A stretch of DNA of 64,000 nt, from the sequence record phage_1. One strand, 5' to 3'. The translations under genes and the position numbers were made by a program. The notes below the pieces were generated by a model, which was given only the letters and a program-made list of their open reading frames with translations, was not told the DNA's origin and did no database searches. This document shows positions 1 through 64,000 of the stretch, one piece after another; position 1 is the stretch's first letter, and the number at the start of each line of letters is the position of its first letter.

Positions 1-2
1 AA

Positions 3-260
3 ATCTTCATCACCCTCGGCATTGAGCGTCCGAAATCAACCGCATATCCGGTATCGGTTGCCAGCGTTATTCAGGAACTGGGCAAGATGCAGGAGCAGAC
101 CGTCGAAGTGAAAATCGACGAAGAGCAAATGCATATCGTTGCACAGGTACAGAAAACTCTGAACCTGGATAAACTGTACGCGGAAATCCGCAAGCAGCCG
201 AAAAAGAAACGTACTGCTGCCACAATCAAAGCAATGATGCGTGAAATTATCGGCAAGTAA
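3..260 (+). CDS. 3' end of a hypothetical protein running in from the left edge (IFITLGIERPKS...MMREIIGK*)
   Basis: My translation of the frame starting at nt 3 is open to TAA 258-260, and the terminator at 266-319 follows it. Not in the ORF track because its start lies outside the window. Confidence 0.75.
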   Translation: MFITLGIERPKSTAYPVSVASVIQELGKMQEQTVEVKIDEEQMHIVAQVQKTLNLDKLYAEIRKQPKKKRTAATIKAMMREIIGK

Positions 261-265
261 TGCGA

Positions 266-319
266 TAAAAAATAAAAGCCTACCTACTCCCAAGGGAGTA
301 GGTAGTTCTTTTTTTCTTT
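266..319. terminator. Bidirectional intrinsic terminator
   Basis: CTACCTACTCC-caag-GGAGTAGGTAG (280-305), with an A-tract on the left and a T-tract on the right, between convergent genes. Confidence 0.85.
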
Positions 320-941
320 AATTTGTTAACCCGTTATCTTTCAGGATTTTCAACATCGCATCATTCAACGCCTGCAGTTCTTGATTCTGCTTAGTGAGTG
401 TTGCAACTTGTTCTGTCAGAGGAACCTGCTCACGGATTTTGGCTTTACGCACCGCTTCCATTTGCAAGTGTTCTTCTTCCGTCACCGTCCCTTCGTAATC
501 CATCGATGTGATGTCCACACGTGCATCGATTCCTAAACCGCGTTCTAAGATGCTTTTCAGGTCGTTCGTTAGCAGTGTGACATCGACGTATTCGGGTATT
601 AATGCCAGGTCAATAACCACCACATTGCGTCTATAATTTAACCCGTTCAGTCCAGGATACGTCTCAATGTACGTATCAGGCAACTCGTAGACTTGACCGT
701 CCCTCGACTTTAATGTTACAATCGAGGCTTCGACATTAGCGTCGCTGATATAGTCGTCACGAGTTAGGCCGACAGGTTTATAATACTTGTTATAAACGTC
801 AATATTATTACGTTGGAGTTTCGGAAAGTTCTGTACCGCGTCAACACGGTAAATCACTTTATCTGGCAACGTATAAGGTGCCTTAACCTTGAACAACCCC
901 TCAAGGTTAACCTGAGGCGTGTTAGGCAACAGTTGTGCCAT
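318..941 (-). CDS. Putative virion structural protein, 207 aa, C-terminal coiled coil
   Basis: Long ORF with AGGAGG SD, co-oriented with the 459-aa structural gene; C-terminal heptads (LTEQVATLTKQNQELQALN). Virion role is inferred from synteny. Confidence 0.55.
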   Translation of the reverse strand: MAQLLPNTPQVNLEGLFKVKAPYTLPDKVIYRVDAVQNFPKLQRNNIDVYNKYYKPVGLTRDDYISDANVEASIVTLKSRDGQVYELPDTYIETYPGLNGLNYRRNVVVIDLALIPEYVDVTLLTNDLKSILERGLGIDARVDITSMDYEGTVTEEEHLQMEAVRKAKIREQVPLTEQVATLTKQNQELQALNDAMLKILKDNGLTN

Positions 942-951
942 TTAACCCTCC

Positions 952-2331
952 TTAGGCTTCTGGCTCTGCCNCAGGGACATCCCAAACAGCTTTGCGGGCC
1001 AAGACACGATACTCCACGTTATCGAATTCGAAGACGTAGAAGTAAACGTTAGGATCGACGTCGTCTACGAGCTTCACGATATCCAGCGGGGTGGAATGTG
1101 GGTGATACTCTTCCGCTGCGATTAACGCCTGGAAGAACAAGTCCAGCCACTCGGTGGTTTTCTTCGACATTCTCGCAATATCTGCATTGTTAGTGCCGAT
1201 TAATGCGTAGTCGGGAATCGTATCATGCAGGGTCGTTTTGCGTGAATCGTTTTCAGGGCCCGCGATAACTACAGCGTTTAGTGATTTATAGATGGACGGT
1301 AAATCCGTTACATCGGTAGTTGGAGTTGAGATTGCTCCACTATTTTTTTCCGTAATGGTTTGAACAGTCCACTCCCCAAATCGGGAGATTGCTTTGACCC
1401 AGAAATCATATGGGAGAATCGGCGAGTATAATGCCGCAACGTCTTCCTCATTTGGAANCCCACNAATTGACCAACCGGGAACAATTGTGAANTTGGNGGT
1501 CGTAAANATTTCTGGGAACACCTTGACACCCAACGCCACAGNAAAACTGGNGTTTNCCAAAATGTAATCACNNAACNCTTGTTTAATCCTGNTCGGGTTA
1601 CGACCCGCGCGTCCGTAGATGATAGCCGACATCGGTATCGGTAAGGTGGAATCAAAGTCTTCCTGGTCGTGCCAAGTATAGATGTTAGTAATCAGGCTAG
1701 TGTACGGATAACCGTCAGCTAATTCGTTAATCTTATTATGGTGATCCGGAAGGTTGAACCCTTCCATTGCCTTTTCGACTACAGATTTCACAGCCAAGAA
1801 AGTATCAACCGGTAATATCGGCATTTGGACTTCAATTTCAAATCCGGTATAGTCCTGATTGAAATCTTCATCAGCAAACCAGAGAATAATCTGGTTATTC
1901 ACATCAGATGGGTCTTCGACTTTATCTGCTGTGGTTTCAAGTTTCCAACTGACCCAACGTGGGAACCAGTTACTGTTAGTCTGAATCATCGCGCCAGACT
2001 GAACACCGCTGATGACACTATTAAATTGCCCCAACAGCAAACGCTGGAATTCAACTTCGTCGTTTCTTAAGTTGCCCAGGATAGACTGTTGGTAGATCCA
2101 TTGGGAAACAGTAAGAACGTGGTCGCTAAAGACGGCCGGGGTCTTAATAGGCAACTCGTCACGTTTAGAAGTAAAAGCAACCAGTTCCACCTGCAGATTT
2201 TCTTTAGTAAAATACTGCTTGCTTTTAGCGAACGAATATGACAGCTCAGACAACTCACCTACCGGAGCGGTGTTGCCAGGGCCATTATCAATCAGAGCCG
2301 CTATTTGAATAAAGCCTTGTAAATCATACAT
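952..2331 (-). CDS. Putative virion structural (tail/baseplate) protein, 459 aa (SPN3US gp203-like by synteny)
   Basis: Long ORF; size and position match a conserved phiKZ-like virion protein as I recall it. TATG overlaps the start. Confidence 0.6.
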   Translation of the reverse strand: MYDLQGFIQIAALIDNGPGNTAPVGELSELSYSFAKSKQYFTKENLQVELVAFTSKRDELPIKTPAVFSDHVLTVSQWIYQQSILGNLRNDEVEFQRLLLGQFNSVISGVQSGAMIQTNSNWFPRWVSWKLETTADKVEDPSDVNNQIILWFADEDFNQDYTGFEIEVQMPILPVDTFLAVKSVVEKAMEGFNLPDHHNKINELADGYPYTSLITNIYTWHDQEDFDSTLPIPMSAIIYGRAGRNPXRIKQXXXDYILXNXSFXVALGVKVFPEXFTTXXFTIVPGWSIXGXPNEEDVAALYSPILPYDFWVKAISRFGEWTVQTITEKNSGAISTPTTDVTDLPSIYKSLNAVVIAGPENDSRKTTLHDTIPDYALIGTNNADIARMSKKTTEWLDLFFQALIAAEEYHPHSTPLDIVKLVDDVDPNVYFYVFEFDNVEYRVLARKAVWDVPXAEPEA

Positions 2332-2355
2332 AATTAAAAACTCTCCGAGGTGAGC

Positions 2356-2865
2356 ATGATAGCATCAGTTTTCAAACTGCTTCCATTCTTACAAATGCTG
2401 TGGGAAGCATTTAAACCGGGCGAGGGGGAGAAAGTAACACGAGCCGGGAAAATAGTGACACTAGTGATAGTGGCACTGATCGCGTTCTCTGCATTTGTCT
2501 CATACGCCTACATTGTTCAATACCACACACTGGTTAGCGTTCAATCGCGTACTCAGTATCTGGAGATATCCTATAAGGAGCTAAAAGAGAAGTCCGATCA
2601 TGGCGAAGTGGAGAACAATAAGTTGTACGATCGTCTCTTCACGTGCCTGGGTTCTCGACCGCCATATGATGGTACCAAATCTCCAACAGGAACAGGCACT
2701 GAGGCCGCGGTTCCGCCTGTANAAANCAANCCNGTAANNCCNCCGGCNCCGTTNAATCCNTCTANCCCNCCNNCCAAGAAATACCNGGCCNCTTCTCNCC
2801 CGGTAGGGTCGCAGGAGGCAAATGATTTCCGACAGGAGATTATCAGTACGCTTAATAATCCATGA
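2356..2865 (+). CDS. Inner-membrane protein, probable i-spanin (Rz-like)
   Basis: Single N-terminal TM helix (IVTLVIVALIAFSAFVSYAYIV), then a coiled coil, one Cys and a Pro/Thr-rich linker. GAGGTG SD favours ATG 2356. Lies directly upstream of a lipoprotein. Confidence 0.55.
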   Translation: MIASVFKLLPFLQMLWEAFKPGEGEKVTRAGKIVTLVIVALIAFSAFVSYAYIVQYHTLVSVQSRTQYLEISYKELKEKSDHGEVENNKLYDRLFTCLGSRPPYDGTKSPTGTGTEAAVPPVXXXXVXXPXPXNXSXXXXKKYXAXSXPVGSQEANDFRQEIISTLNNP

Positions 2866-2874
2866 GGAGCATAC

Positions 2875-3354
2875 ATGAAGTTATTTTTGGTGGCGATACT
2901 GGTGCTATTGTTGACAGGATGCCCTGGAGCCATCCGTCACGTAGACCCAGATTACTCCTCAACCGGAGATTGGCCTTTTCGTCCTTTAGAACACCCACCA
3001 GTTTATGCTGGTGGGAACAGTCCTGAGGCGAAAAAGCTGGCAGGGAAAATGTTTGTTGCGGATGTGAACGCTTATGCTTATTACGTTTATCTGTACGCTA
3101 AGTCGTTGAACAATTACGCAGAAGCTAAGGGGTGGCGCACCCCGATGGCCGCACCGCTTTGTGAAGAGTTTATTCGCCCCACTCTTCATGATATACCCTC
3201 CGGGATATATCTCGACCCTGGTTCTCGTAGCCCTCAAGACATTAGTCGTGATTTGTCACGACAGATTAAGTCNCTCATTCGCAGCTATCGCGAAGACAGA
3301 GAGTCTTTTAATCATGCCTACGAACGGCACAAAAGTAGTTGCCTTGTGCAATGA
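2875..3354 (+). CDS. Lipoprotein, probable o-spanin (Rz1-like)
   Basis: Signal peptide MKLFLVAILVLLLTG-C with lipobox LTGC, Pro-rich N-terminal linker, two further Cys; GAGGAG SD. Confidence 0.6.
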   Translation: MKLFLVAILVLLLTGCPGAIRHVDPDYSSTGDWPFRPLEHPPVYAGGNSPEAKKLAGKMFVADVNAYAYYVYLYAKSLNNYAEAKGWRTPMAAPLCEEFIRPTLHDIPSGIYLDPGSRSPQDISRDLSRQIKXLIRSYREDRESFNHAYERHKSSCLVQ

Positions 3355-3357
3355 AAA

Positions 3358-3396
3358 CTCCCTCTTACCTTCGGGTAAGAGGGGATTTCCTTTTTT
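3358..3396 (+). terminator. Intrinsic terminator
   Basis: CCCTCTTACC-TTCG-GGTAAGAGGG followed by a T-tract. Confidence 0.85.
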
Positions 3397-3442
3397 ANNT
3401 TAATANTCAATANTGTGATATATAATCTCNTGGNGAGTTGAA

Positions 3443-4162
3443 ATGACATATCCTAAAATTCTGCCTGTTTTAACGCCCACCGTTGTTGTTGGGACGGACT
3501 TAGAGACCCTGGCTTTACGTCCAGATGCCTACATCTTAACGTTGGCAAACGTGGCATTCGATGTTCCGACAATGAAAATGATCGGTTCATGTTACCACAA
3601 AATCGACCCCAATGATGCAAAAGCAAAAGAAATCTTCTACATCGATCCACAAACGGTCGGTTATTGGGAAGGTAAAGGCGACCCCGAATACGCACCGAGC
3701 GAGAAAGCACGTATTGAAGCGTTTTCTGGGACCACTCCACTGCCAGAAGCACTGTGGGCGGCCAAAAAATGGTTGGATGATCTGGGCAACGTGAAAATGG
3801 TTATCACCATGCGCGGTCCCGATTTCGATGCTCCAATTCTGATGAACGCATTCGCGCAGTGCGATATCCCGCCGGGCAAGTACCGCAAGTTTTCTATATT
3901 GGACTCTGACCGGACTGCAGAACGTATTGCATATGCGTTTGGCCTGGAACCGAACTGGCACGCAGAAGCGCACCATTGGACCCGTGGCAAAGAAGCGTAC
4001 GAGCATAACGCTAGCTTCGATGCTGCGAAGGAAGCGTATTCTACGGCACGCATCTATCATTTGGCCCTGGTCGCGCGTACGTACGGCTTCGAACGCATGT
4101 TAGAAGCCCACCGCGAAATGTGCACAGGTGAATACATTCCACCGCAGTTGCGAGGAGAATAA
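3443..4162 (+). CDS. DEDDh-family 3'-5' exonuclease
   Basis: ExoI GTDLETL, ExoII RGPDFDAPIL, ExoIII HNASFDA. Confidence 0.8.
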   Translation: MTYPKILPVLTPTVVVGTDLETLALRPDAYILTLANVAFDVPTMKMIGSCYHKIDPNDAKAKEIFYIDPQTVGYWEGKGDPEYAPSEKARIEAFSGTTPLPEALWAAKKWLDDLGNVKMVITMRGPDFDAPILMNAFAQCDIPPGKYRKFSILDSDRTAERIAYAFGLEPNWHAEAHHWTRGKEAYEHNASFDAAKEAYSTARIYHLALVARTYGFERMLEAHREMCTGEYIPPQLRGE

Positions 4163-5676
4163 TGAAAGACGTCGACGTAGCGGTTATTTATACCGATGGT
4201 AGTCATACTGAGTCCCCGAAAGGTTCGGGGGCTGGTATTCATGGTTATTTATTCAACAACGGAGATTTGGAAGACAGTCAGGCTTATAGCCATCCGGGTG
4301 TTTCANAANGGATTACCACTGTTGGATANAAAAAAGNGCCGCAGGNTGNGAAGTGTCCGGNGTTGCCGGACACCGTTNAATTTNTNGACGCCGTTNTTCC
4401 CGTTCCNAAANAGTTNTNCNCAGATGTGGGNGNGTTAATCNCCTTCATCACGTTNTTTGAGAACGCGCCCTTCCGCGCGAAGAACTATATCATCTACGTG
4501 GATGCCAGTTACGTTGTAAACACTTTTAACGAGTGGATAGACGGCTGGCATAAACGTGGTTGGGTTCGTGCTGACGGTACTCCGCTGGCGAACAAAGAAC
4601 TTATTGTTCGTATCTGGGAAATCAAACAGCAGATGAAAAAAGAAGGACGGGGTGTTAAGGTTATCAAAATCAAAGGACACTCCGGCCACTACGGTAACGA
4701 CCGGGCGGACGAATTGGCTAGAAAAGGTTCAGCCATCACAGCGACCAACGACGGCGTTCCATATCAGCCGTACTGGTCGAAGGATGAGTTGCCTGCATCC
4801 GCGGAACCCGAGCCCATCGCCGCTGGGATGAACCTTGCGGCATATCCGCCTATTTGTACGGTTAAATATTGCTATCCGTTGGTGAACGAGGACCATCCTA
4901 CTGTAAAAGTGAAAGATGAAACTTTCTATTACATGTTTGGTGGCAACCATGCAAAGAACAAGGACGACTTGGTGTTTATTGGGAAAATGATTCCTGATGC
5001 ACACTTTTCCGTAATGTTCACTAAACAACCGTGGGATAACATCTACACGATTGTAAATACCCACGCCGCCCTGGCATGGAAAGATACACCGAAGATGCGG
5101 CAGTATGATCCAATCGGTGTTGTTAACAATGAGTTCGTTAAACGTAAGAAGTTCGTTGATGTGGCAGGTGATGGATTACCGGCAGACAAGATGCATTTCA
5201 GTGGAGAAGATTCCAATGTCTGGTTCTTTGAAGACCTGGCCATCTCCAGAATGCTTCGCCCGCCCTTATTGTCGTACCGTGCGCTGGATATTCGTGATGA
5301 ACTCGCTACAACGTTGCGAGATGTTCTGCATCAGGAAAAGGGTTACGTCTTAAACGACATTACCGACTTGCTATTCGACGACAAAGGTAAACCTGTCAAG
5401 GAATACTACCGTAGCGTCGATAAGTCAATAACGTTAAAGATTGACTTTCCGATGGGTAAACGACCTGTCTCGGTTATTTTGACTCGCGGTATCGATATTC
5501 CATCACGTACGGAAATCAACCGTATTAAAGAACCCGAAGGCCGTTATTACATCGCGGTGTGTCGTCCTGAAAAATACTACATCCGTTACTTCTTAATCTA
5601 TATCGGTAAAGAGTATCATGGGTTGTGGTGTGCGTATTACGCAAACCGTCGCATACTGCGAGAAGAAGAGGTGTAA
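4162..5676 (+). CDS. rnhA: Ribonuclease HI with a long C-terminal extension
   Basis: IYTDGS, YVDASYV, WHKRGW, KIKGHSGHYGNDRADELARKG are type-1 RNase H motifs. Coupled to the exonuclease by a TAATG overlap. Confidence 0.9.
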   Translation: MKDVDVAVIYTDGSHTESPKGSGAGIHGYLFNNGDLEDSQAYSHPGVSXXITTVGXKKXPQXXKCPXLPDTVXFXDAVXPVXKXXXXDVXXLIXFITXFENAPFRAKNYIIYVDASYVVNTFNEWIDGWHKRGWVRADGTPLANKELIVRIWEIKQQMKKEGRGVKVIKIKGHSGHYGNDRADELARKGSAITATNDGVPYQPYWSKDELPASAEPEPIAAGMNLAAYPPICTVKYCYPLVNEDHPTVKVKDETFYYMFGGNHAKNKDDLVFIGKMIPDAHFSVMFTKQPWDNIYTIVNTHAALAWKDTPKMRQYDPIGVVNNEFVKRKKFVDVAGDGLPADKMHFSGEDSNVWFFEDLAISRMLRPPLLSYRALDIRDELATTLRDVLHQEKGYVLNDITDLLFDDKGKPVKEYYRSVDKSITLKIDFPMGKRPVSVILTRGIDIPSRTEINRIKEPEGRYYIAVCRPEKYYIRYFLIYIGKEYHGLWCAYYANRRILREEEV

Positions 5677-5677
5677 C

Positions 5678-6418
5678 ATGTTGCGAGTCGTGAGTGAATC
5701 GCTCACGCTCCACACACAAAGTCTGATTAACTGTGTGGAGCAATACGGATGGATGTCGTGGATGGCAACGAACCGTGAGTTTGGTGCTGCGCCCATGGAA
5801 GATTACGACGTGTTGTACAAGTGGGGATTTGAAGCGGCTTGTGATGTTGTGGCAGAGCTGGTTACCGAAACAATTGCGCGTTACAACGCAAGATGTGATG
5901 AACCGATGCCTAAACAAGTCCCGCCGCAAATACCTCCGCTACCGACAATCGATCGTGAGCATTGTCGAATCTGGACAATGGAAGAGTTGTACGACGAACA
6001 CGTTAGAATGCTGAAACCGAACGAGCTAATAACCGGTGCGTTGAACTGGTTCTTACATCGTTTCTGGACAGAGTTGGTCGATGTGGCGGGTGACGAAGAT
6101 AATTGTTCTCAGGTTATTTGGTACGATCGAGCGATGTTTCATCGCAGTCTTAAAGATCGTAGTCTCTGCAACCTGTATATTGTTGACCCGTGTGAAGACA
6201 TTGTAAAGGTTGCAGAAGGTAACTCTTATTCCGACTTGGTGATGCCCGTGGTAGAAAAACCGATGGGTATTTTCCTGCAGGGNGACGNTTGGGTTTTAAC
6301 GGATGATATCTCGGGCTACCTGCTGGACCCGGATGACATTCACTCGGACGAACCTGATACCATCGAGTATTTTCACTTTACAGAACAGGCAGCACGCTTC
6401 TTGCATCTCTTAAAGTAA
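5678..6418 (+). CDS. Hypothetical acidic protein, 246 aa
   Basis: ATG 5678 sits just after the RNase H stop with a GAGG SD; the upstream track start overlaps RNase H. Confidence 0.7.
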   Translation: MLRVVSESLTLHTQSLINCVEQYGWMSWMATNREFGAAPMEDYDVLYKWGFEAACDVVAELVTETIARYNARCDEPMPKQVPPQIPPLPTIDREHCRIWTMEELYDEHVRMLKPNELITGALNWFLHRFWTELVDVAGDEDNCSQVIWYDRAMFHRSLKDRSLCNLYIVDPCEDIVKVAEGNSYSDLVMPVVEKPMGIFLQXDXWVLTDDISGYLLDPDDIHSDEPDTIEYFHFTEQAARFLHLLK

Positions 6419-6419
6419 T

Positions 6420-6438
6420 CTGAGATAGATATTATCTA
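6420..6438 (+). promoter_or_regulatory. Putative phage promoter/operator motif, copy 1 (CTGAGATAGATATTATCTA)
   Basis: 17/19 identical to 14958-14976 and 16/19 to 46615-46633; all three are intergenic and upstream of non-structural genes. Confidence 0.6.
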
Positions 6439-6471
6439 CAGGGACGTAACCTTAAGGAGAATTTATTCACG

Positions 6472-7206
6472 ATGCTTAAAGTCGAAGTGCCAGTGCTTTT
6501 AAACCTCACGCCCCAGTTCTTTGAAGCGTTGTTCGAAAAGCATTGGCCCGCGTTCGCGAAGAACGAACTAAAGGATAACCCACAGTGGTATCCACTGCGC
6601 GATGAATTCAAGTACACAGCCATCAACGTCTGTATAGAAGTCTTCACTGCGTGGTTACAAGAGATGTACGACTGCATCAACACCGAACGGTTGTTCACGC
6701 TAGAACATGTAGAGATTAATGTTGTTGACGTCTACGAAGGTTACACCTACGAAGAAGGCATTACTGCCACGGGGTTAAGCCAACAAGACGTTGAAGAACA
6801 AATCTTTGCGTGGATCGAGTGGTTCACGGAAAAGTTGATGCTGGCTGATTTTGTCACGCAGGTGGAAGATGTATTCATCCCAATGTACGAGCGGTTAGCT
6901 GAGATACGTCGTAACCATCGTCTGCTCGGTTACTGGTATGACACTTATACCACCTCCTCAACATTGTGGTCTTCCGCTACTGCCGCATTTGGCATAACTG
7001 AAGGCGATTACGATGTCATTCATTCCGGCCCTTGGCAGTATGGTTTCGGCACCCTGTGGCACGAGCTGACCGATGCCATGTGCCTGGACTTTTATCTGTG
7101 TGGAGGTAAGTTTTACACGGATAACTGCGTGAGCCAAATTCCGAATGGTGCGATGGTGGTGATGTGTCGCATCCGTAAAGAAGTCGCTGAGAAACTAAAC
7201 TACTGA
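6472..7206 (+). CDS. Hypothetical protein, 244 aa
   Basis: ORF with AAGGAG SD; no recognisable motif. Confidence 0.75.
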   Translation: MLKVEVPVLLNLTPQFFEALFEKHWPAFAKNELKDNPQWYPLRDEFKYTAINVCIEVFTAWLQEMYDCINTERLFTLEHVEINVVDVYEGYTYEEGITATGLSQQDVEEQIFAWIEWFTEKLMLADFVTQVEDVFIPMYERLAEIRRNHRLLGYWYDTYTTSSTLWSSATAAFGITEGDYDVIHSGPWQYGFGTLWHELTDAMCLDFYLCGGKFYTDNCVSQIPNGAMVVMCRIRKEVAEKLNY

Positions 7207-7219
7207 AGGAGTATTTAAA

Positions 7220-7591
7220 ATGACGCAAGACGAATTTGAAACGATGGTAAAACAGTATTACAAAGAAGGGACTATTCTGTACATAGTCGCACCCGAGAGC
7301 GAAAACTGGTTGACGTTATCGTCGCGGGTAACCACCCTACGCGGCCCAGTTTCTCAAGAAATAAGACAGATGGCTCGTATAGTTCGAGATACCGCCATCC
7401 AGGGCGGTAAAGTCGTCAGCTTCTCCCACCTCTCTCCGATCGGCCACTCTAACTTAGAAACCGAAGTTGATGTCGTTGCTACTGTTGGTTTTGATTTAGA
7501 TGGCTCTCCAGGCTCGAACCTTGTCGTGATTAAGAAATGGCGTGGATACGATGCAATCCCATCGCCAGGGGTGTGGCCGGCAACCAACTAG
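7220..7591 (+). CDS. Hypothetical protein, 123 aa
   Basis: ORF with AAGGAG SD. Confidence 0.75.
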   Translation: MTQDEFETMVKQYYKEGTILYIVAPESENWLTLSSRVTTLRGPVSQEIRQMARIVRDTAIQGGKVVSFSHLSPIGHSNLETEVDVVATVGFDLDGSPGSNLVVIKKWRGYDAIPSPGVWPATN

Positions 7592-7601
7592 AGGGGTCGC
7601 T

Positions 7602-8009
7602 ATGTTAAAGGTGTATAGCGAGTCATTGATGGACTTGCAAGAGTATCTAAAGCATGTGGAAATTAACGGCAACCGTGGAATGATATACTCCATGGTTGTC
7701 GAGATTTTAATTAAAATCGTGCTTGTTTCATTCCACGTAGCAGAAAATGGCACTGCTGTACCAGGAGATGTTTATAAAGGCGTTATTAAGCATCTTAGCG
7801 AGCGCTACAGTTGTTTACGTGAACCGGATATCTTTAATGAGGTGCAGCGTGTTGTGTTGCTTATCCTCGACAACCGTGAAGACTTGGCGTACAAGCTTGC
7901 GCATGAATTGGCAGACACGTCACAGCACGGTGGACAACTGAAATATAACGTTGTGGATCTCGTAGCGTGCAGATACTGGTATACGCAGCCCGAGGTAAGT
8001 AACTTTTAA
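7602..8009 (+). CDS. Hypothetical protein, 135 aa
   Basis: GAGGGG SD supports ATG 7602 rather than the track start 7542. Confidence 0.7.
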   Translation: MLKVYSESLMDLQEYLKHVEINGNRGMIYSMVVEILIKIVLVSFHVAENGTAVPGDVYKGVIKHLSERYSCLREPDIFNEVQRVVLLILDNREDLAYKLAHELADTSQHGGQLKYNVVDLVACRYWYTQPEVSNF

Positions 8010-8019
8010 GGAGCATTAG

Positions 8020-8559
8020 ATGCAAATCGTAATTGACTTCGCTCTGTCGGAGTCGAGACGTCAGCTAGATGAAATTCTGTTAGGATTAAAACGTGACGTG
8101 GAATTTGAACTTCACGATGCGTTGGCCGTCCACGAAAATCGTTTGTCTGACGAAATAGGTTCGGGTGTAGATGTGGCTATCTGTGACACTGGGGATATGG
8201 TAAATCAGCTTATTGAACGTATGTTCACGCGGCTGCGTAACATTCTGAACTATCCCCATCGTTTTGAACTGGTAGAAGGGACGGACCAAATCACCGACTT
8301 ATTGAGTGAAGCCTTTGATAAGGTTGGTGAATCTCTGGCGGGGTTACATCAAGAGAACCTGGGCGAGACATATGTTGCTGTGGTCATTAACGGGCAAACG
8401 TCGAACGTTACGGATACGGTAACATGGTCCGATATCGTTGACCAGCCAATCATTGACAAAATCACCAAGCTGTATCNTGAGGCGGAGATGAAGGTGCTGG
8501 CTATCTGTCGTCGCGAACTGCTCTATCTCGGCGAGAAATATGGGAAACCTGTTGAATGA
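8020..8559 (+). CDS. Hypothetical helical protein, 179 aa, paralogue of 8556-9098
   Basis: AAGGAG SD; visible colinear similarity to the next ORF. Confidence 0.75.
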   Translation: MQIVIDFALSESRRQLDEILLGLKRDVEFELHDALAVHENRLSDEIGSGVDVAICDTGDMVNQLIERMFTRLRNILNYPHRFELVEGTDQITDLLSEAFDKVGESLAGLHQENLGETYVAVVINGQTSNVTDTVTWSDIVDQPIIDKITKLYXEAEMKVLAICRRELLYLGEKYGKPVE

Positions 8560-9098
8560 AAATATTCATTGATTTACTCGATGACGAATTTCGTGAAATA
8601 TTTCCAGCGGCGTTGTTCGAGTTTAAGCGTAAGTGTGAAGACTATCTGATACCGAAGAATATCGATCGTCAACACCTCGCTGGACTTATCTCTGCGGCGT
8701 ACGTCAATATCGCGGTAAATGAAGTTCATCAACTCGCGCAACGTATTGCGTGTTTCGAATACAACGACGAAGACATTGAAGACGGCTTCCTGCAGTCTAA
8801 GATGGGTCGCTTCTCACTCGAACTCAAGACCGATGAGGTTATTGATAAGGTCGGTAAAGCCTTTGATGAAATGAAGGACATCGAAATGATGATTAAGATG
8901 TCTGGACCGGAAGCAGGCCCATTGAAAGAAGCGTGGGAACATCTCAACCGCGACGAGTATAAAGAGATGTACATGGGTGAGTTCACCACCATGCTACGTC
9001 ACCTCGAAGCACAGGTCTGGGAGCATATCGTTTCACGTCTGAAAGAAATACTGATTGTGATTGAGCCAATGCAGCCACTCGCTATTAGTAAATTCTAG
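8556..9098 (+). CDS. Hypothetical helical protein, 180 aa, paralogue of 8020-8559
   Basis: ATGA overlap with the upstream gene; terminator follows. Confidence 0.75.
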   Translation: MKIFIDLLDDEFREIFPAALFEFKRKCEDYLIPKNIDRQHLAGLISAAYVNIAVNEVHQLAQRIACFEYNDEDIEDGFLQSKMGRFSLELKTDEVIDKVGKAFDEMKDIEMMIKMSGPEAGPLKEAWEHLNRDEYKEMYMGEFTTMLRHLEAQVWEHIVSRLKEILIVIEPMQPLAISKF

Positions 9099-9102
9099 TT
9101 AA

Positions 9103-9138
9103 ACGGACACTCTTCGGGGTGTCCGTAGTTTTATTTTA
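9103..9138 (+). terminator. Intrinsic terminator
   Basis: ACGGACACTC-TTCG-GGGTGTCCGT followed by a T-rich tract. Confidence 0.8.
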
Positions 9139-9166
9139 ATCGACCATTAATCTAAAGGAGTATTAA

Positions 9167-10090
9167 ATGGACAGCTTTCTTTTTGATTTGGCAGAATCGG
9201 TAAATGTAGATGTAATCGGTATGCGCGAATCCCCGAGTAATTTCTTAAACGGTCTTACTAAAATCGACGAACGTGTGAAATCCAGAAGTGGAGATCCCGC
9301 CATCATCGAGCAATACGCAATAGCCCATTGTGGCGAGATAGGCCAGCACTTTATACCGATTGAGGCGTTCCTAAAGAACTGCTTCGCCGAAGAATGCACC
9401 GCAGACTTCCTGTCTCTTGCCTACGGCTGGCGATACGGGGGTATCCAAATGGAATTTGATCTTAATATTTTTGAACAAGTTCTACTTGGCGACGTTCTCA
9501 CTGAGATACCACGCAGCTGGATAGACAAGATTCCCGGTTGGGCCGTCTCCTTTTCAGTGTGCTATCGCGCTAAAGATATCGGTATCCAAGAAAAGACTTA
9601 CGTTTTCGGTCGGCGAATGTTTAAAGGGAAAGATTGTTTAACAATGATGATTTTTGGAAAACGTATCGAGGGGGAAACCTTTGAAATCGTGGACGTGGGT
9701 GACGGCTTTGTATCCTTGCGTGTGGCGGAAACTGGTACGCCGGCCAATGAGAAAACGTTACGCATTGTCGGCGCTACCATGTTTACATTCTCACTGATCC
9801 CGCACAACCCTACACCCGTCAAACTGAGACAATTAACTGGAAAGAAACGTATCGCCAATTACCACATTGAACCAAAATCTAAACCGACTGTCCTCTCCAC
9901 CGTAAAAGCACAAAGCGAGTATCTTGAAGAATTTGATACTGATACGGAGAAAAGAACACAAGGTAGCAGATGTGCGCATATGCGTCGTGCACACTGGTGT
10001 ACTTACTGGCTCGGTCCACGTGACGGGAATCGGACAAAGATTTTGAAATGGATACCGCCGACATTTGTCAACGGTTCTAAATGCAAATAA
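9167..10090 (+). CDS. Hypothetical protein, 307 aa, C-terminal HxRRxHW motif
   Basis: AAGGAG SD; C-terminal AHMRRAHWCTYWLGP...LKWIPPTFVNG. Confidence 0.75.
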   Translation: MDSFLFDLAESVNVDVIGMRESPSNFLNGLTKIDERVKSRSGDPAIIEQYAIAHCGEIGQHFIPIEAFLKNCFAEECTADFLSLAYGWRYGGIQMEFDLNIFEQVLLGDVLTEIPRSWIDKIPGWAVSFSVCYRAKDIGIQEKTYVFGRRMFKGKDCLTMMIFGKRIEGETFEIVDVGDGFVSLRVAETGTPANEKTLRIVGATMFTFSLIPHNPTPVKLRQLTGKKRIANYHIEPKSKPTVLSTVKAQSEYLEEFDTDTEKRTQGSRCAHMRRAHWCTYWLGPRDGNRTKILKWIPPTFVNGSKCK

Positions 10091-10149
10091 AATAAAGCCT
10101 ACCCACTCCCGTAAGGGGAGTGGGTACTGCTTACTTNNTNTTTATTTTT
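10088..10149. terminator. Bidirectional intrinsic terminator
   Basis: TACCCACTCCC-gtaag-GGGAGTGGGTA with flanking A- and T-tracts between convergent genes; close relative of the 266-319 element. Confidence 0.85.
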
Positions 10150-10897
10150 TGTTTGCTTTCAGGGTCTTGAGGCGATCACCGGTTACGTTCAGACATTCTG
10201 TCAGTTCATTAATCTGTTTCATAAACAGTCCGAACAGCTCAACCCAGTCAGCACCCATGTCAGCCATTTTCACTAACTCTGCCGCCACATTAGGATGGAC
10301 TTGTGAATTAGAGATAATGTCTACAGAGACGTTGATGCTTTCAACTGTACGGTCAATACCTTTCTGGAGTTTCTTAGTCACTTCCAGGTTCAGCGCTTTG
10401 GCACGATTAAACGCAACGTCAATCTCACCTGCACTGTGGTAGGTCTTTTCAATCGCACGCTGGTCGATCACATTGTTGGTGTACGACTTCGCCAGTTTTT
10501 CAACCAGGTCTTTCGGATTGATGTTTTTCAGTGGATAGTTCAGGTCTTTGAACTTAAACCNAATCGNNNGAGTTAACATGCCCNGGTCGTGTGTCATCGC
10601 GCCGAAACGTTTGTCGATGGGACTTAAAACCCCTTCCTGAATCTTCTGGAGCACAGCCCATACAGATTCCAACCGTTCTATGTGGTCCATCACATACGTG
10701 TTGAAGCCCGGTGGTACGGGTACAAGCATTCCGGTAAAGTTTAAAAACTTCTCTTGCTGCATCCACTTGGACACATCAGACATGTCGTCATAGGTGGTCA
10801 GCGCGAGTTCCTGTTGAGAGCCGCTGAAGGCTTTAGGCAGAATCGTGGATGCTTTGGCAACAAAGCCCGACAACGCTGCAAGTGGATTAACATTCAT
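10142..10897 (-). CDS. Putative virion head protein, 251 aa (SPN3US gp214-like by synteny)
   Basis: Solitary minus-strand helical ORF upstream of the recombinase, as in phiKZ-like genomes. Confidence 0.55.
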   Translation of the reverse strand: MNVNPLAALSGFVAKASTILPKAFSGSQQELALTTYDDMSDVSKWMQQEKFLNFTGMLVPVPPGFNTYVMDHIERLESVWAVLQKIQEGVLSPIDKRFGAMTHDXGMLTXXIXFKFKDLNYPLKNINPKDLVEKLAKSYTNNVIDQRAIEKTYHSAGEIDVAFNRAKALNLEVTKKLQKGIDRTVESINVSVDIISNSQVHPNVAAELVKMADMGADWVELFGLFMKQINELTECLNVTGDRLKTLKANKK

Positions 10898-10995
10898 TCT
10901 ATCAACCTCGAATATATAAGGGATTGGGCTACATAGTAAGTCTTTTACGTATCACCCAAACCTTATGTACGAGAACTGCAAAAAGGTAACACCTG

Positions 10996-11295
10996 ATGAA
11001 AATCAAATTACTGACTCGTGCTTTAACCTCTCGTATCGAACCTGAGATTTACACCACCCCGACGAAGAAGAATACCGATGGTAGTCCGATCGTGGTTGGT
11101 AAAATCCTGAACGTGACCACACGTGCTGATGGTCAACGCGTTCTGGAAATCGAAATCGACGAACGTAACCGTAACCGCTTCAAAAGCATTTCTAACATCA
11201 ATCCTAAGGATGACAACCAAGTCACCGAGTGGGCAGAAGTGCATTTCGAAGTTTGGCATAAACGTCGTCTGTTACTCCCACTGAAAAAACGCTAA
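10996..11295 (+). CDS. Hypothetical basic protein, 99 aa
   Basis: AAGG SD; first gene of the recombinase transcript. Confidence 0.7.
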   Translation: MKIKLLTRALTSRIEPEIYTTPTKKNTDGSPIVVGKILNVTTRADGQRVLEIEIDERNRNRFKSISNINPKDDNQVTEWAEVHFEVWHKRRLLLPLKKR

Positions 11296-11310
11296 TTGAC
11301 GGNGCGNTAA

Positions 11311-12804
11311 ATGGCAGGTCCAGCTAAACAAGTCATGGGTGAAGTGATTCGCCCTCGTTTTAACGTATATACCATCATGGACCACGCTCTCGGTAACTAC
11401 GAGCGCGGGGAAGATGGTTTGTACTACCTCAACGGTGGTTTTGCCCACATCATGGGCTTCGCAGGTCGTGGGAATACCTTTAAGTCTACCTTATTGGACT
11501 TCTGTATTTTCATGATTCTGCAACGTTATAATGCAGCCTGGGGATCGAAATACGATACCGAAGTTACGGCAGCATTAAGTCGTCTGGAAACGGGGTACAT
11601 TTCCGCAGCGAAAGCAAACGGATTAGAAGTATCGCCAACAGGCGGCGTGCTGGACCTGATCCACGAAGGTCGTTACAACATGGTTGGCTCGGATATCATG
11701 GCGGGTGAGGAGTATTACTCTGCTTATATCCGTGACGAAGTCGAAAAACGTTTCAAAGAGTATATGGCTGGTAAGGCACGTGAAACACCGTTCCCGGACC
11801 CAATCCGTCGCTCTGCGAAAAAGATTCTCGACCCGTGGTTGTACTCGATTGACTCCCTGTCCGAATGGCACACCTCTTCCCTGGAAGAGAAACACGCCAA
11901 ATCAGAAGTCGGTGATTCTGAACAGAACATCCTGAACGCCCACGATGCGCTGCAGAAATCGAACATGATGAGCCGTTGGCCGTCTGCGTTTGCGCGTGGT
12001 GGTTTCTATATGGGCTTCGTTGCTCAGTTGGCCGACGATGCGGGNAAAGCAATGGCGGCAGGTGGCCGGGGTGGACCGAAGGCGAACGGTAAACTGTTGG
12101 ACGATGCAGGCGATGATCTGAAGTTTGCGGGTATCCCGCGCCGTCAGTTGTCGTTCTTAACTAACTCCCTGCTGGTTGCAACCAAGTCTGGTGAGTTGAA
12201 GCAGGATCAGACTTACAACGCGAAGACCGGTGTAAACGAAGAGAAATACCCGACTGCGCGTTCGAAAGCAATGAATGCTTCGGTGAACGACCTGAAAGAA
12301 ATTGTTTTCACGCAGTACCGTGCGAAGGGTGGTCACACAGGCGTTAAGTTCAAAATGGTCTTCTCGCAGGAGATGGGTCTGCTTTATCACCTCTCTCTGT
12401 GGCATTACCTGAGCGACACACTGAAAGATGAATGGGGCTACAAACGTAGTGGTGCTAACTATACCCTCGATTTGCTACCTGGTACATCTTTCATGCGTAC
12501 CACGATTCGCGACATGTGTGACAGCAACCCGCGTTTGCGCCGTGCGTTGGAAATCACCGCCGCACTAGCGTACATGCAGAATAACTACCACCGACTGGAA
12601 ATGAAGTACCATCTCTCACCGGCGGAGCTTTATAAAGTTATCGACGAAAAGTGGGACTGGAATGAAATTCTGGACAATACAGTGGAATACTGGATGTTCA
12701 AGGATCAGGAAGTCAAAGGTGGTAAGCGTTGCTTAACAGCAATGTCATTACTGGCGATGGCCGTGGATGGTCTGGAACCTAAGTTCTTGACTAAGAAGAA
12801 ATAA
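11311..12804 (+). CDS. RecA/UvsX-like recombinase ATPase
   Basis: Walker A GRGNTFKST, YDTE motif, Walker B WLYSIDSLSE; size typical of phiKZ-like UvsX. Confidence 0.8.
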   Translation: MAGPAKQVMGEVIRPRFNVYTIMDHALGNYERGEDGLYYLNGGFAHIMGFAGRGNTFKSTLLDFCIFMILQRYNAAWGSKYDTEVTAALSRLETGYISAAKANGLEVSPTGGVLDLIHEGRYNMVGSDIMAGEEYYSAYIRDEVEKRFKEYMAGKARETPFPDPIRRSAKKILDPWLYSIDSLSEWHTSSLEEKHAKSEVGDSEQNILNAHDALQKSNMMSRWPSAFARGGFYMGFVAQLADDAXKAMAAGGRGGPKANGKLLDDAGDDLKFAGIPRRQLSFLTNSLLVATKSGELKQDQTYNAKTGVNEEKYPTARSKAMNASVNDLKEIVFTQYRAKGGHTGVKFKMVFSQEMGLLYHLSLWHYLSDTLKDEWGYKRSGANYTLDLLPGTSFMRTTIRDMCDSNPRLRRALEITAALAYMQNNYHRLEMKYHLSPAELYKVIDEKWDWNEILDNTVEYWMFKDQEVKGGKRCLTAMSLLAMAVDGLEPKFLTKKK

Positions 12805-12808
12805 GCAT

Positions 12809-12833
12809 GGGCGGGGCAACCCGCCTGTTTTTT
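12809..12833 (+). terminator. Intrinsic terminator
   Basis: GGCGGG-GCAA-CCCGCC (GNRA loop) plus TTTTTT. Confidence 0.8.
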
Positions 12834-12849
12834 CCCCTNAGGATTAGCG

Positions 12850-13125
12850 ATGCGTTATCAGAAAGATATTGTAGAGCGTCTGTGTCTGGGTCTCGCTGGT
12901 ATTAGCCAGGAACTTAGCACCGCGTTCCATAACGAGTTCTCAGCACCGCGACATGCACTGTCTGAATTTAGTCATCAGGTAAATGCCCATTACGGCAACC
13001 TGATTAATGATAAACCGAAGGTTGATGCGGTCGGTGTGCCTGAACACAATGAAGATATCCCGTACTGGATTGAAGACCTGGAACGTGTGGTTCTTCCAGT
13101 GCTCCGTGAGAGGATGAAAAAATGA
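12850..13125 (+). CDS. Hypothetical protein, 91 aa
   Basis: ORF coupled to the RNAP beta-C gene by an ATGA overlap. Confidence 0.7.
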   Translation: MRYQKDIVERLCLGLAGISQELSTAFHNEFSAPRHALSEFSHQVNAHYGNLINDKPKVDAVGVPEHNEDIPYWIEDLERVVLPVLRERMKK

Positions 13126-13790
13126 GATTAGACCCGGCACGGCGAAAAAAAGCAGAAGCTTATGCTTTACAGTTACTGAACTTAGTTGACCCGACCGGGA
13201 TTAACGCGGAAGCTGCCAAGCGCGCTTTCTCACGAATGTCTGACGAAGAGTTCAATCGTCTGCGCGAAGGGTTGCCTGTTTACAACCCAACTGGTGNCAA
13301 GGTCAAAATTGACCATATGCGCAATATTAAAATTTGCGAAGCGATGGGACTGAACTTGTGTCAGCGCCTGTGGCTCACGGAACCGAAAACCGGTATCCTG
13401 CAGCGTACCCGTTACCCCCATTTAGTCTTCCGCCTGCCTGCACGTCGCCAGACGCAGATGCAAGAGAAGAAAATGGCGGTGGCGAAGAACGATAAAGTCC
13501 GCGATAAACTCTCAGGTCAGGTAGTAGGGCCTTCCAAAGCTTCGGGTGTTTCGTTTCCAGAAGCGTACATCATGTACTCGGATGGACACGACTCAACGCT
13601 CCAGGAGTTCCTGTGGGCGCGTGGTGGTAACGATACGTTACAACGTGCGTTCTATCAATCGCTACGGCAAACCGGTAAAGGTCGCATCAACCTGGAAGGG
13701 GCTGAGCGTACCAGTTCAAAAGCGCCGCGTACATGGTCTTCGTACTTTAAAGCAATGCACATCGGTAACAACTTAGGACGCCCGGAATGA
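13122..13790 (+). CDS. Virion RNA polymerase, beta C-terminal subunit
   Basis: ASGVSFPEAYIMYSDGHDSTLQEFLWARGG aligns with RpoB region I ([30 protein letters not shown]); YLFRL-like HLVFRLPARRQ. Completes the 1401-aa beta-N subunit. Confidence 0.8.
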   Translation: MRLDPARRKKAEAYALQLLNLVDPTGINAEAAKRAFSRMSDEEFNRLREGLPVYNPTGXKVKIDHMRNIKICEAMGLNLCQRLWLTEPKTGILQRTRYPHLVFRLPARRQTQMQEKKMAVAKNDKVRDKLSGQVVGPSKASGVSFPEAYIMYSDGHDSTLQEFLWARGGNDTLQRAFYQSLRQTGKGRINLEGAERTSSKAPRTWSSYFKAMHIGNNLGRPE

Positions 13791-14515
13791 GATTAGGACG
13801 CCGTTTCTTAGTCGATATCGACACAATCTTCGATACACGAATTGGTTGGGCGAAAGTGTTGCAGCCTGATGTATTAGAGAAGCTTGATTTAGAAGTGTAT
13901 CGGATGCGGTTCACGGATGCGTGGGCCGAAGTGGTAGGAATTCAGGACTGGAATAAAAAGTTCGCGGAGCGTGATAAACGCGCGTTGCAGAACGCGCAGC
14001 CAACAGAAATGTTGCTTACGCTAAAGAACGAAGTACAGGCAATGTTAATGACGATACAGATGCACGCTCCTATCGAGCGACCAGTCTTAACGTTTAACCT
14101 GTGGCCGTACGCCGATCTCGATGATGAAGAACGTCATGCGTTTTTGGAAGAACTGCGTTACTACTATAACGAAGTGCAAGTAGACGTCGTTGTTATTCCT
14201 CACAGCGATCTTACACCAGGACGACTTGCTTCGGCGTGGGACGGTTGGATAATGTACGACTGGTACCCGTGGATAGAACAACACGCGGGCCATTTCCAGA
14301 AACCGATTCCGGACTTCACTATTACCCGACCGAGTATGCTGACCAGCGAATTAACGGAAGAAGCCATCGCGCAAATAAAAAGAGATAAGGTGAACCCCTT
14401 TAAGGAGTCCACCCGTTTTCTTGCTCAGTACGTCGGTACTGACGTAAAGGACACTGCGCTGTTTAGTCTTCGTCGTCATCAGCAGGACGACGACTCGCAA
14501 ACGCAGACGCCATGA
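13787..14515 (+). CDS. Conserved hypothetical protein, 242 aa, HAD-like N-terminus
   Basis: FLVDIDTIFD resembles the HAD DxD motif; ATGA coupling with the upstream gene. Confidence 0.6.
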   Translation: MRLGRRFLVDIDTIFDTRIGWAKVLQPDVLEKLDLEVYRMRFTDAWAEVVGIQDWNKKFAERDKRALQNAQPTEMLLTLKNEVQAMLMTIQMHAPIERPVLTFNLWPYADLDDEERHAFLEELRYYYNEVQVDVVVIPHSDLTPGRLASAWDGWIMYDWYPWIEQHAGHFQKPIPDFTITRPSMLTSELTEEAIAQIKRDKVNPFKESTRFLAQYVGTDVKDTALFSLRRHQQDDDSQTQTP

Positions 14516-14933
14516 TCTGGTCAACGTCAATCTTTTCGCCTACTGGTGCCAACTCACCTTCTTTCGGAGGCCGTACTGCGGCAATCTGTGGGACGGTGGG
14601 TTGGTATCCGTTATTTAAATCTTCTTCATCGTCGTGACGTTTGATACCAACGCCAGCACGGGTCATTAAGAAGCCGTTTAAACTGTTGGCCAAATNTTGA
14701 GTCGCCTCAGCGCCTTTCNCAGCAGCTTTAATTTTCCGCTTCGTCATGACCTGTTTGTCGATGCCGTTGATTAGGCGTTCGATTCGGTCGACGGCTTTTA
14801 AGTCTTTGTGTACTTCACCGTCGTTCACCATATCCGTGACGAGCTTAACGCGTAGCTGTTGTGTTTGGCGGAGAAGCGAATCTTCGTTGTCCACATCTCC
14901 GTCGAACGCTTGGTATTTCACTTCTTCGCTCAT
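14463..14933 (-). CDS. Hypothetical protein, 156 aa
   Basis: GAGG SD; acidic termini; 53-nt convergent overlap with the preceding gene. Confidence 0.7.
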   Translation of the reverse strand: MSEEVKYQAFDGDVDNEDSLLRQTQQLRVKLVTDMVNDGEVHKDLKAVDRIERLINGIDKQVMTKRKIKAAXKGAEATQXLANSLNGFLMTRAGVGIKRHDDEEDLNNGYQPTVPQIAAVRPPKEGELAPVGEKIDVDQIMASAFASRRPADDDED

Positions 14934-14950
14934 GGGATAACCTCATCTCA

Positions 14951-14976
14951 AAAAGAACTCAGACAGATATTATCTA
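14951..14976 (+). promoter_or_regulatory. Putative phage promoter/operator motif, copy 2 (AAAAGAACTCAGACAGATATTATCTA)
   Basis: In a divergent intergenic gap; shares AAAAGAACT with copy 3 and AGATATTATCTA with copy 1. Confidence 0.6.
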
Positions 14977-15009
14977 TCCGAGACAACATCTCATAATAGG
15001 ATAACACCT

Positions 15010-15540
15010 ATGCTTTTTAAATGGCTTTCAACACTCCTGCGTCGTAAGGCTGTAGAAGCTCGCAGACGCTCTTTGGAGGCTGAGTTTCATAAGAATACCC
15101 ATAACACCCTACACAGAGTGATGGTGGGCTTAGAACTCATTACAGAGCCTCTGGAATATAATGGGAAAGAATACCTTCCTTTTTCATTGCGTGGACAACT
15201 CGAATTACGTATTCGAGATTTTGACACGTTGGTGGAGCGATTGGAATTCTTCATTTCTGAGTATAACCGTGTATCCAGTAGCAACATTCCCAATCAACGT
15301 TGGTTAGAGTTGCCTGAGGCAATCGATAGAAAAGGAGAGAGTTCAGAACCACGATGGCTTGATCATTATTTCGGTGCATCCGATCCTGAAGTCGCGCGCG
15401 AAAAACTGCGCACAGTCTTCGCTATGTTAGAACTGTATCAGCGTGCATTTGATAAACAAACACCCGAACAGGATACGCTGTTTAATCAAACCGCACATAT
15501 CTTCCGCGAGTTAGAAGTGATAGTGGAACACTATCTCTAA
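15010..15540 (+). CDS. Hypothetical protein, 176 aa
   Basis: AGGA SD; clean ORF. Confidence 0.7.
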   Translation: MLFKWLSTLLRRKAVEARRRSLEAEFHKNTHNTLHRVMVGLELITEPLEYNGKEYLPFSLRGQLELRIRDFDTLVERLEFFISEYNRVSSSNIPNQRWLELPEAIDRKGESSEPRWLDHYFGASDPEVAREKLRTVFAMLELYQRAFDKQTPEQDTLFNQTAHIFRELEVIVEHYL

Positions 15541-15573
15541 CTTTTAATCTATTCCCTTGTAACAAGGTGATGT

Positions 15574-16452
15574 ATGGATGATGAGAAAAAGCCGCCGCTG
15601 AATAGCACACGCGAGCAAATTTGGCACGGTACGCCACCGGCGTCAGATTCCAGCTACCCGTTAAGGAAAGCTTATTGGAATCTGGTTAAGTTGATGGGTA
15701 TTAGCGACGGGATATGGAAAGACCTTATCCGTCAACATGTCAACGACCCGGAGTATCTGAAACAGTTTCGCGACAGCAAACTGACCACGATGACCGACCG
15801 CGTTAACCGGCTGAACACCTCACTTACGGGTGGTTCGGTACGTAACCTGACAGTCGATTTTACGTGGAAACGTTTCATCGAGGGATTAGTTATCCTGGAG
15901 ATGCAAACGCTAACAGTCACCCTGCTGACTAAGCGGGGAAGCTTTGACACGAAGTGTTTTGTATTCGACAGTACGTTTGTGCGTGAGGACTTCATTAAGA
16001 ACTTACGTAATGAGAACAGGAAGAAACGTAAAGAGCGTTTCGAGCATCCTGCATCTCACGACGTTAACGAGTATGTCGCGAATATCGACCACACTATCGA
16101 ACATGTGATGAAGCACATTCTCCTGCGTTTAATCTACAAAGTTATTCGTGGGTATAAAATCGATGGTGATAAACTGGAACGGTGGACGACGAACTACGTC
16201 AACAACCCTAAGTTGTGCCCAGGCACATCATCCAAACGTGGGGACAGACGAAACAACATGAAACAGGCGATGCGTCACACCGAGGCAATCACCTGGCGTT
16301 GGTTTCTAATAATCTTACAAGCGCTGGACGTACGTGAGTTCGAAATCACTTTCAAAGTTCGTCATCGTAGTGGTAGAGAATATGAGGTCAGCGACGACGT
16401 TCCGTTAGCGACGTATAGATTCTGGAGTTCCAATGAAACTGAACAACCTTGA
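15574..16452 (+). CDS. Hypothetical protein, 292 aa, with an internal two-fold repeat
   Basis: FTWKRFIEGLVILEMQ and ITWRWFLIILQALDVR occur at equivalent positions of the two halves. Confidence 0.7.
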   Translation: MDDEKKPPLNSTREQIWHGTPPASDSSYPLRKAYWNLVKLMGISDGIWKDLIRQHVNDPEYLKQFRDSKLTTMTDRVNRLNTSLTGGSVRNLTVDFTWKRFIEGLVILEMQTLTVTLLTKRGSFDTKCFVFDSTFVREDFIKNLRNENRKKRKERFEHPASHDVNEYVANIDHTIEHVMKHILLRLIYKVIRGYKIDGDKLERWTTNYVNNPKLCPGTSSKRGDRRNNMKQAMRHTEAITWRWFLIILQALDVREFEITFKVRHRSGREYEVSDDVPLATYRFWSSNETEQP

Positions 16453-17707
16453 TGGGATTACCAACCAGATAAGCAGCACAACGGGCGCAATAGAGAACAA
16501 AGTTAACGATGTTCAAAACCGTGTCCAGTCAACGATTGGTAATGCCGAGCGCGGTATTGAAAGTGCTCAAAATTTGTACAATAACGTAACCGCCAAAGCA
16601 GGGGAAACTTTCGACAAGATCTCCAACATTGGCAACACGATAAGTGAAAAATTTGGTAACGTGTTCGGGGGCGGCGACCAAGTCACGGTAGGTGGTAAAA
16701 AGGCAGCAGGTTCAGCGGCTTCCGGAGTATCGCCGCCACAACGTGTGCCTACTTTTGCTTCCAACACGAAAGAAGCGCTGCCAGTTATCGATCCACAGAA
16801 GCGCGATGTGTCTGAACCCTTTCAGAAGGTAAACCAGGAAGGGAAAACTGCACTGAGCTATCTCTCACCGGGCGGCGCAGGTAGTCTGTTAAGTAAGGGA
16901 TGGGATACACTGACTGATCTTCGCGATAGTGCTTTAAGCGCGGTCGGGACAGATTATGCGTCAGTGAAAGCTCGCCTGGAGTCCACGATGAACATCGCGG
17001 GACAGCTTGCCAAACTACCTGGTGAGGTACAGCGTGAAATCGGTAACTACGTCGATATGGCCAATAGCGCCAAGTGGCAAGTCACCGCACTGATTGACGA
17101 TGTTACGCACACGTTTGATAGCTTTAAGGACCTGGACGACTTCTTGTCTATCGACGGGATCATTGATAGCTTTACGGGCGGGAGTGGGAATTTCTCCTCG
17201 CTGGATATCAACACCTCGTCTGCGTTGATATACGGTATGTCCACAAAGCTCAATCAATACGGTCTGCCGAATCGCATCGATCCGATGATTCAGGCTATCA
17301 CCGATCCTATTGCACAACAAGCGTTGTACGGCGAACTGATGATACAGGCTGCGGCTGCGGGCAATCTCAATTCTGTTGAGTATTACTTGCCTAAACTACA
17401 GCCAGGTCAAGGTGCTGAGATTGCAGATACTGTTATTCAGAATCTTCTGATGAACCTTAACGTTGAGCCGGGGGTGGGTTACAGCACCTACGGTCAGCGA
17501 CTGTTGACGTTGTTTAATGCGCTTAATCCAAACTGGGATATCTCTAAAACGAATCCTGGAATGGTTGAGCTTAAGCTTTACACGTACGCCAACAGTAATG
17601 CGATTCAAGCACTCCTGACCACCGAGAAACGTCCGTACGTTATCGCCGGTGGTAGTGTCCAATATCAGTCTGCCAGTACGCTGGTGCAGAGCTATTTCGC
17701 CTTGTAA
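16433..17707 (+). CDS. Putative virion structural protein, 424 aa
   Basis: N-terminal amphipathic 11-mer-like repeats and a Gly/Ser-rich linker; virion role inferred from synteny. Confidence 0.55.
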   Translation: MKLNNLDGITNQISSTTGAIENKVNDVQNRVQSTIGNAERGIESAQNLYNNVTAKAGETFDKISNIGNTISEKFGNVFGGGDQVTVGGKKAAGSAASGVSPPQRVPTFASNTKEALPVIDPQKRDVSEPFQKVNQEGKTALSYLSPGGAGSLLSKGWDTLTDLRDSALSAVGTDYASVKARLESTMNIAGQLAKLPGEVQREIGNYVDMANSAKWQVTALIDDVTHTFDSFKDLDDFLSIDGIIDSFTGGSGNFSSLDINTSSALIYGMSTKLNQYGLPNRIDPMIQAITDPIAQQALYGELMIQAAAAGNLNSVEYYLPKLQPGQGAEIADTVIQNLLMNLNVEPGVGYSTYGQRLLTLFNALNPNWDISKTNPGMVELKLYTYANSNAIQALLTTEKRPYVIAGGSVQYQSASTLVQSYFAL

Positions 17708-17716
17708 GGTACCTCT

Positions 17717-18568
17717 ATGTCGAAAGATGAAGGTAAGTTTTTGCGTAGTGCGTTGGAACGTCTACGTGTCGATGGTGCATCGGTGGATGCTTTGGCGGCT
17801 GCTTTTGGGTTTACGTTGCCCGCCTCGGTAGAAGCCACATATCCTGTTTTACGTCCCATCCTACCACCAGAAGAAAAGGAAGCCTTTGTACGCTATTTAC
17901 TGCGTATGGGTTACCAGAGTACCTTGGTGGATATCACGCCGTCTACAGACGGTCTGAATCACTTCAACATCTATTCGCAGGGGCGAACTGAGATAGGTCG
18001 GATGGCGAGTAACTTCTATGCTCGCCCTGGTGAGTATTTTGTTACCCCCCACGGACCTTTCCGGACGCTCGAAGGTTATTATCATTACCTGCGTATTCTG
18101 GATTACTTAATGCGTGAAATTNATAACCGCACTTTGGTGATGGAATTTGATATCATGNNACAGGCAGTGAACACCTGGCCTGATATTGAGAAGTTGCGTG
18201 CACTAGATGGCACCGACTGTATCCGGCTAGGTCGTAATCTGAAAGCGGAAATCTACGGAGGAACCAGTTATAAGCCCGGTTCATTTACCCCGGTTACAGA
18301 AAGCCGCTTTATCCATGCGCTGGTAAATAAACTCTTTATACTGTCGGTCGACGGGACATCGTTAGGTAATGTATTTGCAGAGATTCTGCGAGCACGTATC
18401 CCGCTTAAGCATTATTACATGATGCAAGGGCGTAAGATATTCCCAGCACACTGGGACTGGCTACCAAATCTGATTGAGATGATAGCTGAACATATCGATC
18501 CTGAGGACAGTACGTTTGATCGAACCGAACTTTTGAAGAAACTAGGAATCGATGATGGGACTATTTGA
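17717..18568 (+). CDS. NADAR/YbiA-like protein, 283 aa
   Basis: HFNIYSQGRTEIGRMASNFY...PFRTLEGYYHYLR and IRLGRNLK resemble NADAR-family motifs (SNFY...F.T.EHY, K.LGR). Confidence 0.5.
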   Translation: MSKDEGKFLRSALERLRVDGASVDALAAAFGFTLPASVEATYPVLRPILPPEEKEAFVRYLLRMGYQSTLVDITPSTDGLNHFNIYSQGRTEIGRMASNFYARPGEYFVTPHGPFRTLEGYYHYLRILDYLMREIXNRTLVMEFDIMXQAVNTWPDIEKLRALDGTDCIRLGRNLKAEIYGGTSYKPGSFTPVTESRFIHALVNKLFILSVDGTSLGNVFAEILRARIPLKHYYMMQGRKIFPAHWDWLPNLIEMIAEHIDPEDSTFDRTELLKKLGIDDGTI

Positions 18569-19214
18569 TATTCTCAAAAACTTAGACGAGCAGCAGGAAA
18601 AAGAAGTCATTACTGTTGCGCGTGAGTCCATCTCTACGGAGAAGGAACGTGAGTATTGCATGTGGGTTAAACCCACTGAAGAAGGTTGGCAATGGCTGTT
18701 TGGTCAGACAGGTGAAACGTTCCTGGATGTGATTATGCCGGTCGTTAACGGCAAACGTCGTGTGCGGTTGTCCACCGATAAAACCGCAGTGTTGACGTTA
18801 AAACGGCAAGCATCTGACGGACGTATCGAAGAGAACTCGGATATCGGGTTTGCTTCGGGTCTGACCTTCTACGAAGATGGCAATCTTGCACATCTCGTGC
18901 GTCGTATCAAACTCGAACCAGGTGAACTGGCAGAGCAAGGTGCGAAGCATTGGGATATTGATCTGTTCTTTAAACTGGCAGGTCACCCAGTTATCGAATC
19001 GCAGGCAGGTTTCGAAGACCTTGTCAACGAACTGCGCGACTCCACGACATTCGGCGAGTGGGTAAAAGTCGAACTGGAAGTTGAGCGATTTGAGCTGACG
19101 TCTATCAAGGACGTATTGCCGTTTGCAGTAGAAGACGCTATTCCAGGCAACCCGTCGGATGCTGAAGCCCAGGAAGTCATTCGGAACTACTGGGATAATG
19201 AAACCCGCATCTAA
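18552..19214 (+). CDS. CYTH/triphosphate-tunnel-fold protein with an acidic propeptide, probable processed head protein
   Basis: EKERE, RVRL, LTLK, IEE, RRIK, WDID, VELEV in CYTH order; N-terminal segment ends at VARE-S. Confidence 0.6.
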   Translation: MMGLFDILKNLDEQQEKEVITVARESISTEKEREYCMWVKPTEEGWQWLFGQTGETFLDVIMPVVNGKRRVRLSTDKTAVLTLKRQASDGRIEENSDIGFASGLTFYEDGNLAHLVRRIKLEPGELAEQGAKHWDIDLFFKLAGHPVIESQAGFEDLVNELRDSTTFGEWVKVELEVERFELTSIKDVLPFAVEDAIPGNPSDAEAQEVIRNYWDNETRI

Positions 19215-19217
19215 GTC

Positions 19218-19254
19218 GTGCCCTCTCCTTCGGGAGAGGGTATCTTTATTTTTT
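19218..19254 (+). terminator. Intrinsic terminator
   Basis: GTGCCCTCTCC-TTCG-GGAGAGGGTAT followed by TTTATTTTTT. Confidence 0.85.
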
Positions 19255-19272
19255 ATCTTAAGGAGTATGTAA

Positions 19273-19635
19273 ATGCAAATCGGCTTCTTCTTTAATCGTC
19301 ACGGAATCGTGTTTGTTTGTGGTGTTCCGGATAGTGACGGGAGACGTGTACNCANNTTAGAACTCGACGAAACATCTATGGTNGNGTGGAAAGAGAAACT
19401 TGCNCCCTTCGCAGAAGGTAAGTTTCAACTATTGCAACTCTACACGCAAGCTGCGTCGCCACGCGTGGCTTTCTCTAGGCTTGGGGACAGTGAAGACACC
19501 ACACACCTGGTTATCTTCAGTGGGCAGCCTGGTCGTGTATTGAGCGAATTATTGATGGGATTCAACCCGCCTAGCAAGCCCAGGATGAATACGTACAATG
19601 TGCACGACAGTAGTCAAATTCTTATTCTTCGATAA
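19273..19635 (+). CDS. Hypothetical protein, 120 aa
   Basis: AAGGAG SD. Confidence 0.7.
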   Translation: MQIGFFFNRHGIVFVCGVPDSDGRRVXXLELDETSMXXWKEKLXPFAEGKFQLLQLYTQAASPRVAFSRLGDSEDTTHLVIFSGQPGRVLSELLMGFNPPSKPRMNTYNVHDSSQILILR

Positions 19636-19683
19636 TTTACGGCCACGGCTGTACGTATGTAAAAGACCTCAAGGAGAACTATA

Positions 19684-20103
19684 ATGAACAATATCGCGTT
19701 TGAAAAAGGCGTTGGCTTACTTCTGAACAACACCATCGTCGCTGGCACTAATAACGCNAACTGGGAAGCGTTAGCACAACGTCTCAAAGACAAGCCGGTG
19801 AAAATCGTGGTGACGAGCGAGTTACCGTTAAACGGCACAATGGCAAACTGTGGTCCAATGTTTGCAGCGTTTAATGTCGACTATGATTGCGGCTCCGCTT
19901 TCTTACAAAACGCCGCGTTACGTAGCCGTCTGTACAGCTGGCGTTTACTAGGTCCGGTAAGTAAAGCCGCAGGTCAAATGGTTAACCAGGGAACACCGAT
20001 GTCGGGTGTAGAAGACCAGACTATCGCCGTTGTCGTTTCTCGCGCAACCGGCCAGCTTAACTTTGCAATCTGCTACGCGTATCAGGAGGAGGAGTATGTT
20101 TAG
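19684..20103 (+). CDS. Hypothetical protein, 139 aa
   Basis: AAGGAG SD; overlaps the next start. Confidence 0.75.
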   Translation: MNNIAFEKGVGLLLNNTIVAGTNNXNWEALAQRLKDKPVKIVVTSELPLNGTMANCGPMFAAFNVDYDCGSAFLQNAALRSRLYSWRLLGPVSKAAGQMVNQGTPMSGVEDQTIAVVVSRATGQLNFAICYAYQEEEYV

Positions 20104-20956
20104 TATCATTCAGCAAGTTCAAGCGGTCGAAGAGTGGTTTCGGCAAGCGGATATTTACCAATACGGGACACGCGAGCAGCAGCTAGCCAAGTTCTATCGC
20201 ACATTAGGCGACGTCGCTGAAGGTGTGCAGAAGATGGACAACTTGAAAGTGGCGGCGGCCATGGGTCGCTCTCTTTGGGCGTTCGTTGGTCTGTTGCACT
20301 TCGGCAAGCACACGAACGTGGGAGATTTCGTTATTCCACTGGATGCAGCTATAAAAGACCGCACCACGGGAAACACCAAAGAGTTCCGTCTTCATAACCT
20401 TTTTGTTGTTGCCACCGAAGTGGTTGGACTCATATTGCAAGATGAGCACGAGCCCCACAGCTACGTTACCGAGCTGCATAGTTTGGCGCGACAATACCGA
20501 ATGTTGGCGCGTATCTGCGGCCTGGAATTCGGCCGTGTAATATACAACGGACATCGTGTGCTAATCAACACGAAAGGTGAAATGAACGGCATCGGGTTGT
20601 TTGTTCCCGCGTCTGATGATTTTACTGGCGATAAATTGCCTGGTTCTAGACAGATGTCTGGGCCAGCCATCTGTCTGATGTTCCAGACTGTCCTGGACAG
20701 TTGTGTCGCTACGCACCTTGCGCCCTATTGCCACCGGCCGTTTAAACGCGACGAGTTGCCGACAATCAATGCTGCACTCGCAACTACGTTAAACGAACTG
20801 CTGGACAAATATGTTCGTGACTCAGTGCGCTGGAATCGTATCCTGTTCGAACGTGTACCTGAAATAACCGCAGCCTACACAGATGGCGGTGTGAATGTGG
20901 TGATGAATGATGATCTACTTTACTTATTTGAAAGCTTAAAGAGGGATAGTATCTAA
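20096..20956 (+). CDS. Degenerate MazG-like (all-alpha NTP pyrophosphatase) protein, 286 aa
   Basis: GGAGGAG SD supports ATG 20096. Gap-free similarity to the MazG domain of 24308-25249, but the metal-binding acids are replaced. Confidence 0.6.
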
Positions 20957-21987
20957 TGAAACAGTATCTTGAAATGATGCAGAATATTCTGGATGAAGGG
21001 CATGTTAAAGGCGATCGTACTGGGACAGGGACGCTCTCCGTCTTTGGTCGCCAAATGCGTTTTGATTTGCGCAAAGGTTTCCCGTTAGTCACGACTAAGA
21101 AACTCCACCTGCGTTCTATTATTCACGAACTGCTGTGGTTCCTTAGTGGCGATACCAACACCAAATATCTGGAAGATAACGGCGTTACCATTTGGCGGGA
21201 GTGGCAAGATGAAAATGGGAACCTTGGCCCCCTGTATGGGGAACAGTGGAGACGTTGGAAAGATGTGAAACTGGTGCCTAAGAAAAATGCAGCTTTACTC
21301 GAGAAACTGCAAGATGCTGGATACGTGGATTATGGCGACGCGGACGACGGTTCACAAATGTTCGATGCGCGTGTACTTCTGAAACTACACGACCAAATCT
21401 CTAAGGTGATTGACCAACTGCGTAACGATCCTGACAGTCGCCGTATTATTGTCAGCGCATGGAATGTGGGTGAGTTGGATCAAATGGCGTTAGCGCCGTG
21501 TCATGCTTTCTTCCAATTTTACACTCGTGAGCTGTCTATCGACGAGCGGGTGAATTGGGCAGAAGATAACGATAACGAACTCTGGTCTGATTATGTCCAC
21601 AGCACGTACGTACCCGCACCTAAGCGATTAGAGTGGTTGGATAAAGCCAACGTGCCAACCCGTATGTTGTCATGTCAGCTGTATGCACGTTCCCAAGACT
21701 TCTTCCTGGGAACACCGTTCAACATCGCGTCTTACGCATTACTCGTACACATGGTAGCTCAGCAAGTTAACATGGTCCCGGGCGATTTCGTTTGGAGTGG
21801 TGGTGACGTACATCTGTACTCCAACCATCTGGAACAGGCTAAATTGCAGCTGACGCGCCAACCTTTACCTTTACCGAAACTGGTCATCAAGCGTAAACCG
21901 GATTCTATCTTCGATTATAAGTTCGAAGATTTCGAAATCCGGGATCACGTATCCCATGAAAAAATATCTGCACCTGTCGCTATCTAA
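20956..21987 (+). CDS. thyA: Thymidylate synthase
   Basis: [34 protein letters not shown] (catalytic Cys), [26 protein letters not shown]. Confidence 0.97.
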
Positions 21988-21999
21988 TTAGGAGCGTTT

Positions 22000-22536
22000 A
22001 TGGCTGACAACGTCGTTCCATTCAAACCTAAAGTGGCGGTTGCTACGGACGAACCGCCGTTTATTCCTGTCAATGGACAGAAGATCATCGAGTTTCCAGA
22101 CGAACATCGTGGACAATTGCACGTTCCACAACCGGACGGGACGATGAAAGCTATCGGTTTCCCGATAGCTGAACAAGAATGGTGGACGCTTCTGGCCATC
22201 CAGATGATGTCGCGTGGTCTGGGTGTGTCTACGGAACCTGTCGTTCGCATTAATACCGACCCGTATATCCACGAACAAGGCAGTTGGATGGAACGACGTC
22301 GGACAATGGAGATGCAGATTAGCAAAGAAACGCTTTTGCAAATCGCAGAATCCACACCTTTCATCCTGACCTCATCTTTTAACGGGGATATGGATGAAGA
22401 CCTCTACATGCACCTTTCAGGCTTAGCAGCTGAGCACCGTATTGCAGAAGAAGAGCCTATCTATACCGAAGCGATGATTATCCATCCGACCGGCTTAGAA
22501 GGTAATACCTTTAAACTGATTTGGGTGGAGCTATGA
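22000..22536 (+). CDS. Hypothetical protein, 178 aa
   Basis: AGGAG SD. Confidence 0.75.
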   Translation: MADNVVPFKPKVAVATDEPPFIPVNGQKIIEFPDEHRGQLHVPQPDGTMKAIGFPIAEQEWWTLLAIQMMSRGLGVSTEPVVRINTDPYIHEQGSWMERRRTMEMQISKETLLQIAESTPFILTSSFNGDMDEDLYMHLSGLAAEHRIAEEEPIYTEAMIIHPTGLEGNTFKLIWVEL

Positions 22537-22784
22537 CTGACCGACTTACTAAAACAATTCGACTACCACAAGAGCGTAATGTTCGCAAAGGCGTTGTTTT
22601 AACGGGGGAACAACGGGTTGAATTAAAGGCCCTGTTCCCGGAACAAACCGATTATCATGTCGACCAAACGGNATTAAAAGAGTTTGCAAAGAACGCTCCT
22701 GAAATGCTGCTGCGTAAGAAAGAAGAAGAACTGAATATGCTCCGTAACAGCGTAGACGTTCTCTTTAAAACAATGGAGAAATAA
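22533..22784 (+). CDS. Hypothetical protein, 83 aa
   Basis: GGAG SD and an ATGA overlap place the start at 22533. Confidence 0.7.
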   Translation: MTDRLTKTIRLPQERNVRKGVVLTGEQRVELKALFPEQTDYHVDQTXLKEFAKNAPEMLLRKKEEELNMLRNSVDVLFKTMEK

Positions 22785-22785
22785 G

Positions 22786-23553
22786 ATGATGAAGCTCTTT
22801 GCGTTCTCCGATGAATTCTACACAGTGGAATTCGACGACTACGAATACGGGTTATTAGGGGCCGTCGACATGGAAGACGCTAAACGGCAGCTTCCCACTA
22901 GCGAAATAGAAATCATTGAGATTGGGGAAACTAATCTTAGTGGTATTTTGATGCTGGGGCGGCGACCNCGNCCTGNGGAACCNGNGNNGGAAAAANAGNA
23001 AANGNNANNGNTTTTTTTGGTTTTTGAGCCGAAAGACCCCGCAGCGATAGCGAAGGTAGTCGATACGTTACGGCCACAGATTGGCGTCGCGATTGAAAAT
23101 TATCGNTGGGCTCGTTTCTCAGGCGACACGCCGATATTTTCGAATAAGCACTGGTTGTTATGTATCAACAACGACACGATAATGGTACCGTTAACAGGGG
23201 AGAAGAATTTTGAAGATAACTTCGTCCCTGGCGAAGAGTCTGTTATCTTCGAGTATACCCATGTCATCGGAAAGCCGAGCTTCTACCAAGTTCTGATTGA
23301 TGTCTTGACTCACGTCGGTCGAACCATCGAATACCACTACTGGGCACGCCAGGCGCGTTCTAAATGGTTCTCGTTGACGTACGTCGAAGGTTGGGAACGT
23401 GTTGTTGAAAAGATTGACGGGCGCTATGAGCAGATTTGGTTCCTGAACCCGGCTTTCCGTGAAGAATTACCCGCATGGGTAAAAGAAGAGGCGAGCAAGC
23501 TGACGGTTGGCTTTACTAAGCAGGGCGCGCCGTATATGGTTAACTACAAATAA
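22786..23553 (+). CDS. Hypothetical protein, 255 aa
   Basis: GGAG SD; tightly packed in the operon. Confidence 0.7.
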   Translation: MMKLFAFSDEFYTVEFDDYEYGLLGAVDMEDAKRQLPTSEIEIIEIGETNLSGILMLGRRXXPXEXXXEKXXXXXXFLVFEPKDPAAIAKVVDTLRPQIGVAIENYXWARFSGDTPIFSNKHWLLCINNDTIMVPLTGEKNFEDNFVPGEESVIFEYTHVIGKPSFYQVLIDVLTHVGRTIEYHYWARQARSKWFSLTYVEGWERVVEKIDGRYEQIWFLNPAFREELPAWVKEEASKLTVGFTKQGAPYMVNYK

Positions 23554-23564
23554 GGTGAAAACAG

Positions 23565-24044
23565 ATGTCTATAACTCGGATCGATTATCGTGCCGTAGTA
23601 AAAGAACTGTCCAAAGGTCTTATCGAACTGGACTCCGATGAAGCCCGCAACTGTGGCTTCCTGCCACACATTGCACTGAGTGAGTTCCGTACCATCCGTT
23701 ACGGTGCCGGTCGTCAGAAGGGCGTTACAACACACACCGTTGATATGTCAGCAAAGTTCCACGGCAGCGTTCTGTATCTGGTCCACAATGAATCGTTACG
23801 AAACGAAGTAGTGGAGAAGTTCCATGAAAAGGCTGCCGGGAACGGTTGGTTGACCGTGCACTGTAACTACTTGCCTGAGGGTTGGAAACGCGCGACAGGT
23901 GCTGGTATATCCGGCTACGAGAAATTCGGCTTGGTTATTGTCGACGAAGCGGGTTTCTTCTTCAACAAGTTCAGTTACGATAAAATCTATCGCAGTCTGG
24001 TTGACGTAGTAACGCCAGACGTTGTGATTCACCTGATTAATTAA
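23565..24044 (+). CDS. Small P-loop-like ATPase domain protein with a degenerate Walker A
   Basis: GAGRQKGVTT (K to V), VLYLVHN strand, Walker B LVIVDE. Confidence 0.5.
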   Translation: MSITRIDYRAVVKELSKGLIELDSDEARNCGFLPHIALSEFRTIRYGAGRQKGVTTHTVDMSAKFHGSVLYLVHNESLRNEVVEKFHEKAAGNGWLTVHCNYLPEGWKRATGAGISGYEKFGLVIVDEAGFFFNKFSYDKIYRSLVDVVTPDVVIHLIN

Positions 24045-24056
24045 GTAGAGGAAAAT

Positions 24057-24245
24057 ATGGCTGGAGAACTCGGTCGTGGGCAAGCCACAACGTTCATGTA
24101 TCGTGATGGGTTAGGTGCGGATGTAAACATGTCTCCGGATGACGAGATGGTTATCCCTGGACTTGACCCCGACGCAGGTGTGGAAGGTGGCGTTGACCCG
24201 TCGAAAGACGACGACAACTGCACTGGTGGTGCGTGCAAGATTTAA
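24057..24245 (+). CDS. 62-aa acidic microprotein ending in an NrdA-like redox tail (CTGGACKI)
   Basis: GAGGA SD at 24048-24052; the terminator follows immediately. C-terminus PSKDDDNCTGGACKI resembles the E. coli NrdA end PSIQDDGCESGACKI (recalled). Confidence 0.75.
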   Translation: MAGELGRGQATTFMYRDGLGADVNMSPDDEMVIPGLDPDAGVEGGVDPSKDDDNCTGGACKI

Positions 24246-24254
24246 AATACGTAT

Positions 24255-24289
24255 TAGGGTGTCCATATGGACACCCTACTTATTTTTTT
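24255..24289 (+). terminator. Intrinsic terminator (perfect 24-bp palindrome)
   Basis: TAGGGTGTCC-ATAT-GGACACCCTA then CTTATTTTTTT. Confidence 0.85.
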
Positions 24290-24307
24290 GTTTAAGGAGC
24301 TATCAAA

Positions 24308-25249
24308 ATGGGCGAACGTTTCATTATCCAGATTCCGTATAACGTTATTGTTGAACCTAATCAGTACCTGGCACAGATTAATGAGCTTCTGGCTGGATTC
24401 TGCCAACGTCAGTTTGTTAAACCGNGGTCCTTTGANAAACTNTACACCCTNTGCGNGAACAGNGAAACCGGTCACACTTACGTCGAAGGTAAAGTCTTCA
24501 NAGGCNACCAGCGTTTGGAAANAAATGATTTCGAAATGCCGTGGACGTTGGAGGGTGTCGAATATCGTGGTACGGTTGATCGCCCGCGTTACGTGCCTTT
24601 GTACACCATCCCACAATGTATTACTAACGTTATGGGTTGGTCTAAAGCGCGTGGTATTCTGGATAACGGCGTCTGGTATAGCCAAGCCACCAAACTCTAC
24701 GAAGAAGACGGTGAAGCAGCAACCGGCATCAGCAAAACCAAAGAACGTCTTATCATGGACGGCCTAGGCGATGCAATGGTGGTACTGGTTAACTTGATGG
24801 AACTCATTAAGTTTGACTCAACCGATATCACCACATACGTCAACGACGCACGTTCAAAGAAACCACACGCCGGGAACAGTCATTACCTGTTCCACAAAAT
24901 GCGTTTCCATCTTACTTGTGCAGTTGATTATATCTGGGATCAGGCAGGCATCGACTCAGCTAAGCAACTCGAATATAAACACTTCGAGAACAGCGACGCG
25001 GTAATGATCGAATGTCACTTCGCGCAGATGGTCGAATACGCCAATGCGCTGGCTAATGCGTACAACATTACCCTGGAACAGTGCTTCTCACTGGCTTGGG
25101 ATGAAATCAAAGACCGTAAGGGTTTCCTGAACGCGGACGGTATCTTCGTTAAAGAAGCAGACATGACCGCTGCTGAAATCGAAGTAAACGGTTCCCTTAC
25201 TGTAAAAGATGAGGCGCTTACCGATGGCGAAGAAACTGTTCACGGTTGA
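24308..25249 (+). CDS. MazG-like nucleotide pyrophosphohydrolase with an extra N-terminal domain
   Basis: W..ARGI, QATKLYEEDGEA, DGLGDAMVVL, LEQCFSLAWDEIKDRKG...GIFVKEAD match the phage MazG-like family. Confidence 0.8.
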   Translation: MGERFIIQIPYNVIVEPNQYLAQINELLAGFCQRQFVKPXSFXKXYTXCXNXETGHTYVEGKVFXGXQRLEXNDFEMPWTLEGVEYRGTVDRPRYVPLYTIPQCITNVMGWSKARGILDNGVWYSQATKLYEEDGEAATGISKTKERLIMDGLGDAMVVLVNLMELIKFDSTDITTYVNDARSKKPHAGNSHYLFHKMRFHLTCAVDYIWDQAGIDSAKQLEYKHFENSDAVMIECHFAQMVEYANALANAYNITLEQCFSLAWDEIKDRKGFLNADGIFVKEADMTAAEIEVNGSLTVKDEALTDGEETVHG

Positions 25250-25646
25250 TTACGATGAATACGTTGATCGTTTACTGGTCAACAATATCGTCTGGGAAGA
25301 CCACGGTCTAATGCCATGGCATCTGAAACTCCTAGCGGAGCGTTCAGAACAATGCGGTGGTTTGGAGTTCGTACTCACCGACACACCAATTCCGGTACCT
25401 CATATTGCGCCGGTAGAAAATCTGTACTTCTTCGATGCTAATGTGAAGTTATTACAGCAGGTACTCTATACGCATGACTGGCGTGGTGGTTGTCAGTTCC
25501 CAGAGAACGTTCTAAAGCTCTCTGAGCGCTTCGGCACCGACATTGCATACTGTCAAACGTTCCCAAAAGACTTGGGACGAAACAGCGTGGTACTGTGGTA
25601 TTACCCTCCGGTAAAAGACATCGTGAAAGTGATTATCGAACGCTAA
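25224..25646 (+). CDS. Hypothetical protein, 140 aa
   Basis: GAGG SD before ATG 25224; ends at the bidirectional terminator. Confidence 0.7.
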   Translation: MAKKLFTVDYDEYVDRLLVNNIVWEDHGLMPWHLKLLAERSEQCGGLEFVLTDTPIPVPHIAPVENLYFFDANVKLLQQVLYTHDWRGGCQFPENVLKLSERFGTDIAYCQTFPKDLGRNSVVLWYYPPVKDIVKVIIER

Positions 25647-25701
25647 AAAATAAAAGCAAACGAGTACCCCGTAAGGGGTACTCGCGTTACTTATTTTTTT
25701 T
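25645..25701. terminator. Bidirectional intrinsic terminator
   Basis: CGAGTACCCC-GTAA-GGGGTACTCG with A- and T-tracts between convergent genes. Confidence 0.85.
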
Positions 25702-25702
25702 G

Positions 25703-26254
25703 TTACGCTTGAGTCATGTCGGAGATGTCATAAACCAGACCGTTCAACTCAGTAACGGTGATCAGTTTACTGATATCGACACCATCGCTCGGAACTTCGG
25801 TCAAATAAACTTCAACCGTACCCGTCCACGCCAGTGACTTTCCATTGAAACGCAAATTGTGTTTCGTGGAAGACGTCATTGACTCGTTTGCGTAGATCTC
25901 CGATACGTCAATCATCCAGTTATACTTAGCCTGCAATAACGGGACAAGATCAGCAGCAGTAGATGCGCTACTACCGTCCACAGACAGCACCACGTTTTCA
26001 AACAGGTGGGCTACGTCCAATCGACGGTAAGTAAGACCCATCTTACCAAACGTACCTTTCTCAACGATACCAGAAACATCGAGACTGGTGTTCAGTCTGG
26101 TGTACTGTTCTGGGTCAGGATCGGCTGCGGTGATGTGCGACGGGTTACCGAACGACAATTTATCGATGGTCACGCCCTTACCAGTCAGTCCGGGATTCTG
26201 GGACACGATAAGATCGTAAACCAACTCTTTTGCGGTCTTTCCAAATAAACTCAT
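25703..26254 (-). CDS. Putative tail/baseplate structural protein, 183 aa
   Basis: Last gene of the tape measure operon; the TYRRLDV motif recurs in phiKZ-like structural proteins. Confidence 0.6.
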   Translation of the reverse strand: MSLFGKTAKELVYDLIVSQNPGLTGKGVTIDKLSFGNPSHITAADPDPEQYTRLNTSLDVSGIVEKGTFGKMGLTYRRLDVAHLFENVVLSVDGSSASTAADLVPLLQAKYNWMIDVSEIYANESMTSSTKHNLRFNGKSLAWTGTVEVYLTEVPSDGVDISKLITVTELNGLVYDISDMTQA

Positions 26255-26276
26255 AATGCGCTACCTCTGTGGTGTA

Positions 26277-28538
26277 TTATCGCGCTTGTGGTAGGAAAAT
26301 GTTCGCGATTTGTCGTGCCGGTATGATATCTAACGCGGCGTTGACGATGCTGCCCTGTGACCAGGNACTTGCCCNNTTCTNCGCCCAGATAGACGCGTTG
26401 ATTTTAGCCTGCGCGATACCGTTGGTACGCTCGTAAAGCGTGGCAGCACCCAACACAGACATAAATTCACTGAACTTGTTATCATCATCAAACACACCAA
26501 TATCAGTTACAATCGGCATGTACATAACACGCGACAGGTCGCGAATAGTTACCTGTATATCACACGACAACGGCAGACCGTCAGCACGCCACCCTAACCC
26601 ACCTGTACCAAACTGGAGACTCAAGTTAGTTACCATGGCATTACGCATGGAATAACGACCACGAGAATAACACTCCAGATAGAACGGGTGCGTAAACGAT
26701 TGTTTACCGGTTGCTAACGGGCAAACTGCCGCTAACCAGAACGACAACGGGACAATCAGATCCTGGAACACATCTAAGTCGTTACCCGACCAACAGCGAA
26801 GAGGAATGCTTAGCGAGATATCGTCACCTGAGGTGTCTGAGGAGTCCCACACTTCCGGGAAGTCAATCACTGACGAGTTGTACAGCGACATAATCCCTGA
26901 TAAATGCAAGAAATCGAGTGCGCCTGTAAAGGCGGACTTCAACCCAGTAATGAGACCATCGACTGCGTCGAAACCAGTCTTACCACCAGAGAGGTTTACT
27001 TCCAAAGAACGTGCTTTCTGTGTGGCGGAGTTAACCGTGCCAGAGATTTCAGGTTCTTTGGTGGTGTTGGAGAACGAACGCCCTACGGTATCACGTCCAT
27101 CAACACGCCAAGTAATCCACTGCGAACCATTGCGTATCTCCGAAGCGATGTTCGAAGTTAACCCATCCATAGCGCCTTCTAAAATATCGATATAGTCTTT
27201 GAAGACGCTACCGACAGATTCTTTCTGGCCTTGGTCCATCCAGTTTTCAATCTTCCCAATGTCGAGATTATTCTCATCCATTGAGTTTGCTTCGGTCTGA
27301 CTTTTAGCAACCTGAGCCTGGTTCTTTTCAACCTGTGCCATACGCTCGGCAAGCTCTTTACGTTGCGCATCACCTTCGTTTTCGAAGTTTTCAGCTTTAC
27401 CTCCTTGTGACTGAGCATCCTGAATGCTTCCGTTCATCCCTGCTACCAGTTCGTCTTCTTTGTTATCGACGTTTTCAAAACCGGCATCGTACCCTTTACC
27501 GGCTTTGGCTACGTATTCAAGGTTACGTAAAGAAACCTCGTACTGCGCAGCTTTCTCCAAATGGGTTGTTGAGTACGTCGCTTCCAGATAGAAGTTTCGC
27601 AAACGTCGAGCCATGTCCTCTTCGTTACTCGACTCTTTACGAATTTTATCGATGGTTTTCGCCTGGTAGTTGGCTAATGTTTGGTAGCGGTTAATCATTC
27701 GATAGATATCGAACTCACCATCAGCTGTCCAGATTTCTGGCAGCATGGAGTACCACTCTTTGCGGTCGCCGTTGTACTTATTAGCAGTACCGCCTTTCTC
27801 AGACCCATCTACAGCATTAGCAAGCTGGAAAGTCCCTAACACACCCGTTGGTACCAATCGGCGATAAACTAACTGGGTGTTGACCATATTCTGCACAGCG
27901 CGCAGATACAAGTGCATTGTCGGTTTCACGTAGTAGTAGCGAGAAGTCTGCTTGTTCAGCACCATCTTCAACATACGTGGTGTAATTAGAATAACCGCAA
28001 AGGCAACCGTACCTACCGCGGCCCATATTGCTGCGGCGGCAACATACGTCCCCATCGCACGTAACATACCTGGGTAGTCACCTGTGCGCGCCAGATACGC
28101 TAGGTTGGAATCGTACATATTCGCGAAGAATGCAGCGACCCCGATATATCGAGGTTTACCGAAACGACAATGAAGATAAAAACTGTTTTGGTTAATAGCT
28201 TCGTAATAGAAAGTACCTAGACGATAGGAACCACGTTGGTCTTGACCTTTAACGTACTTTGAGTACGAGCCACGACCTGCATCAGGTTGTGCAAAAGCAC
28301 CTGTTGAACTCGGATCAGCAAACATCGTAAACTGCGGCGGCGCATTTAACGCTTGCGAACCACCCATCGTGGTATCTTCAAACGAGAGCATCGCGTTAGA
28401 GTAACGACGCAAACCCAGGAAACGCTCATCGCGTTGTGCGGTTGTACCGCCAAACAGGCCGGTTACCCANCCNNAATCTTTTAGTTGTCTTGCTTCCATG
28501 TAAAACCTCTCTGTAAGATGATTAGGGGGTGTTGCCAC
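26277..28538 (-). CDS. Putative baseplate hub/tail-tip protein, 753 aa (phiKZ gp182-like by synteny)
   Basis: Directly downstream of the tape measure gene; beta-rich C-terminal hub-like region. Confidence 0.65.
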   Translation of the reverse strand: MATPPNHLTERFYMEARQLKDXXWVTGLFGGTTAQRDERFLGLRRYSNAMLSFEDTTMGGSQALNAPPQFTMFADPSSTGAFAQPDAGRGSYSKYVKGQDQRGSYRLGTFYYEAINQNSFYLHCRFGKPRYIGVAAFFANMYDSNLAYLARTGDYPGMLRAMGTYVAAAAIWAAVGTVAFAVILITPRMLKMVLNKQTSRYYYVKPTMHLYLRAVQNMVNTQLVYRRLVPTGVLGTFQLANAVDGSEKGGTANKYNGDRKEWYSMLPEIWTADGEFDIYRMINRYQTLANYQAKTIDKIRKESSNEEDMARRLRNFYLEATYSTTHLEKAAQYEVSLRNLEYVAKAGKGYDAGFENVDNKEDELVAGMNGSIQDAQSQGGKAENFENEGDAQRKELAERMAQVEKNQAQVAKSQTEANSMDENNLDIGKIENWMDQGQKESVGSVFKDYIDILEGAMDGLTSNIASEIRNGSQWITWRVDGRDTVGRSFSNTTKEPEISGTVNSATQKARSLEVNLSGGKTGFDAVDGLITGLKSAFTGALDFLHLSGIMSLYNSSVIDFPEVWDSSDTSGDDISLSIPLRCWSGNDLDVFQDLIVPLSFWLAAVCPLATGKQSFTHPFYLECYSRGRYSMRNAMVTNLSLQFGTGGLGWRADGLPLSCDIQVTIRDLSRVMYMPIVTDIGVFDDDNKFSEFMSVLGAATLYERTNGIAQAKINASIWAXXXASXWSQGSIVNAALDIIPARQIANIFLPQAR

Positions 28539-28547
28539 CCCCTACGA

Positions 28548-31500
28548 TTAGCTTGCTTTCCGACTTACGTTTAACGACGGTGTCGGTTGGGTTATTTCCT
28601 GCCTACGTGCAGCTGAGCCCGGAGGAGGCACATTTGCCGCTTGCTGGATACTACCACCCCGTGTGTCGTTTGCCGCTCTTGGATTTGATTTCAAAATATC
28701 ACGAATCTCTTTCAAGTAATCGCGAGACTGAATCAGTACCTTGAGCTGCTGAACATCTATCGGGTCACCATTCAGCGTTGGCGTCGATGCTGTAGCATCA
28801 GAAGTTGGGGCGGCAATTGGACGAGCTGCTGCGTTAACCTGCGCTTCCGCGCCTGCTTTCACTTTAGCAACATCCGTCNCAGACAATCCTTCTGCTGCAG
28901 CTTGCGACGCTACGGTTTCGGCCGTTGTTGAGGCATCGGATGTTCCGGTACCGCCTGTGGTTGGNGTAGGTGCTGCTGGTCCTACATTACCTGCGGCGGT
29001 AGCCATTGCATCTTGTGCCGCCATGGCCCCTTTCTGCGTCAATGCGTCATCACGACGATTAGCATTATCTGCTGGCAGGTTATCTGCNGGCGACAGACTC
29101 GGGTCATTAGCGGCCGGTGCACCCATTGCCGCTGCCGGGTTAGTTGGTGAATTAGGCGACAATCCTGCAACCATATCCTTCGTCTTGCTCGGAACGGCAG
29201 CGACTTCGTTGGCGGAAATTGCGCCCATGCGGCGGTTCAGTTCCTGAATAACCCCGTCTACGCTACGTATACGACCGTTGCTGTAGAAGACGTTGGCATT
29301 CCCTCTCAGTATTGCGGATGTAATCCCAGGAGCACTCGATGCCGCCATATTCGGATTACGCTTCCATGCTTCCAGGAATTTCTTACCGCCGCCTGCACCC
29401 AGGAAGTGGTACAGATAAGCCACGGCTGGNGGNGGTGCTTTACCACCCAGGTCACGTTGTGCTTTTTGGATGTTGTCACGAATGAACTGTACACCCAAAA
29501 TANCATNCNCCCNCGGGNCCNTCTGGTTAACACGCGGAANACCNAACTTCCNCGAANACCCCTTCATCATCCCGTCCCACGNGCCGTTAACAAACTGGAA
29601 CAACCCAGATGCCGAAGCATACGGGTTTTTAGCGGTGTAGTTAAATCCGGACTCCNCCTTAGCCATTGCTAACGCCACTGCAGGTGGCACGCCCATCATG
29701 TTCGCTGCATCGGTAATCAATGCTTTGATATTCGGAACGTTCAACGCACCCTTTCTACCCAACATTTCTATCGGGTATTTTTCAGCCAGTGACTTATAAT
29801 CACCGTCTTTCACTTCACTCAGGTTAATCGAAGACGAACCAGTGGTCATTGCAGCGTAGTTCCGCACACCGCCAACCGCATCGACGACTTGACCCAAGTT
29901 ACCCGGCACACCACCACTCGTACCCGATGGAATGTAGCCTGAGGCGCGAGCACCGTCAGATGACAAAGAATCTCCCGAACTGATGTTCGAGTCTTCTTCA
30001 TCTTCACCGGTAACTTCCAGAGAACTGCGGTTCTTGTTACGATCCTTCCAGCGTGCACGCTTGCCATTATTTTTAATGGCTTTAATCATGTTACGCACGG
30101 CAAGGTCAGCTTCTTTTGACAACAGCTTCAGCGTTTCCAGCTCGGCTTTGATAGACGATGGGTTCGTGTTAGCATCGCCCCCTAGTGGGTTGATGTTCAC
30201 TTCCCACACCGACTGTCTTATACCGCCTTTCAGGCTGTAGGCAGTTGACATCATCAGACTGATTTCGTACAGGTAGCCGCCGGTCAGTTTCAAGTTCAGC
30301 GGATCGGCTGTTGGCAGGTAACGCTTCACCCCAACCAAATACGTCATGAATACCGGTAAGAAGCGGTCAAAGAACCACCGTTTCAAACGATCTTCTTTCG
30401 GTGTGCCGATAGCGTCTGGAACCATCGAGGCGATGGCTTTCTTCCAGTCACCTTTATAGCTTGCGGTTTTCACGTCGATGTCTTTGATGACGTTCTTCTC
30501 GAATACCGTAATCAACGTGCGTGTGGCGTTGTCGATGGTGGTAAAACCATAAGTCTTCCAACGCACCGACTCCATCGCATTCATGTCTTTCTGGTCGAGC
30601 ACCGCGTTCCAGTCTACCTGAATCTGAACCTGCTCTGTTCCGTCTTCCCAACCTTCTACCTTCGCCAGATTTTTATTACGTTCGTTATCCAACTGTCCAA
30701 GTTTGTTGATAGCTTCATCAACACCCGCGGACTTAATCCCCTCCACGGCCGGTGCCATTCCGTACTTACGNGCTTTCTTATCGTCCATTCTGAACTTGAT
30801 TGCACNCNCGACTTCATTCTGCACTTCCATAACCTCTTCACCGCTCAAAAACTCCTTCGGTGTAAAGGTTACAACGTCCCAGGCTTTCGAGAAGAAGCCT
30901 TGGTTGACTTTGCGTGGGTCTGTTAACGAAGAGAACGCTTTTGCATCCTTAGTCATCTTCATTTTGTTGAAGAGTGTCTGCATGTCCTCTTTCGATACTT
31001 TCTTAGCATCGCCGACGTCAGCCAACTGGATACTATTCGGCATTGATTTCAGTGCCGNAATCCAGCGGAGATAAATCGGAATAAAGCGCTGAAGCATAAA
31101 CGCTTGGAAGGCCAACATCTCGCCTTTTTCCTCGACGTTAATACCGAACCCTTCAGCTAACTTCTGAACGTCTTTTCCACCTAGCCCACGGAGACTGGCT
31201 TGGCCATCTTCCGCGTAAGACACATACTCACGCAATGCGTCTTCTAAGTAACGCGCTTTCGCCCCGTCATCCGACGACCACTTATCGTAATCACGGAAAC
31301 CGTACTGAGCTAAACGCATCTTATCCAGGTACTGGGTATAGGTAGTCGTTGCGATCTTGTACNCGGCGTAACCNNCCNCGGNGNNCNCNCCACCGATAAG
31401 AATTGCCGGCCAACCCACCGCAGTCACGACGGCAGAGGCCCCGGTTCCCACNNCGGNCACCNCGGGTGCCNCCAAACGGGTTACTGCGAACTTACCAACA

Positions 31501-34500
31501 TTCCACGCAGCCTTACCTAAAAGACCTACGGGTTTTAACACACCCCATTTCGTGATAGAACCGAGTATATTACCCACAGTTCCCAAGATACTGACGATGG
31601 GGCCGATGATAGGTAAGCCTTTCACCATATCCCACAGACCGCCAGATTTCCCTTTGGAGCCCTGCNCTTTCTCTTTCTTCNCCTTNCNTTTCNCACNCCA
31701 ACNTTTGAAGAAGTTAAAGTAGTCGCGTTTTTCATCACCTTCAGGCGGCTTGTTACGTTTACCGAACTTCGCAAACATGGTACGAATAATACCATCGTCG
31801 CCACCTGCACGGGATACTGATTCGCGCATGGTGTTAAACCACGACATCTCTTGCAAGCCAATCATTCGGTCCAAGCGTTCGAATAACCTTGCACCTGCTG
31901 ACTTGGCGGCATTCTTCCCTTTGTTGATAACCCTCCCTGCTGCATCACGGGCGGTCTCAAGGTCTTCCTTCGCATCGCCGTAGACTTTACGGCCAGAAAG
32001 GCCACCTTTCGCGTTCAAATGGCTGCGATAAAACTCAGCAACATCGTCATCGCGTCCAGCCAACCGACGTTCAACTTCGTAACGTGTAGCAATGTCGTGT
32101 CGTGCTCCACGATATCCATCGAGCATATCCCCAGCCCGGCCTCGGAAACCACTGAACCAACCNCGCAGGCNGTCGCGTCCACGACCAAAGAACGCTTTTG
32201 TTCTTGACCAACGTCCACCAAAACGTTCAGACAATGACGATTTCGCACGATCATACGCCCCGCGTACTGCACGACCGATCGTACTACCGCCACCCCCGAC
32301 GCCCTTCTCCATTTCCTCTGTCCAACTTTCGTCTTCCGGATCTCCCGGTAAACGTTGGTTCAACAGTTTATAGATACGGATAAGGATGTGGTTGGTTTTC
32401 TTGCCGGTTGATGAGAAGAGACTGAAACCACCACCCCCACCATCTTTACGGCCTTTCCACCAACGCGTCAGTGGGTTGTCGGTAANCATGTCTTTCAGAC
32501 GATCGACACCACGTTTCGCAAAACCGAGCACTTTACCCGGTAAGCTCGTTACACGGTTGAACGCTTTCTGGAGACGTGTCTTTTCTTCGCCTTCCGGAAT
32601 CTCGTTCAGCCAGTCCTTAATCTTACCAACGATGCTGCCTGCTTTCGGTGACAGGAAATCCAGGAACCGCTTCGGTAGCTTAGCCACCTTATTAAAGCCT
32701 AAGCCAATCTTACTGGCCAGACCTTGGGTCAGTGCTTGGATTTTCCCGCCTTTATAGTAGCGGAGTTTACCCGCAGCGGCTAAGTCAGCGGCTGCTAATA
32801 CCAGATTACCTGCGGAGTCAACAATATCACTCCCCAGTTTGATGTCGTCCAGCGTTTTCAGCTGAACCATTTTACCATCAATGACCTGATAGTATTCTCC
32901 AGCTTCCAGACGTGCACCTTGCAGAACAACGTTACCGTGGTCATCGTAAACATCGCGGATACCCAGTAGTCCTTTACCGAAGGAACTTACCGCTTCAAAA
33001 CCACCACGGACACTACCACTGATAAGGCCACGCATCCGGGTTAAGAAACCAGGACCTTCGCCACCTCCCATGCCTGCGACTTTACCGCGTGCCCAACCAC
33101 CGAACTGGTTCAGTTTATTCCAGGCACCCTTAACACCACGTTTCGCAAAGCCGCCGATTCCTGCTGCGGTGTCGAACAANACACCGCCCCAACGACGAAT
33201 AAGCCCATCCTCACCGATGATAATACGACGGCGTCTACCGCCACCGCTACCACCACCAGGGCGAGGCGGACCCATTTCTTCATCACCAGAACCAGCACCC
33301 CCTGCTAACGAAGCCAGAAGAACCCCTTCTTCGTCCATACTTCTGACGTGTTCCAGAATTTTCTGGAGGGTGTCACTGTTGTTGTTACCACGAATCGCTT
33401 CGATGATACCGTCAAAGTTATTCCGTGGTGCTTCTTCGCCGCGGTTACGTTGACTCAACAATTCAACAAAGTTAGTCGAGGTTTTACCGTAGAGAACTGC
33501 GGCTAACTGCCGAGGCGACATTCCGCGGCCTTTACCACCGCCACGTAAANCNGGNGGTAACGACGTGTCATCGGCACCACCACTTGCCCCTTGGTTCATT
33601 CGGCGCAGATAGTCGCCTAACGCCGAACCATTTTGCAGCTTACGTTGAATCTCCTGGTCACGAGTCAATGCGCGCCCGCTGCGTGTCTTACCCATCGCCA
33701 AGTCATTAAACAAGGTATAGGGATCGGACAGGTCTTTATCCACGCCGAAGGTGTCACTCTTCGCGTCGTAGTTAAAGATACCCGCATCACGCAACGCTCG
33801 CTCGCCGTAAATATTCACCGCCTCGTCGATAATTGCCTGACGTTGGGTGATAGATGACTGCACTGTGGAGATTTTGCGAGCCAGTTCGTTACTTAATTCG
33901 TTGCTACCACCGAGTAAGCTGTCTGAATGCCCCTGTAACGCTTCCTTAATGCGTTCTGCGGCGTTTCCTGGCATATACCGATGAAGATGCATCGGGTCTT
34001 TCAGAATCGCTTCTACGTCGAATGCGCGGCCCTGCGAGGCACGTGACTCGATATAGTCGGCAAGATGCTGTCGATCCTTCTGCGAGAGCGTTTTGCCACG
34101 GTCAACAAAATCCACAGTGCTGTTAATGGAATTTTGGAGACGCAGGCGCTGCTCATCGTTTGCAACCGCTTTGCGTACACGGTTACCGACCACTTTGCGG
34201 TCTACGAAACCACGACTGGTGATGTCGTATTCCAGATCGGCATGTTCGCCATAGCCACGACGAACAGATTTGTTAATCTCTGCCAGCCAGGCAGGAATAA
34301 CTTCAACCAGGCTAAGATACGCTTTACGGTCAAACTTCGCCGAACGACTTAACGTTTCGCCATTACGCTCATCGAGGAAGGCTTTCTCACGGTTTAACGG
34401 TTGGACAATACCGAGTTCATTCAGTACCCGGAACAAATCCGCCAACGGTCCTTGTGTTTCGCCTGCGATAGCTGAGTTCGAGATAGAGGAAAGATTACCA

Positions 34501-35669
34501 AAGGTGAACGCGCCCTTCTGCAGGCGTTTCATGACCTCTGGATTTTTCTCCATCTCCTCACGAGTCCATTTCTGGAGTTTCTCGATTTGTGGGCCGAGTA
34601 GTTTCTTCGCAAGGAATCCGCTACCCCATGCAGTTGCTTTATCGCGAGCATTTGTTTTGCGACGTTCGGCAGTCAACGAAGAGCTGTCGCTCATGCCGAA
34701 ATCGTCTTCAACACCCATGCCGAGAACAGACTCTAACAAACCACGACCTTCGCCAAATATACCAGAAATTTTCTTCTTGGTATTTTCGCGAATCATGTCC
34801 ATAAACCCGTCAGCATAACGCAANGGGTTCATCCATTCCGCAGCCTGGCGTTTAACGTTTGCCCAACGGACTTCTGAGAAATCTTCCTTCGCGTAGTCTG
34901 GCAGCGCCGTGTTCTTCACGATGGCTTCTAAAGCAGGCGTGTTACGATCGAACTCCGACTGCTTCATCTTCACGATGTCTTGAATGGCGAACAGGGTACG
35001 GTATTGCAATTCGAGTTTCTTACGCTCGATGTTTAAGAATACCCCACGGCTTAACCCGGTTAGCAGGTTAATGTCTTTCGCCATCCCAATCATGGTTTGG
35101 TGCATTGCATCCGCGCGCATCTCTTTGATGCTGTCGCGGAGCTTATCCTCTACCATGCGGTCCTGCAGTTGACGTTGTTCGTCGGCGTCCTTTGGCACGC
35201 CTGAGAAAACGTCGCCCAGTTCACGATCCATCAATGCCTGATTAGGATCGTAATTTTGGTAATCCAACTGGTCAGATTTTGACCACTTGTCGATGCGCTT
35301 AGTAACTGCATCCGGCAAGTATTTCTTCATCGTCGGACCGAGTTGGCGCGCTTGCATCTTCAGCGTGCGCTCGGTCTTCTCAAGCTCCCCTTTCGTATGG
35401 GCGTAAATGTCCTTTGCTGCAGCTGCCGCTGACTGATAACCCTCGTATGCATCAGCTGCCGGCTTAGGCATCCCCTTGAGGATAACTTGGTCGCGTTTCC
35501 CTTCTGGCCAGATAGTTGACATCGCCGACTTCCTGGCAACATTCAGGGTACTGAGTATCGGGCTTCGTTTTTTCTCGTCTTTGGGACGGGGNGGTTCNCC
35601 NAAANCNTCCCANTCGTCGANTNTATCTAAATCNATATCATCNAAACCNTCTTTNCCTCTTTTTGCCNT
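28548..35669 (-). CDS. Tail tape measure protein with a lytic transglycosylase (SLT) domain (phiKZ gp181-like)
   Basis: ~2370 aa, Gly/Ala/Lys-rich; AMAKxESGFN...ASGLFQF is the SLT catalytic motif. Start re-placed at the N-masked AnG codon (35669). Confidence 0.85.
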   Translation of the reverse strand, partial: XAKRXKXGXDDXDLDXXDXWXXXXEXPRPKDEKKRSPILSTLNVARKSAMSTIWPEGKRDQVILKGMPKPAADAYEGYQSAAAAAKDIYAHTKGELEKTERTLKMQARQLGPTMKKYLPDAVTKRIDKWSKSDQLDYQNYDPNQALMDRELGDVFSGVPKDADEQRQLQDRMVEDKLRDSIKEMRADAMHQTMIGMAKDINLLTGLSRGVFLNIERKKLELQYRTLFAIQDIVKMKQSEFDRNTPALEAIVKNTALPDYAKEDFSEVRWANVKRQAAEWMNXLRYADGFMDMIRENTKKKISGIFGEGRGLLESVLGMGVEDDFGMSDSSSLTAERRKTNARDKATAWGSGFLAKKLLGPQIEKLQKWTREEMEKNPEVMKRLQKGAFTFGNLSSISNSAIAGETQGPLADLFRVLNELGIVQPLNREKAFLDERNGETLSRSAKFDRKAYLSLVEVIPAWLAEINKSVRRGYGEHADLEYDITSRGFVDRKVVGNRVRKAVANDEQRLRLQNSINSTVDFVDRGKTLSQKDRQHLADYIESRASQGRAFDVEAILKDPMHLHRYMPGNAAERIKEALQGHSDSLLGGSNELSNELARKISTVQSSITQRQAIIDEAVNIYGERALRDAGIFNYDAKSDTFGVDKDLSDPYTLFNDLAMGKTRSGRALTRDQEIQRKLQNGSALGDYLRRMNQGASGGADDTSLXXXLRGGGKGRGMSPRQLAAVLYGKTSTNFVELLSQRNRGEEAPRNNFDGIIEAIRGNNNSDTLQKILEHVRSMDEEGVLLASLAGGAGSGDEEMGPPRPGGGSGGGRRRRIIIGEDGLIRRWGGXLFDTAAGIGGFAKRGVKGAWNKLNQFGGWARGKVAGMGGGEGPGFLTRMRGLISGSVRGGFEAVSSFGKGLLGIRDVYDDHGNVVLQGARLEAGEYYQVIDGKMVQLKTLDDIKLGSDIVDSAGNLVLAAADLAAAGKLRYYKGGKIQALTQGLASKIGLGFNKVAKLPKRFLDFLSPKAGSIVGKIKDWLNEIPEGEEKTRLQKAFNRVTSLPGKVLGFAKRGVDRLKDMXTDNPLTRWWKGRKDGGGGGFSLFSSTGKKTNHILIRIYKLLNQRLPGDPEDESWTEEMEKGVGGGGSTIGRAVRGAYDRAKSSLSERFGGRWSRTKAFFGRGRDXLXGWFSGFRGRAGDMLDGYRGARHDIATRYEVERRLAGRDDDVAEFYRSHLNAKGGLSGRKVYGDAKEDLETARDAAGRVINKGKNAAKSAGARLFERLDRMIGLQEMSWFNTMRESVSRAGGDDGIIRTMFAKFGKRNKPPEGDEKRDYFNFFKXWXXKXKXKKEKXQGSKGKSGGLWDMVKGLPIIGPIVSILGTVGNILGSITKWGVLKPVGLLGKAAWNVGKFAVTRLXAPXVXXVGTGASAVVTAVGWPAILIGXXXXXXGYAXYKIATTTYTQYLDKMRLAQYGFRDYDKWSSDDGAKARYLEDALREYVSYAEDGQASLRGLGGKDVQKLAEGFGINVEEKGEMLAFQAFMLQRFIPIYLRWIXALKSMPNSIQLADVGDAKKVSKEDMQTLFNKMKMTKDAKAFSSLTDPRKVNQGFFSKAWDVVTFTPKEFLSGEEVMEVQNEVXXAIKFRMDDKKXRKYGMAPAVEGIKSAGVDEAINKLGQLDNERNKNLAKVEGWEDGTEQVQIQVDWNAVLDQKDMNAMESVRWKTYGFTTIDNATRTLITVFEKNVIKDIDVKTASYKGDWKKAIASMVPDAIGTPKEDRLKRWFFDRFLPVFMTYLVGVKRYLPTADPLNLKLTGGYLYEISLMMSTAYSLKGGIRQSVWEVNINPLGGDANTNPSSIKAELETLKLLSKEADLAVRNMIKAIKNNGKRARWKDRNKNRSSLEVTGEDEEDSNISSGDSLSSDGARASGYIPSGTSGGVPGNLGQVVDAVGGVRNYAAMTTGSSSINLSEVKDGDYKSLAEKYPIEMLGRKGALNVPNIKALITDAANMMGVPPAVALAMAKXESGFNYTAKNPYASASGLFQFVNGXWDGMMKGXSXKXGXPRVNQXXPXXXXILGVQFIRDNIQKAQRDLGGKAXXPAVAYLYHFLGAGGGKKFLEAWKRNPNMAASSAPGITSAILRGNANVFYSNGRIRSVDGVIQELNRRMGAISANEVAAVPSKTKDMVAGLSPNSPTNPAAAMGAPAANDPSLSXADNLPADNANRRDDALTQKGAMAAQDAMATAAGNVGPAAPXPTTGGTGTSDASTTAETVASQAAAEGLSXTDVAKVKAGAEAQVNAAARPIAAPTSDATASTPTLNGDPIDVQQLKVLIQSRDYLKEIRDILKSNPRAANDTRGGSIQQAANVPPPGSAARRQEITQPTPSLNVSRKAS

Positions 35670-35698
35670 AANNTTTNTTCCAATTNAGGAGNTTAAAA

Positions 35699-37312
35699 AT
35701 GACAAAGCTAAAATGGGTTNACTTTTACTTGTTAAACNNCAACAAGTCCCTGGTGTCGCATTTAAAACCAGTTACAACAACAGACACCTTTCAGGGACTG
35801 ACGAAAAACTTTCACCCTGAAGGACTGTATTCAACCGAAATTTTTGGCCTCACAGGGAGCGAAGCACGAGACTCAACGTTCTCGTACATTGATATCAAAC
35901 TGGATATCATTTCGCCGACCGTTTGTTTGGCATTGTTCCAGCTGAAACAGCTGTACGAAGAAATCTGTTCCGGGAAGCGATTCGCTATCTGGAATGAGAA
36001 AGAAAAAGATTTCGAGCCGGCTCTGCCCAGTGATAAAGGTGCAGACACCGGCTTCAACTTCTTCCTACGCTACTACGAACAACTGACACCGGGACGCAAC
36101 GAATCGATGCGTCGCGACGAGACAGTCGATTTCTTCAATAAGTTCCGTCCGGTCAGTCTCAGCCGCTATGTGCTGGTTCTGCCTGCGGGATTACGTGATT
36201 TGGTCATTCGTCAGGATGGCCGCGACCAAGAAGAAGAGATTGGCGGACTCTACCGTCGTCTGATTTCTCTGGCGCGTGCAATCCCCGACCGCAGTACGCG
36301 AACGGAACTGACTGACCCGGTTCGCTGGAAGCTCCAACAAACCTTTAATGATATCTGGATGTACTTCTTCAACATCCAGGATGGTAAAGGTGGTTTTGCA
36401 CGTCGTAAAGTGACGTCACGTAAGTTAATGAACGGTACGCGTAACGTACTGTCTTCATTCTCAACCGGTTCCAAGGTCATGGGTCGCGAAGATGCGATTC
36501 GTCCAACGGATACCCGTATCGGTTTGTACCAAACCCTGAAGGCATTACTGCCTGTGGCTCAATACCACATCCGTGAACGTTACCTCAGTAACATCCGGGC
36601 AGGGGACGGCAACTTATACGGCGTTAACACCAAAACACTCAAGCGTGAGTTCCTGGAAGTCTCCGGGCGGGTGTATGACCTTTTCACTACCGACGATGGC
36701 ATCGAAACACTCATCAACAGAATGGAAGCGCGCGAGCTTCGACATAAACCGCTGATGATTGATCCGGACCATTACGTGGCATTAATCTACCAGGACAAAC
36801 GCAGCTTCAAAATCTTTTACGATATTGAAGACCTGCCGGAAGGACGTGACCGCAAGCTTGTCCGCGGACTGAGCTTAGCAGAACTCCTCTATTTGTCAGG
36901 TTACGATATTTGGAATGACTACTTCTCGTTCATCACGCGTTATCCGGTTACGGGACGCGGTTCGACTTACTCCTCGACCATAAGATTGGAGACCACCACC
37001 TCTTCCCTCTATTTGCATGAACTGGAAGACGATTGGGNCACGTTAAAAGANAAGGGNGCAATTNGNTTCCCTGACCGTACCGTGAAAACNTTTGTGGAAT
37101 CCATGGCACCACATCCANCCCNATTAGGGGGNTTGGGNGGNGACNACGANGGNGACACCGGCNCANCAAANAGCCCGATGTCAACCGAAGCGCTCGNGGA
37201 AAATCGGAAGTGGGTCAGTTCGAAAAACTACTGGTTTGCAACAGACGGCAGTTTCAAAATCAATCCGGTTAACAACGTGATTAAAAGAACGACTGCTGCG
37301 CTGTTGAAATGA
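35699..37312 (+). CDS. Virion RNA polymerase, beta' N-terminal (catalytic) subunit
   Basis: AGGAG SD; EGLYSTEIFG, LVLPAGLRD and TRNV are RpoC-like; the N-masked codons at 37142-37156 read D-x-D/E-G-D. Confidence 0.85.
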   Translation: MTKLKWVXFYLLNXNKSLVSHLKPVTTTDTFQGLTKNFHPEGLYSTEIFGLTGSEARDSTFSYIDIKLDIISPTVCLALFQLKQLYEEICSGKRFAIWNEKEKDFEPALPSDKGADTGFNFFLRYYEQLTPGRNESMRRDETVDFFNKFRPVSLSRYVLVLPAGLRDLVIRQDGRDQEEEIGGLYRRLISLARAIPDRSTRTELTDPVRWKLQQTFNDIWMYFFNIQDGKGGFARRKVTSRKLMNGTRNVLSSFSTGSKVMGREDAIRPTDTRIGLYQTLKALLPVAQYHIRERYLSNIRAGDGNLYGVNTKTLKREFLEVSGRVYDLFTTDDGIETLINRMEARELRHKPLMIDPDHYVALIYQDKRSFKIFYDIEDLPEGRDRKLVRGLSLAELLYLSGYDIWNDYFSFITRYPVTGRGSTYSSTIRLETTTSSLYLHELEDDWXTLKXKXAIXFPDRTVKXFVESMAPHPXXLGXLXXDXXXDTGXXXSPMSTEALXENRKWVSSKNYWFATDGSFKINPVNNVIKRTTAALLK

Positions 37313-37330
37313 TACCCATAAGGCACATGT

Positions 37331-40300
37331 ATGATTTTTCTGAAACAGTTTAACCAGCGCTTTACCGTGCGCAAGACCGATGAGTTCGGTCGTCCGCGTA
37401 TTATCCCGCTGGAGAAGCTCCAGCTCCCACGTGGTTCTATCTACCACACCATCGATTTAGACCAGGTGGTTTTAGCACCACCGTTAACTACACCGTNTTT
37501 TGNCCNGGTGGAAAAACCGGCGATGATTCGCCACCACTTCCAGCTGCCTGAAGACGGCATTATTGGCCACCCGCGTAAGAAACCGGTTGTTGGCCAAGAA
37601 CGTCAAATCTTCCAGTACCATCGTAACAATCGTCGTATTCGTCGCATGATTGAAGACGGCGTGGTACGTTCCGATCCGAAAGTGCTGCTCATCGAAAACT
37701 ACACCCCGATGCTGCCGCATTATTTCTACCCTGATACTCTGATGTCCTGGTACGAACGTCTGCACAACATTCAGCTGCTGATAACTAACCAGATGAAAAC
37801 TGACTCACGTGAGTACATGCGTCAGAACTACTACATCATCGAACTGGGTAACGTACTGCCTTCTTTCGATCGTTTTAAAATGACGTATAACGATCGTGTT
37901 AAAACCAAACTGGAGCGCTTTAAAGACTTTAACCTGCTGTGGTTACTGGAGTTGTTCGGTTGGGTGTACGGCGATCAGCAAGCAACACTGTTTGACGGTA
38001 TGGACATGAACCAGCTGTCACGTGTGAACTTTATCTTCACACACAACGGTGGTTTTACATCCATGAACATGGGTGTAATTGAAAGAATGCGTAAGTCTGC
38101 CGGTGGTCGTTTGACTGACGTGCAGATGGGCAGAATGTTCTACCGTACACTGACTACTGTGATGACCACACCGCCGTCTACCGACTACGAAGATGACGAG
38201 TTCGTTACACCGGAAGGGGATGAACGCGTACATCTGGGAGAGGACGACGATGCTGTTGAAACCGTTGCCAGTAAACCGGAAGAAAGCCTCGATATCGTCG
38301 ACGATGAAGCAACACAAAGCGACAACGTTGACGATACATTGAACGATCATGAGTTCGATGAGAAAGAAGATCTGGTCATCGAAGCGCCGAAAGAAGATGT
38401 CAAACCAACCACCATCGTCGTAGAACGCACCATCCCACACGATGCTGTGATTAAACAAGAAGTTGAGCGCCTGGCNGAAGCGGGCCGCGTCACCGCCAAA
38501 GCGTATCAGTTCCTGAACGAATCTTCTAAACGTTTCGTAAACTTACCCAACCCGTACAATCCTAAAGAGACGTACGGCGAAGGTCTGACCATCGATCCGA
38601 AGAAACTCGAAGTTAAAGCCGAGCCTAAGAAGATTGAACGCTTAGTTACGGATGAAGCCTGGGCGGAAAATACCACCGACCAAATCATTCGTCAGTACAA
38701 CCAGGAAATCTTCCCGAAAGATATTCTGGGGGCAGTAGCGTCATCTCAGCGTCTCGGTTTGGCGATTCACAATCACACTGTTNAGAAAGAGATTTCCGTT
38801 ACCGGGAATATCGAACACCACACGTTGCGTATTCAGCCGATTGGCGGAGAACCAACCACGGTACGTTTCTCAATTCCTGCATTAACCGAAGACGGTACTT
38901 GGGTTGCGAATGGTGTGGAATATACAATGCGTCGTCAGCGTGTTGATCTTCCCATCCGTAAAGTGTCCCACGATACTGTAGCGTTAACCACTGCCTACGG
39001 GAAGAACTTTGTCCGTCGCAGTGATAAAGTCGTCAATGATTACGGACGTTGGCTCACTAACGCGATTATTACTCGCGCGGTCGATCCAAAGAACACCGAA
39101 ATCACTGATGCAAAACTGGCGAATGTGTTCGATCCGCTGTCTAAACTGCCGCGTCAGTACACCGAGGTGGCACGTCGTGTAGCAGCATTCAACGCAATTG
39201 GGTACCAATGGAACTTTGACATTAAACAGAAAGCGGCATTCTTTAACGAAGGGCAACTGGCAGATGCGGACCGTGTCGAGCTGGTACCTGTGGCGAAGAA
39301 ACCGCGGAGTCATGTCATCGTCGGTATGGATAAAAACTCCCAGCTTTATCGAGTGGATAAGGATAAGACCGAACCACTGGGTACACTCGCCGAGGTCTTT
39401 GGCGTGGACACCTCTAAGGCTCCACGTGAAATGACCGAACTGTCACTGATGGGCAAATCAATCTCGCTGGGCTTTGTGTTTGCGTACTATCTCGGATTAA
39501 CCGGGATGTTGAAACACTTTGGTATCAGTTACGAGGTTCTCTCTGTCGGACAACGTATCGATAAAGGTCAGTTCGACTCCATTATTCGTCTCCAGGATGC
39601 GAAAATTGCAATTGTCTGCGAGAACGATCAACAGAGGATGATTGTCAACGGCTTAGACCGTTACATTAAACACTTTACCACGTATACCGAGTCGGAAGTT
39701 GACCGGGAAGACATTTACCTGAACCTGTTACGTGATGCAGATGGGCTAACACCACGCTACATCAAAGAGCTGAAACTGATGCGGACCGCATTTGTTGACG
39801 ACATGCACGCGCGTATCCTCAGGAAAATGGGCGAGCCGGNAACCTTTATCGGCTTACTGGAGCGTTCTAACGAACTGCTGCAGACGGACCACACGTTACC
39901 GGAAATTAACGGTGACGAAATGATGTTCATCGGGAACCAACGTATTTCGTATCACATCTACACCGCGATGGTGCGGGCGATGCGTAACTACAACAACGCG
40001 CCTAACTCGAATCGTAAGTTTGAGTTGACGCAGGACATGGTCTGGGGTGCAATTAACTCCGACCCGTCTGTTCTACTGGCTCCTGGTGCAAACCCGGTAC
40101 AGAACATCAAAGAAAAAGATGTTGTTACCATGGGCGGTACAGGTGGTCGTAACCGCAAGACCATGGTCTACAGTACCCGTGAATTCCAACCGAGCGACCT
40201 GGGGATTGTCTCCGGTAACACGGTCGATAACGGCGATGTAGGTATCACCGCCTTTGCAACAAACAATCCGCGTTACGACACCGTGGACGGCACGACCTTT

Positions 40301-41536
40301 AAAAAGGACCTCGATAAACTGAAGCCAGGTGAGGCACTGTCATTTATTGATGGCTTGGTGCCGGATACCCTGATGGACGATGCTAAGCGTCAGAACTTCG
40401 TTGGGATTCAATTCGGTTCTGCGACCAGTTGTGTTGGCGCAACCACCACACCGTATCGTACCGAGCAAGAAAAGTTCGTGGCACACCGTACTTCTGTGAA
40501 GCACGCACGCGTAATCGATAAACCTGGCAAGATTGTGGAGGTTCTTAACGACCACGTTAAAATCAAATACGACGACGGAGAGGAAGAAGCTTTCCCACTG
40601 GGCCGTTGGTTCGGTCCGCACGAAGGGACTTACTACCCACACACCCTGGTAACGAAATGGAAGCGCGGAGATAAACTCCCTGCCGGTGCCGTTATCACGT
40701 ACAACGAACAACACTTTGAACCAGACATCTACGATCCAACGCAGGTCAGTTTTAAAAACGGGATACTGGCAACTGTCGCTTTGATTGAAGGGGAAGAAGT
40801 AATTGAGGACTCCAACGCCATTAGTGAGCGGTTCGCTGCTAAGGCTGAAGCCGATGTTACCAAACTCAAAGAAGTCACAATGACGTTTACCCAGAACCTG
40901 TTGGAGATGGTAAAAGAAGGGGACCACGTAGACGTGGATTCAATTCTATGCACCTTCACCGACAACCTGACCGGCGATATGAGCGGGTTCAGTAAAGAAG
41001 CAGCGGAAACGCTGCGTGAGTTAAGCTCCTTTGCACCACGCTCTGGTGTTCGTGGGTTTATCGACAAAATCGAAGTGGTTTACCACGGCGAGGTGGAAGA
41101 TATGACCCCGTCTTTGGCGGAGATGGTTCGTAAATACGACCGTATACGTCGGAAGACTGCGCTGGCTCTCAAACGTGACGAGCCGAAGGATGGTCGAGTC
41201 AACGGTGATTTTCGTGTTGAGGGGGTGCCGTTAGCGTACAATAGCCTGTGTGTCCGATTCTACATCACACACCGGGTAGAGATGGCAGCAGCGGATAAGA
41301 TGGTTATTGCTAACCAGCTGAAAACGACGGTTCAGGAAGTGATGTATGGAACCAACAAAACGGAAGACGGGCAGGAACTCGACATTATCTTTGGTCGTGA
41401 TTCCGTCGACGCACGTATCGTAGGTTCTATCATGCGCATCGGAACCACCAACGCTGTCGGGTATCGTGGTGGGGAGAATATCGGACGCATCTTAGATGGT
41501 GAAGACGTCCCAGCCTTGCCGGCTAAAATCAACTAA
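37331..41536 (+). CDS. Virion RNA polymerase, beta N-terminal subunit, 1401 aa
   Basis: DDAKRQNF (RpoB DDANRALM), RGDKLPAG, EDSNAISE, ADKMVIANQLKT (GDKMAGRHGNKG), LDIIFG...ARI. Confidence 0.9.
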   Translation: MIFLKQFNQRFTVRKTDEFGRPRIIPLEKLQLPRGSIYHTIDLDQVVLAPPLTTPXFXXVEKPAMIRHHFQLPEDGIIGHPRKKPVVGQERQIFQYHRNNRRIRRMIEDGVVRSDPKVLLIENYTPMLPHYFYPDTLMSWYERLHNIQLLITNQMKTDSREYMRQNYYIIELGNVLPSFDRFKMTYNDRVKTKLERFKDFNLLWLLELFGWVYGDQQATLFDGMDMNQLSRVNFIFTHNGGFTSMNMGVIERMRKSAGGRLTDVQMGRMFYRTLTTVMTTPPSTDYEDDEFVTPEGDERVHLGEDDDAVETVASKPEESLDIVDDEATQSDNVDDTLNDHEFDEKEDLVIEAPKEDVKPTTIVVERTIPHDAVIKQEVERLXEAGRVTAKAYQFLNESSKRFVNLPNPYNPKETYGEGLTIDPKKLEVKAEPKKIERLVTDEAWAENTTDQIIRQYNQEIFPKDILGAVASSQRLGLAIHNHTVXKEISVTGNIEHHTLRIQPIGGEPTTVRFSIPALTEDGTWVANGVEYTMRRQRVDLPIRKVSHDTVALTTAYGKNFVRRSDKVVNDYGRWLTNAIITRAVDPKNTEITDAKLANVFDPLSKLPRQYTEVARRVAAFNAIGYQWNFDIKQKAAFFNEGQLADADRVELVPVAKKPRSHVIVGMDKNSQLYRVDKDKTEPLGTLAEVFGVDTSKAPREMTELSLMGKSISLGFVFAYYLGLTGMLKHFGISYEVLSVGQRIDKGQFDSIIRLQDAKIAIVCENDQQRMIVNGLDRYIKHFTTYTESEVDREDIYLNLLRDADGLTPRYIKELKLMRTAFVDDMHARILRKMGEPXTFIGLLERSNELLQTDHTLPEINGDEMMFIGNQRISYHIYTAMVRAMRNYNNAPNSNRKFELTQDMVWGAINSDPSVLLAPGANPVQNIKEKDVVTMGGTGGRNRKTMVYSTREFQPSDLGIVSGNTVDNGDVGITAFATNNPRYDTVDGTTFKKDLDKLKPGEALSFIDGLVPDTLMDDAKRQNFVGIQFGSATSCVGATTTPYRTEQEKFVAHRTSVKHARVIDKPGKIVEVLNDHVKIKYDDGEEEAFPLGRWFGPHEGTYYPHTLVTKWKRGDKLPAGAVITYNEQHFEPDIYDPTQVSFKNGILATVALIEGEEVIEDSNAISERFAAKAEADVTKLKEVTMTFTQNLLEMVKEGDHVDVDSILCTFTDNLTGDMSGFSKEAAETLRELSSFAPRSGVRGFIDKIEVVYHGEVEDMTPSLAEMVRKYDRIRRKTALALKRDEPKDGRVNGDFRVEGVPLAYNSLCVRFYITHRVEMAAADKMVIANQLKTTVQEVMYGTNKTEDGQELDIIFGRDSVDARIVGSIMRIGTTNAVGYRGGENIGRILDGEDVPALPAKIN

Positions 41537-41583
41537 TGTAGGGCGGGTCGCTCCCGCCCGGTAAATAAACTCCGGAGTTAATA

Positions 41584-41877
41584 ATGGGAATTTTAGATAC
41601 GCTCAAGCAGCAGCATGGGATTCCGGTGGGTCGTAATAGCACGAATCCGGAAACGGAAGGTTATTCCCCACAGCAACGCATGAACTTTGTTGTTCTGGGC
41701 AATGCGGTTGAATTGGCCACCGAAATTATTCACGGACTGCTGAAGGGCAGCAATGGCCTGTCTGACCGCATGGGCGATCAGCGTTTGCTGAAACGAGACA
41801 TCGCTGATATGGTGGGTGCGCGTATTACTGGTCGCATCCAGGATTCTATCAGCACCAAAAACGGGGGTCAGGCATGA
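41584..41877 (+). CDS. Hypothetical (probable head) protein, 97 aa
   Basis: GGAG SD; ATGA coupling to the next gene. Confidence 0.65.
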   Translation: MGILDTLKQQHGIPVGRNSTNPETEGYSPQQRMNFVVLGNAVELATEIIHGLLKGSNGLSDRMGDQRLLKRDIADMVGARITGRIQDSISTKNGGQA

Positions 41878-43349
41878 TCAACTTATATTCACTTAATGCT
41901 GTCACCAACGCAATGAAACTGGCGAAACAACACCAGGTTCGTTTGGAAGCTGACGTTGACAGTCCTGTTGGTCTACTGACAAAAGCGACTACGCAGCAGA
42001 GCGTTTTCGATACGCAGATAACTGACGAAGAGTTCTTCCAGTCTCTGCCGGATATCACTGCACTGAAAACACCACAATCTGGCACGGGCGAAGCGTCTGT
42101 AATCGCAGATACTGCAGCGGGTCCAGAAACGCTGAACGTCGAAGACCACGAACCGACACTGTTCGAACTGAAACGTATGGCTATCCAACGTTGTCAGGGT
42201 ATGCTTGACTTTGCCCGTAACGTTATTCAGCCGTTTGTTCAACTGGTTATCCAAAACAACCAGGGTATTGAAAACCNGGCNGTTNGNGAANAATGGGNAC
42301 TTGTGCCTGCAGGTATGGACCCGGCGTTGAACTCCCCGGTGGTACAGGCATTAATTGATTCGGTAGAAAACCCGCTGGGCAATGGTACTACGCACCCTGC
42401 AGTTAAAGCCAACGTCCCTGCTGATATCGAACTGCCAGAAACCGGCAGCAAAGCTTACGACGATCTGGTTAAAGAACTGTTGAATGCGCTGGGTTGGAAT
42501 ATCAACGAAGCCGTTCGCAACATGCTCGAAGGGAACATGCTCTCTCCGGTAAGCGACCAGGCACCACACAACCTGAAACGCAACATTCTGTTTATGCTNC
42601 TTTCTGGCTNCTACCTGGAAATGCCGTGGAAAGACTCTGGTCTGAATAGCGGGCAGTGGAAAGCACAGATGCTGCCGTTGCATTACAGCTATATCGGTTG
42701 GGTTTACGCCTACACCCAGAACATCGTTACCCGCATCAAGACCGGTAACATTGTCTTCGGATACGACAACGTTGAGAAGAAAGTGTATATCTGTCAGGAA
42801 GTGATGGACGACTATCTGGAAAAAGGCGGTAGCGTTGAAGCGTTACTGGGCGCTATCTACCAGCTGGACGAAGGTGACACCAATGTCTCCACGCGTGTAG
42901 CTTCACTGTTGGAAAAACAGAAAGACTACATCGCTGCCTGGGGCCACCGTTCTGCGATTCAGCGTGCTAAGCTCGACAGCAGTTGGGTAACACGCAATCG
43001 CCAGTCACTGAAACAAGCGTTTAACGTGGCTATCGATGCGACCGATCCTGAACTGTTCTGGCGTGGACAGGACGGTCAGGTAGCAACGCCGGAGTTCGTT
43101 AAGAAATCAACGGCAAGCTTCATCGATTCGTTCTTCACCACCGACACCACAGACATCACTGAGTTCGTTATCAAGGTCTCCGCGACTGAGGTCTTCGGTG
43201 AATACGAACTGTCCAAGCTGATGCTGGATATTCATCGTGGTATGATTGCTAACCGTCAACCTGACGAGGTGGCAACCGACTGGATGATTAACTACGTCCT
43301 GGATTGGATTTGTGGCGGTGTGGTTATTTCTGTACCGAGCAAAGTTTAA
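41874..43349 (+). CDS. Putative internal head protein, 491 aa
   Basis: Long ORF between the vRNAP genes; role inferred from phiKZ/SPN3US synteny. Confidence 0.55.
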   Translation: MINLYSLNAVTNAMKLAKQHQVRLEADVDSPVGLLTKATTQQSVFDTQITDEEFFQSLPDITALKTPQSGTGEASVIADTAAGPETLNVEDHEPTLFELKRMAIQRCQGMLDFARNVIQPFVQLVIQNNQGIENXXVXEXWXLVPAGMDPALNSPVVQALIDSVENPLGNGTTHPAVKANVPADIELPETGSKAYDDLVKELLNALGWNINEAVRNMLEGNMLSPVSDQAPHNLKRNILFMXLSGXYLEMPWKDSGLNSGQWKAQMLPLHYSYIGWVYAYTQNIVTRIKTGNIVFGYDNVEKKVYICQEVMDDYLEKGGSVEALLGAIYQLDEGDTNVSTRVASLLEKQKDYIAAWGHRSAIQRAKLDSSWVTRNRQSLKQAFNVAIDATDPELFWRGQDGQVATPEFVKKSTASFIDSFFTTDTTDITEFVIKVSATEVFGEYELSKLMLDIHRGMIANRQPDEVATDWMINYVLDWICGGVVISVPSKV

Positions 43350-43364
43350 TAAAGAGAGGTGGTC

Positions 43365-44087
43365 ATGAGCGCCATTGAAACAGCACGTCGTGACGCGACG
43401 AAAATTCATGCAGATTTAGTGGACCAAGGCACGGCCACCATCACCAAAGGGGGATGTTACATTTACATCCCTGTTGGCTTCGTGGCTAAAGAGCTGGCGG
43501 TAATTTCTTCGCAAGTCGAAATCGTCGGCATTTTCGCTATCTCCACTGACCGCAAAACCTACGGGGTATCGAACGTCACGACGTTCATTGAAATTACCCC
43601 GTCGGCGTTTGAGGAAATTGACGTTCAGGGTGTGCCGTATTACGAGTTCCGTTTTGACCCCGGCACGGTGGTGTTCCCCAACCGAATGCTGCAAGTGCTA
43701 TCCTCGCCAGTCTACAACATCGCTTCGTACATCTACGACTTCGGAAACCGGCCTTTCTGGTACACCGCAGTAGATGACGCTGAGCTATTGTCTGACACTA
43801 AGACGTGGAACGGCTTTACGGTCTTTAACGACCAGATCACCGCTGACTGTTATGCTGCCCACACACAGCGTAAGGTTGGCGACCCGCGGACGTATTTCCG
43901 CTACACCCTGAAAAAAGACAGCGATTTGATGAATCGGGTGCAGTTTATTCCGCTGCGTTCAGGTTCATTGAACAAAACTTCCCGGTTGGCCAAGATTGCA
44001 GATGTGGAACTGAAACAGGGTATCCGTTCTGCACTCCAGGTCGATCCGGTACGTGCAGAGCCACTCGAGGATTTGTATATGAGGTAA
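43365..44087 (+). CDS. Probable virion RNA polymerase beta' C-terminal subunit (phiKZ gp176-like)
   Basis: Position just upstream of the protease; C-terminal SRLAKIADVELKQGIRSAL resembles RpoC SFLSAASFQETTRVLTEAA. GAGG SD favours ATG 43365. Confidence 0.6.
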   Translation: MSAIETARRDATKIHADLVDQGTATITKGGCYIYIPVGFVAKELAVISSQVEIVGIFAISTDRKTYGVSNVTTFIEITPSAFEEIDVQGVPYYEFRFDPGTVVFPNRMLQVLSSPVYNIASYIYDFGNRPFWYTAVDDAELLSDTKTWNGFTVFNDQITADCYAAHTQRKVGDPRTYFRYTLKKDSDLMNRVQFIPLRSGSLNKTSRLAKIADVELKQGIRSALQVDPVRAEPLEDLYMR

Positions 44088-44149
44088 CTGAGGTAGGGTT
44101 ATTGTACGTCCCCAATAACCCGCTTCGGTAATAACAACTGGGGAAACCA

Positions 44150-44953
44150 ATGGAAAACTTGTCACTACGTTATAACTGCGTGGCACTCGCTGGGGTCAAT
44201 AAAGGGGCAACGCTAAAGAAAGATGCGGACGGATATTACTACGTCCTGTTAGGTGCATTGAATATTTTCAACTCTGAGAATATTTACTACGCCTATAACG
44301 AGTCAAAACATGTCTTCGAGCGCTCTAACGTTTTCATGCGTAAAGTTTTGGCGGGGAATCTCTTCGGTGAAGAAGACCATCCGCAATACGAACAAGGCAT
44401 GAGCGAAGCCCAGTGGATCGAACGTAACGAATGGATCGAAACGCGTAACGTGTGTATGCACATTCGCGAAGTAGAAGTGAAGCCGACCGACCAGATGTGT
44501 AACGGTCTGCCGGTGATGGAAATTTGGGGTTGGATTAAACCTAACCGTGAACGTGGTCCGCTTCTGGCGGAAGCACTAGAGAACCCACATCAGAACGTGT
44601 GTTTCTCACTGCGTGCTATCGTTCGTGAAGGTCGTCTGGGTACGACAATCGTACGCCGCATCGATAAACTGGTCACCTTTGACTGGGTTATTGAAGATGG
44701 TCTGCAAATCTGTAACAAATACTCTGCGATTCAACGCGGTAGTAAAGTGGCACAGGAATCCACTCGCACTTACGTCGACCGTCCTATTAGTCGTCAGGTG
44801 CTGGAAGACATCCTGTACAATCCGACAACGACCAGCGCTGTTGCCACTGAGTCCCGTCGTGGCGCTCTCCAGCAACTCGCGCAGGAATACCTGCAGCTGG
44901 CTCCGAAAGTGTCCAATCTGCGGGTAATGGGCATGGGTGTAAGGAGCTGGTAA
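44150..44953 (+). CDS. Prohead (head maturation) serine protease (phiKZ gp175 / SPN3US gp245-like)
   Basis: GEEDHP (His77), CFSLR (Ser153), TFDWV; candidate C-terminal self-cleavage sites VAQE203 and VATE234. Confidence 0.9.
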   Translation: MENLSLRYNCVALAGVNKGATLKKDADGYYYVLLGALNIFNSENIYYAYNESKHVFERSNVFMRKVLAGNLFGEEDHPQYEQGMSEAQWIERNEWIETRNVCMHIREVEVKPTDQMCNGLPVMEIWGWIKPNRERGPLLAEALENPHQNVCFSLRAIVREGRLGTTIVRRIDKLVTFDWVIEDGLQICNKYSAIQRGSKVAQESTRTYVDRPISRQVLEDILYNPTTTSAVATESRRGALQQLAQEYLQLAPKVSNLRVMGMGVRSW

Positions 44954-44956
44954 AAA

Positions 44957-45586
44957 ATGGCAGAACATGTCGACCCGTCATTAGAGCGGTGGTGTGAACG
45001 CCAGATGCCGCACGTCGCCAAAAAGTTGACGTTACGTAAACTGACTGAACAGCCGCTGCATTTAAGCAAGTGTAAGATACCGACGTTTTCGCCGCGTATC
45101 CCACTTTCGTGCGCGCCAGATGAAGACAAGACCGTGCCCAGGATTTGCTGCTCGGTAGATTTAGAGCGAGCGATTAAGGGTGCACGTCACAACTTCTCTG
45201 CAATCGAAATACCCACACGATTGTATCTTTACGGTTTTGATGAACGTGATGTAGCGCAGCCTTCGGTCAACCTGACACAGGAACCGAATCGGGCGGGTGA
45301 AGTATGGATTGTACCACACCGCATGTCGAACTGGGATATCAAACCGATTTACCTGGGCGAGATGCGATTGTCAGAACTTCGCAACGGTGGTCATGTTTTT
45401 GTCTATCACTTAAGTTTCGGACAAGATGTGCGCCTGTCTACCAGTCAACTGCTGAAAGCCGGCGAGTTTTATCGGCTGATTATCAGCGTCAACTGGGAGC
45501 GCGGTGAAGTTAAGGTCTCGGAGGCGGTCGCCACTGCGCGTACTGCTTTTGATAACGCACTGAACGAATACGTCGTTTCACCGTAG
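44957..45586 (+). CDS. Putative virion protein, 209 aa, possible ART-like fold
   Basis: LHLS...FSPRIP...EDKTVPRICCS...GEVWI pattern. Confidence 0.5.
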   Translation: MAEHVDPSLERWCERQMPHVAKKLTLRKLTEQPLHLSKCKIPTFSPRIPLSCAPDEDKTVPRICCSVDLERAIKGARHNFSAIEIPTRLYLYGFDERDVAQPSVNLTQEPNRAGEVWIVPHRMSNWDIKPIYLGEMRLSELRNGGHVFVYHLSFGQDVRLSTSQLLKAGEFYRLIISVNWERGEVKVSEAVATARTAFDNALNEYVVSP

Positions 45587-45641
45587 TGCCTAGTTCGTGG
45601 TCTGCAAATCACAACTAAAAACCACTACAGTAGGGGGACGC

Positions 45642-45941
45642 ATGAAGGTCGTTAACATCGCAATACCTCCGACCCTTCGTTGTTTGACGCCGGAAGAACT
45701 GAAAGCGTTAGCGATCTACGCTATCCAAGGAAAGGCTGGTAAAGAAGTGCTTGCCGAAATCTTATCGAAACGTTTTGATACAAAACGCAAGGTTAATAAC
45801 ATTATCTCCGGAATCGCGTCGCTAGATATCATGGCACTCTATTGCGACATTAAAGAGGCTGGAGTGACAATCGACTATCGCCGTACTTACTTTCTACTCA
45901 CTGAGCCGTATCGTTCGAATATGGCAATAAAGCAGATGTAA
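45642..45941 (+). CDS. Hypothetical protein, 99 aa
   Basis: AGGGGGA SD before ATG 45642. Confidence 0.6.
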   Translation: MKVVNIAIPPTLRCLTPEELKALAIYAIQGKAGKEVLAEILSKRFDTKRKVNNIISGIASLDIMALYCDIKEAGVTIDYRRTYFLLTEPYRSNMAIKQM

Positions 45942-45994
45942 TTTTTTACATGACGTTGGTTTCATGTGTTGGGGAACAAAATAAGGACAAGAAA

Positions 45995-46543
45995 ATGTTT
46001 TATCTGGATAGCGATGGCGTTTTTGCACGCTGGCGTAAATACGTTTTATCCACACATTTTCCCGGAANGACGATTAAAGAGTTTAACGCATTACCTGAAC
46101 TCCGCCGTCGTAGTTTGGTTCGTTCGATGTATCAGAACGATCCTGACTTGTTTTACAAACTCGAACCAATTGAGGGTGTAGAGCGAATCCTGGAAACGGT
46201 AGATAGACTTTGCGACAGTTGGGCAATACTCACCTCTGGGTCAGAAGATCACTACGACCACCAATTGGTTGTGGATTCAAAACAACGGTGGTTCATGAAG
46301 CACTTTGGGGTACCAGCTGACAAAGTCATCGTCACCGAAAGTTCAGGGCAGAAGAAAGCTTACGCCTCGCGAGGTAATTTGCTTGTCGACGATTATGGTC
46401 GTAACTGTCGAGAATGGATTTTGCAAGGTGGTGCGGCGATATGGTCGCGAACTGAAGAACCGAACATTGATGGCATTTGCCTCCAGTGTGAAGCGTTCTA
46501 CAATGACCCGATTACTCACTCGGGGACACTACTGCAAGTCTAA
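45995..46543 (+). CDS. HAD-family 5'(3')-deoxyribonucleotidase
   Basis: Motif I YLDSDGV, motif II ILTS, motif III K, motif IV LLVDD; AAGGA SD supports ATG 45995. Confidence 0.8.
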   Translation: MFYLDSDGVFARWRKYVLSTHFPGXTIKEFNALPELRRRSLVRSMYQNDPDLFYKLEPIEGVERILETVDRLCDSWAILTSGSEDHYDHQLVVDSKQRWFMKHFGVPADKVIVTESSGQKKAYASRGNLLVDDYGRNCREWILQGGAAIWSRTEEPNIDGICLQCEAFYNDPITHSGTLLQV

Positions 46544-46551
46544 GCTCTACT

Positions 46552-46596
46552 AGGCTCATCCTATCTTCGGATACGGGTGAGCCTTTTTATTTTATT
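46552..46596 (+). terminator. Intrinsic terminator
   Basis: AGGCTCATCCTATC-TTCG-GATACGGGTGAGCCT followed by TTTTATTTT. Confidence 0.8.
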
Positions 46597-46606
46597 AATT
46601 GCATTC

Positions 46607-46633
46607 AAAAAGAACTGAGATATATATTACTTA
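46607..46633 (+). promoter_or_regulatory. Putative phage early promoter motif, copy 3 (AAAAAGAACTGAGATATATATTACTTA)
   Basis: Follows a terminator and heads a run of small non-structural genes; contains TATTAC, the reported phiKZ early-promoter core. Confidence 0.65.
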
Positions 46634-46689
46634 GGTGAGCGTTACACGTTAACGCTTTAATCGACTATTACCCAGAAGGAGTATTTACA

Positions 46690-47088
46690 ATGACTAACCA
46701 ACTACGCCAAGACCCGTTTGTTGCCATGATGCTTTGTGCTAAAGCCGAGAGCAACGAAGCCGATTTAATTCGTCTGTTGACTGATGACGAATACCTTATC
46801 TCTGAACGTGATAAACGTTTAGAAGAACTCTATAAGCCAGAAACCGGTGAATCGCTCGGTAATCAAAACGCCTGGAAATTTCTTATTCTCGTAGCTGATG
46901 AAAAATGGCGAGCAGAAAATCCCATCGTCTGCGATATTACAGACTTACCGTACAAATACGGCGGACTCATCACTAGCGACCTGCATCTTAAAGCGTTCTT
47001 TGCTGGTGAAGCAATTCAAGAACTGCAAGATGTTCTTGTTACAGCAACAAACACTTTGAGACGTTTACGCGCTGAGCAGCTAATCTGA
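46690..47088 (+). CDS. Hypothetical protein, 132 aa
   Basis: AAGGAG SD. Confidence 0.75.
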   Translation: MTNQLRQDPFVAMMLCAKAESNEADLIRLLTDDEYLISERDKRLEELYKPETGESLGNQNAWKFLILVADEKWRAENPIVCDITDLPYKYGGLITSDLHLKAFFAGEAIQELQDVLVTATNTLRRLRAEQLI

Positions 47089-47142
47089 TCCCTCAAAAAT
47101 AACGAATCGTACAAATCCTTTGACTGTGTAGGAAGGAATAAA

Positions 47143-47532
47143 ATGAAAATCGCAGAGGGGTTAGTAGATGCGTGCAGAGACCCATTCACGCTATGGGTTC
47201 TTTGTGGCTTGCGCCGAGACGATCGTTTCGGTGAGTTTGTTCGAAATCCAGATGCTTTACTAAGCTTCGTAGAAAGCGAGGAGAAGCGTTTAGAGGAGAT
47301 TAAAGAGGAAAGTAGTACCCTTACACCAGATATGGTGGTTTATAGCCGTATGACGTCACACAGGTGGCGTACGACCCATCGGCTGAAGGGAACCTCAATG
47401 AAGGAATTGATTGAAGGGTTATCAAAGGCGCTTTCGTCTGATAACATTATCTGGCCGGTGGTGTATACCAACGAAGACCATTCTGATAACGTGAAGGTTA
47501 CACTGACACGTTGTTATCACACATTCTCGTAG
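47143..47532 (+). CDS. Hypothetical protein, 129 aa
   Basis: AAGGA SD. Confidence 0.7.
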   Translation: MKIAEGLVDACRDPFTLWVLCGLRRDDRFGEFVRNPDALLSFVESEEKRLEEIKEESSTLTPDMVVYSRMTSHRWRTTHRLKGTSMKELIEGLSKALSSDNIIWPVVYTNEDHSDNVKVTLTRCYHTFS

Positions 47533-47566
47533 TAGTTAATCGACCATTATCGTAAGGAATATTTAC

Positions 47567-48238
47567 ATGCAGGGCACTGAACTCAACAAACTTTGGGAAA
47601 AACTGGTTCGTCAATTCCGCGACTTCTATCGTTATACCGATAGTGCGCATCGCATGGATCACATCAACTCAGTTAAATCAAATGCGATTCGTATCGCGTA
47701 TATGCTTGGGCAAACCGAACACCTGAAGCTGATACTGATTGCGGTGGCAGCTCACGATATCTTCTCTACCAAAGAAGACCGTGCGTCGCACCACATCAAA
47801 GGGTATAGCTGGATACTGGATAACAAGCCAGTGCTCAAACGTAAGTATAAACTTACCGATGATGAATGTTTGACGATTGCCCATGCAGTCTTAGAACACC
47901 GCAGTTCTCACAAAGGGAACTACAACGGGATTGTCTCTGAGATAGTTGCCGCAGCTGACCGTGGCATACCGTCTGTAGATGACGTGAGTAATTACATGCA
48001 CCGTTCTTATCTGTTTGCCCGTGAACAGGGTAAAAGTAAAGGCGATGCAAAATTCCATGCCGTTGGTCACGTCCAACAGAAGTTCGGACGCAACGGTGTT
48101 AGTAATATCCCTAGTTGGTACGGTACGCTCTTCGCAGAGCGCATTCTGGAACGCAGGGATTTCGTGGAGCAGCTAGATATTAGCTATTTCACAGATACCA
48201 TTATCGATGACCTCGAAGCTCGTCTTTCTCATAACTGA
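47567..48238 (+). CDS. HD-domain metal-dependent phosphohydrolase
   Basis: HRMDH...AAHDI...HH...LEHR...AADR follows the H...HD...H...H...D pattern. Confidence 0.85.
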   Translation: MQGTELNKLWEKLVRQFRDFYRYTDSAHRMDHINSVKSNAIRIAYMLGQTEHLKLILIAVAAHDIFSTKEDRASHHIKGYSWILDNKPVLKRKYKLTDDECLTIAHAVLEHRSSHKGNYNGIVSEIVAAADRGIPSVDDVSNYMHRSYLFAREQGKSKGDAKFHAVGHVQQKFGRNGVSNIPSWYGTLFAERILERRDFVEQLDISYFTDTIIDDLEARLSHN

Positions 48239-48258
48239 TCATAGGGAGTTTACCGAAA

Positions 48259-48753
48259 ATGAAAATGGCACAAGTAACATCTATTAAAGAATTGAACAAA
48301 ATGATTGCTGAATTAGAATCTCCGGCAGCAACTCTTTCAGACGATCTTGCGCTCAATGCTGAGCCGCTCGTCGAGCTATATACTTCCACGCTCCCCGTAA
48401 CGAAAGTGGGCGATGTGGACTATCGTTTCACGCTGGAAGACGCGGATGCGCTGCGTCAGCACGACGCAAACTTCACTGAACTGTTTGGTGGTGTTGCCGG
48501 TGGTCTGATTGCCGAACGTGCAAAAGCGGACAGCGATGTCGGTGCACTGGACTTAACGCTCGATATCGGCAACGCAGCATTCTCTACCGTGTTCTCTCGC
48601 CCGGTTACTGAAAACCCAACTCAGAAAGAATGGGCAGCGTCCATCTCTTACGGTTTCGGTTCTCCGAAGNNTAAGGNGTTGGAAGGCAAACNGCGTAAAG
48701 AGTTTGCCAAATCCATGATGGCAACTGATGAAGAAGACGAAGACGACGAATAA
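48259..48753 (+). CDS. Hypothetical protein, 164 aa, with an acidic tail (DEEDEDDE)
   Basis: GGGAG SD; strongly biased codon usage by eye. Confidence 0.75.
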   Translation: MKMAQVTSIKELNKMIAELESPAATLSDDLALNAEPLVELYTSTLPVTKVGDVDYRFTLEDADALRQHDANFTELFGGVAGGLIAERAKADSDVGALDLTLDIGNAAFSTVFSRPVTENPTQKEWAASISYGFGSPKXKXLEGKXRKEFAKSMMATDEEDEDDE

Positions 48754-48956
48754 TGATTCCGTCCAGCCCAAAGGAACTCGCTGAGCTACTCGGGGCTAAA
48801 GTGGAGTGCCATCCTAATGTGAATCCGGCTACTGGGTTACGTTGGGATGGTACCATTGCGCCACACGAGGAAATCGGTCTCACCGTCACCTTCCCTAAAC
48901 CCATGCCGAAGCCGCTGCAGTTAGAAGGGCTTGCTTCGCTATACGGTCGGAAGTAG
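48753..48956 (+). CDS. Hypothetical protein, 67 aa
   Basis: TAATG coupling with the upstream gene; terminator follows. Confidence 0.6.
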   Translation: MIPSSPKELAELLGAKVECHPNVNPATGLRWDGTIAPHEEIGLTVTFPKPMPKPLQLEGLASLYGRK

Positions 48957-48963
48957 TAAACAA

Positions 48964-48997
48964 TGGGGTGGTCTTATGACTGCCCTATTTTTTTTTT
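48964..48997 (+). terminator. Intrinsic terminator
   Basis: GGGGTGGTC-TTAT-GACTGCCCT followed by a long T-tract. Confidence 0.7.
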
Positions 48998-49012
48998 GAT
49001 TTTGGAGCTACA

Positions 49013-49555
49013 ATGAAGCAACTTAATACTCTCGGTCAGGATGATATCAAACCGATTCCATCTGATATGAAACGTGAAGACATTATTCGCCACATCAATC
49101 AGATCGGTGACGTGTTTACGTTGTCCATGAAAGCTATACTGGAAGATGCTTTCGAAACCATTGCCGAATATCCGGTTGAGATTATTCCGCACACCATCAA
49201 CGGCTACCAGCGTTTTCTCGACACGATCACCAAAGGTAGTAGCGGTCGTATTATCGCGGGCTTTATCATCCGCTTTAAGTGCCTGTTGCAAGTAGAGCTG
49301 GGTGACGATGTACTCCGTCGGCTGGAACACGAACTCATTAGCATGTCCGCCAACGACATTCTCGCGGCAGAATCAGGACAAGGTTATAAAGACGGGATGT
49401 CTCTCTGGAAGATTGCCCACCCTGACTTGGGCGATGTTCAACCGCCGTCTGAATTCGATGTGCTTGTAACTTATCTGTTATTGCTGCAAATCAAGAACTT
49501 GTTGATTCGTGCCAATGCGCAGCGTGAAATCGATGCTGGTCAACCGAAAAAATAA
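49013..49555 (+). CDS. Hypothetical protein, 180 aa
   Basis: GGAG SD. Confidence 0.75.
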   Translation: MKQLNTLGQDDIKPIPSDMKREDIIRHINQIGDVFTLSMKAILEDAFETIAEYPVEIIPHTINGYQRFLDTITKGSSGRIIAGFIIRFKCLLQVELGDDVLRRLEHELISMSANDILAAESGQGYKDGMSLWKIAHPDLGDVQPPSEFDVLVTYLLLLQIKNLLIRANAQREIDAGQPKK

Positions 49556-49602
49556 AACGTACCTCTCTCCAAATGGAGAGAGGTAACGCTTGTTTTTTTT
49601 TT
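49547..49602. terminator. Bidirectional intrinsic terminator
   Basis: ACCTCTCTCC-AAAT-GGAGAGAGGT with A- and T-tracts between convergent genes. Confidence 0.85.
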
Positions 49603-49605
49603 GTC

Positions 49606-50481
49606 TTAGCGCATCTGGTTGGCCATCTGCTCGTCGGAGACAGAGTTGTAGCCACCTGGGGTTGCGTTGACGTCCGGGTTGATACCATCGGTCTGCTGAG
49701 ACGGAGTAAGCCACAGTTTGCGTTCGTAAGGACGCAGACCGTACAGCTTCATACGATCCAGCTCTTTCGCAGCGGCCTGCATCGGACCCCAACCTGTCCA
49801 TTGCTGGGNGGTAAAGGCGATTGACAGTTCGTTAATCTGCGGACCGGTGTTGGTTTCACGCTCACCNATATCCTGGCCAGCGGTTTCCGGAATCATGTTC
49901 GTTAACCACCACGCGTTCTGCGGTTTACGCTGATACGCATCTGGCTCGATGAACAGCACGGTCATGCTGTACATATCCGGCAGGTGGTCAGGAACGTTCG
50001 GGTTGATTGCGGCCAGGCCTGGGTGACCAGTCTGGGGATCACAAACACCGTAAACCAGCCACGCCCACAGCATGTTTTGGTACACCTTCCCGAGTTTATC
50101 CGGGGTGGTGAAGGTAACAGAGGACAGTGCTTCCGTTACCAGACCAGCTTCATACTGGGTACGGTTGTTACGACCCTGCTGAGTTTCAACAGCCGCATGG
50201 CTCAGGGTTTTATCCAGGCCAGTAATCTCGGAGTGAACCTCGATAAAGGACTTGATAGCCTGACGCCACATCTGCGGGTTCGGCATGTAATCCACCCAAC
50301 GAGGGAATTCCATGACGCGCGCGATGACGTTACGACGCAGACGAGAGGCGTTAGTAACGAACTTGCCAACCTGTCCAACCGGGCCGTTTTGGCCCGAGGA
50401 GAACGCGTTGACCATATCGTACTGGCCGCCGTCGACGTGCAGACCCTGATCAGGCAAAATGAGACGATCTTTGATTGCCAT
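49606..50481 (-). CDS. Tail tube protein (phiKZ gp30-like), 291 aa
   Basis: Directly downstream of the sheath gene; size and beta-rich character fit. Confidence 0.8.
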   Translation of the reverse strand: MAIKDRLILPDQGLHVDGGQYDMVNAFSSGQNGPVGQVGKFVTNASRLRRNVIARVMEFPRWVDYMPNPQMWRQAIKSFIEVHSEITGLDKTLSHAAVETQQGRNNRTQYEAGLVTEALSSVTFTTPDKLGKVYQNMLWAWLVYGVCDPQTGHPGLAAINPNVPDHLPDMYSMTVLFIEPDAYQRKPQNAWWLTNMIPETAGQDXGERETNTGPQINELSIAFTXQQWTGWGPMQAAAKELDRMKLYGLRPYERKLWLTPSQQTDGINPDVNATPGGYNSVSDEQMANQMR

Positions 50482-50484
50482 CTA

Positions 50485-52530
50485 TTAGCTCTCCCGACGG
50501 TAAACTTTGATAGTGGTGTTGAACTGGGTGAGCAGCACACCGCCTTCAGCGATCAGGTCCAGCGTCACAGAGTAACCATTGGATTTATCGTCTGCAGTGA
50601 AGTACGCCTTCGGAGTGACGACAGCAACGTTATCGAGACGGCCTTCCAGACGTTCGATAATTTTGTTCTCAATCATCTTCGCACGTTCATCATCCGTCAT
50701 GGCCGCTTCGCCAGACATGTCCGCCCATACACGGTCGGAAACACGATAGACGTAGGTCATCATGAAGTTGAACAGGGCGTTGTTCAGTACAGAACGATCT
50801 TCGCTGTAGATTGACTGAATCGCCGGAATGAACAAGCGATAGTAGTCGTAGGAACGGGCAGTGATCAGCGACACATCCCAGTCAGACGCATACACTTCGT
50901 TGCCTTTCCACGGCATACTCAGGTCAGTCAGATCTTCGATAATCGTCAGTTCGCCACGGCTGAAACGATAAGCCGGTTTTGCACGACCGTCGCCTGCACC
51001 CAGGTACTTCGAGAAGAAGTTCGCCAGGGAGTAGTTCATCGGAACAGGCTTCTTGTAGGAAGAGTTCTTGATGAACGCCGATTGGCCGGTGACCATACCA
51101 CGTGCAGCCGGAGTGCCGTAATAGGCAGATTCCGGTACCGCTGTGATCAATTCGATCAGGGCGATTTTTGNACTTTCTTCTGTCTGCTCATCGTTACGGC
51201 CTTGGCTGTAAACGTGAGTCGCCAGCGTCAAGAAGGTGTTACGTGAACGACCGATGAAGTTCACGAGCGCAGCTTTAGTATCGAAGCTAAAGCCAGAGTC
51301 CCAGAAACAACCCAGCGAGTATTTCAGCTCGTTGTCGTAACGGACTTTACCGCCATCCGGGAACAGCAGCATTTCACGGCGAACGAGTTCGTCGTAAACG
51401 TCGTTGTTCATGGTACCATCGCTACCACCTTGCAGGTAGTGGATGTTGGATGCGGAGAACACAACTTTACCGGTTTCAGTAGCCGGGTTTACCTGAAGAC
51501 CATCGTAAGGCTGGCCCAGTAAATCATAGCCGCCAAAGATGTCAACCATATACGGGTCAGCAGGCGCATCAGTTGTGATAGCGGCCTGAGCCAAGCCCAG
51601 TACAGTTTCCAGGTTCTCGCGATACAGATAGAACTGCTCGAAAGGACCATAATCTGGCAGCTCGCCAATGTCAGGCATCGTCTGACGATATGCATCCGCA
51701 ACAACAACTTCGAAGTCGAGTTGCGTTCTCATCGGCTGATAGTATGCATCGGGCTTAAAGCTAAAATTGATGCTACTCATGCCAGTGAGAGTTTTCCACA
51801 CTACCGGAGAAGTCACGCCTGCCAGGGTTTCGAACCATTGCAGGGTGTAAACACGACCACCGACTTCATTTTGATAGGAGGAGGTCAGAGCCGGGCTGGA
51901 TTTCTCGCTGAGTGGGATCAGTTTGAAACCGAAACCGTTGACGTCAGCACCCGCATACGGGCCTGCGATATCGAACAACGGATACAGCTTCGATTTCGTG
52001 CCGCCTTCGCCAGTCATCGTCCCCTCGATAACCACACCTGCGCCGATGGCCGGGGTAGTTTCGTCGATTACGACAGAACGGAAGACGATTACCAAACCGT
52101 CAACTTGTTCTTTGATCTTGGGCTTGCCCGAGTTGTCGTACTGAACGATCCCGTTGCTGTCGCGTTCGTAGGACGGAACTTTCGTTTCGAGTACGTCGGC
52201 GAATACGCGAACACTTGCGGTTTTCGCATCTTCAGGGATCAAGCGCTGATACATACACTCGTTTGCGTTAGCGTTGAACATCGCCTGATAGGGCGTGTTG
52301 AACGTCGCGTAGGGGCCTCGCAAGTCAAAGACATTGCGACCAAGCAGAGACAGTGCATTATCCCCGGTTAACGGGAACGCCTCGTTGTCTACCCCGCGCG
52401 CGGCAAAGGTGAAGATCAGCGGCTTATGAATTGCGTCACCCGTAGGGGTACGCNCAAGCTCGGGGACAGAGTTATCCTGCCAACCTTGCTTGTTATTCAA
52501 CGGCGCGCCGTTTCGTGGAATAAAAGTCAT
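50485..52530 (-). CDS. Contractile tail sheath protein (phiKZ gp29-like), 681 aa
   Basis: LQGGSDG, FWDSGF and C-terminal sheath-like domain; sheath-tube order next to the terminase block. Confidence 0.85.
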   Translation of the reverse strand: MTFIPRNGAPLNNKQGWQDNSVPELXRTPTGDAIHKPLIFTFAARGVDNEAFPLTGDNALSLLGRNVFDLRGPYATFNTPYQAMFNANANECMYQRLIPEDAKTASVRVFADVLETKVPSYERDSNGIVQYDNSGKPKIKEQVDGLVIVFRSVVIDETTPAIGAGVVIEGTMTGEGGTKSKLYPLFDIAGPYAGADVNGFGFKLIPLSEKSSPALTSSYQNEVGGRVYTLQWFETLAGVTSPVVWKTLTGMSSINFSFKPDAYYQPMRTQLDFEVVVADAYRQTMPDIGELPDYGPFEQFYLYRENLETVLGLAQAAITTDAPADPYMVDIFGGYDLLGQPYDGLQVNPATETGKVVFSASNIHYLQGGSDGTMNNDVYDELVRREMLLFPDGGKVRYDNELKYSLGCFWDSGFSFDTKAALVNFIGRSRNTFLTLATHVYSQGRNDEQTEESXKIALIELITAVPESAYYGTPAARGMVTGQSAFIKNSSYKKPVPMNYSLANFFSKYLGAGDGRAKPAYRFSRGELTIIEDLTDLSMPWKGNEVYASDWDVSLITARSYDYYRLFIPAIQSIYSEDRSVLNNALFNFMMTYVYRVSDRVWADMSGEAAMTDDERAKMIENKIIERLEGRLDNVAVVTPKAYFTADDKSNGYSVTLDLIAEGGVLLTQFNTTIKVYRRES

Positions 52531-52587
52531 GGAACGTCTCCATATATTCGTCTTAAAGACCTGATGGTCATACTAAGGATCATACTC

Positions 52588-53493
52588 ATGGCACTCGAAA
52601 ACGCTTACAGCGGTAATCCCTTTAATGCACTTGACCTTACTCGCACCAAGGCAGACCTGGAATTAGCCCGTAAACTTAACCAAACTGTCGCACAGTCCGA
52701 TGAAGTTCATTACGTTGTTGAGACCGCTGATGTAAAACCGTTTCCTTTGCCGATTGTTATCGGCGACGACGTTTATGTATACGCAGCCACGTTTACCACG
52801 CTGGATAAGACCAACGAGCTAAAAATACGAAACCCAGTCGAACACGCATTGCGTCTCGACCAGGCTCGCTGGGAATTGGTGTGGAAACGGAGTAATGGTA
52901 AGCTTGCTGCACTGATGGCACAGATGCCCTACCACCATGAGATTTTCAGCAAATGGGTGTCGGATGCGATTACCCACACGTTTGCACTTGCTCCATATCA
53001 AAGTGGGCAAATCAAAGCGTTGGCTGCATTGTTCTCTGTGGGACAGTTCTATAATCACGTCGAAGATGATGTGAAAGCTTTACGTTTGCAGCAGATGCTG
53101 GAGCAACAATTAGGCTTACCTGCGGAACTGTTTGAATCAGTGACAGGCCACACAGAATATCTTTTCCCGCGTAATATCGCAGAATTCGTCGAAATGGTGC
53201 AGGCTGCAGATATCACTCCGCGGGTGCGTGACCTGAGCATTCTGTCTCTGCAGCAGATGTTGAATACCAGCTTCTTCGGGGTGAGTTATGAAAAACAACT
53301 CGCTACTAGCGCCATCGAATATCCGCCTAGTCTCTTCGTTATGATTAAGGCTTGTCTGGATAATAACATGTTTAACCGCAGTCGGTTAGGTGGGATTGTG
53401 AAGAAGTCAGACACCGCTAAGAAACGCGATAAGTTTGAATTCACCTACAACCTTCTGATGAATCAAAACACCAAACCACTGAACATCAAGTAA
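52588..53493 (+). CDS. Putative virion structural protein, 301 aa
   Basis: AAGGA SD supports ATG 52588; the track start overlaps the sheath gene. Conserved position before terL. Confidence 0.6.
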   Translation: MALENAYSGNPFNALDLTRTKADLELARKLNQTVAQSDEVHYVVETADVKPFPLPIVIGDDVYVYAATFTTLDKTNELKIRNPVEHALRLDQARWELVWKRSNGKLAALMAQMPYHHEIFSKWVSDAITHTFALAPYQSGQIKALAALFSVGQFYNHVEDDVKALRLQQMLEQQLGLPAELFESVTGHTEYLFPRNIAEFVEMVQAADITPRVRDLSILSLQQMLNTSFFGVSYEKQLATSAIEYPPSLFVMIKACLDNNMFNRSRLGGIVKKSDTAKKRDKFEFTYNLLMNQNTKPLNIK

Positions 53494-53503
53494 GAGGCCC
53501 ACT

Positions 53504-56017
53504 ATGGAGAACTGGCTGGTCGCTCACGCCGTTAAAAATGCGTGGCAGCGTCCGTACCTCGATGGGGTGTTGAACATTGCGCCTTTTCGATTAACTGAAA
53601 AGACCGGAGCGATCGGGTTTTTCAAGCACGGGCGTAATCCGATTCCTTNACNGGGCGNGGGGTGGTGGNACGCGTTTGTAATTGACAAGCTCCACCTCAA
53701 CTACGGCAACTTGAGTATCCCTCCTGAGCGCTGGAAGAAACTTACTACGTGTGTAAATAACTTCCATGCGTGGATGCAGGTGTACAACGAAGATGGGACA
53801 ATTATCCCGTCGAACTCTGTGTATTTCTGGCGGACACTCTCTGGTCAGATTTACATGGCGATTCCGCAAACGGAACGCTACAAGTGGTTAGACGACACGC
53901 CGTGTTATCTACGCATTTATGCTGGTAATGATGGCGGCGAAAACGCTCCTGTTGTTAAACCGACGTTCATCGAACCGTATAATCCGCCGAACCCACAACA
54001 GATCCAGATCGTCTTAGACCGTTATAATCTGTTGAAAGGCCAGAAAATCGGCTATGTCGATTTCTGGGTAAACGGAAAGATGATTGCTGATCCTAAGCCC
54101 GCGGATATCAAAGCATGGGATGATGTTGAAATTCGTGTCGACGGCCGCATTCGTCGTGTAATTGAATACCGTTGTGGGGATTTGCAAACGTTCTACTCAA
54201 CGCTTGACCAAACACGAAAATACCTGCTGCACATTCCAAAAGGGGATGGCATTTGGATTTTCAACAACGACTGTGAAATTCAGTTGTTGTGGAAAGGCGA
54301 AGGGCGTTACTACCACCGCCACCGTCATCAGGCCGTGCGTCAATTGACGTGGAACGATATATCGATTCCGTCGATGCGGATTTCGAAATACCGCACCGCT
54401 TTCACTAACCCAATGAATGATATCGACGAACTAACGATTCGTTTATTGATACGTGACGATTTCCTTGACCTGAAGCCGTTGTATAACTCCACCCACACAC
54501 ATGACCTCTATCGTCTTAGTGACGAGCAGATCATCGGTGCGATGGTGGGGGCAAACTCCAACGTACCAGAGTGGACCGCAGCAGCGCTCGAGGAATCGGC
54601 AGCGAATCGGTTAGCGGCAGCCAAACTCCGGAACATCACACGCGATCTCTGCACTGATGCGTACGGCTACAATGCCGCCGCACGTTACAGTGCCGACACT
54701 CCACAGCGTCTGGAACTTACATCCGGTGGCTATCGCGGTACTTTGCCCGACTTACTGGCAACGCTGTCAACTGTATACGAGTACGATGCCGATGGGTTGC
54801 TGTTAGAACATCACCGTAATGCAGGCTACGATGTTTACATCCCTCGCAATCCAGAAGCACGAATCATCGAGGCTATTGCGGGTGAAGTCTCGGATGCGGT
54901 GAAGATTGTTGACAACGCTCCTGACTTTGAAATTGAGCCAGGTTCAAACGTTGGGTTGTGGATTCGAATGGTCATCGGGGAAGTTCCAACCAACGACTAC
55001 TACAAAGCCGAGGAAGGAACGGATTATACTCGCGACGGAAATAAAATCACCTGGACCGTAGATCGGACACGACGTCACCCGACAGTGATTTACGACGACT
55101 TCCATCTGTTCTTCGAAGTGGATGTTAAGGTGTCGGAAGGTCAGATACGTATTCCGATTGTAGCACGCAACCAAGACGGGCAGCAGCGCACGCTGTGGCT
55201 ACCGATGGAAACGGTTGAAGTGTGGTTGAACAACCACCCACTGGTGCACGGTATCGATTACCACACCCGCTGGCCGGAAATTGTGGNGGTTTGTAAAGCG
55301 TGGATGGCGGACGGGGATACAAATAAAGTCTCAGTGCGTTGTCGTGGCGTGACCGGTGAACTCCGTATTCCTAAACATGGTTTCGTGTCAAGCGGACTGC
55401 TGTCTAATAACAGCCAGTTTGATTGCCGTGACGACAAAGTGATTCGTGTCGTGGGTGGCGGCTCACTGCTATTGCGTGACGAAGTCGTGTTCCGTGAAGA
55501 CAACACTGTAGGTGTTGACATCGTGCAAGACGGGTTCCCATACTCGGTCGACGATCCGACTATTCCGTTGCGGACGCTGGTAAGCGGCGATACGTACGAC
55601 TTGCGCGACACNNCCCGTNNTTTNGNCACNCNCGTCGAGGCTTACCTGTCTAACTGGTTCCCGACACCTCCGCCGGTTAACCCGGTACCGTTGCCGTATC
55701 TGTATCACCTCTATTCGCCAACCCTGAACAAAATCTTGTGGGACTACTTGCAAGGTATTCTGATTCTGCGGGAAGACGATCCGGAGTATCGTATCTCGAC
55801 ATCACAGCTGGATGACATCATGGAGCGTTATAAAGACCTCCTGCCGTTTGACCCGGCCTATATCGGTTACGATAAAGCGTTTGTGAAACTGCATCCGCAT
55901 GTGAAGTACGAAACGGTAGAAATCAACGAACTTGGCTTTGCCTTCTTAGACCGCGTCAATGAACGTTATCTGAATGGCGAAGTGCAGCTTAATCAGTATC
56001 TGATAATCAAGGGTTAA
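53504..56017 (+). CDS. Putative virion structural (baseplate) protein, 837 aa
   Basis: GAGG SD; synteny with the phiKZ gp27-like position. Confidence 0.6.
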   Translation: MENWLVAHAVKNAWQRPYLDGVLNIAPFRLTEKTGAIGFFKHGRNPIPXXGXGWWXAFVIDKLHLNYGNLSIPPERWKKLTTCVNNFHAWMQVYNEDGTIIPSNSVYFWRTLSGQIYMAIPQTERYKWLDDTPCYLRIYAGNDGGENAPVVKPTFIEPYNPPNPQQIQIVLDRYNLLKGQKIGYVDFWVNGKMIADPKPADIKAWDDVEIRVDGRIRRVIEYRCGDLQTFYSTLDQTRKYLLHIPKGDGIWIFNNDCEIQLLWKGEGRYYHRHRHQAVRQLTWNDISIPSMRISKYRTAFTNPMNDIDELTIRLLIRDDFLDLKPLYNSTHTHDLYRLSDEQIIGAMVGANSNVPEWTAAALEESAANRLAAAKLRNITRDLCTDAYGYNAAARYSADTPQRLELTSGGYRGTLPDLLATLSTVYEYDADGLLLEHHRNAGYDVYIPRNPEARIIEAIAGEVSDAVKIVDNAPDFEIEPGSNVGLWIRMVIGEVPTNDYYKAEEGTDYTRDGNKITWTVDRTRRHPTVIYDDFHLFFEVDVKVSEGQIRIPIVARNQDGQQRTLWLPMETVEVWLNNHPLVHGIDYHTRWPEIVXVCKAWMADGDTNKVSVRCRGVTGELRIPKHGFVSSGLLSNNSQFDCRDDKVIRVVGGGSLLLRDEVVFREDNTVGVDIVQDGFPYSVDDPTIPLRTLVSGDTYDLRDXXRXXXXXVEAYLSNWFPTPPPVNPVPLPYLYHLYSPTLNKILWDYLQGILILREDDPEYRISTSQLDDIMERYKDLLPFDPAYIGYDKAFVKLHPHVKYETVEINELGFAFLDRVNERYLNGEVQLNQYLIIKG

Positions 56018-56019
56018 TC

Positions 56020-57663
56020 ATGGCGAAGATTGCGTCCAAATTAATCGACAAGGATCGCGGGTTCGAAGTCTGGGACCCGAGTGAATTGTACGAACCAAAC
56101 AAACCAACAGGTTACGTACCTAACCCACGTGACCTTATCGTGAACGACATGACCTCCGGCTTTGACCGCGTGGTTAGCGTAAACTATTCGGTACCGTCGT
56201 GGGAAACAGAACCGTTCGGTGGCGTTGGTGTGGCAAACCAAGACGGGCGTCTTAATGGTCACTACCCACTACGCTCTGACAGATATCGCGTCTACGTGGA
56301 CAGCACCAAACTTCCACCGACGATGGTTATCGATGATGCCGTCACTTTCAACGGTCCCGATATCGACGGTGTGCGTATCCTGCGTGGGTCATCTGTAAAC
56401 GATGATGCGGAAATCCTGTCTGGTTATTACAAAGACGGGGTTCTGAAAAAGAACTATCTGCCGGTGCAGACTATCAGTGCGGCTGACGCAGAAACTGTGG
56501 TGAAACAAGCGATTCCTGGGAGCTGTCTGGCTGAAGTCAGTAACGGTGAAGAGTGTACTTTCCTGGTTTACTCTGACACCGGTAACGTTGTTCAGATCGC
56601 CCACGGTCACATCATCAAGACCAATCTGGTGATGGCGCAAGAGACTCCGTCTCGCACTGTGCTAGGTATTAAACTGGTTTCACCGTTCCTGGTAGACGAC
56701 AATGGTACTACGCTGACGCTGCCGATTAACATCCCGCTGGAATCTATTCCGCTGTGGTGTGACATCCAGTACAGCGACGGAACCAAACGCCTACCTATCG
56801 ATGGTTCGCGTGTGAAGTTTAACGGTCTGCGTAACTCTGGTGCACATGACACGTTTTACATCGCTTCAAATGCCGGTAATGAGTTACCTTGCCAGTTAAG
56901 CTATCAGTTGGCTCGCGGTGAAACCTACGGTGGTACTGACATTGTTAAAGATACAATTGTCAAAGACTACACCGCTGTAACCGAAACAGTCGATGGTGCT
57001 TATTCCATGAAGCTGTTTGTGGTTCCGCGTTGGTTGGATGCGAACCGTGGTTATCGTCTGTCGTTCCTGCTGTACAACCTGACACGCGGCCAAGTCTACG
57101 ACGCGACCGCAAACATCCAGTACACCACAGGGACTACATTCGACCCACTATTGATGGGTGTGAAACAGCGTCTGAATGTGCAGGTGGATATCAGCAAAGT
57201 AAATCCACAATTCCGCGCTTTCATCCAGGCGCAGTCTTTCGCCATCACGTTAGTGAACCCAGGTAACGAGTTGAATACCAACTTCCTTATCGAATACCTG
57301 CCTGATGGGCTGGTCTACGGTAATGAAATTTGGGCGGAGTTCAAATACTCTAACGTCAACTACTCCACGCTGAACCTTCGTTGTGGTTGTGCCTCTAAAG
57401 CCGAGTGGCTTAAAGCGTTGTACGAGCCGATTTATCCGCTCTACGATCGTCGTAATGAATCTGAGGCTCCCGAGCCTACACACTTTGAGGTGCATGTCGG
57501 TGGTAAGGTTTACACCCACAGCATCGATGAGTGGTTAAATGAGCAAACGGTAGATTATCGTATCGCTCTGGACGATTCGTTAGTTATTCGCTGGATTCGT
57601 CGCACTCCTACGGATACGCTTAACCTCGCGGCTACGCCAATGCTGGCGCACCACATCGAGTAA
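56020..57663 (+). CDS. Putative virion structural (baseplate) protein, 547 aa
   Basis: Beta-rich; synteny with the phiKZ gp26-like position. Confidence 0.6.
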   Translation: MAKIASKLIDKDRGFEVWDPSELYEPNKPTGYVPNPRDLIVNDMTSGFDRVVSVNYSVPSWETEPFGGVGVANQDGRLNGHYPLRSDRYRVYVDSTKLPPTMVIDDAVTFNGPDIDGVRILRGSSVNDDAEILSGYYKDGVLKKNYLPVQTISAADAETVVKQAIPGSCLAEVSNGEECTFLVYSDTGNVVQIAHGHIIKTNLVMAQETPSRTVLGIKLVSPFLVDDNGTTLTLPINIPLESIPLWCDIQYSDGTKRLPIDGSRVKFNGLRNSGAHDTFYIASNAGNELPCQLSYQLARGETYGGTDIVKDTIVKDYTAVTETVDGAYSMKLFVVPRWLDANRGYRLSFLLYNLTRGQVYDATANIQYTTGTTFDPLLMGVKQRLNVQVDISKVNPQFRAFIQAQSFAITLVNPGNELNTNFLIEYLPDGLVYGNEIWAEFKYSNVNYSTLNLRCGCASKAEWLKALYEPIYPLYDRRNESEAPEPTHFEVHVGGKVYTHSIDEWLNEQTVDYRIALDDSLVIRWIRRTPTDTLNLAATPMLAHHIE

Positions 57664-57671
57664 CAAACCTT

Positions 57672-57710
57672 CCTCCACCCCTTCGGGGGTGGAGGTATGG
57701 AGATTGTATG
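57672..57710 (+). promoter_or_regulatory. Hairpin plus TATG late-promoter candidate in the terminase leader
   Basis: CCTCCACCCC-TTCG-GGGGTGGAGG with no U-tract, then TATG (57696-57699), GGAG, a 5-nt spacer and ATG 57708. Confidence 0.5.
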
Positions 57711-59819
57711 ATACTGCGAAAAAACGATTGGCGACACTATCCGGGGGCGATTGTTGACGACGTCACACCAAACGTGCACTTCCTTCAATTCGCCACAACA
57801 CTACAAGGATTAGGTGTCCAGCATTGGTACGTCCACCTGGCATTACACAATCCCGAACTCCGTGGTGTTGATCCGTTTAGCCCGGATTTAACACTCGAAC
57901 AAAAAGCGATGATTGTTACGGAGTGTGCGGAAAACCCATGGTACTTCTTCCGTGAGTGTGTCCGGGTCCCTGCGGATGGTGTAAAGAACGGGATGCCGTT
58001 TCGTCTAGACCGCGGTAACTTTTCGATGTATTGGATTTTCTTCAACAACATCGACGCCGCTATCGAGTTTCTCCGTCAGCATGGTAAGACTGTCGGGATG
58101 TCCGCATTGCTATTGTGGCTGATGCGCTTCCTGGAGAACTCACGTACGATTCTTATCACGAAGGGTCCTGCCCTGCGTGAAGAAACTATCAACAAAATGA
58201 AACAACTGCGTAACGCGTTACCGGATTATCTCTGGCCTCATCACCCGGACGATCCTGATAACCGTGAGACATTTGCATGTCTAGCGNAGGGTAACAAACT
58301 TATCACCGGCATCGGTCAAAACGATAAGGAAGCTGCGAACGGGGTAGGCCGTGGACTCACAGCCGGACGCCTGTTCTCGGATGAAGGACCGTTTACCAAC
58401 AACATCCACCATATCCTCCCTGCTGCACTAGCATCGGGTACCGCGGCGCGTCGTATTAACGAAGCCGAAGGTGTTCCATACGGCAACGTCTTCGCAACAA
58501 CGCCTGGGGATTTGGCGACAGAAGAAGGCGAGTACATGTACAGCCTGATGACGTCGGGGATTTCGTGGGATGAACGGTATATCGACATTCCGACTCGTGC
58601 ACAACTGATTGACATGATTCGCAAAGGCTCTACTGCGAAGATTCCACGTATCATGTTCTACGTGAAATACAACCACCGCCAACTCGGTACCACGGACGAA
58701 GAACTCGCAGATATGATTGCGAACGCCCCAGGTACACCAGACCAAATCCGCCGTGACTTCGGTGGTGAATGGACAACCGGTGGTTACAACAAACCGTTCT
58801 CAGGCGATGATGCAAGACGTATGAACGCCTCGCGTATTCGGGCAGCACAGAAAATTATCTCTGCTTCCAACTACGTAACGGATTGGTATTACACCGAAGA
58901 ACAGATGCTGGTTAAAATGCAAGACCGCCACATCATCGGTTTGGATACTTCCGAAGCCGTGGGACGTGACGCCATTGCCATGTCAATCGTCAACTCTGTC
59001 ACTGCCGAATATGCCGGCAAGCTCACCGTGAACGAAACAAACGTCATCGGGTTTGCGATTCACCTAGCAGACTTCATGATCGAATATCCGAACACGGTAC
59101 TCATTCTGGAACGACGGTCTACCGGCTCCTCGGTAGCAGATGCCATCATACTGCAGCTGCAATCTAAGGTTCGCGATTTGCATCGTCGTTTGTACGTGAA
59201 AGTGACCCAGGATTACTCAAGGAACGATGAACTTTACAAAGAGTTCCATCGTGGCCCTGTGGGCAGTCCAGAGCGCTTCTGGGACAAATTCCGTAAATAC
59301 ATCGGTTTCTCAACCGACCAGGATAAACGCCGTAAGTTGTATGGTGAAGTATTTACCACGGCGTTGCGTCTTTCTGCGGACTTACTGCGGTCAGGCGAAT
59401 TGATCGACCAAATCCTCGGTCTCGTCGAACGAAACGGGCGCATAGACCACCGTGCATCCGGTCACGATGACCTGGTAATATCCTGGCTCCTGGCAATGTG
59501 GTTACTTCTGTTCGGCAACAACTTAGGCCACTACGGTATAAGTAACAGCCGACTGATGATGCGCAACCGCAATATGCTCGGGGGCACGGCAGGTGAATTC
59601 GATGAAGAGGCTGCAGTCGAGGAAGAAGAAAAGCAACAACAACTGATGGGGCAAATTGAAACGATGATTAGGCAGAGTCAAGTTGTAGCCGACCCGGTAC
59701 AACAGCTCATGTACAAGAATCGTATTCAAGCGCTCGTCTCTCAACTCAACACTGACGTTCGTAACGTCGCATCGATGGAAAGCTTGAAAGAGCTAATCCA
59801 ACGACAGAGGATGAAGTGA
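57708..59819 (+). CDS. terL: Terminase large subunit
   Basis: Walker A LRQHGKT, Walker B LFSDEG, motif III TTPG, nuclease IGLDTS and HDDLVISW. Confidence 0.92.
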   Translation: MILRKNDWRHYPGAIVDDVTPNVHFLQFATTLQGLGVQHWYVHLALHNPELRGVDPFSPDLTLEQKAMIVTECAENPWYFFRECVRVPADGVKNGMPFRLDRGNFSMYWIFFNNIDAAIEFLRQHGKTVGMSALLLWLMRFLENSRTILITKGPALREETINKMKQLRNALPDYLWPHHPDDPDNRETFACLAXGNKLITGIGQNDKEAANGVGRGLTAGRLFSDEGPFTNNIHHILPAALASGTAARRINEAEGVPYGNVFATTPGDLATEEGEYMYSLMTSGISWDERYIDIPTRAQLIDMIRKGSTAKIPRIMFYVKYNHRQLGTTDEELADMIANAPGTPDQIRRDFGGEWTTGGYNKPFSGDDARRMNASRIRAAQKIISASNYVTDWYYTEEQMLVKMQDRHIIGLDTSEAVGRDAIAMSIVNSVTAEYAGKLTVNETNVIGFAIHLADFMIEYPNTVLILERRSTGSSVADAIILQLQSKVRDLHRRLYVKVTQDYSRNDELYKEFHRGPVGSPERFWDKFRKYIGFSTDQDKRRKLYGEVFTTALRLSADLLRSGELIDQILGLVERNGRIDHRASGHDDLVISWLLAMWLLLFGNNLGHYGISNSRLMMRNRNMLGGTAGEFDEEAAVEEEEKQQQLMGQIETMIRQSQVVADPVQQLMYKNRIQALVSQLNTDVRNVASMESLKELIQRQRMK

Positions 59820-60058
59820 TGACTCAACTCTACTACGCAATCGTGCTGGTAATGTGGATTTGCCTATACTTTGGCTTACGCCACACCATCGAAGTAATAC
59901 GCATACACGCACAAAGCCACGATGTCTGCACACGCACAATGCGGCTCGGACAGATTATCTGTAGCTTTGGCGTATTGCTTATCGGTGGACTATCAACCGC
60001 GGGGCTACACGTTGTGTATACCCTACATCAAGTTGCCGTATCGGGAGCACTCGCCTGA
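59816..60058 (+). CDS. Small membrane protein with two predicted TM helices, 80 aa
   Basis: LYYAIVLVMWICLYFGL and IICSFGVLLIGGLSTAGL; overlaps the terL stop. Confidence 0.55.
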   Translation: MMTQLYYAIVLVMWICLYFGLRHTIEVIRIHAQSHDVCTRTMRLGQIICSFGVLLIGGLSTAGLHVVYTLHQVAVSGALA

Positions 60059-60073
60059 ATCAACTTTAACTCG

Positions 60074-60131
60074 AAAAAATACGACGTAGCCACCTCTCCG
60101 AAACTGGAGAGGTGGCATTTTATTTTATTTC
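60074..60131. terminator. Bidirectional intrinsic terminator
   Basis: GCCACCTCTCC-GAAACT-GGAGAGGTGGC with flanking A- and T-tracts. Confidence 0.8.
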
Positions 60132-61501
60132 TGCAAAGAGCGGATCAAGAAGTACAACAGTAACGCATTACGTAAGGCAGCCAGAGCGGCCTCATGACGG
60201 ATGTGTGTTTCCCGTGCGGCCAGTTTCTCAATCCGTTCACGCAACGATAACACGTATGGGTTAGGGGACTTCGAAGCCTGGTACAACGAACGCATACGCA
60301 GTAGAACCGTACTCGCATCGTTAAAGTTCAGACGAGAGGTAACAATTTCATCGAACGCGTGCGATAGCGTGTCCTCCATGATAGCGTTAATCTCATCACG
60401 CTTTTTGCCAAGCGGTAGACTTGCAATATACGCCAGCAAAGTTTTCAGTGCCGCGGGAGATGCTTTGGGTACTAGCTCCAACACCACTTTTGCTAATTGC
60501 TCTTTGTAAAGATTGTTGATATCGTAAGACGCATCGAACAGATTCTGCTTAGCGATATCCAGCGCACCCACTTTGTCACGAATAATCGATTCGCCGTCTA
60601 ACTCTATACGAGTTGACTGCGTAATCACACGGCTATTATCGCGACGTACTTTGTCCAGTACCGCGTAATAGTCCTTCACGGTTTGTTTGGTACGGGTGTT
60701 CAAGTCGGTGATGAAGCGCAGCACCAAATCCGGCGTATCGAAGCGTTTAACCGCATCGTAGTTTGGGTACTCTGGGGAACAGAAGTATTCTGAACGCTCC
60801 TGCATGTGCAAGCCCCAGTTACCTAAACGTCGAATATCGAACTTTAACGACAGCATTGAATACGCAGCGTCGGCGGCGGCCATGTCGACCGGCTTGGGGA
60901 AGAAGTGGTAATATATACTGGAGTAGAATTTGAATTGCAGAAGCGTTACTAACGATACAGCCGCGGCGTGGATTTCACGATCGGCGAATTTCGACATCAT
61001 TCGATGTAGAGTATACACCGTAGAGAGGTTATACGGATCACCCGCCACTGCCCAGTCGGTGTTAATCGTGCCCGATTCTTTAATCATCTCGAACAGATAG
61101 TCTTCGTCGACTTTCAAGACATCTTCAAAAAAGCGGTTACGGTCAGAATCGTAGAAACGAATGGTGTGGACGCCTAATAGATTAGACCCTAGCCACTCCA
61201 CATTGCCTTCACGTTTAAGGATGTTGTCTACGTGAAGTTGAATTTGCTTTGCAAAACGACGATCGATGACGACGTGTTTAAAGCATTCGTCAAACACTTT
61301 ACGTAATCGGTCATTCTTCATGGCTTCTGCAGCAACCACCAGTCCCATCGGGACGTAGCCGCCAAAACCATAGTCGTAATACAAGCCCGTAGAATACGTG
61401 TCATCGTCGAAGAATGGGTCACGTCCGAATGATTCGACGGCAACCTTCACTCCGGTATCACGATAACAACCGGCACTGAAATCATAAACCAGTTCAGACA
61501 T
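60125..61501 (-). CDS. Putative head protein, 458 aa, with an N-terminal propeptide-like segment
   Basis: Helical body; N-terminal VAVE-S and VAAE-A sites of the A-x-E type. Confidence 0.6.
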   Translation of the reverse strand: MSELVYDFSAGCYRDTGVKVAVESFGRDPFFDDDTYSTGLYYDYGFGGYVPMGLVVAAEAMKNDRLRKVFDECFKHVVIDRRFAKQIQLHVDNILKREGNVEWLGSNLLGVHTIRFYDSDRNRFFEDVLKVDEDYLFEMIKESGTINTDWAVAGDPYNLSTVYTLHRMMSKFADREIHAAAVSLVTLLQFKFYSSIYYHFFPKPVDMAAADAAYSMLSLKFDIRRLGNWGLHMQERSEYFCSPEYPNYDAVKRFDTPDLVLRFITDLNTRTKQTVKDYYAVLDKVRRDNSRVITQSTRIELDGESIIRDKVGALDIAKQNLFDASYDINNLYKEQLAKVVLELVPKASPAALKTLLAYIASLPLGKKRDEINAIMEDTLSHAFDEIVTSRLNFNDASTVLLRMRSLYQASKSPNPYVLSLRERIEKLAARETHIRHEAALAALRNALLLYFLIRSLQK

Positions 61502-61515
61502 GGCACTAAACCTCT

Positions 61516-61542
61516 AAAAATTTACGGATATATGTTATCATA
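61516..61542 (+). promoter_or_regulatory. Weaker copy of the promoter motif (AAAAATTTACGGATATATGTTATCATA)
   Basis: A-tract plus GATATATGTTATC in the divergent gap before 61574; partial match to copies 1-3. Confidence 0.35.
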
Positions 61543-61573
61543 CTGAGAGTATACCTGAAGGAGATTTTACCCA

Positions 61574-62707
61574 ATGATGAACTATGAACGTAAGCACGCG
61601 TGGCAAGAAAAGCTACGCACGGGGCAGATACATTCTGCCCAACAAGTGAAGATGTGGGTGCTGCCGCACGGCGTCATCTGCGAAATGGTCCAGGTCGGGG
61701 GATTACCTATTCTTCGAAATGGCAAATACGATTCGATGAACACGGTACTCGCGCGCTTGCTGGCCGATGCAGGCATAATGGGTACCGTGATTTTATATTC
61801 AACCGCAACGATTCCTCAGAACCTTTCTCGCTGGTTAACACATTGGCTTTCCAATGACCCTAGCGAGGACGATCCGTGGCTACGTTCGATGACAGTGACA
61901 ACAATGGGTCAACGGCCGACGAAACCCCTCCCATTCCAGGTCAATGTAATTGAACCAGCTATTCTGGAAGCGGGTGAAGTGTTTGAAGCAATCAAACATC
62001 GATCTCGCGATGTTAGCATCAGTCAGTTTCTTATCGAAGCGAATGATGTGACTTACCGGCTGGAGCCTGTACGACGTATGGACGCTCGTATCGTCGACTG
62101 CACAGAGTTCGGTTATGTCTTGCGTACACAGGGCAACCATACCTTCCTGGCATCGATGCTCTCTCGCCGCGTGCAGGGACAGTTAGCACACTACAAAGTG
62201 TCCCCTGCTGACCTCGTCGGTACCGACGTTAAGGTCGAATACACAATGTTTACCGAAGGGAATCGACTGTGTAATTTTAAGTCTCCGGTAGTCTATCGGA
62301 GTAAGGCACTTGATGCCTTAGGCGACCAGAATGTCCCGACATACGATGGCCCCTATCCGTTTAAATCGCAAGCATCTGCAAACCGTGCGCTCCTTACGGT
62401 AACTCGGTGTAAACGCGCAGCGATCACGCGGACCGACGGGGAAATTTATGGTAAGGACACTGAGTCTGACGCAAAACTCTTTTCGTTCCGGCGTGGTGTG
62501 AAACCTGGATTGTATGCCGCGACGTTTGAAAAGGGGGATGACGTCGAGTTCTGGCAGTTCGACAGCGATTTTGCAGTAGATGCGATTGACCCAGATGCGT
62601 TAGTGAGTGTCATCACAGACCAAATCTTTTACGCGACGGGTATGAGCCTGCTGGAAATCTTTTTAATGTACGATGCCAGATTACCTTCACAGTCAGTCAA
62701 AACGTAA
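61574..62707 (+). CDS. Hypothetical protein, 377 aa, possible degenerate ATP-dependent ligase/nucleotidyltransferase fold
   Basis: LPHGVIC...LRNGK, QFLIE...YRLEP..RMDARIVD, GTDVKVEY...KSPV in ligase motif order; no motif-I Lys. Confidence 0.45.
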   Translation: MMNYERKHAWQEKLRTGQIHSAQQVKMWVLPHGVICEMVQVGGLPILRNGKYDSMNTVLARLLADAGIMGTVILYSTATIPQNLSRWLTHWLSNDPSEDDPWLRSMTVTTMGQRPTKPLPFQVNVIEPAILEAGEVFEAIKHRSRDVSISQFLIEANDVTYRLEPVRRMDARIVDCTEFGYVLRTQGNHTFLASMLSRRVQGQLAHYKVSPADLVGTDVKVEYTMFTEGNRLCNFKSPVVYRSKALDALGDQNVPTYDGPYPFKSQASANRALLTVTRCKRAAITRTDGEIYGKDTESDAKLFSFRRGVKPGLYAATFEKGDDVEFWQFDSDFAVDAIDPDALVSVITDQIFYATGMSLLEIFLMYDARLPSQSVKT

Positions 62708-62717
62708 GGAGCCTCCT

Positions 62718-63227
62718 ATGTTTACTGCGCCAACCGTGCAGGTGGGGCAAGGTCTTAACCTGGTGGTACACGACCAGCGGTTAATCGACCTCTGCGACAC
62801 AAGCATAATTACTGCGATGATGGACCATAACCCTTTAGGTGACTACGGAAATACCAGCGAGATTTTGGCTGTTGCTGCCGTCCTCCGTCGTATTTACGGT
62901 CAAATAACCATCGTAGATCTCTGTAACTTCATTGACAACCACAGAGATTTAACTAAAGGGTTGGTCGCACTTACTCAAGATGGGGTGTCAAGTTTTGACA
63001 GTTCTCTTGGTAATTTCCTAGACATCGGTTCCGGGTTCGACTCCGGGCTAATGTTCATCACTCGTGAACGCTACGTCGCCGTCTGGGAATTTCTGCAACG
63101 CATGGGTGTGCATGTTCCTGCAAAGATCATGCATTACCAAACTTACGACCTGAATATTTTCGGGGAGCCAGGGTTATGGATAAAACCAGTACACCTTGGC
63201 CTTGATGGCTACACCATCAAGTGTTAA
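62718..63227 (+). CDS. Hypothetical protein, 169 aa
   Basis: AAGGAG SD supports ATG 62718. Confidence 0.7.
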   Translation: MFTAPTVQVGQGLNLVVHDQRLIDLCDTSIITAMMDHNPLGDYGNTSEILAVAAVLRRIYGQITIVDLCNFIDNHRDLTKGLVALTQDGVSSFDSSLGNFLDIGSGFDSGLMFITRERYVAVWEFLQRMGVHVPAKIMHYQTYDLNIFGEPGLWIKPVHLGLDGYTIKC

Positions 63228-63234
63228 GTCACTA

Positions 63235-63283
63235 GGCGTACTCTCTTCGGGGAGTACNCCAATNTTNTTTTTTTTGTTTTTTT
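63235..63283 (+). terminator. Intrinsic terminator
   Basis: GGCGTACTCTC-TTCG-GGGAGTACnCC followed by a long T-tract. Confidence 0.85.
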
Positions 63284-64000
63284 AACCAACCGGTTAAAGG
63301 GGTCTGGGAAGCATCAGAAAACGATTAGGTGGTATCGACGTAGGGTAGCTCGTTTTTGGCAGTTTATCGTTTTCTAGGGTCAGTTACGTGCGTTTTAGAG
63401 GGGGTTATGTATCGAGACAGAGAATTTATTTTTGTCGGGGCGAGGAAATTCAGGGAATGGGGATTCAGGATTGTATGTTTTTTAACCAGTTATTAAAAAC
63501 GCTCTAGAAAGCGCTAGAACGAGATTTGTACCAGACCCAGTACACTTGGGTTCCCCCTACCGGAAAATCGCGCCAGCGGGCCGCTGAGAGCGCGAGAGTG
63601 CCATTCCCGTTTCGGTTCCGAGGTGACGGTCGCGGCCGGCGACGACGATCACACGTTGGGTAGCACTTCGTGCCATGTCTGGGTGAAAACTGGATCGTTC
63701 TGTAACCGACACACACTGTCGGTTACTTACGAGTTCTTTGGGTTGTTTAACTCGCTCTAAAATCCCCCTTAGGGGATAATTTAATCTAATTCTCAAAATT
63801 TCTTTTTAAAACAATCACTTAGATTGTTTTTTAGATTGATCCTGTGGATCGGGTCGAAGACCCTTTCCTTATACGCGTGCGCGTGCGCACACCCGTATCC
63901 TCCAGGATCTTTTAAAATATATAATAATATTAAATATAATAATACCTTTAGGTATTATATTTAATTATTATAATTATTTATATAAATAAATATATTAATA
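63281..64000. repeat. Non-coding region with an array of short inverted repeats and an AT-rich end
   Basis: At least 11 hairpin-forming palindromes read directly (e.g. 63702-63726, 63808-63830, 63939-63958); only 4 G/C in 63911-64000. Confidence 0.75.

What the first reader, a model, noticed from the sequence alone, without database searches (positions are those of the whole stretch)
24057..24245. Free-standing mimic of the ribonucleotide reductase NrdA redox tail
Seen: a 62-aa acidic, probably disordered protein with its own SD and terminator ends ...VDPSKDDDNCTGGACKI*. Established (recalled sequence): E. coli NrdA ends ...LVPSIQDDGCESGACKI, and its CxxxxC pair shuttles electrons from thioredoxin/glutaredoxin to the active site. 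The last 15 residues match at 10 positions with the same Cys spacing and free C-terminus; TTFMYRDG also echoes NrdA TLYYQNTRDG. No nrdA remnant lies upstream. Inference: a tail supplied in trans that speeds re-reduction of host RNR, completes a tail-less RNR elsewhere, or acts as a decoy for Trx/Grx or the RNR active site. I know of no described example; this is the best candidate for a new system in the window.
Basis: partly seen in the sequence, partly recalled or inferred. Interest (0 to 1): 0.85.

Follow-up and report, generated by a model that had tools for sequence, protein, structure and literature searches.

The report
Free-standing ribonucleotide reductase tail microprotein
A giant Salmonella/E. 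coli phage that has no ribonucleotide reductase encodes a conserved, disordered 62-residue protein ending in a copy of the cysteine-pair tail of the host's reductase, and the same tail-only protein also occurs in other phages and in the iron-sulfur operon of Neisseria, with no function described for it.

Summary
ORF 24057-24245 (+) has a GAGGA ribosome-binding site and a hairpin/T-run terminator, and encodes 62 acidic residues ending CTGGACKI. Its last 15 residues match the last 15 of E. coli NrdA at 10 positions, end to end. The window is the last 64 kb of a Seoulvirus (SPN3US-like jumbo phage). The ORF is SPN3US gp234, annotated as hypothetical.

A family profile searched against all PDB sequences returns essentially only class Ia RNR alpha C-termini. 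The tail is under strong purifying selection in five jumbo-phage genera. Tail-only proteins also occur in small phages and as 42-45 aa genes in Neisseria, Kingella and Moraxella. In Neisseria they lie between iscS and iscU.

SPN3US has no class I or III RNR, and host NrdA keeps its own tail, so "completing a tail-less RNR" is refuted. The "TTFMYRDG" echo is chance.

Best reading: a stand-alone dithiol tail that engages the Grx/Trx-NrdA relay. The effect on RNR is unproven, and the isc context suggests another client may exist. I found no Pfam or NCBIfam family and no paper describing it. Verdict: a new variant of a known module; interest 0.75.

The parts
24048..24052 (+). Shine-Dalgarno-like GAGGA, 4 nt upstream of the ATG
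   Evidence: read directly from the sequence
24057..24245 (+). 62-aa acidic, disordered microprotein (SPN3US gp234 orthologue; PHROG 38753), stop codon included
24057..24152 (+). variable N-terminal part (residues 1-32). It contains an LGRGQ.T.F motif shared with only some orthologues
   Evidence: alignments
24153..24197 (+). conserved linker module IPGLDPDAGVEGGVD (residues 33-47). The VEGG[VA]D part is family-wide
24198..24242 (+). NrdA-like redox tail PSKDDDNCTGGACKI (residues 48-62). Cys55 = 24219-24221, Cys60 = 24234-24236, free C-terminal K-I
24255..24288 (+). intrinsic-terminator-like hairpin (10 bp, 6 GC) followed by a T run
23565..24044 (+). conserved upstream neighbour, 159 aa (PHROG 2586). 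Predicted lone RecA-like P-loop domain (VIVDEAG Walker-B-like), not a redoxin
   Evidence: synteny
22786..23553 (+). conserved neighbour, 255 aa (PHROG 10453, unknown function). In one metagenomic relative (L071) its homologue carries the tail module fused in frame at its C-terminus
24308..25249 (+). MazG-like nucleotide pyrophosphohydrolase, the conserved downstream neighbour
20956..21987 (+). thymidylate synthase, at the head of the same rightward gene block

Best explanation
The ORF encodes a translated, intrinsically disordered microprotein. Its last ~20-25 residues are a free-standing copy of the C-terminal dithiol 'swinging arm' of the class Ia ribonucleotide reductase alpha subunit (NrdA).

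Shown: the homology, the exact C-terminal register, conservation of both cysteines and of the terminal K-I/L, purifying selection, and the absence of any RNR in the SPN3US genome, the 94%-identical relative whose whole genome was searched.

Inferred: the protein does what the tail does. Its Cys55/Cys60 pair would be reduced by host glutaredoxin-1 or thioredoxin, which accept the isolated 25-residue NrdA tail peptide as a ligand (PDB 1QFN). It would then exchange with, or compete for, the active-site disulfide of host NrdA. A phage that depends wholly on host RNR for a 240-kb genome would thereby tune host dNTP production.

My lean is that it acts as an extra trans-reductant or adaptor that sustains turnover, because it sits in the thyA-MazG nucleotide block of a phage that needs de novo dNTPs. 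The direction of the effect is not established.
For: - Pairwise match of 10/15, end-anchored, with a low chance probability.
- More divergent family members are closer to NrdA: P0032 ends DDGCESGACKL, ten consecutive identities, and matches 14 of the last 25 NrdA residues without a gap.
- The family profile against 177,635 PDB sequences returns class Ia RNR alpha chains at their exact C-termini (E. coli NrdA, N. gonorrhoeae NrdA 7MDI, 8VHP) and the NrdA tail peptide of 1QFN. The only other hit at E<=10 is a chance-level one (Nup120, E=4.7).
- Genuine nrdA genes of Shewanella, Methylophilus and others end ..DDxCAGGACKI, and some carry EGG or GVD upstream, as the family does.
- In the last 8 codons pN/pS = 0.16 with synonymous sites near saturation, across 13 phages of 5 genera.
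- SPN3US has no class I or III RNR.
- The gene keeps its place in a nucleotide-metabolism block in all five genera.
- The protein is predicted to be disordered.
- Precedent for a redox tail on a separate polypeptide: NrdJb of the split class II RNR 'mediates efficient reductive dithiol exchange' (PMC4520616).
Against: - No binding or activity data exist.
- Host NrdA already carries its own tail at a high local concentration, so the benefit of a free copy is unclear.
- The family-wide VEGG[VA]D and IPGLDPD motifs have no counterpart in E. coli NrdA.
- The Neisseria copies sit between iscS and iscU or after mntH, not beside nrd genes.
- In small phages the gene lies next to structural genes.
- One relative fuses the tail to PHROG 10453, hinting at a different client.
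- Class II RNR, thioredoxin and glutaredoxin in the phage were excluded by annotation only.
Confidence: 0.5

Rival explanations
1. A general dithiol shuttle for a client other than RNR. The NrdA-derived tail would be a portable Grx/Trx-rechargeable reductant (a 'protein DTT') serving, for example, persulfide or cluster chemistry at IscS/IscU in Neisseria. In the phage it could serve the neighbouring PHROG 10453 protein or the phage's radical-SAM enzymes.
For: - In 12 Neisseria loci the 42-aa gene lies between iscS and iscU, about 70 nt before iscU, or directly upstream of iscU where the contig starts there. An AAGGA or AAGAGA site precedes it where the upstream sequence was read, and pN/pS = 0.06.
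- A second paralogue follows mntH.
- L071 fuses the tail in frame to PHROG 10453.
- SPN3US encodes two radical-SAM proteins.
- Long class II RNR tails contain an IscU-like domain, an independent RNR-tail/ISC link (PMC9669993).
Against: - No client is conserved across contexts. The phage neighbours PHROG 10453 and 2586 are absent from Neisseria and from the small phages.
- The L071 fusion is a single metagenomic contig and could be a deletion.
- The exact retention of the NrdA tail letters, including K-I at the free end, points to NrdA's own partners.
Confidence: 0.2
2. A decoy or inhibitor. The free tail would compete with NrdA's own tail for Grx1/Trx or plug the NrdA active-site entrance, lowering host RNR activity or diverting redoxin capacity. 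This would be analogous to disordered eukaryotic RNR inhibitors such as yeast Sml1 (comparison from my own knowledge).
For: - The sequence evidence is the same as for the best explanation.
- The protein is small, acidic and disordered.
- Placement in a stress-responsive bacterial operon would suit a brake on dNTP synthesis.
- Small phages may need little de novo dNTP synthesis.
Against: - SPN3US has no RNR of its own and a 240-kb genome, so inhibiting host RNR looks counter-productive.
- With both cysteines present the peptide is a turnover substrate for redoxins, not a trap.
- The gene sits among dNTP-supplying genes (thyA, MazG).
Confidence: 0.15
3. A precursor of a modified peptide (RiPP-like) or a small metal or Fe-S binding peptide. 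On this reading the likeness to NrdA would be convergent.
For: - Short peptide with a variable N-terminal part and a conserved Cys-containing C-terminal core.
- Radical-SAM genes exist elsewhere in the phage.
- Metal-homeostasis neighbours in Neisseria.
Against: - No maturase or transporter is conserved next to it in any of the contexts examined.
- Only two cysteines.
- The profile hits NrdA tails specifically and in exact register.
- Genuine nrdA ends grade into the family motif, which favours descent over convergence.
Confidence: 0.05
4. A decaying relic of a lost phage nrdA, or a chance ORF without function.
For: The tail is plainly nrdA-like and SPN3US has lost, or never had, an RNR, whereas phiKZ has one.
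Against: - It has its own start, ribosome-binding site and terminator.
- No nrdA-derived sequence lies upstream.
- It is retained in five jumbo-phage genera, in small phages and in bacteria, with pS about 0.7 against pN about 0.1-0.2 in the tail.
Confidence: 0.02

Closest known systems
C-terminal redox tail of class Ia RNR alpha (E. coli NrdA residues ~737-761; PDB 1QFN shows the isolated 25-mer bound to glutaredoxin-1)
   Same: - Same letters: DD.C..GACKI.
- Same C-x4-C spacing, same free C-terminus, same acidic run before the first Cys, and disorder.
- Returned as the named hit by the family profile.
   Different: - Not attached to any RNR barrel; it is a separate 40-100 aa gene product.
- Carries extra conserved motifs (VEGG[VA]D, IPGLDPD or an acidic L..L..FDG segment) that E. 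coli NrdA lacks.
- It is encoded in addition to a host NrdA that already has a tail.
NrdJb of the split class II RNR (Pseudomonas aeruginosa NrdJa/NrdJb)
   Same: The RNR re-reduction module is supplied as a separate polypeptide that mediates dithiol exchange (PMC4520616; PMC9669993).
   Different: - NrdJb is a folded IscU-like plus zinc-finger protein, encoded beside a catalytic subunit that lacks the cysteines, and it is required for that enzyme.
- Here the protein is a disordered microprotein with two cysteines. No tail-less partner is present, and the class is Ia rather than II.
Small disordered RNR regulators of eukaryotes (yeast Sml1 and relatives), compared from my own knowledge
   Same: A small, disordered protein that would act at the large subunit by interfering with, or standing in for, the C-terminal tail step.
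   Different: No sequence relationship was tested or is claimed. Those proteins do not copy the tail itself. No bacterial or phage counterpart is known to me.
Phage-encoded redoxins for RNR (T4 thioredoxin NrdC, NrdH-type glutaredoxins), compared from my own knowledge
   Same: Phage intervention in the electron supply to RNR.
   Different: Those are folded thioredoxin-fold electron donors and usually accompany a phage RNR. This is the acceptor-side tail, in a phage without an RNR and without an annotated redoxin.

Membership tests
Class Ia RNR alpha (NrdA) C-terminal redox tail | Two cysteines spaced C-x4-C within the last 8 residues, ending at the free C-terminus | tested here: met
   CTGGACKI-stop in the window. 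C-x-[GS]-G-A-C-K-[IL]-stop in all 13 phage orthologues and in nearly every other family member; the one exception, P0037, has G in place of A.
Class Ia RNR alpha (NrdA) C-terminal redox tail | Sequence homology to NrdA tails, returned as a named hit by an unbiased search | tested here: met
   The family profile against the PDB returns RNR alpha C-termini and the 1QFN tail peptide (E=0.011-0.25, always end to end); the only other hit is Nup120 at E=4.7. The single 62-aa sequence alone gave no hit.
Class Ia RNR alpha (NrdA) C-terminal redox tail | Part of a polypeptide that contains the RNR catalytic barrel | tested here: not met
   The ORF is 62 aa. No NrdA-like sequence occurs elsewhere in the window or in the SPN3US genome. 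All 28 significant hits among 1.84 billion representatives are 39-157 aa.
Class Ia RNR alpha (NrdA) C-terminal redox tail | Intrinsic disorder or flexibility | tested here: met
   AlphaFold2 mean pLDDT 55, no secondary structure.
Class Ia RNR alpha (NrdA) C-terminal redox tail | Reduced by thioredoxin or glutaredoxin, and reduces the NrdA active-site disulfide | not testable with these tools
   No multimer prediction or assay was available. There is only the precedent that the isolated NrdA 25-mer binds Grx1 (PDB 1QFN, listed).
Split-RNR tail subunit (NrdJb type) | Encoded with a catalytic subunit that lacks the redox cysteines | tested here: not met
   No RNR in SPN3US. E. coli and N. gonorrhoeae NrdA have their own tails.
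Split-RNR tail subunit (NrdJb type) | [quoted passage not shown] | tested here: not met
   Only two cysteines, no predicted fold. Feature definition taken from PMC9669993.
RiPP precursor peptide | Conserved adjacent modifying enzyme or transporter | tested here: not met
   Neighbours differ completely between jumbo phages, small phages and Neisseria.
nrdA pseudogene remnant | Flanking nrdA-derived sequence and relaxed selection | tested here: not met
   No upstream NrdA similarity. pN/pS is 0.16-0.28 with saturated synonymous sites.
Curated protein families (Pfam, NCBIfam, PHROGs) | Match to a described family with a known function | tested here: not met
   Pfam and NCBIfam gave no credible match (one chance-level hit for P0035, E=0.34, far below its cut-off). 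PHROGs 38753, 14561, 24014 and 20277 match, but all are 'unknown function'.

The most novel reading that the evidence does not exclude
Tail-only microproteins would be a previously unrecognised class of trans-acting partners of the class Ia RNR redox relay. Bacteria (Neisseriaceae, Moraxella) would deploy them under Fe-S or metal-stress control. Phages, including giant phages that lack an RNR, would have captured them to control the host's dNTP factory. They would be the first bacterial or phage counterpart of disordered RNR regulators, and possibly a link between RNR re-reduction and Fe-S cluster assembly.
Probability: 0.35. Interest if true: 0.85.

Novelty: new variant of a known kind. Interest (0 to 1): 0.75.

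Why it matters
RNR is the only de novo route to DNA precursors, and its re-reduction by the C-terminal tail is a textbook step that has been thought to reside on the enzyme itself. The split class II enzyme is the known exception.

A conserved, selected, free-standing class Ia tail raises three points:
- It occurs in phages that have no RNR.
- It occurs in bacteria whose RNR already has a tail.
- It therefore implies an unknown layer of control or electron routing at RNR, or a new use of the tail as a portable dithiol.

For phage biology it would show how RNR-less jumbo phages handle dNTP supply. For Neisseria it adds an unannotated, strongly constrained gene to the isc operon. The proposal can be checked with existing structural, expression and distribution data.

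Tried and rejected
- A single-sequence PDB search with the 62-aa protein or its last 25 residues found no NrdA. Only the family profile did.
- A DNA search of the ORF against 5,426 E. coli genomes found no match, so this is not a recent capture of host nrdA DNA.
- I asked whether the acidic segment upstream of the tail mimics the NrdB C-terminal peptide. Local alignments are no better than shuffles (p about 0.13-0.9), and hhalign found nothing. Rejected.
- I asked whether the mid motif D-I-P-G-L mimics the SSB C-terminal tip. A prophage SSB in L008 ends ...GDNIPF; only D/N-I-P is shared, and in the phage protein it is internal, not terminal. Rejected as weak.
- I asked whether the upstream neighbour (PHROG 2586) is a redoxin or flavodoxin partner. 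The AF2 model (pLDDT 67) resembles domain 1 of SF2 helicases/RadD (Foldseek E>=1.5e-3, TM about 0.5), so it is a lone RecA-like domain and not a redoxin.
- PHROG 10453 has no Pfam or PDB relative.
- Literature searches for SPN3US gp234, for phage tail mimics and for trans-acting class Ia tails found nothing relevant.
- Not done: a scan of the whole phage for unannotated thioredoxin-fold proteins or a class II RNR; RNR presence in the other four jumbo-phage genera; complex prediction (no multimer tool).

They were the tip of E. coli SSB, the end of E. coli NrdB, a nine-residue inhibitor peptide derived from a herpesvirus RNR small subunit, and the end of a mycofactocin precursor. None was entered in a tool or appears in this report. 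The SSB and NrdB comparisons were then redone with sequences read from fetched loci.

Full report
**1. What is there**

The window is the last 64 kb of a Seoulvirus, an SPN3US-like jumbo phage. It is 99.3% identical over the tested 1.3 kb to Escherichia phage vB_EcoM_Lh1B and 94% identical to Salmonella phage SPN3US.

GAGGA lies 4 nt upstream of the ATG. A 10-bp hairpin plus T run follows at 24255-24288. The ORF corresponds to SPN3US YP_009153528.1, gp234 in the original numbering, and is annotated as hypothetical.

It lies in a rightward gene block in this order:
- thymidylate synthase (20956-21987);
- three proteins of unknown function;
- PHROG 10453 (22786-23553);
- PHROG 2586 (23565-24044);
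- the microprotein;
- MazG (24308-25249).

**2. Is the likeness to NrdA real?**

I took E. coli NrdA from an annotated chromosome that a tool had shown me (NZ_CP128926.1; L009:12151-14436). It ends ...LVPSIQDDGCESGACKI.

- BLASTP aligns phage residues 48-62 with NrdA 747-761. There are 10/15 identities, no gap, and both ends are at the free C-terminus (E=5e-5 for the pair).
- With residues drawn from the phage protein's own composition, P(>=10/15) = 1.5e-9. This is about 2e-3 after multiplying by all phage x host protein pairs.
- The family evidence is stronger. Thirteen orthologues from five jumbo-phage genera (Seoulvirus, Machinavirus, Erskinevirus, Derbicusvirus, Alexandravirus) all end C-x-[GS]-G-A-C-K-[IL]-stop.
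- Several relatives are closer to NrdA than the window copy. P0032 ends ...DDGCESGACKL, ten consecutive identities, and matches 14 of the last 25 residues ungapped.
- A profile of 31 family members searched against all 177,635 distinct PDB sequences returned 15 hits. Fourteen are class Ia RNR alpha chains matched at their exact C-termini: E. coli NrdA, N. gonorrhoeae NrdA 7MDI, 8VHP, and the 25-residue NrdA tail peptide solved bound to glutaredoxin-1 (1QFN). The fifteenth is a chance-level hit (Nup120, E=4.7) (7MDI identified in PMC11226230).
- Genuine nrdA genes picked up by the same pattern (Shewanella, Pseudidiomarina, Methylophilus, a Bdellovibrionales MAG) end ..DDxCAGGACKI. Some carry EGG or GVD a few residues upstream, as the family does.

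I conclude that the tail module descends from, or closely copies, a class Ia nrdA 3' end.

It is at chance level and is not conserved.

**3. Is it a gene?**

- Across the 13 phage orthologues the last 20 codons give pS 0.75 against pN 0.21. The last 8 codons give pN/pS 0.16, with replacements confined to the two positions between the cysteines.
- The N-terminal half is variable. The conserved core is [IV]PG[LM]D..(x)..V[ED]GG[VA]D-x3-4-[DE][DE]x-C-x-[GS]GACK[IL].
- AlphaFold2 predicts no structure (pLDDT 55).
- An exhaustive HMM search of 1.84 billion representative proteins found 28 members. All are 39-157 aa, and nearly all match through to their own C-terminus. The exceptions (P0019, P0028, P0030, P0007) are the frameshifted or read-through products noted under 'noticed in passing'.
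- There is no Pfam or NCBIfam family. Four PHROGs share the module, all labelled 'unknown function'.

**4. Wider distribution (new relative to the finding)**

(a) Small phage-like contigs carry 40-53 aa versions. They lie next to portal-type genes or next to genes without any family hit, and no RNR gene was called within the 6-8 kb examined on either side. The IMG/VR scan found 21 further small ORFs, again with no RNR within +/-10 kb.

(b) Bacterial chromosomes carry them too. A scan of one genome per species found free-standing 42-45 aa genes in Neisseria species representatives, in Kingella and in Moraxella bovoculi.
- In 12 Neisseria loci (the alpha14 chromosome plus 11 from the scan) the gene lies between iscS and iscU, about 70 nt before iscU, or directly upstream of iscU where the contig starts there.
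- Where the upstream sequence was read (11 loci), an AAGGA-type or AAGAGA site precedes the gene.
- In the 11 complete copies, 26 of 30 variable nucleotides are at codon position 3, and pN/pS = 0.06.
- A second paralogue follows the Nramp/mntH gene. It was seen on hundreds of Neisseria contigs.
- The mntH-linked type ends CAGGACKI, identical to the end of N. gonorrhoeae NrdA. The isc-linked type ends CEGGACKI.

(c) One metagenomic jumbo phage (L071) lacks PHROG 2586. It carries the tail module fused in frame to the C-terminus of the PHROG 10453 homologue.

**5. What the phage lacks**

No ribonucleotide reductase, thioredoxin or glutaredoxin is annotated in SPN3US. tblastn with E. coli NrdA and NrdB and a Neisseria NrdD and NrdG against the complete SPN3US genome and the window finds nothing except the 15-residue tail itself. 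phiKZ, by contrast, has RNR genes.

Because E. coli and N. gonorrhoeae NrdA keep their own tails, the idea that the microprotein completes a tail-less enzyme is refuted in both settings. Class II RNR and redoxins were excluded by annotation only.

**6. Mechanism**

Shown: a disordered microprotein ends in the NrdA dithiol tail, it is under selection, and it occurs in genomes where a complete class Ia RNR is available in the cell.

From established knowledge:
- The NrdA tail cysteines shuttle electrons from thioredoxin or glutaredoxin to the active-site pair (cited in PMC9669993).
- The isolated 25-mer is sufficient to engage Grx1 (PDB 1QFN).
- A re-reduction module can work as a separate polypeptide (NrdJb; PMC4520616).

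Inference: the microprotein is charged by host Grx/Trx and acts at host NrdA. I lean towards a supporting role, as an extra trans-reductant or adaptor. The reasons are that the phage needs de novo dNTPs for a 240-kb genome, has no RNR, and keeps the gene among dNTP-supply genes. My confidence in the whole chain is 0.5.

Rivals:
- A portable dithiol for another client, such as IscS/IscU in Neisseria or PHROG 10453 or radical-SAM enzymes in the phage (0.2).
- A decoy or inhibitor of RNR or the redoxins (0.15).
- A RiPP-like or metal-binding peptide (0.05).
- A relic (0.02).

**7. Surroundings tested as possible partners**

PHROG 2586 is predicted (pLDDT 67, pTM 0.68) to be a single RecA-like P-loop domain resembling domain 1 of SF2 helicases/RadD (Foldseek E>=1.5e-3). 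It is not a redoxin. PHROG 10453 has no detectable relatives of known function. Resemblances of the acidic segment to the NrdB tail and to the SSB tip were tested and rejected.

**8. Comparison and novelty**

The protein works like, and derives from, the class Ia NrdA tail. It is not an NrdA, because it has no catalytic barrel. It is not an NrdJb-type subunit, because there is no tail-less partner and it has no fold.

I found no paper describing a free-standing class Ia tail.

I rate it a new variant of a known kind, with interest 0.75. The function remains inferred.

Noticed in passing
L021:8001-8210; L049-L058 (about 4001-4129); L046; L045:4001-4132; L026-L029: Neisseria species carry a strongly constrained 42-45 aa gene ending in the NrdA tail. 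One copy lies between iscS and iscU, and a second paralogue lies just after mntH (Nramp). It is mostly unannotated in public genomes. Kingella (L048) and Moraxella bovoculi (L047) have versions in other, uncharacterised contexts.
   Followed up: partly
L071:9026-10093: In one 236.9-kb IMG/VR jumbo-phage genome the tail module is fused in frame to the C-terminus of the PHROG 10453 homologue, and the PHROG 2586 gene is missing. This is either a Rosetta-stone-type hint or a deletion.
   Followed up: partly
window 23565-24044: The conserved upstream neighbour (PHROG 2586) looks like a lone RecA-like P-loop domain with a Walker-B-like VIVDEAG and an atypical GAGRQKGVT loop. Its function is unknown.
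   Followed up: partly
window 20956-21987; L071:6502-8399: The phage thymidylate synthase is 343 aa against a 266-position Pfam profile, so it carries insertions. In L071 the thyA reading frame is interrupted: an N-terminal ORF with an extra inserted domain, then a separate ORF for the C-terminal part. This suggests an intron or homing-element insertion.
   Followed up: no
window 24057-24152; orthologues in L010, L014, L018, L019, L020: A second short motif, (S-L-T-G-D-P ...) G-R-G-Q/L-T-x-x-F, recurs in the N-terminal part of the longer orthologues. It is absent from the shortest ones. Its meaning is unknown.
   Followed up: no
records LR535901-LR535913 (SPFM series), hits H23, H24, H45-H54; proteins P0002, P0005-P0008, P0019: Several SPFM phage assemblies match this region in many short pieces and yield truncated or read-through versions of the microprotein. 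This looks like sequencing-error frameshifts in those records rather than biology.
   Followed up: no
window 22940-23110 and 24426-24530: Scattered single N positions (masked) fall inside the PHROG 10453 gene and the 5' part of the MazG gene. None falls inside the microprotein ORF.
   Followed up: no
L053:3176-3871: In some Neisseria genomes an 0.8-1.2 kb insert lies between iscS and the microprotein gene. In L053 it is a 231-aa ORF with a signal-peptide-like start. In N. meningitidis alpha14 (L021) and N. viridiae (L055) the two genes are adjacent.
   Followed up: no
cluster of P0039, member P0042: A 634-aa protein named Cas3, on a 2.3-kb contig, is listed in the same 90% cluster as the 45-aa Neisseria microprotein. 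This is probably a clustering or gene-calling oddity.
   Followed up: no
SPN3US record 140024-142139 (L005:40024-42139): Two adjacent radical-SAM proteins are encoded in this RNR-less phage. They are potential Fe-S clients if the tail protein has an ISC-related role.
   Followed up: no

What the first reader, a model, noticed from the sequence alone, without database searches (positions are those of the whole stretch)
63281..63960. Dense serial array of short palindromes: candidate origin, packaging site or structured ncRNA
Seen: TTTAACC/GGTTAAA (63281-63298), TCTAG/CTAGA (63503-63518), ACCCA/TGGGT (63535-63551), CAGCG/CGCTG (63574-63586), GTAACCGACA/TGTCGGTTAC (63702-63726), CGAGTT/AACTCG (63730-63754), ATCCCC/GGGGAT (63762-63777), AAAACAATC/GATTGTTTT (63808-63830) nested in AATCTAA/TTAGATT, GATCC/GGATC (63838-63850), GGGTC/GACCC (63851-63863), ATAATACC/GGTATTAT (63939-63958). 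The stems differ in sequence and lack U-tracts. This is by far the longest non-coding stretch in an otherwise packed window, with a GC-rich core at about 63560-63660. Inference: a cruciform-rich replication origin or DNA-handling site, or a long structured RNA. I know of no defined origin for this phage group.
Basis: partly seen in the sequence, partly recalled or inferred. Interest (0 to 1): 0.7.

Follow-up and report, generated by a model that had tools for sequence, protein, structure and literature searches.

The report
Conserved structured non-coding locus, jumbo phage
The palindromes are real and mark the left half of a 1.75 kb gene-free locus, conserved across a family of 240 kb jumbo phages, that folds as hairpins on one strand (most likely RNA) and surrounds the most AT-rich, most GATC-dense spot in the genome, which makes it the best candidate yet for a replication or packaging start site in these phages.

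Summary
All 11 palindromes are at the stated coordinates. Hairpin density is 2.4 times that of dinucleotide shuffles (P<0.001) and the highest in the window.

The window is the last 64 kb of a SPN3US-like jumbo phage record (Seoulvirus; 99.6% identical to Escherichia phage Lh1B). The window end cuts the feature, so the finding covers only the left arm and most of the core of a ~1.75 kb ORF-free locus.

The locus is syntenic in four genera (Seoulvirus, Erskinevirus, Machinavirus, Wellingtonvirus) and as conserved as the flanking genes.

- **Structure:** Covariation is significant (0 of 500 shuffles reach it).
- **Polarity:** G.U outnumbers A.C 58:3 in the helices. This means single-strand hairpins on the + strand, most simply RNA, and not double-strand cruciforms.
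- **Right arm (outside the window):** It has conserved + strand terminators and a strongly covarying block with a GNRA loop.
- **Core (63910-64000 plus 8 nt):** It has the lowest GC of the 240 kb genome (5% against 23% for the next lowest). It also has the densest GATC cluster and GC-rich palindromes on both sides.

There is no Rfam match, DnaA box, iteron or early-promoter motif. Function is untested. My best guess is a transcription-coupled origin (about 0.35). The rivals are a stand-alone ncRNA cluster and a pac site.

The parts
63236..63275 (+). Intrinsic terminator of the upstream 169-aa gene (GC hairpin plus long T run). It marks the left border of the non-coding locus and contains three masked N, which were not filled.
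   Evidence: Read directly. The equivalent site in SPLA3 was called by the scan. A hairpin plus T run sits at the same place in all genera.
63281..63469 (+). 5' extension found only in Seoulvirus. Other genera have about 60 nt here. It includes the weak A/T palindrome 63281-63298.
   Evidence: Alignments. It is conserved at 71-74% within Seoulvirus, with no covariation evidence. The ORFs here are broken by indels in relatives.
63470..63500 (+). S1: conserved motif TTGTnnnnTTTTTAACCAG. Most lineages carry a second copy right after the upstream terminator. It has no consistent structure.
   Evidence: Summed MFE is not different from shuffles (z = -0.8). It is unique in the window.
63499..63529 (.). 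S2: hairpin slot (TCTAG/CTAGA, 63503-63518). Relatives have CAGAA/TTCTG. The fold is slightly better on the - strand, where a short T run follows it.
   Evidence: (z+ = -0.45, z- = -2.9). Polarity is unresolved.
63531..63555 (+).
   Evidence: one pair occurs as A-U (5), G.U (8) and G-C (4), and the next pair is G.U in 15 of 17. It is stable only on the + strand (z+ = -2.1, z- = +0.2).
63553..63647 (.). S4: GC-rich spacer (61-73% GC in all lineages). Its sequence varies and it is not structured. It contains the chance palindrome 63574-63586.
   Evidence: (z+ = +2.3). A 13-nt indel against relatives rules out coding.
63653..63682 (+). S5: invariant CGATCAnACGTTGGGTA followed by a small hairpin GCAC-TTC-GTGC.
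   Evidence: the stem covaries (GCAC/GTGC, GCGC/GCGC, CCGC/GCGG, ACGC/GCGT), with 5 and 3 double-sided changes.
63697..63732 (+). S6: 10-bp hairpin GTAACCGACA/TGTCGGTTAC (63702-63726).
   Evidence: It is replaced by GTATCC../..GGATAC, GTAATTCGCA/TGCGAATTAC, GACAAAC../..GTTTGTC and GAGAGAC/GTCTCTC in relatives. Summed MFE z = -9.0. Seven of 9 pairs show double-sided changes.
63732..63757 (+).
   Evidence: 5 of 6 pairs show double-sided changes, with many U.G and G.U pairs. It is stable only on the + strand (z+ = -3.2, z- = -1.1).
63757..63782 (+). S8: hairpin ATCCCC-CTTA-GGGGAT (63762-63777), with loop consensus C-Y-Y-Y-A.
   Evidence: It is replaced by CCCGGC/GCCGGG, GCCAGC/GCTGGC and CCGGCC/GGCCGG in relatives. 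z = -7.1. All 5 pairs show double-sided changes. The Wellingtonvirus lineages lack it.
63782..63823 (+). S9: conserved, unstructured AT-rich motif AAAATTC-TTTTTAAAACA-nnn-ACTTA.
   Evidence: z = +0.5. It is unique in the window. Its role is unknown; a protein-binding site or promoter element is possible.
63808..63863 (.). S10: slot of strong hairpins with variable sequence. In this genome there are three: 63808-63830, 63838-63850 and 63851-63863.
   Evidence: Every lineage has an 8-11 bp GC-rich hairpin here with an unrelated sequence. z = -6.8 on + and -6.4 on -. No strand preference is visible.
63870..63898 (.). S11: GC-rich palindrome of alternating purine and pyrimidine (CGCGTGCGCGTGCGCAC). 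It is the left GC clamp of the core, with a direct-repeat partner on the far side of the core.
   Evidence: (D1). z = -5.2 on + and -4.9 on -. The sequence varies but the palindrome is kept in all lineages.
63894..63913 (.). S12: invariant TCCTnCAGGATCTTTT, containing a GATC present in all 17 sequences. It is the left border of the core.
63910..64000 (.). AT-rich core, about 107 nt at 5-6% GC, cut by the window end with 8 nt more in the record. Its central palindrome is ATAATACC/GGTATTAT (63939-63958).
   Evidence: It is the lowest-GC 100-nt window in the 240 kb genome, at 5% against 23% for the next lowest. The central palindrome covaries (ATACC/GGTAT, ATCCC/GGGAT, ATATC/GATAT). Nine GATC lie within 450 nt around it, against a genome mean of 2.0 per kb.

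Best explanation
**What it is.** The palindrome array is the left arm (about 63470-63913) and most of the core (63910-64000) of a single-copy, ~1.75 kb non-coding locus. The locus is specific to the SPN3US, phiEaH2, Machina and Wellington family of ~240 kb jumbo phages.

**Shown here:**
- The locus is under purifying selection.
- Its hairpins are kept as structures while their sequences change.
- The helices work only on the + strand, so they are single-strand hairpins. The simplest reading is RNA made in the same direction as the flanking genes.
- The right arm, outside the window, carries conserved + strand terminators and a strongly covarying element capped by a GNRA loop.
- The core is a unique DNA feature: the easiest place in the genome to melt and the densest in GATC, bracketed by GC-rich palindromes.

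**Inferred mechanism.** The locus is a transcription-coupled replication origin. A + strand transcript folds into the stem-loops S3-S12 as it is made and runs into the AT-rich core. There, transcription and/or the RNA itself opens the duplex and supplies or positions a primer. Synthesis then proceeds rightwards, in the same direction as about 85% of the genes. The GATC sites would be read through adenine methylation by the phage's own annotated methylase.

**Layered confidence:**
- Functional conserved non-coding locus: about 0.9.
- + strand single-strand (RNA) hairpins: about 0.75.
- Origin function: about 0.35.
For: **Identity and extent:**

**Selection:** Non-coding identity to SPAsTU and pEa_SNUABM_29 is 74/71% for the left arm and 82/80% for the right arm. 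The flanking genes are 64-85% identical.

**Structure:**
- Summed hairpin energy over 10 lineages against shuffles gives z = -9.0 (S6), -7.1 (S8), -6.8 (S10) and -5.2 (S11).
- A covariance model built only from Machinavirus-type sequences finds window 63643-63786 at E = 1e-5.
- On that alignment 96.1% of cells pair, against 73.6 +/- 1.6 in shuffles. Seventeen of 20 pairs show double-sided changes. The covariation score is 0.574 against 0.185 (0/500), and slid controls reach at most 0.149.

**Polarity:**
- G.U against A.C is 34:1 in S6-S8, 24:2 in S3+S5 (plain MAFFT alignment) and 94:4 in the 3' block.
- The + strand is not G-rich, so composition does not explain this.
- S3 and S7 are stable only on the + strand.

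**Right arm:**
- Conserved + strand hairpin plus T-run terminators.
- 3' block: 95.1% of cells paired, and 40 double-sided cells against 16.2 +/- 2.8 (0/500). It has GNRA loops GAGA, GUGA, GGGA and GCGA.

**Core:**
- Lowest GC and densest GATC cluster in 240 kb, while GATC is under-represented genome-wide.
- GATC sits inside invariant motifs.
- A DNA adenine methylase is annotated in the genome.
- The locus is single-copy.
- The downstream gene differs between genomes, so the locus is not simply a leader for one gene.
Against: - There are no expression, replication or end-mapping data for this phage group, so the origin function is inference only.
- No promoter was identified for the left-arm RNA. 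The genome's recurrent early-promoter-like motif is absent from the locus, apart from one 10/12 partial match in low-complexity sequence.
- There is no G-rich RNA segment of the kind that stabilises R-loops. S4 shows no consistent G/C skew.
- There are no iterons or DnaA boxes.
- Cumulative GC skew only follows gene orientation.
- The right-hand GATC cluster is missing in pEa_SNUABM_4 and _9 and reduced in Caitlin.
- G.T wobbles are also tolerated in single-stranded DNA, so + strand ssDNA hairpins are not excluded.
- The CM alignment is fitted to the structure, and only about 10 independent lineages exist.
- S1-S2 fold slightly better on the - strand.
Confidence: 0.35

Rival explanations
1. 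The locus is a stand-alone cluster of + strand non-coding RNA genes: one long RNA or four to six shorter structured RNAs. They would act in trans or as stable RNAs, as the small stable RNAs in the T4 tRNA region do. The AT-rich core would be only an AU-rich spacer or a promoter/terminator zone between them, with no role in DNA replication or packaging.
For: All the covariation, polarity and terminator evidence fits. A tRNA-Trp gene lies about 1.2 kb downstream. The central palindrome of the core also covaries like an RNA hairpin. The phiKZ-type phages studied so far do express small RNAs.
Against: It does not explain why the spacer has by far the lowest GC in 240 kb. It does not explain why GATC, depleted genome-wide, is concentrated here inside invariant motifs, or why GC-rich alternating purine-pyrimidine palindromes bracket the core. 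There is no match to any Rfam family.
Confidence: 0.25
2. The core is a packaging initiation (pac) site. Terminase would recognise the two GATC-rich flanks and cut in or near the AT-rich centre, with adenine methylation timing the cut, as at the phage P1 pac site. The flanking RNAs would be unrelated neighbours.
For: GATC clusters lie on both sides of a ~100 nt centre. A phage adenine methylase is annotated. The locus lies 3.4 kb downstream of the large terminase gene at 57708-59819. It is single-copy. Deposited assemblies of this group break at five or more different points inside a ~250 nt stretch here: about 63744, 63774, 63903, 63945-63953 and 64000.
Against: There is no conserved P1-like hexamer, and the bases flanking GATC vary. 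The right-hand cluster is lost in pEa_SNUABM_4 and _9. Assembly breaks are equally expected from poor coverage of a 5% GC hairpin-rich stretch, and several of those records align in 12-19 pieces here. It does not explain about 1.5 kb of covarying, polar hairpins. No terminase small subunit is recognisable next door.
Confidence: 0.13
3. The locus is a transcriptional boundary. A stack of terminators and promoters would insulate the late terminase and structural block upstream from the block of small, probably early genes downstream, with hairpins acting as terminators or RNA-stability elements.
For: Up to six + strand terminator-like hairpins lie within 1.75 kb, counting the upstream gene's terminator. 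Early-promoter-like motifs begin a few kb downstream, at record positions 4804 and 7768.
Against: Most hairpins in the window part have no T run. Long invariant unpaired motifs and the covarying GNRA-capped element are not needed for insulation. One strong terminator already ends the upstream operon.
Confidence: 0.1
4. One reading: a double-strand DNA element that works by cruciform extrusion of its many palindromes, with no RNA involved.
For: Palindromes fold about equally well on both strands in S6, S8, S10 and S11. The GC-rich alternating tracts and the AT-rich core are the kind of sequence that responds to supercoiling.
Against: G.T against A.C of 58:3 means the complementary-strand hairpins would carry A.C mismatches. 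S3 and S7 are stable on one strand only. Stems are short, 5-10 bp. The right arm has orientation-specific terminators and GNRA loops.
Confidence: 0.04

Closest known systems
ColE1-type origin (RNA II pre-primer)
   Same: An untranslated transcript of several hundred nt, with a fixed series of stem-loops, reads towards the site where DNA synthesis would begin. The hairpins are on the strand with the right polarity, pointing at the AT-rich core.
   Different: No antisense regulator, RNase H site or G-rich hybrid-forming segment was found. No promoter was mapped. The setting is a phage with its own RNA polymerases, not a plasmid.
Phage T7 primary origin and T4 oriF/oriG (promoter followed by an AT-rich unwinding element; from established knowledge)
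   Same: Transcription would run into a short, extremely AT-rich stretch that acts as the unwinding element. There are no iterons.
   Different: The upstream part here is about 450 nt of conserved structured sequence, not just a promoter. The known early-promoter-like motif of this genome is absent.
Phage P1 pac site (from established knowledge)
   Same: Two clusters of GATC-containing sites flank a central region. A phage adenine methylase is annotated.
   Different: There is no conserved TGATCA/G hexamer. The centre is about 100 nt of nearly pure A/T. The site is not inside a terminase gene. The right-hand cluster is dispensable in some relatives.
Enterobacterial oriC unwinding region
   Same: An AT-rich element with clustered GATC, in phages whose hosts use Dam. 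GATCTTTT-like and GATCCTTATTA-like motifs loosely recall the 13-mers; this is a resemblance from memory and only a lead.
   Different: There are no DnaA boxes on either strand. Phages of this group replicate inside a protein shell with their own enzymes.
Large phage-associated structured RNAs (GOLLD, ROOL) and the T4 stable RNAs in the tRNA cluster
   Same: A large non-coding region with many covarying helices and GNRA loops, phage-encoded, near a tRNA gene, with no known function.
   Different: There is no covariance-model match to these or any other Rfam family. An AU-rich, GATC-rich core interrupts the region.
Herpesvirus lytic origins (oriLyt)
   Same: A kilobase-scale, ORF-free, structurally complex region of a large DNA virus that replicates in a nucleus-like compartment, associated with non-coding transcripts.
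   Different: This is an analogy only. There is no sequence relationship and there are no repeated binding sites here.

Membership tests
Any Rfam 15 RNA family (including GOLLD, ROOL, riboswitches, introns, tmRNA, RNase P) | Covariance-model score at or above the family's gathering score | tested here: not met
   At E<=10 on the window part and on the full locus of SPLA3, only weak chance hits appear (17 bits or less against thresholds of 42-204). At gathering threshold on the window plus 6 relatives, only tRNAs are found. ARAGORN finds no tRNA or tmRNA in the window.
Structured non-coding RNA (generic) | Helices kept by compensatory changes across relatives, beyond controls | tested here: met
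   S6-S8: covariation 0.574 against 0.185 (0/500), with 17 of 20 pairs changed on both sides. 3' block: 0.340 against 0.196 (0/500). S3 and S5 covary on a plain MAFFT alignment.
Structured non-coding RNA (generic) | Strand polarity (G.U tolerated, A.C not) and orientation-specific signals | tested here: met
   G.U against A.C is 58:3 in the window helices and 94:4 in the 3' block. Composition does not explain it. + strand terminators and GNRA loops are present.
Structured non-coding RNA (generic) | The region is transcribed | not testable with these tools
   No transcriptome of this phage group is available in the tools or in the papers searched.
Intrinsic terminators | GC-rich hairpin followed directly by a T run | tested here: not met
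   For the window's hairpins there are only weak hits at 63762-63777 and 63851-63863, and one - strand hit at 63521-63500. The feature is met for three or four sites in the right arm, outside the window.
DnaA-dependent origin (oriC type) | DnaA boxes next to an AT-rich unwinding element | tested here: not met
   No TTWTNCACA on either strand in the locus. The AT-rich element and GATC clustering are present.
Iteron-type origin (lambda, P1 oriR, plasmids) | Several direct repeats that bind an initiator | tested here: not met
   There are only two-copy short direct repeats and no tandem array outside the low-complexity AT core.
Transcription-primed (R-loop) origin: ColE1, T7, T4 oriF/G | A transcript directed into an AT-rich unwinding element | tested here: inconclusive
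   The polarity of the left-arm hairpins points at the core, and the core is the genome's GC minimum. However, no promoter was found and no G-rich hybrid-forming segment.
Transcription-primed (R-loop) origin: ColE1, T7, T4 oriF/G | An RNA-to-DNA transition or replication bubble at the site | not testable with these tools
   This needs nascent-strand mapping or marker-frequency data.
P1-type pac site | Two clusters of a conserved GATC-containing hexamer flanking the cut site | tested here: inconclusive
   Clusters exist on both sides in most lineages. There is no conserved hexamer, and the right-hand cluster is absent in pEa_SNUABM_4 and _9.
P1-type pac site | Virion DNA ends start at the site | not testable with these tools
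   There is only indirect evidence: several deposited assemblies break inside the locus. Poor coverage of AT-rich DNA would have the same effect.
Cruciform-forming DNA element | Inverted repeats that pair equally well on both strands | tested here: not met
   G.T against A.C is 58:3, and S3 and S7 are stable on the + strand only. S6, S8, S10 and S11 are symmetric.
Jumbo-phage early (virion RNA polymerase) promoter cluster | The conserved AT-rich motif found upstream of early genes | tested here: not met
   The motif tTCAGATAGATATTATCT / AGATATATATTACcTAGGTGAGA recurs about 25-30 times on the + strand of the genome. The core has a single 10/12 match that lacks the CAGA part.
Protein-coding gene or pseudogene | An ORF, or a frame kept in relatives | tested here: not met
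   No ORF of 80 aa or more. Indels are not multiples of three (13 nt, 1 nt), and invariant blocks alternate with variable ones without 3-nt periodicity.

The most novel reading that the evidence does not exclude
This locus is the replication origin of a nucleus-forming jumbo phage family. It would be the first origin defined for such phages, and it would work through a large, multi-domain structured RNA that reads into a methylation-marked unwinding element. Alternatively, the whole ~1.5 kb is one giant structured RNA of a new class, comparable in size to GOLLD or ROOL, with a role in DNA replication or packaging.
Probability: 0.3. Interest if true: 0.85.

Novelty: new variant of a known kind. 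Interest (0 to 1): 0.66.

Why it matters
In the papers I could search, including a 2026 review of jumbo phages, no replication origin, pac site or large non-coding RNA is described for SPN3US-like or other nucleus-forming jumbo phages.

This locus is single-copy and conserved across four genera. It combines clear RNA-type structure with the most extreme DNA composition in the genome. That turns an open question, namely where and how these phages start copying or packaging their DNA, into a set of ordinary experiments on one 1.75 kb region.

It also adds a sizeable RNA family that is absent from Rfam. It would also explain why many assemblies of these phages break at this point.

Tried and rejected
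- **GC skew.** The cumulative G-C curve rises and falls with gene orientation only. Its minimum at the locus is an artefact of where the record starts.
- **RNAalifold on the plain MAFFT alignment of the left arm.** It recovered only S3, S5 and fragments, because hairpins with unrelated sequences are not aligned in register. I replaced it with per-slot energy tests and a covariance-model alignment.
- **Whole-arm MFE z-scores.** They do not separate the strands. Polarity had to come from G.U against A.C counts.
- **S1 and S9 motifs as recurrent promoters.** Both are unique to the locus.
- **The genome's early-promoter-like motif.** It is absent from the locus.
- **DnaA boxes and iterons.** None were found.
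- **A G-rich R-loop segment.** None was found.
- **Neighbouring proteins as clues (terminase small subunit or initiator).** PHROG families are of unknown function and there is no Pfam match. The AlphaFold model of the 169-aa neighbour was too poor to search with (pLDDT 52.7).
- **Cellular homologues of the invariant 3' motif.** None in 185,579 genomes.
- **Literature.** Nothing on this locus, and one broad search was wasted.
- **P1-like hexamer consensus.** Not present.
Full report
**What the window is.** The last 801 bases of the window match Escherichia phage vB_EcoM_Lh1B at 99.6%, and the window ends exactly at the end of that 240,200-base record. About 30 SPN3US-like Salmonella, Escherichia and Proteus phages match at 93-97%. 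These are Seoulvirus jumbo phages, relatives of phiKZ that build a nucleus-like shell. The large terminase gene is at 57708-59819. The finding therefore sits where the deposited linear record was cut.

**Observation.**
- Between 63281 and 63905 there are 21 perfect hairpins (stem >=5, loop 3-20), against 8.7 +/- 3.0 in 1000 dinucleotide shuffles. There are nine with stem >=6, against 1.9.
- No other 625-nt window of the 64 kb has as many.
- The stretch 63228-64000 is the longest in the window without an ORF of 80 aa or more: 773 nt, against 170 nt for the next. GC is 68% at 63550-63650 and 4-16% at 63900-64000.
- Folded as RNA, 63640-63913 has z = -4.3.

**True extent.** In records not cut here, the ORF-free gap is about 1.77 kb. 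In SPLA3 it is L001 3529-5300. On the left is a conserved 169-aa gene. On the right is a variable set of genes followed by an HslV-like peptidase gene and tRNA-Trp. In the window's own genome the locus continues as Lh1B 1-984 (L057). The finding is thus the left arm and most of the core of a larger unit.

A gap of 1.1-1.7 kb lies at the same place in these genera:
- Seoulvirus: SPAsTU, pEa_SNUABM_29.
- Erskinevirus: phiEaH2, Stratton.
- Machinavirus: Huxley, pSal-SNUABM-04, pEa_SNUABM_4, 6, 9 and 43, ChrisDB, Caitlin.
- Wellingtonvirus: Kwan, pEa_SNUABM_11.
- Four IMG/VR contigs.

All 19 sequences carry the same three anchors in the same order: ACCCRGTAC, then GGATCTTTT 344-402 nt later, then GACGAGAGGGG.

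**Selection.** Against SPAsTU and pEa_SNUABM_29 the non-coding DNA is 74/71% identical in the left arm and 82/80% in the right arm. The flanking genes are 64-85% identical. Invariant blocks of 15-50 nt alternate with variable blocks. Indels are not multiples of three. This is not decayed coding sequence.

**Structure in the window part.** I divided the left arm into slots S1-S12 (coordinates are in the parts list).
- 63702-63726, GTAACCGACA/TGTCGGTTAC. Relatives have GTATCC../..GGATAC, GTAATTCGCA/TGCGAATTAC, GACAAAC/GTTTGTC and GAGAGAC/GTCTCTC.
- 63762-63777, ATCCCC/GGGGAT. Relatives have CCCGGC/GCCGGG and GCCAGC/GCTGGC.
- 63851-63863, GGGTC/GACCC. Relatives have GGGATT/AATCCC.
- 63939-63958, ATAATACC/GGTATTAT. 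Relatives have ATATCCC/GGGATAT and ATATC/GATAT.

Summed over ten lineages, hairpin energies beat dinucleotide shuffles by z = -9.0 (S6), -7.1 (S8), -6.8 (S10) and -5.2 (S11). The GC-rich stretch S4 (z = +2.3) and the conserved AT-rich motif S9 (z = +0.5) are unstructured.

A covariance model built only from Machinavirus-type sequences, with helices S6-S8, finds window 63643-63786 at E = 1e-5. On its alignment of 15 sequences:
- 96.1% of cells pair, against 73.6 +/- 1.6 in shuffles.
- 17 of 20 pairs have changes on both sides.
- The covariation score is 0.574 against 0.185 (0/500), and at most 0.149 when partners are slid.

That alignment is fitted to the structure, which favours it. S3 and S5, however, covary on the plain MAFFT alignment: one S3 pair occurs as A-U 5, G.U 8 and G-C 4. 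Two listed palindromes, 63281-63298 and 63574-63586, are not conserved.

**Polarity.**
- In the helices, G.U cells outnumber A.C cells 34:1 (S6-S8) and 24:2 (S3+S5).
- The + strand of the arm has slightly more C than G, so composition does not produce this.
- S3 and S7 are more stable than shuffles only on the + strand.

The hairpins are therefore selected as single-strand structures of the + strand, the sense of the flanking genes. RNA is the simplest reading, though + strand single-stranded DNA is not excluded. Double-strand cruciforms fit poorly. S1-S2 lean the other way and stay unresolved.

**Right arm (outside the window).** Three or four + strand hairpin plus T-run terminators are conserved, with compensatory changes in their stems. 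They are at L057 210-235, 288-327 and 416-448.

Near the end, the invariant ATCTTGGCGGCTCGGAAAGACGAGAGGGG (L057 864-893) is followed by a helix capped by GAGA, GUGA, GGGA or GCGA. On a MAFFT alignment of 15 sequences:
- 95.1% of cells pair.
- 40 cells have double-sided changes, against 16.2 +/- 2.8 (0/500).
- G.U against A.C is 94:4.

The invariant motif occurs in 11 IMG/VR contigs, all from this phage family, and in none of 185,579 bacterial and archaeal genomes. The gene after the locus differs between genomes; Lh1B has an extra 191-aa gene there. The locus is therefore not one gene's leader.

**The core.**
- 63910-64000 plus 8 nt is about 107 nt at 5-6% GC. The lowest other 100-nt window in the 240 kb genome is 23%.
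- GATC is under-represented in the genome (2.0 per kb). Nine sites fall within 450 nt here, the densest cluster in the genome. Several lie inside invariant motifs: CGATCA, CAGGATCTTTT and CGTGATCCTTATTA.
- GC-rich palindromes of alternating purines and pyrimidines bracket the core as a direct repeat.
- A DNA adenine methylase is annotated elsewhere in the genome.
- The right-hand GATC cluster is missing in pEa_SNUABM_4 and _9.

**What it is not.**
- No Rfam family matches, and there is no tRNA or tmRNA.
- There are no DnaA boxes or iterons.
- The genome has a clear recurrent promoter-like motif, tTCAGATAGATATTATCT / AGATATATATTACcTAGGTGAGA, on the + strand. This matches the description of jumbo-phage early promoters. 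The locus lacks it.
- GC skew only mirrors gene orientation.
- The neighbouring proteins give no clue.

**How it most likely works.**
- **Shown:** a conserved single-copy non-coding locus whose arms are + strand hairpin arrays and whose centre is a unique DNA feature.
- **Inferred:** transcription of the left arm runs into the core and opens it, or primes DNA synthesis, so the locus would be a transcription-coupled origin. I put this at about 0.35.
- **Rivals:** a stand-alone cluster of non-coding RNAs (0.25), a methylation-timed pac site (0.13), a transcriptional boundary (0.10) and a cruciform DNA element (0.04).

Deposited assemblies of this group break at five or more points within about 250 nt here. 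That fits real DNA ends, but it fits poor coverage of such sequence just as well.

**Comparison and novelty.**
- It works most like RNA-primed or promoter-plus-unwinding-element origins (ColE1, T7, T4 oriF/G). Membership fails or is untested on the promoter, the hybrid-forming segment and the RNA-DNA switch.
- It resembles the P1 pac site in its two GATC clusters, but it lacks that site's hexamer.
- It resembles GOLLD and ROOL in size, phage origin and nearness to a tRNA gene, but it fails their models.
- I found no paper describing an origin, pac site or large RNA at this locus or in this phage group.

I rate it a new variant of a known kind.

Noticed in passing
window 6423-6437, 14961-14975, 46618-46632 (+ strand): A recurrent promoter-like motif, AGATAGATATTATCT / AGATATATATTACyT, often preceded by tTC and followed by TAGGTGAGA. 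It occurs about 25-30 times on the + strand of the whole genome, about 40 nt upstream of start codons and often just after terminators. None is expected by chance. It is probably the early promoter recognised by the virion RNA polymerase in this phage group.
   Followed up: partly
whole window (e.g. 971, 1458, 63258, 63265, 63268): 247 single-base N are scattered through the window, and the fetched Lh1B slices also contain N. Three fall in the T run of the terminator just left of the finding. None was filled or looked up.
   Followed up: no
L057 985-1560 (Lh1B record, just beyond the window): Lh1B has an extra 191-aa gene with no PHROG or Pfam match, between the non-coding locus and the HslV-like gene. 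SPLA3 lacks it, and other relatives have different genes at this junction, so this is a hot spot for gene gain and loss.
   Followed up: partly
whole genome; Lh1B record 99759-100577: GATC is under-represented: 2.0-2.4 per kb against about 3.9 expected from base composition. The phage also carries a gene annotated as a DNA adenine methylase. Apart from the locus, the densest GATC cluster (7 in 450 nt) is at record position about 80294, inside a virion structural gene.
   Followed up: partly
L056 3403-3912 (Erwinia phage Kwan): A putative HNH endonuclease gene is inserted inside the right arm of the non-coding locus in Kwan. This lengthens the distance from the core to the 3' block to about 1.47 kb.
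   Followed up: no
window 63744-64000 and equivalents in other records: Many deposited genomes of this group start or end inside this locus at different points: SPN3US, SPFM2, SPFM16, SPFM17, Proteus phage 7, SEGD1, JN03, EC001 and Lh1B. Several SPFM records align here in 12-19 pieces, so this stretch is hard to sequence or assemble.
   Followed up: partly
window, six copies (positions not listed): The 10-nt palindrome ATTTCGAAAT occurs six times in the window and is the most frequent AT-rich 10-mer there.
   Followed up: no
window about 35600-35720: This is the second-lowest GC spot of the window (25% over 100 nt). It lies at the junction between the 2385-aa ORF on the - strand (28548-35705) and the + strand ORF starting at 35699, so it is probably a divergent promoter region.
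   Followed up: no
L001 4405-4440, L057 92-103, and after the 3' block in most relatives: A motif TTTTTTAC(A/G)GG recurs just right of the core, and again after the 3' block. In the first case it is followed about 20 nt later by TATG (Erwinia phages) or TGTG (Seoulvirus). The phiKZ late-promoter start-site motif is TATG. It could be a terminator T run, a late promoter, or both.
   Followed up: no
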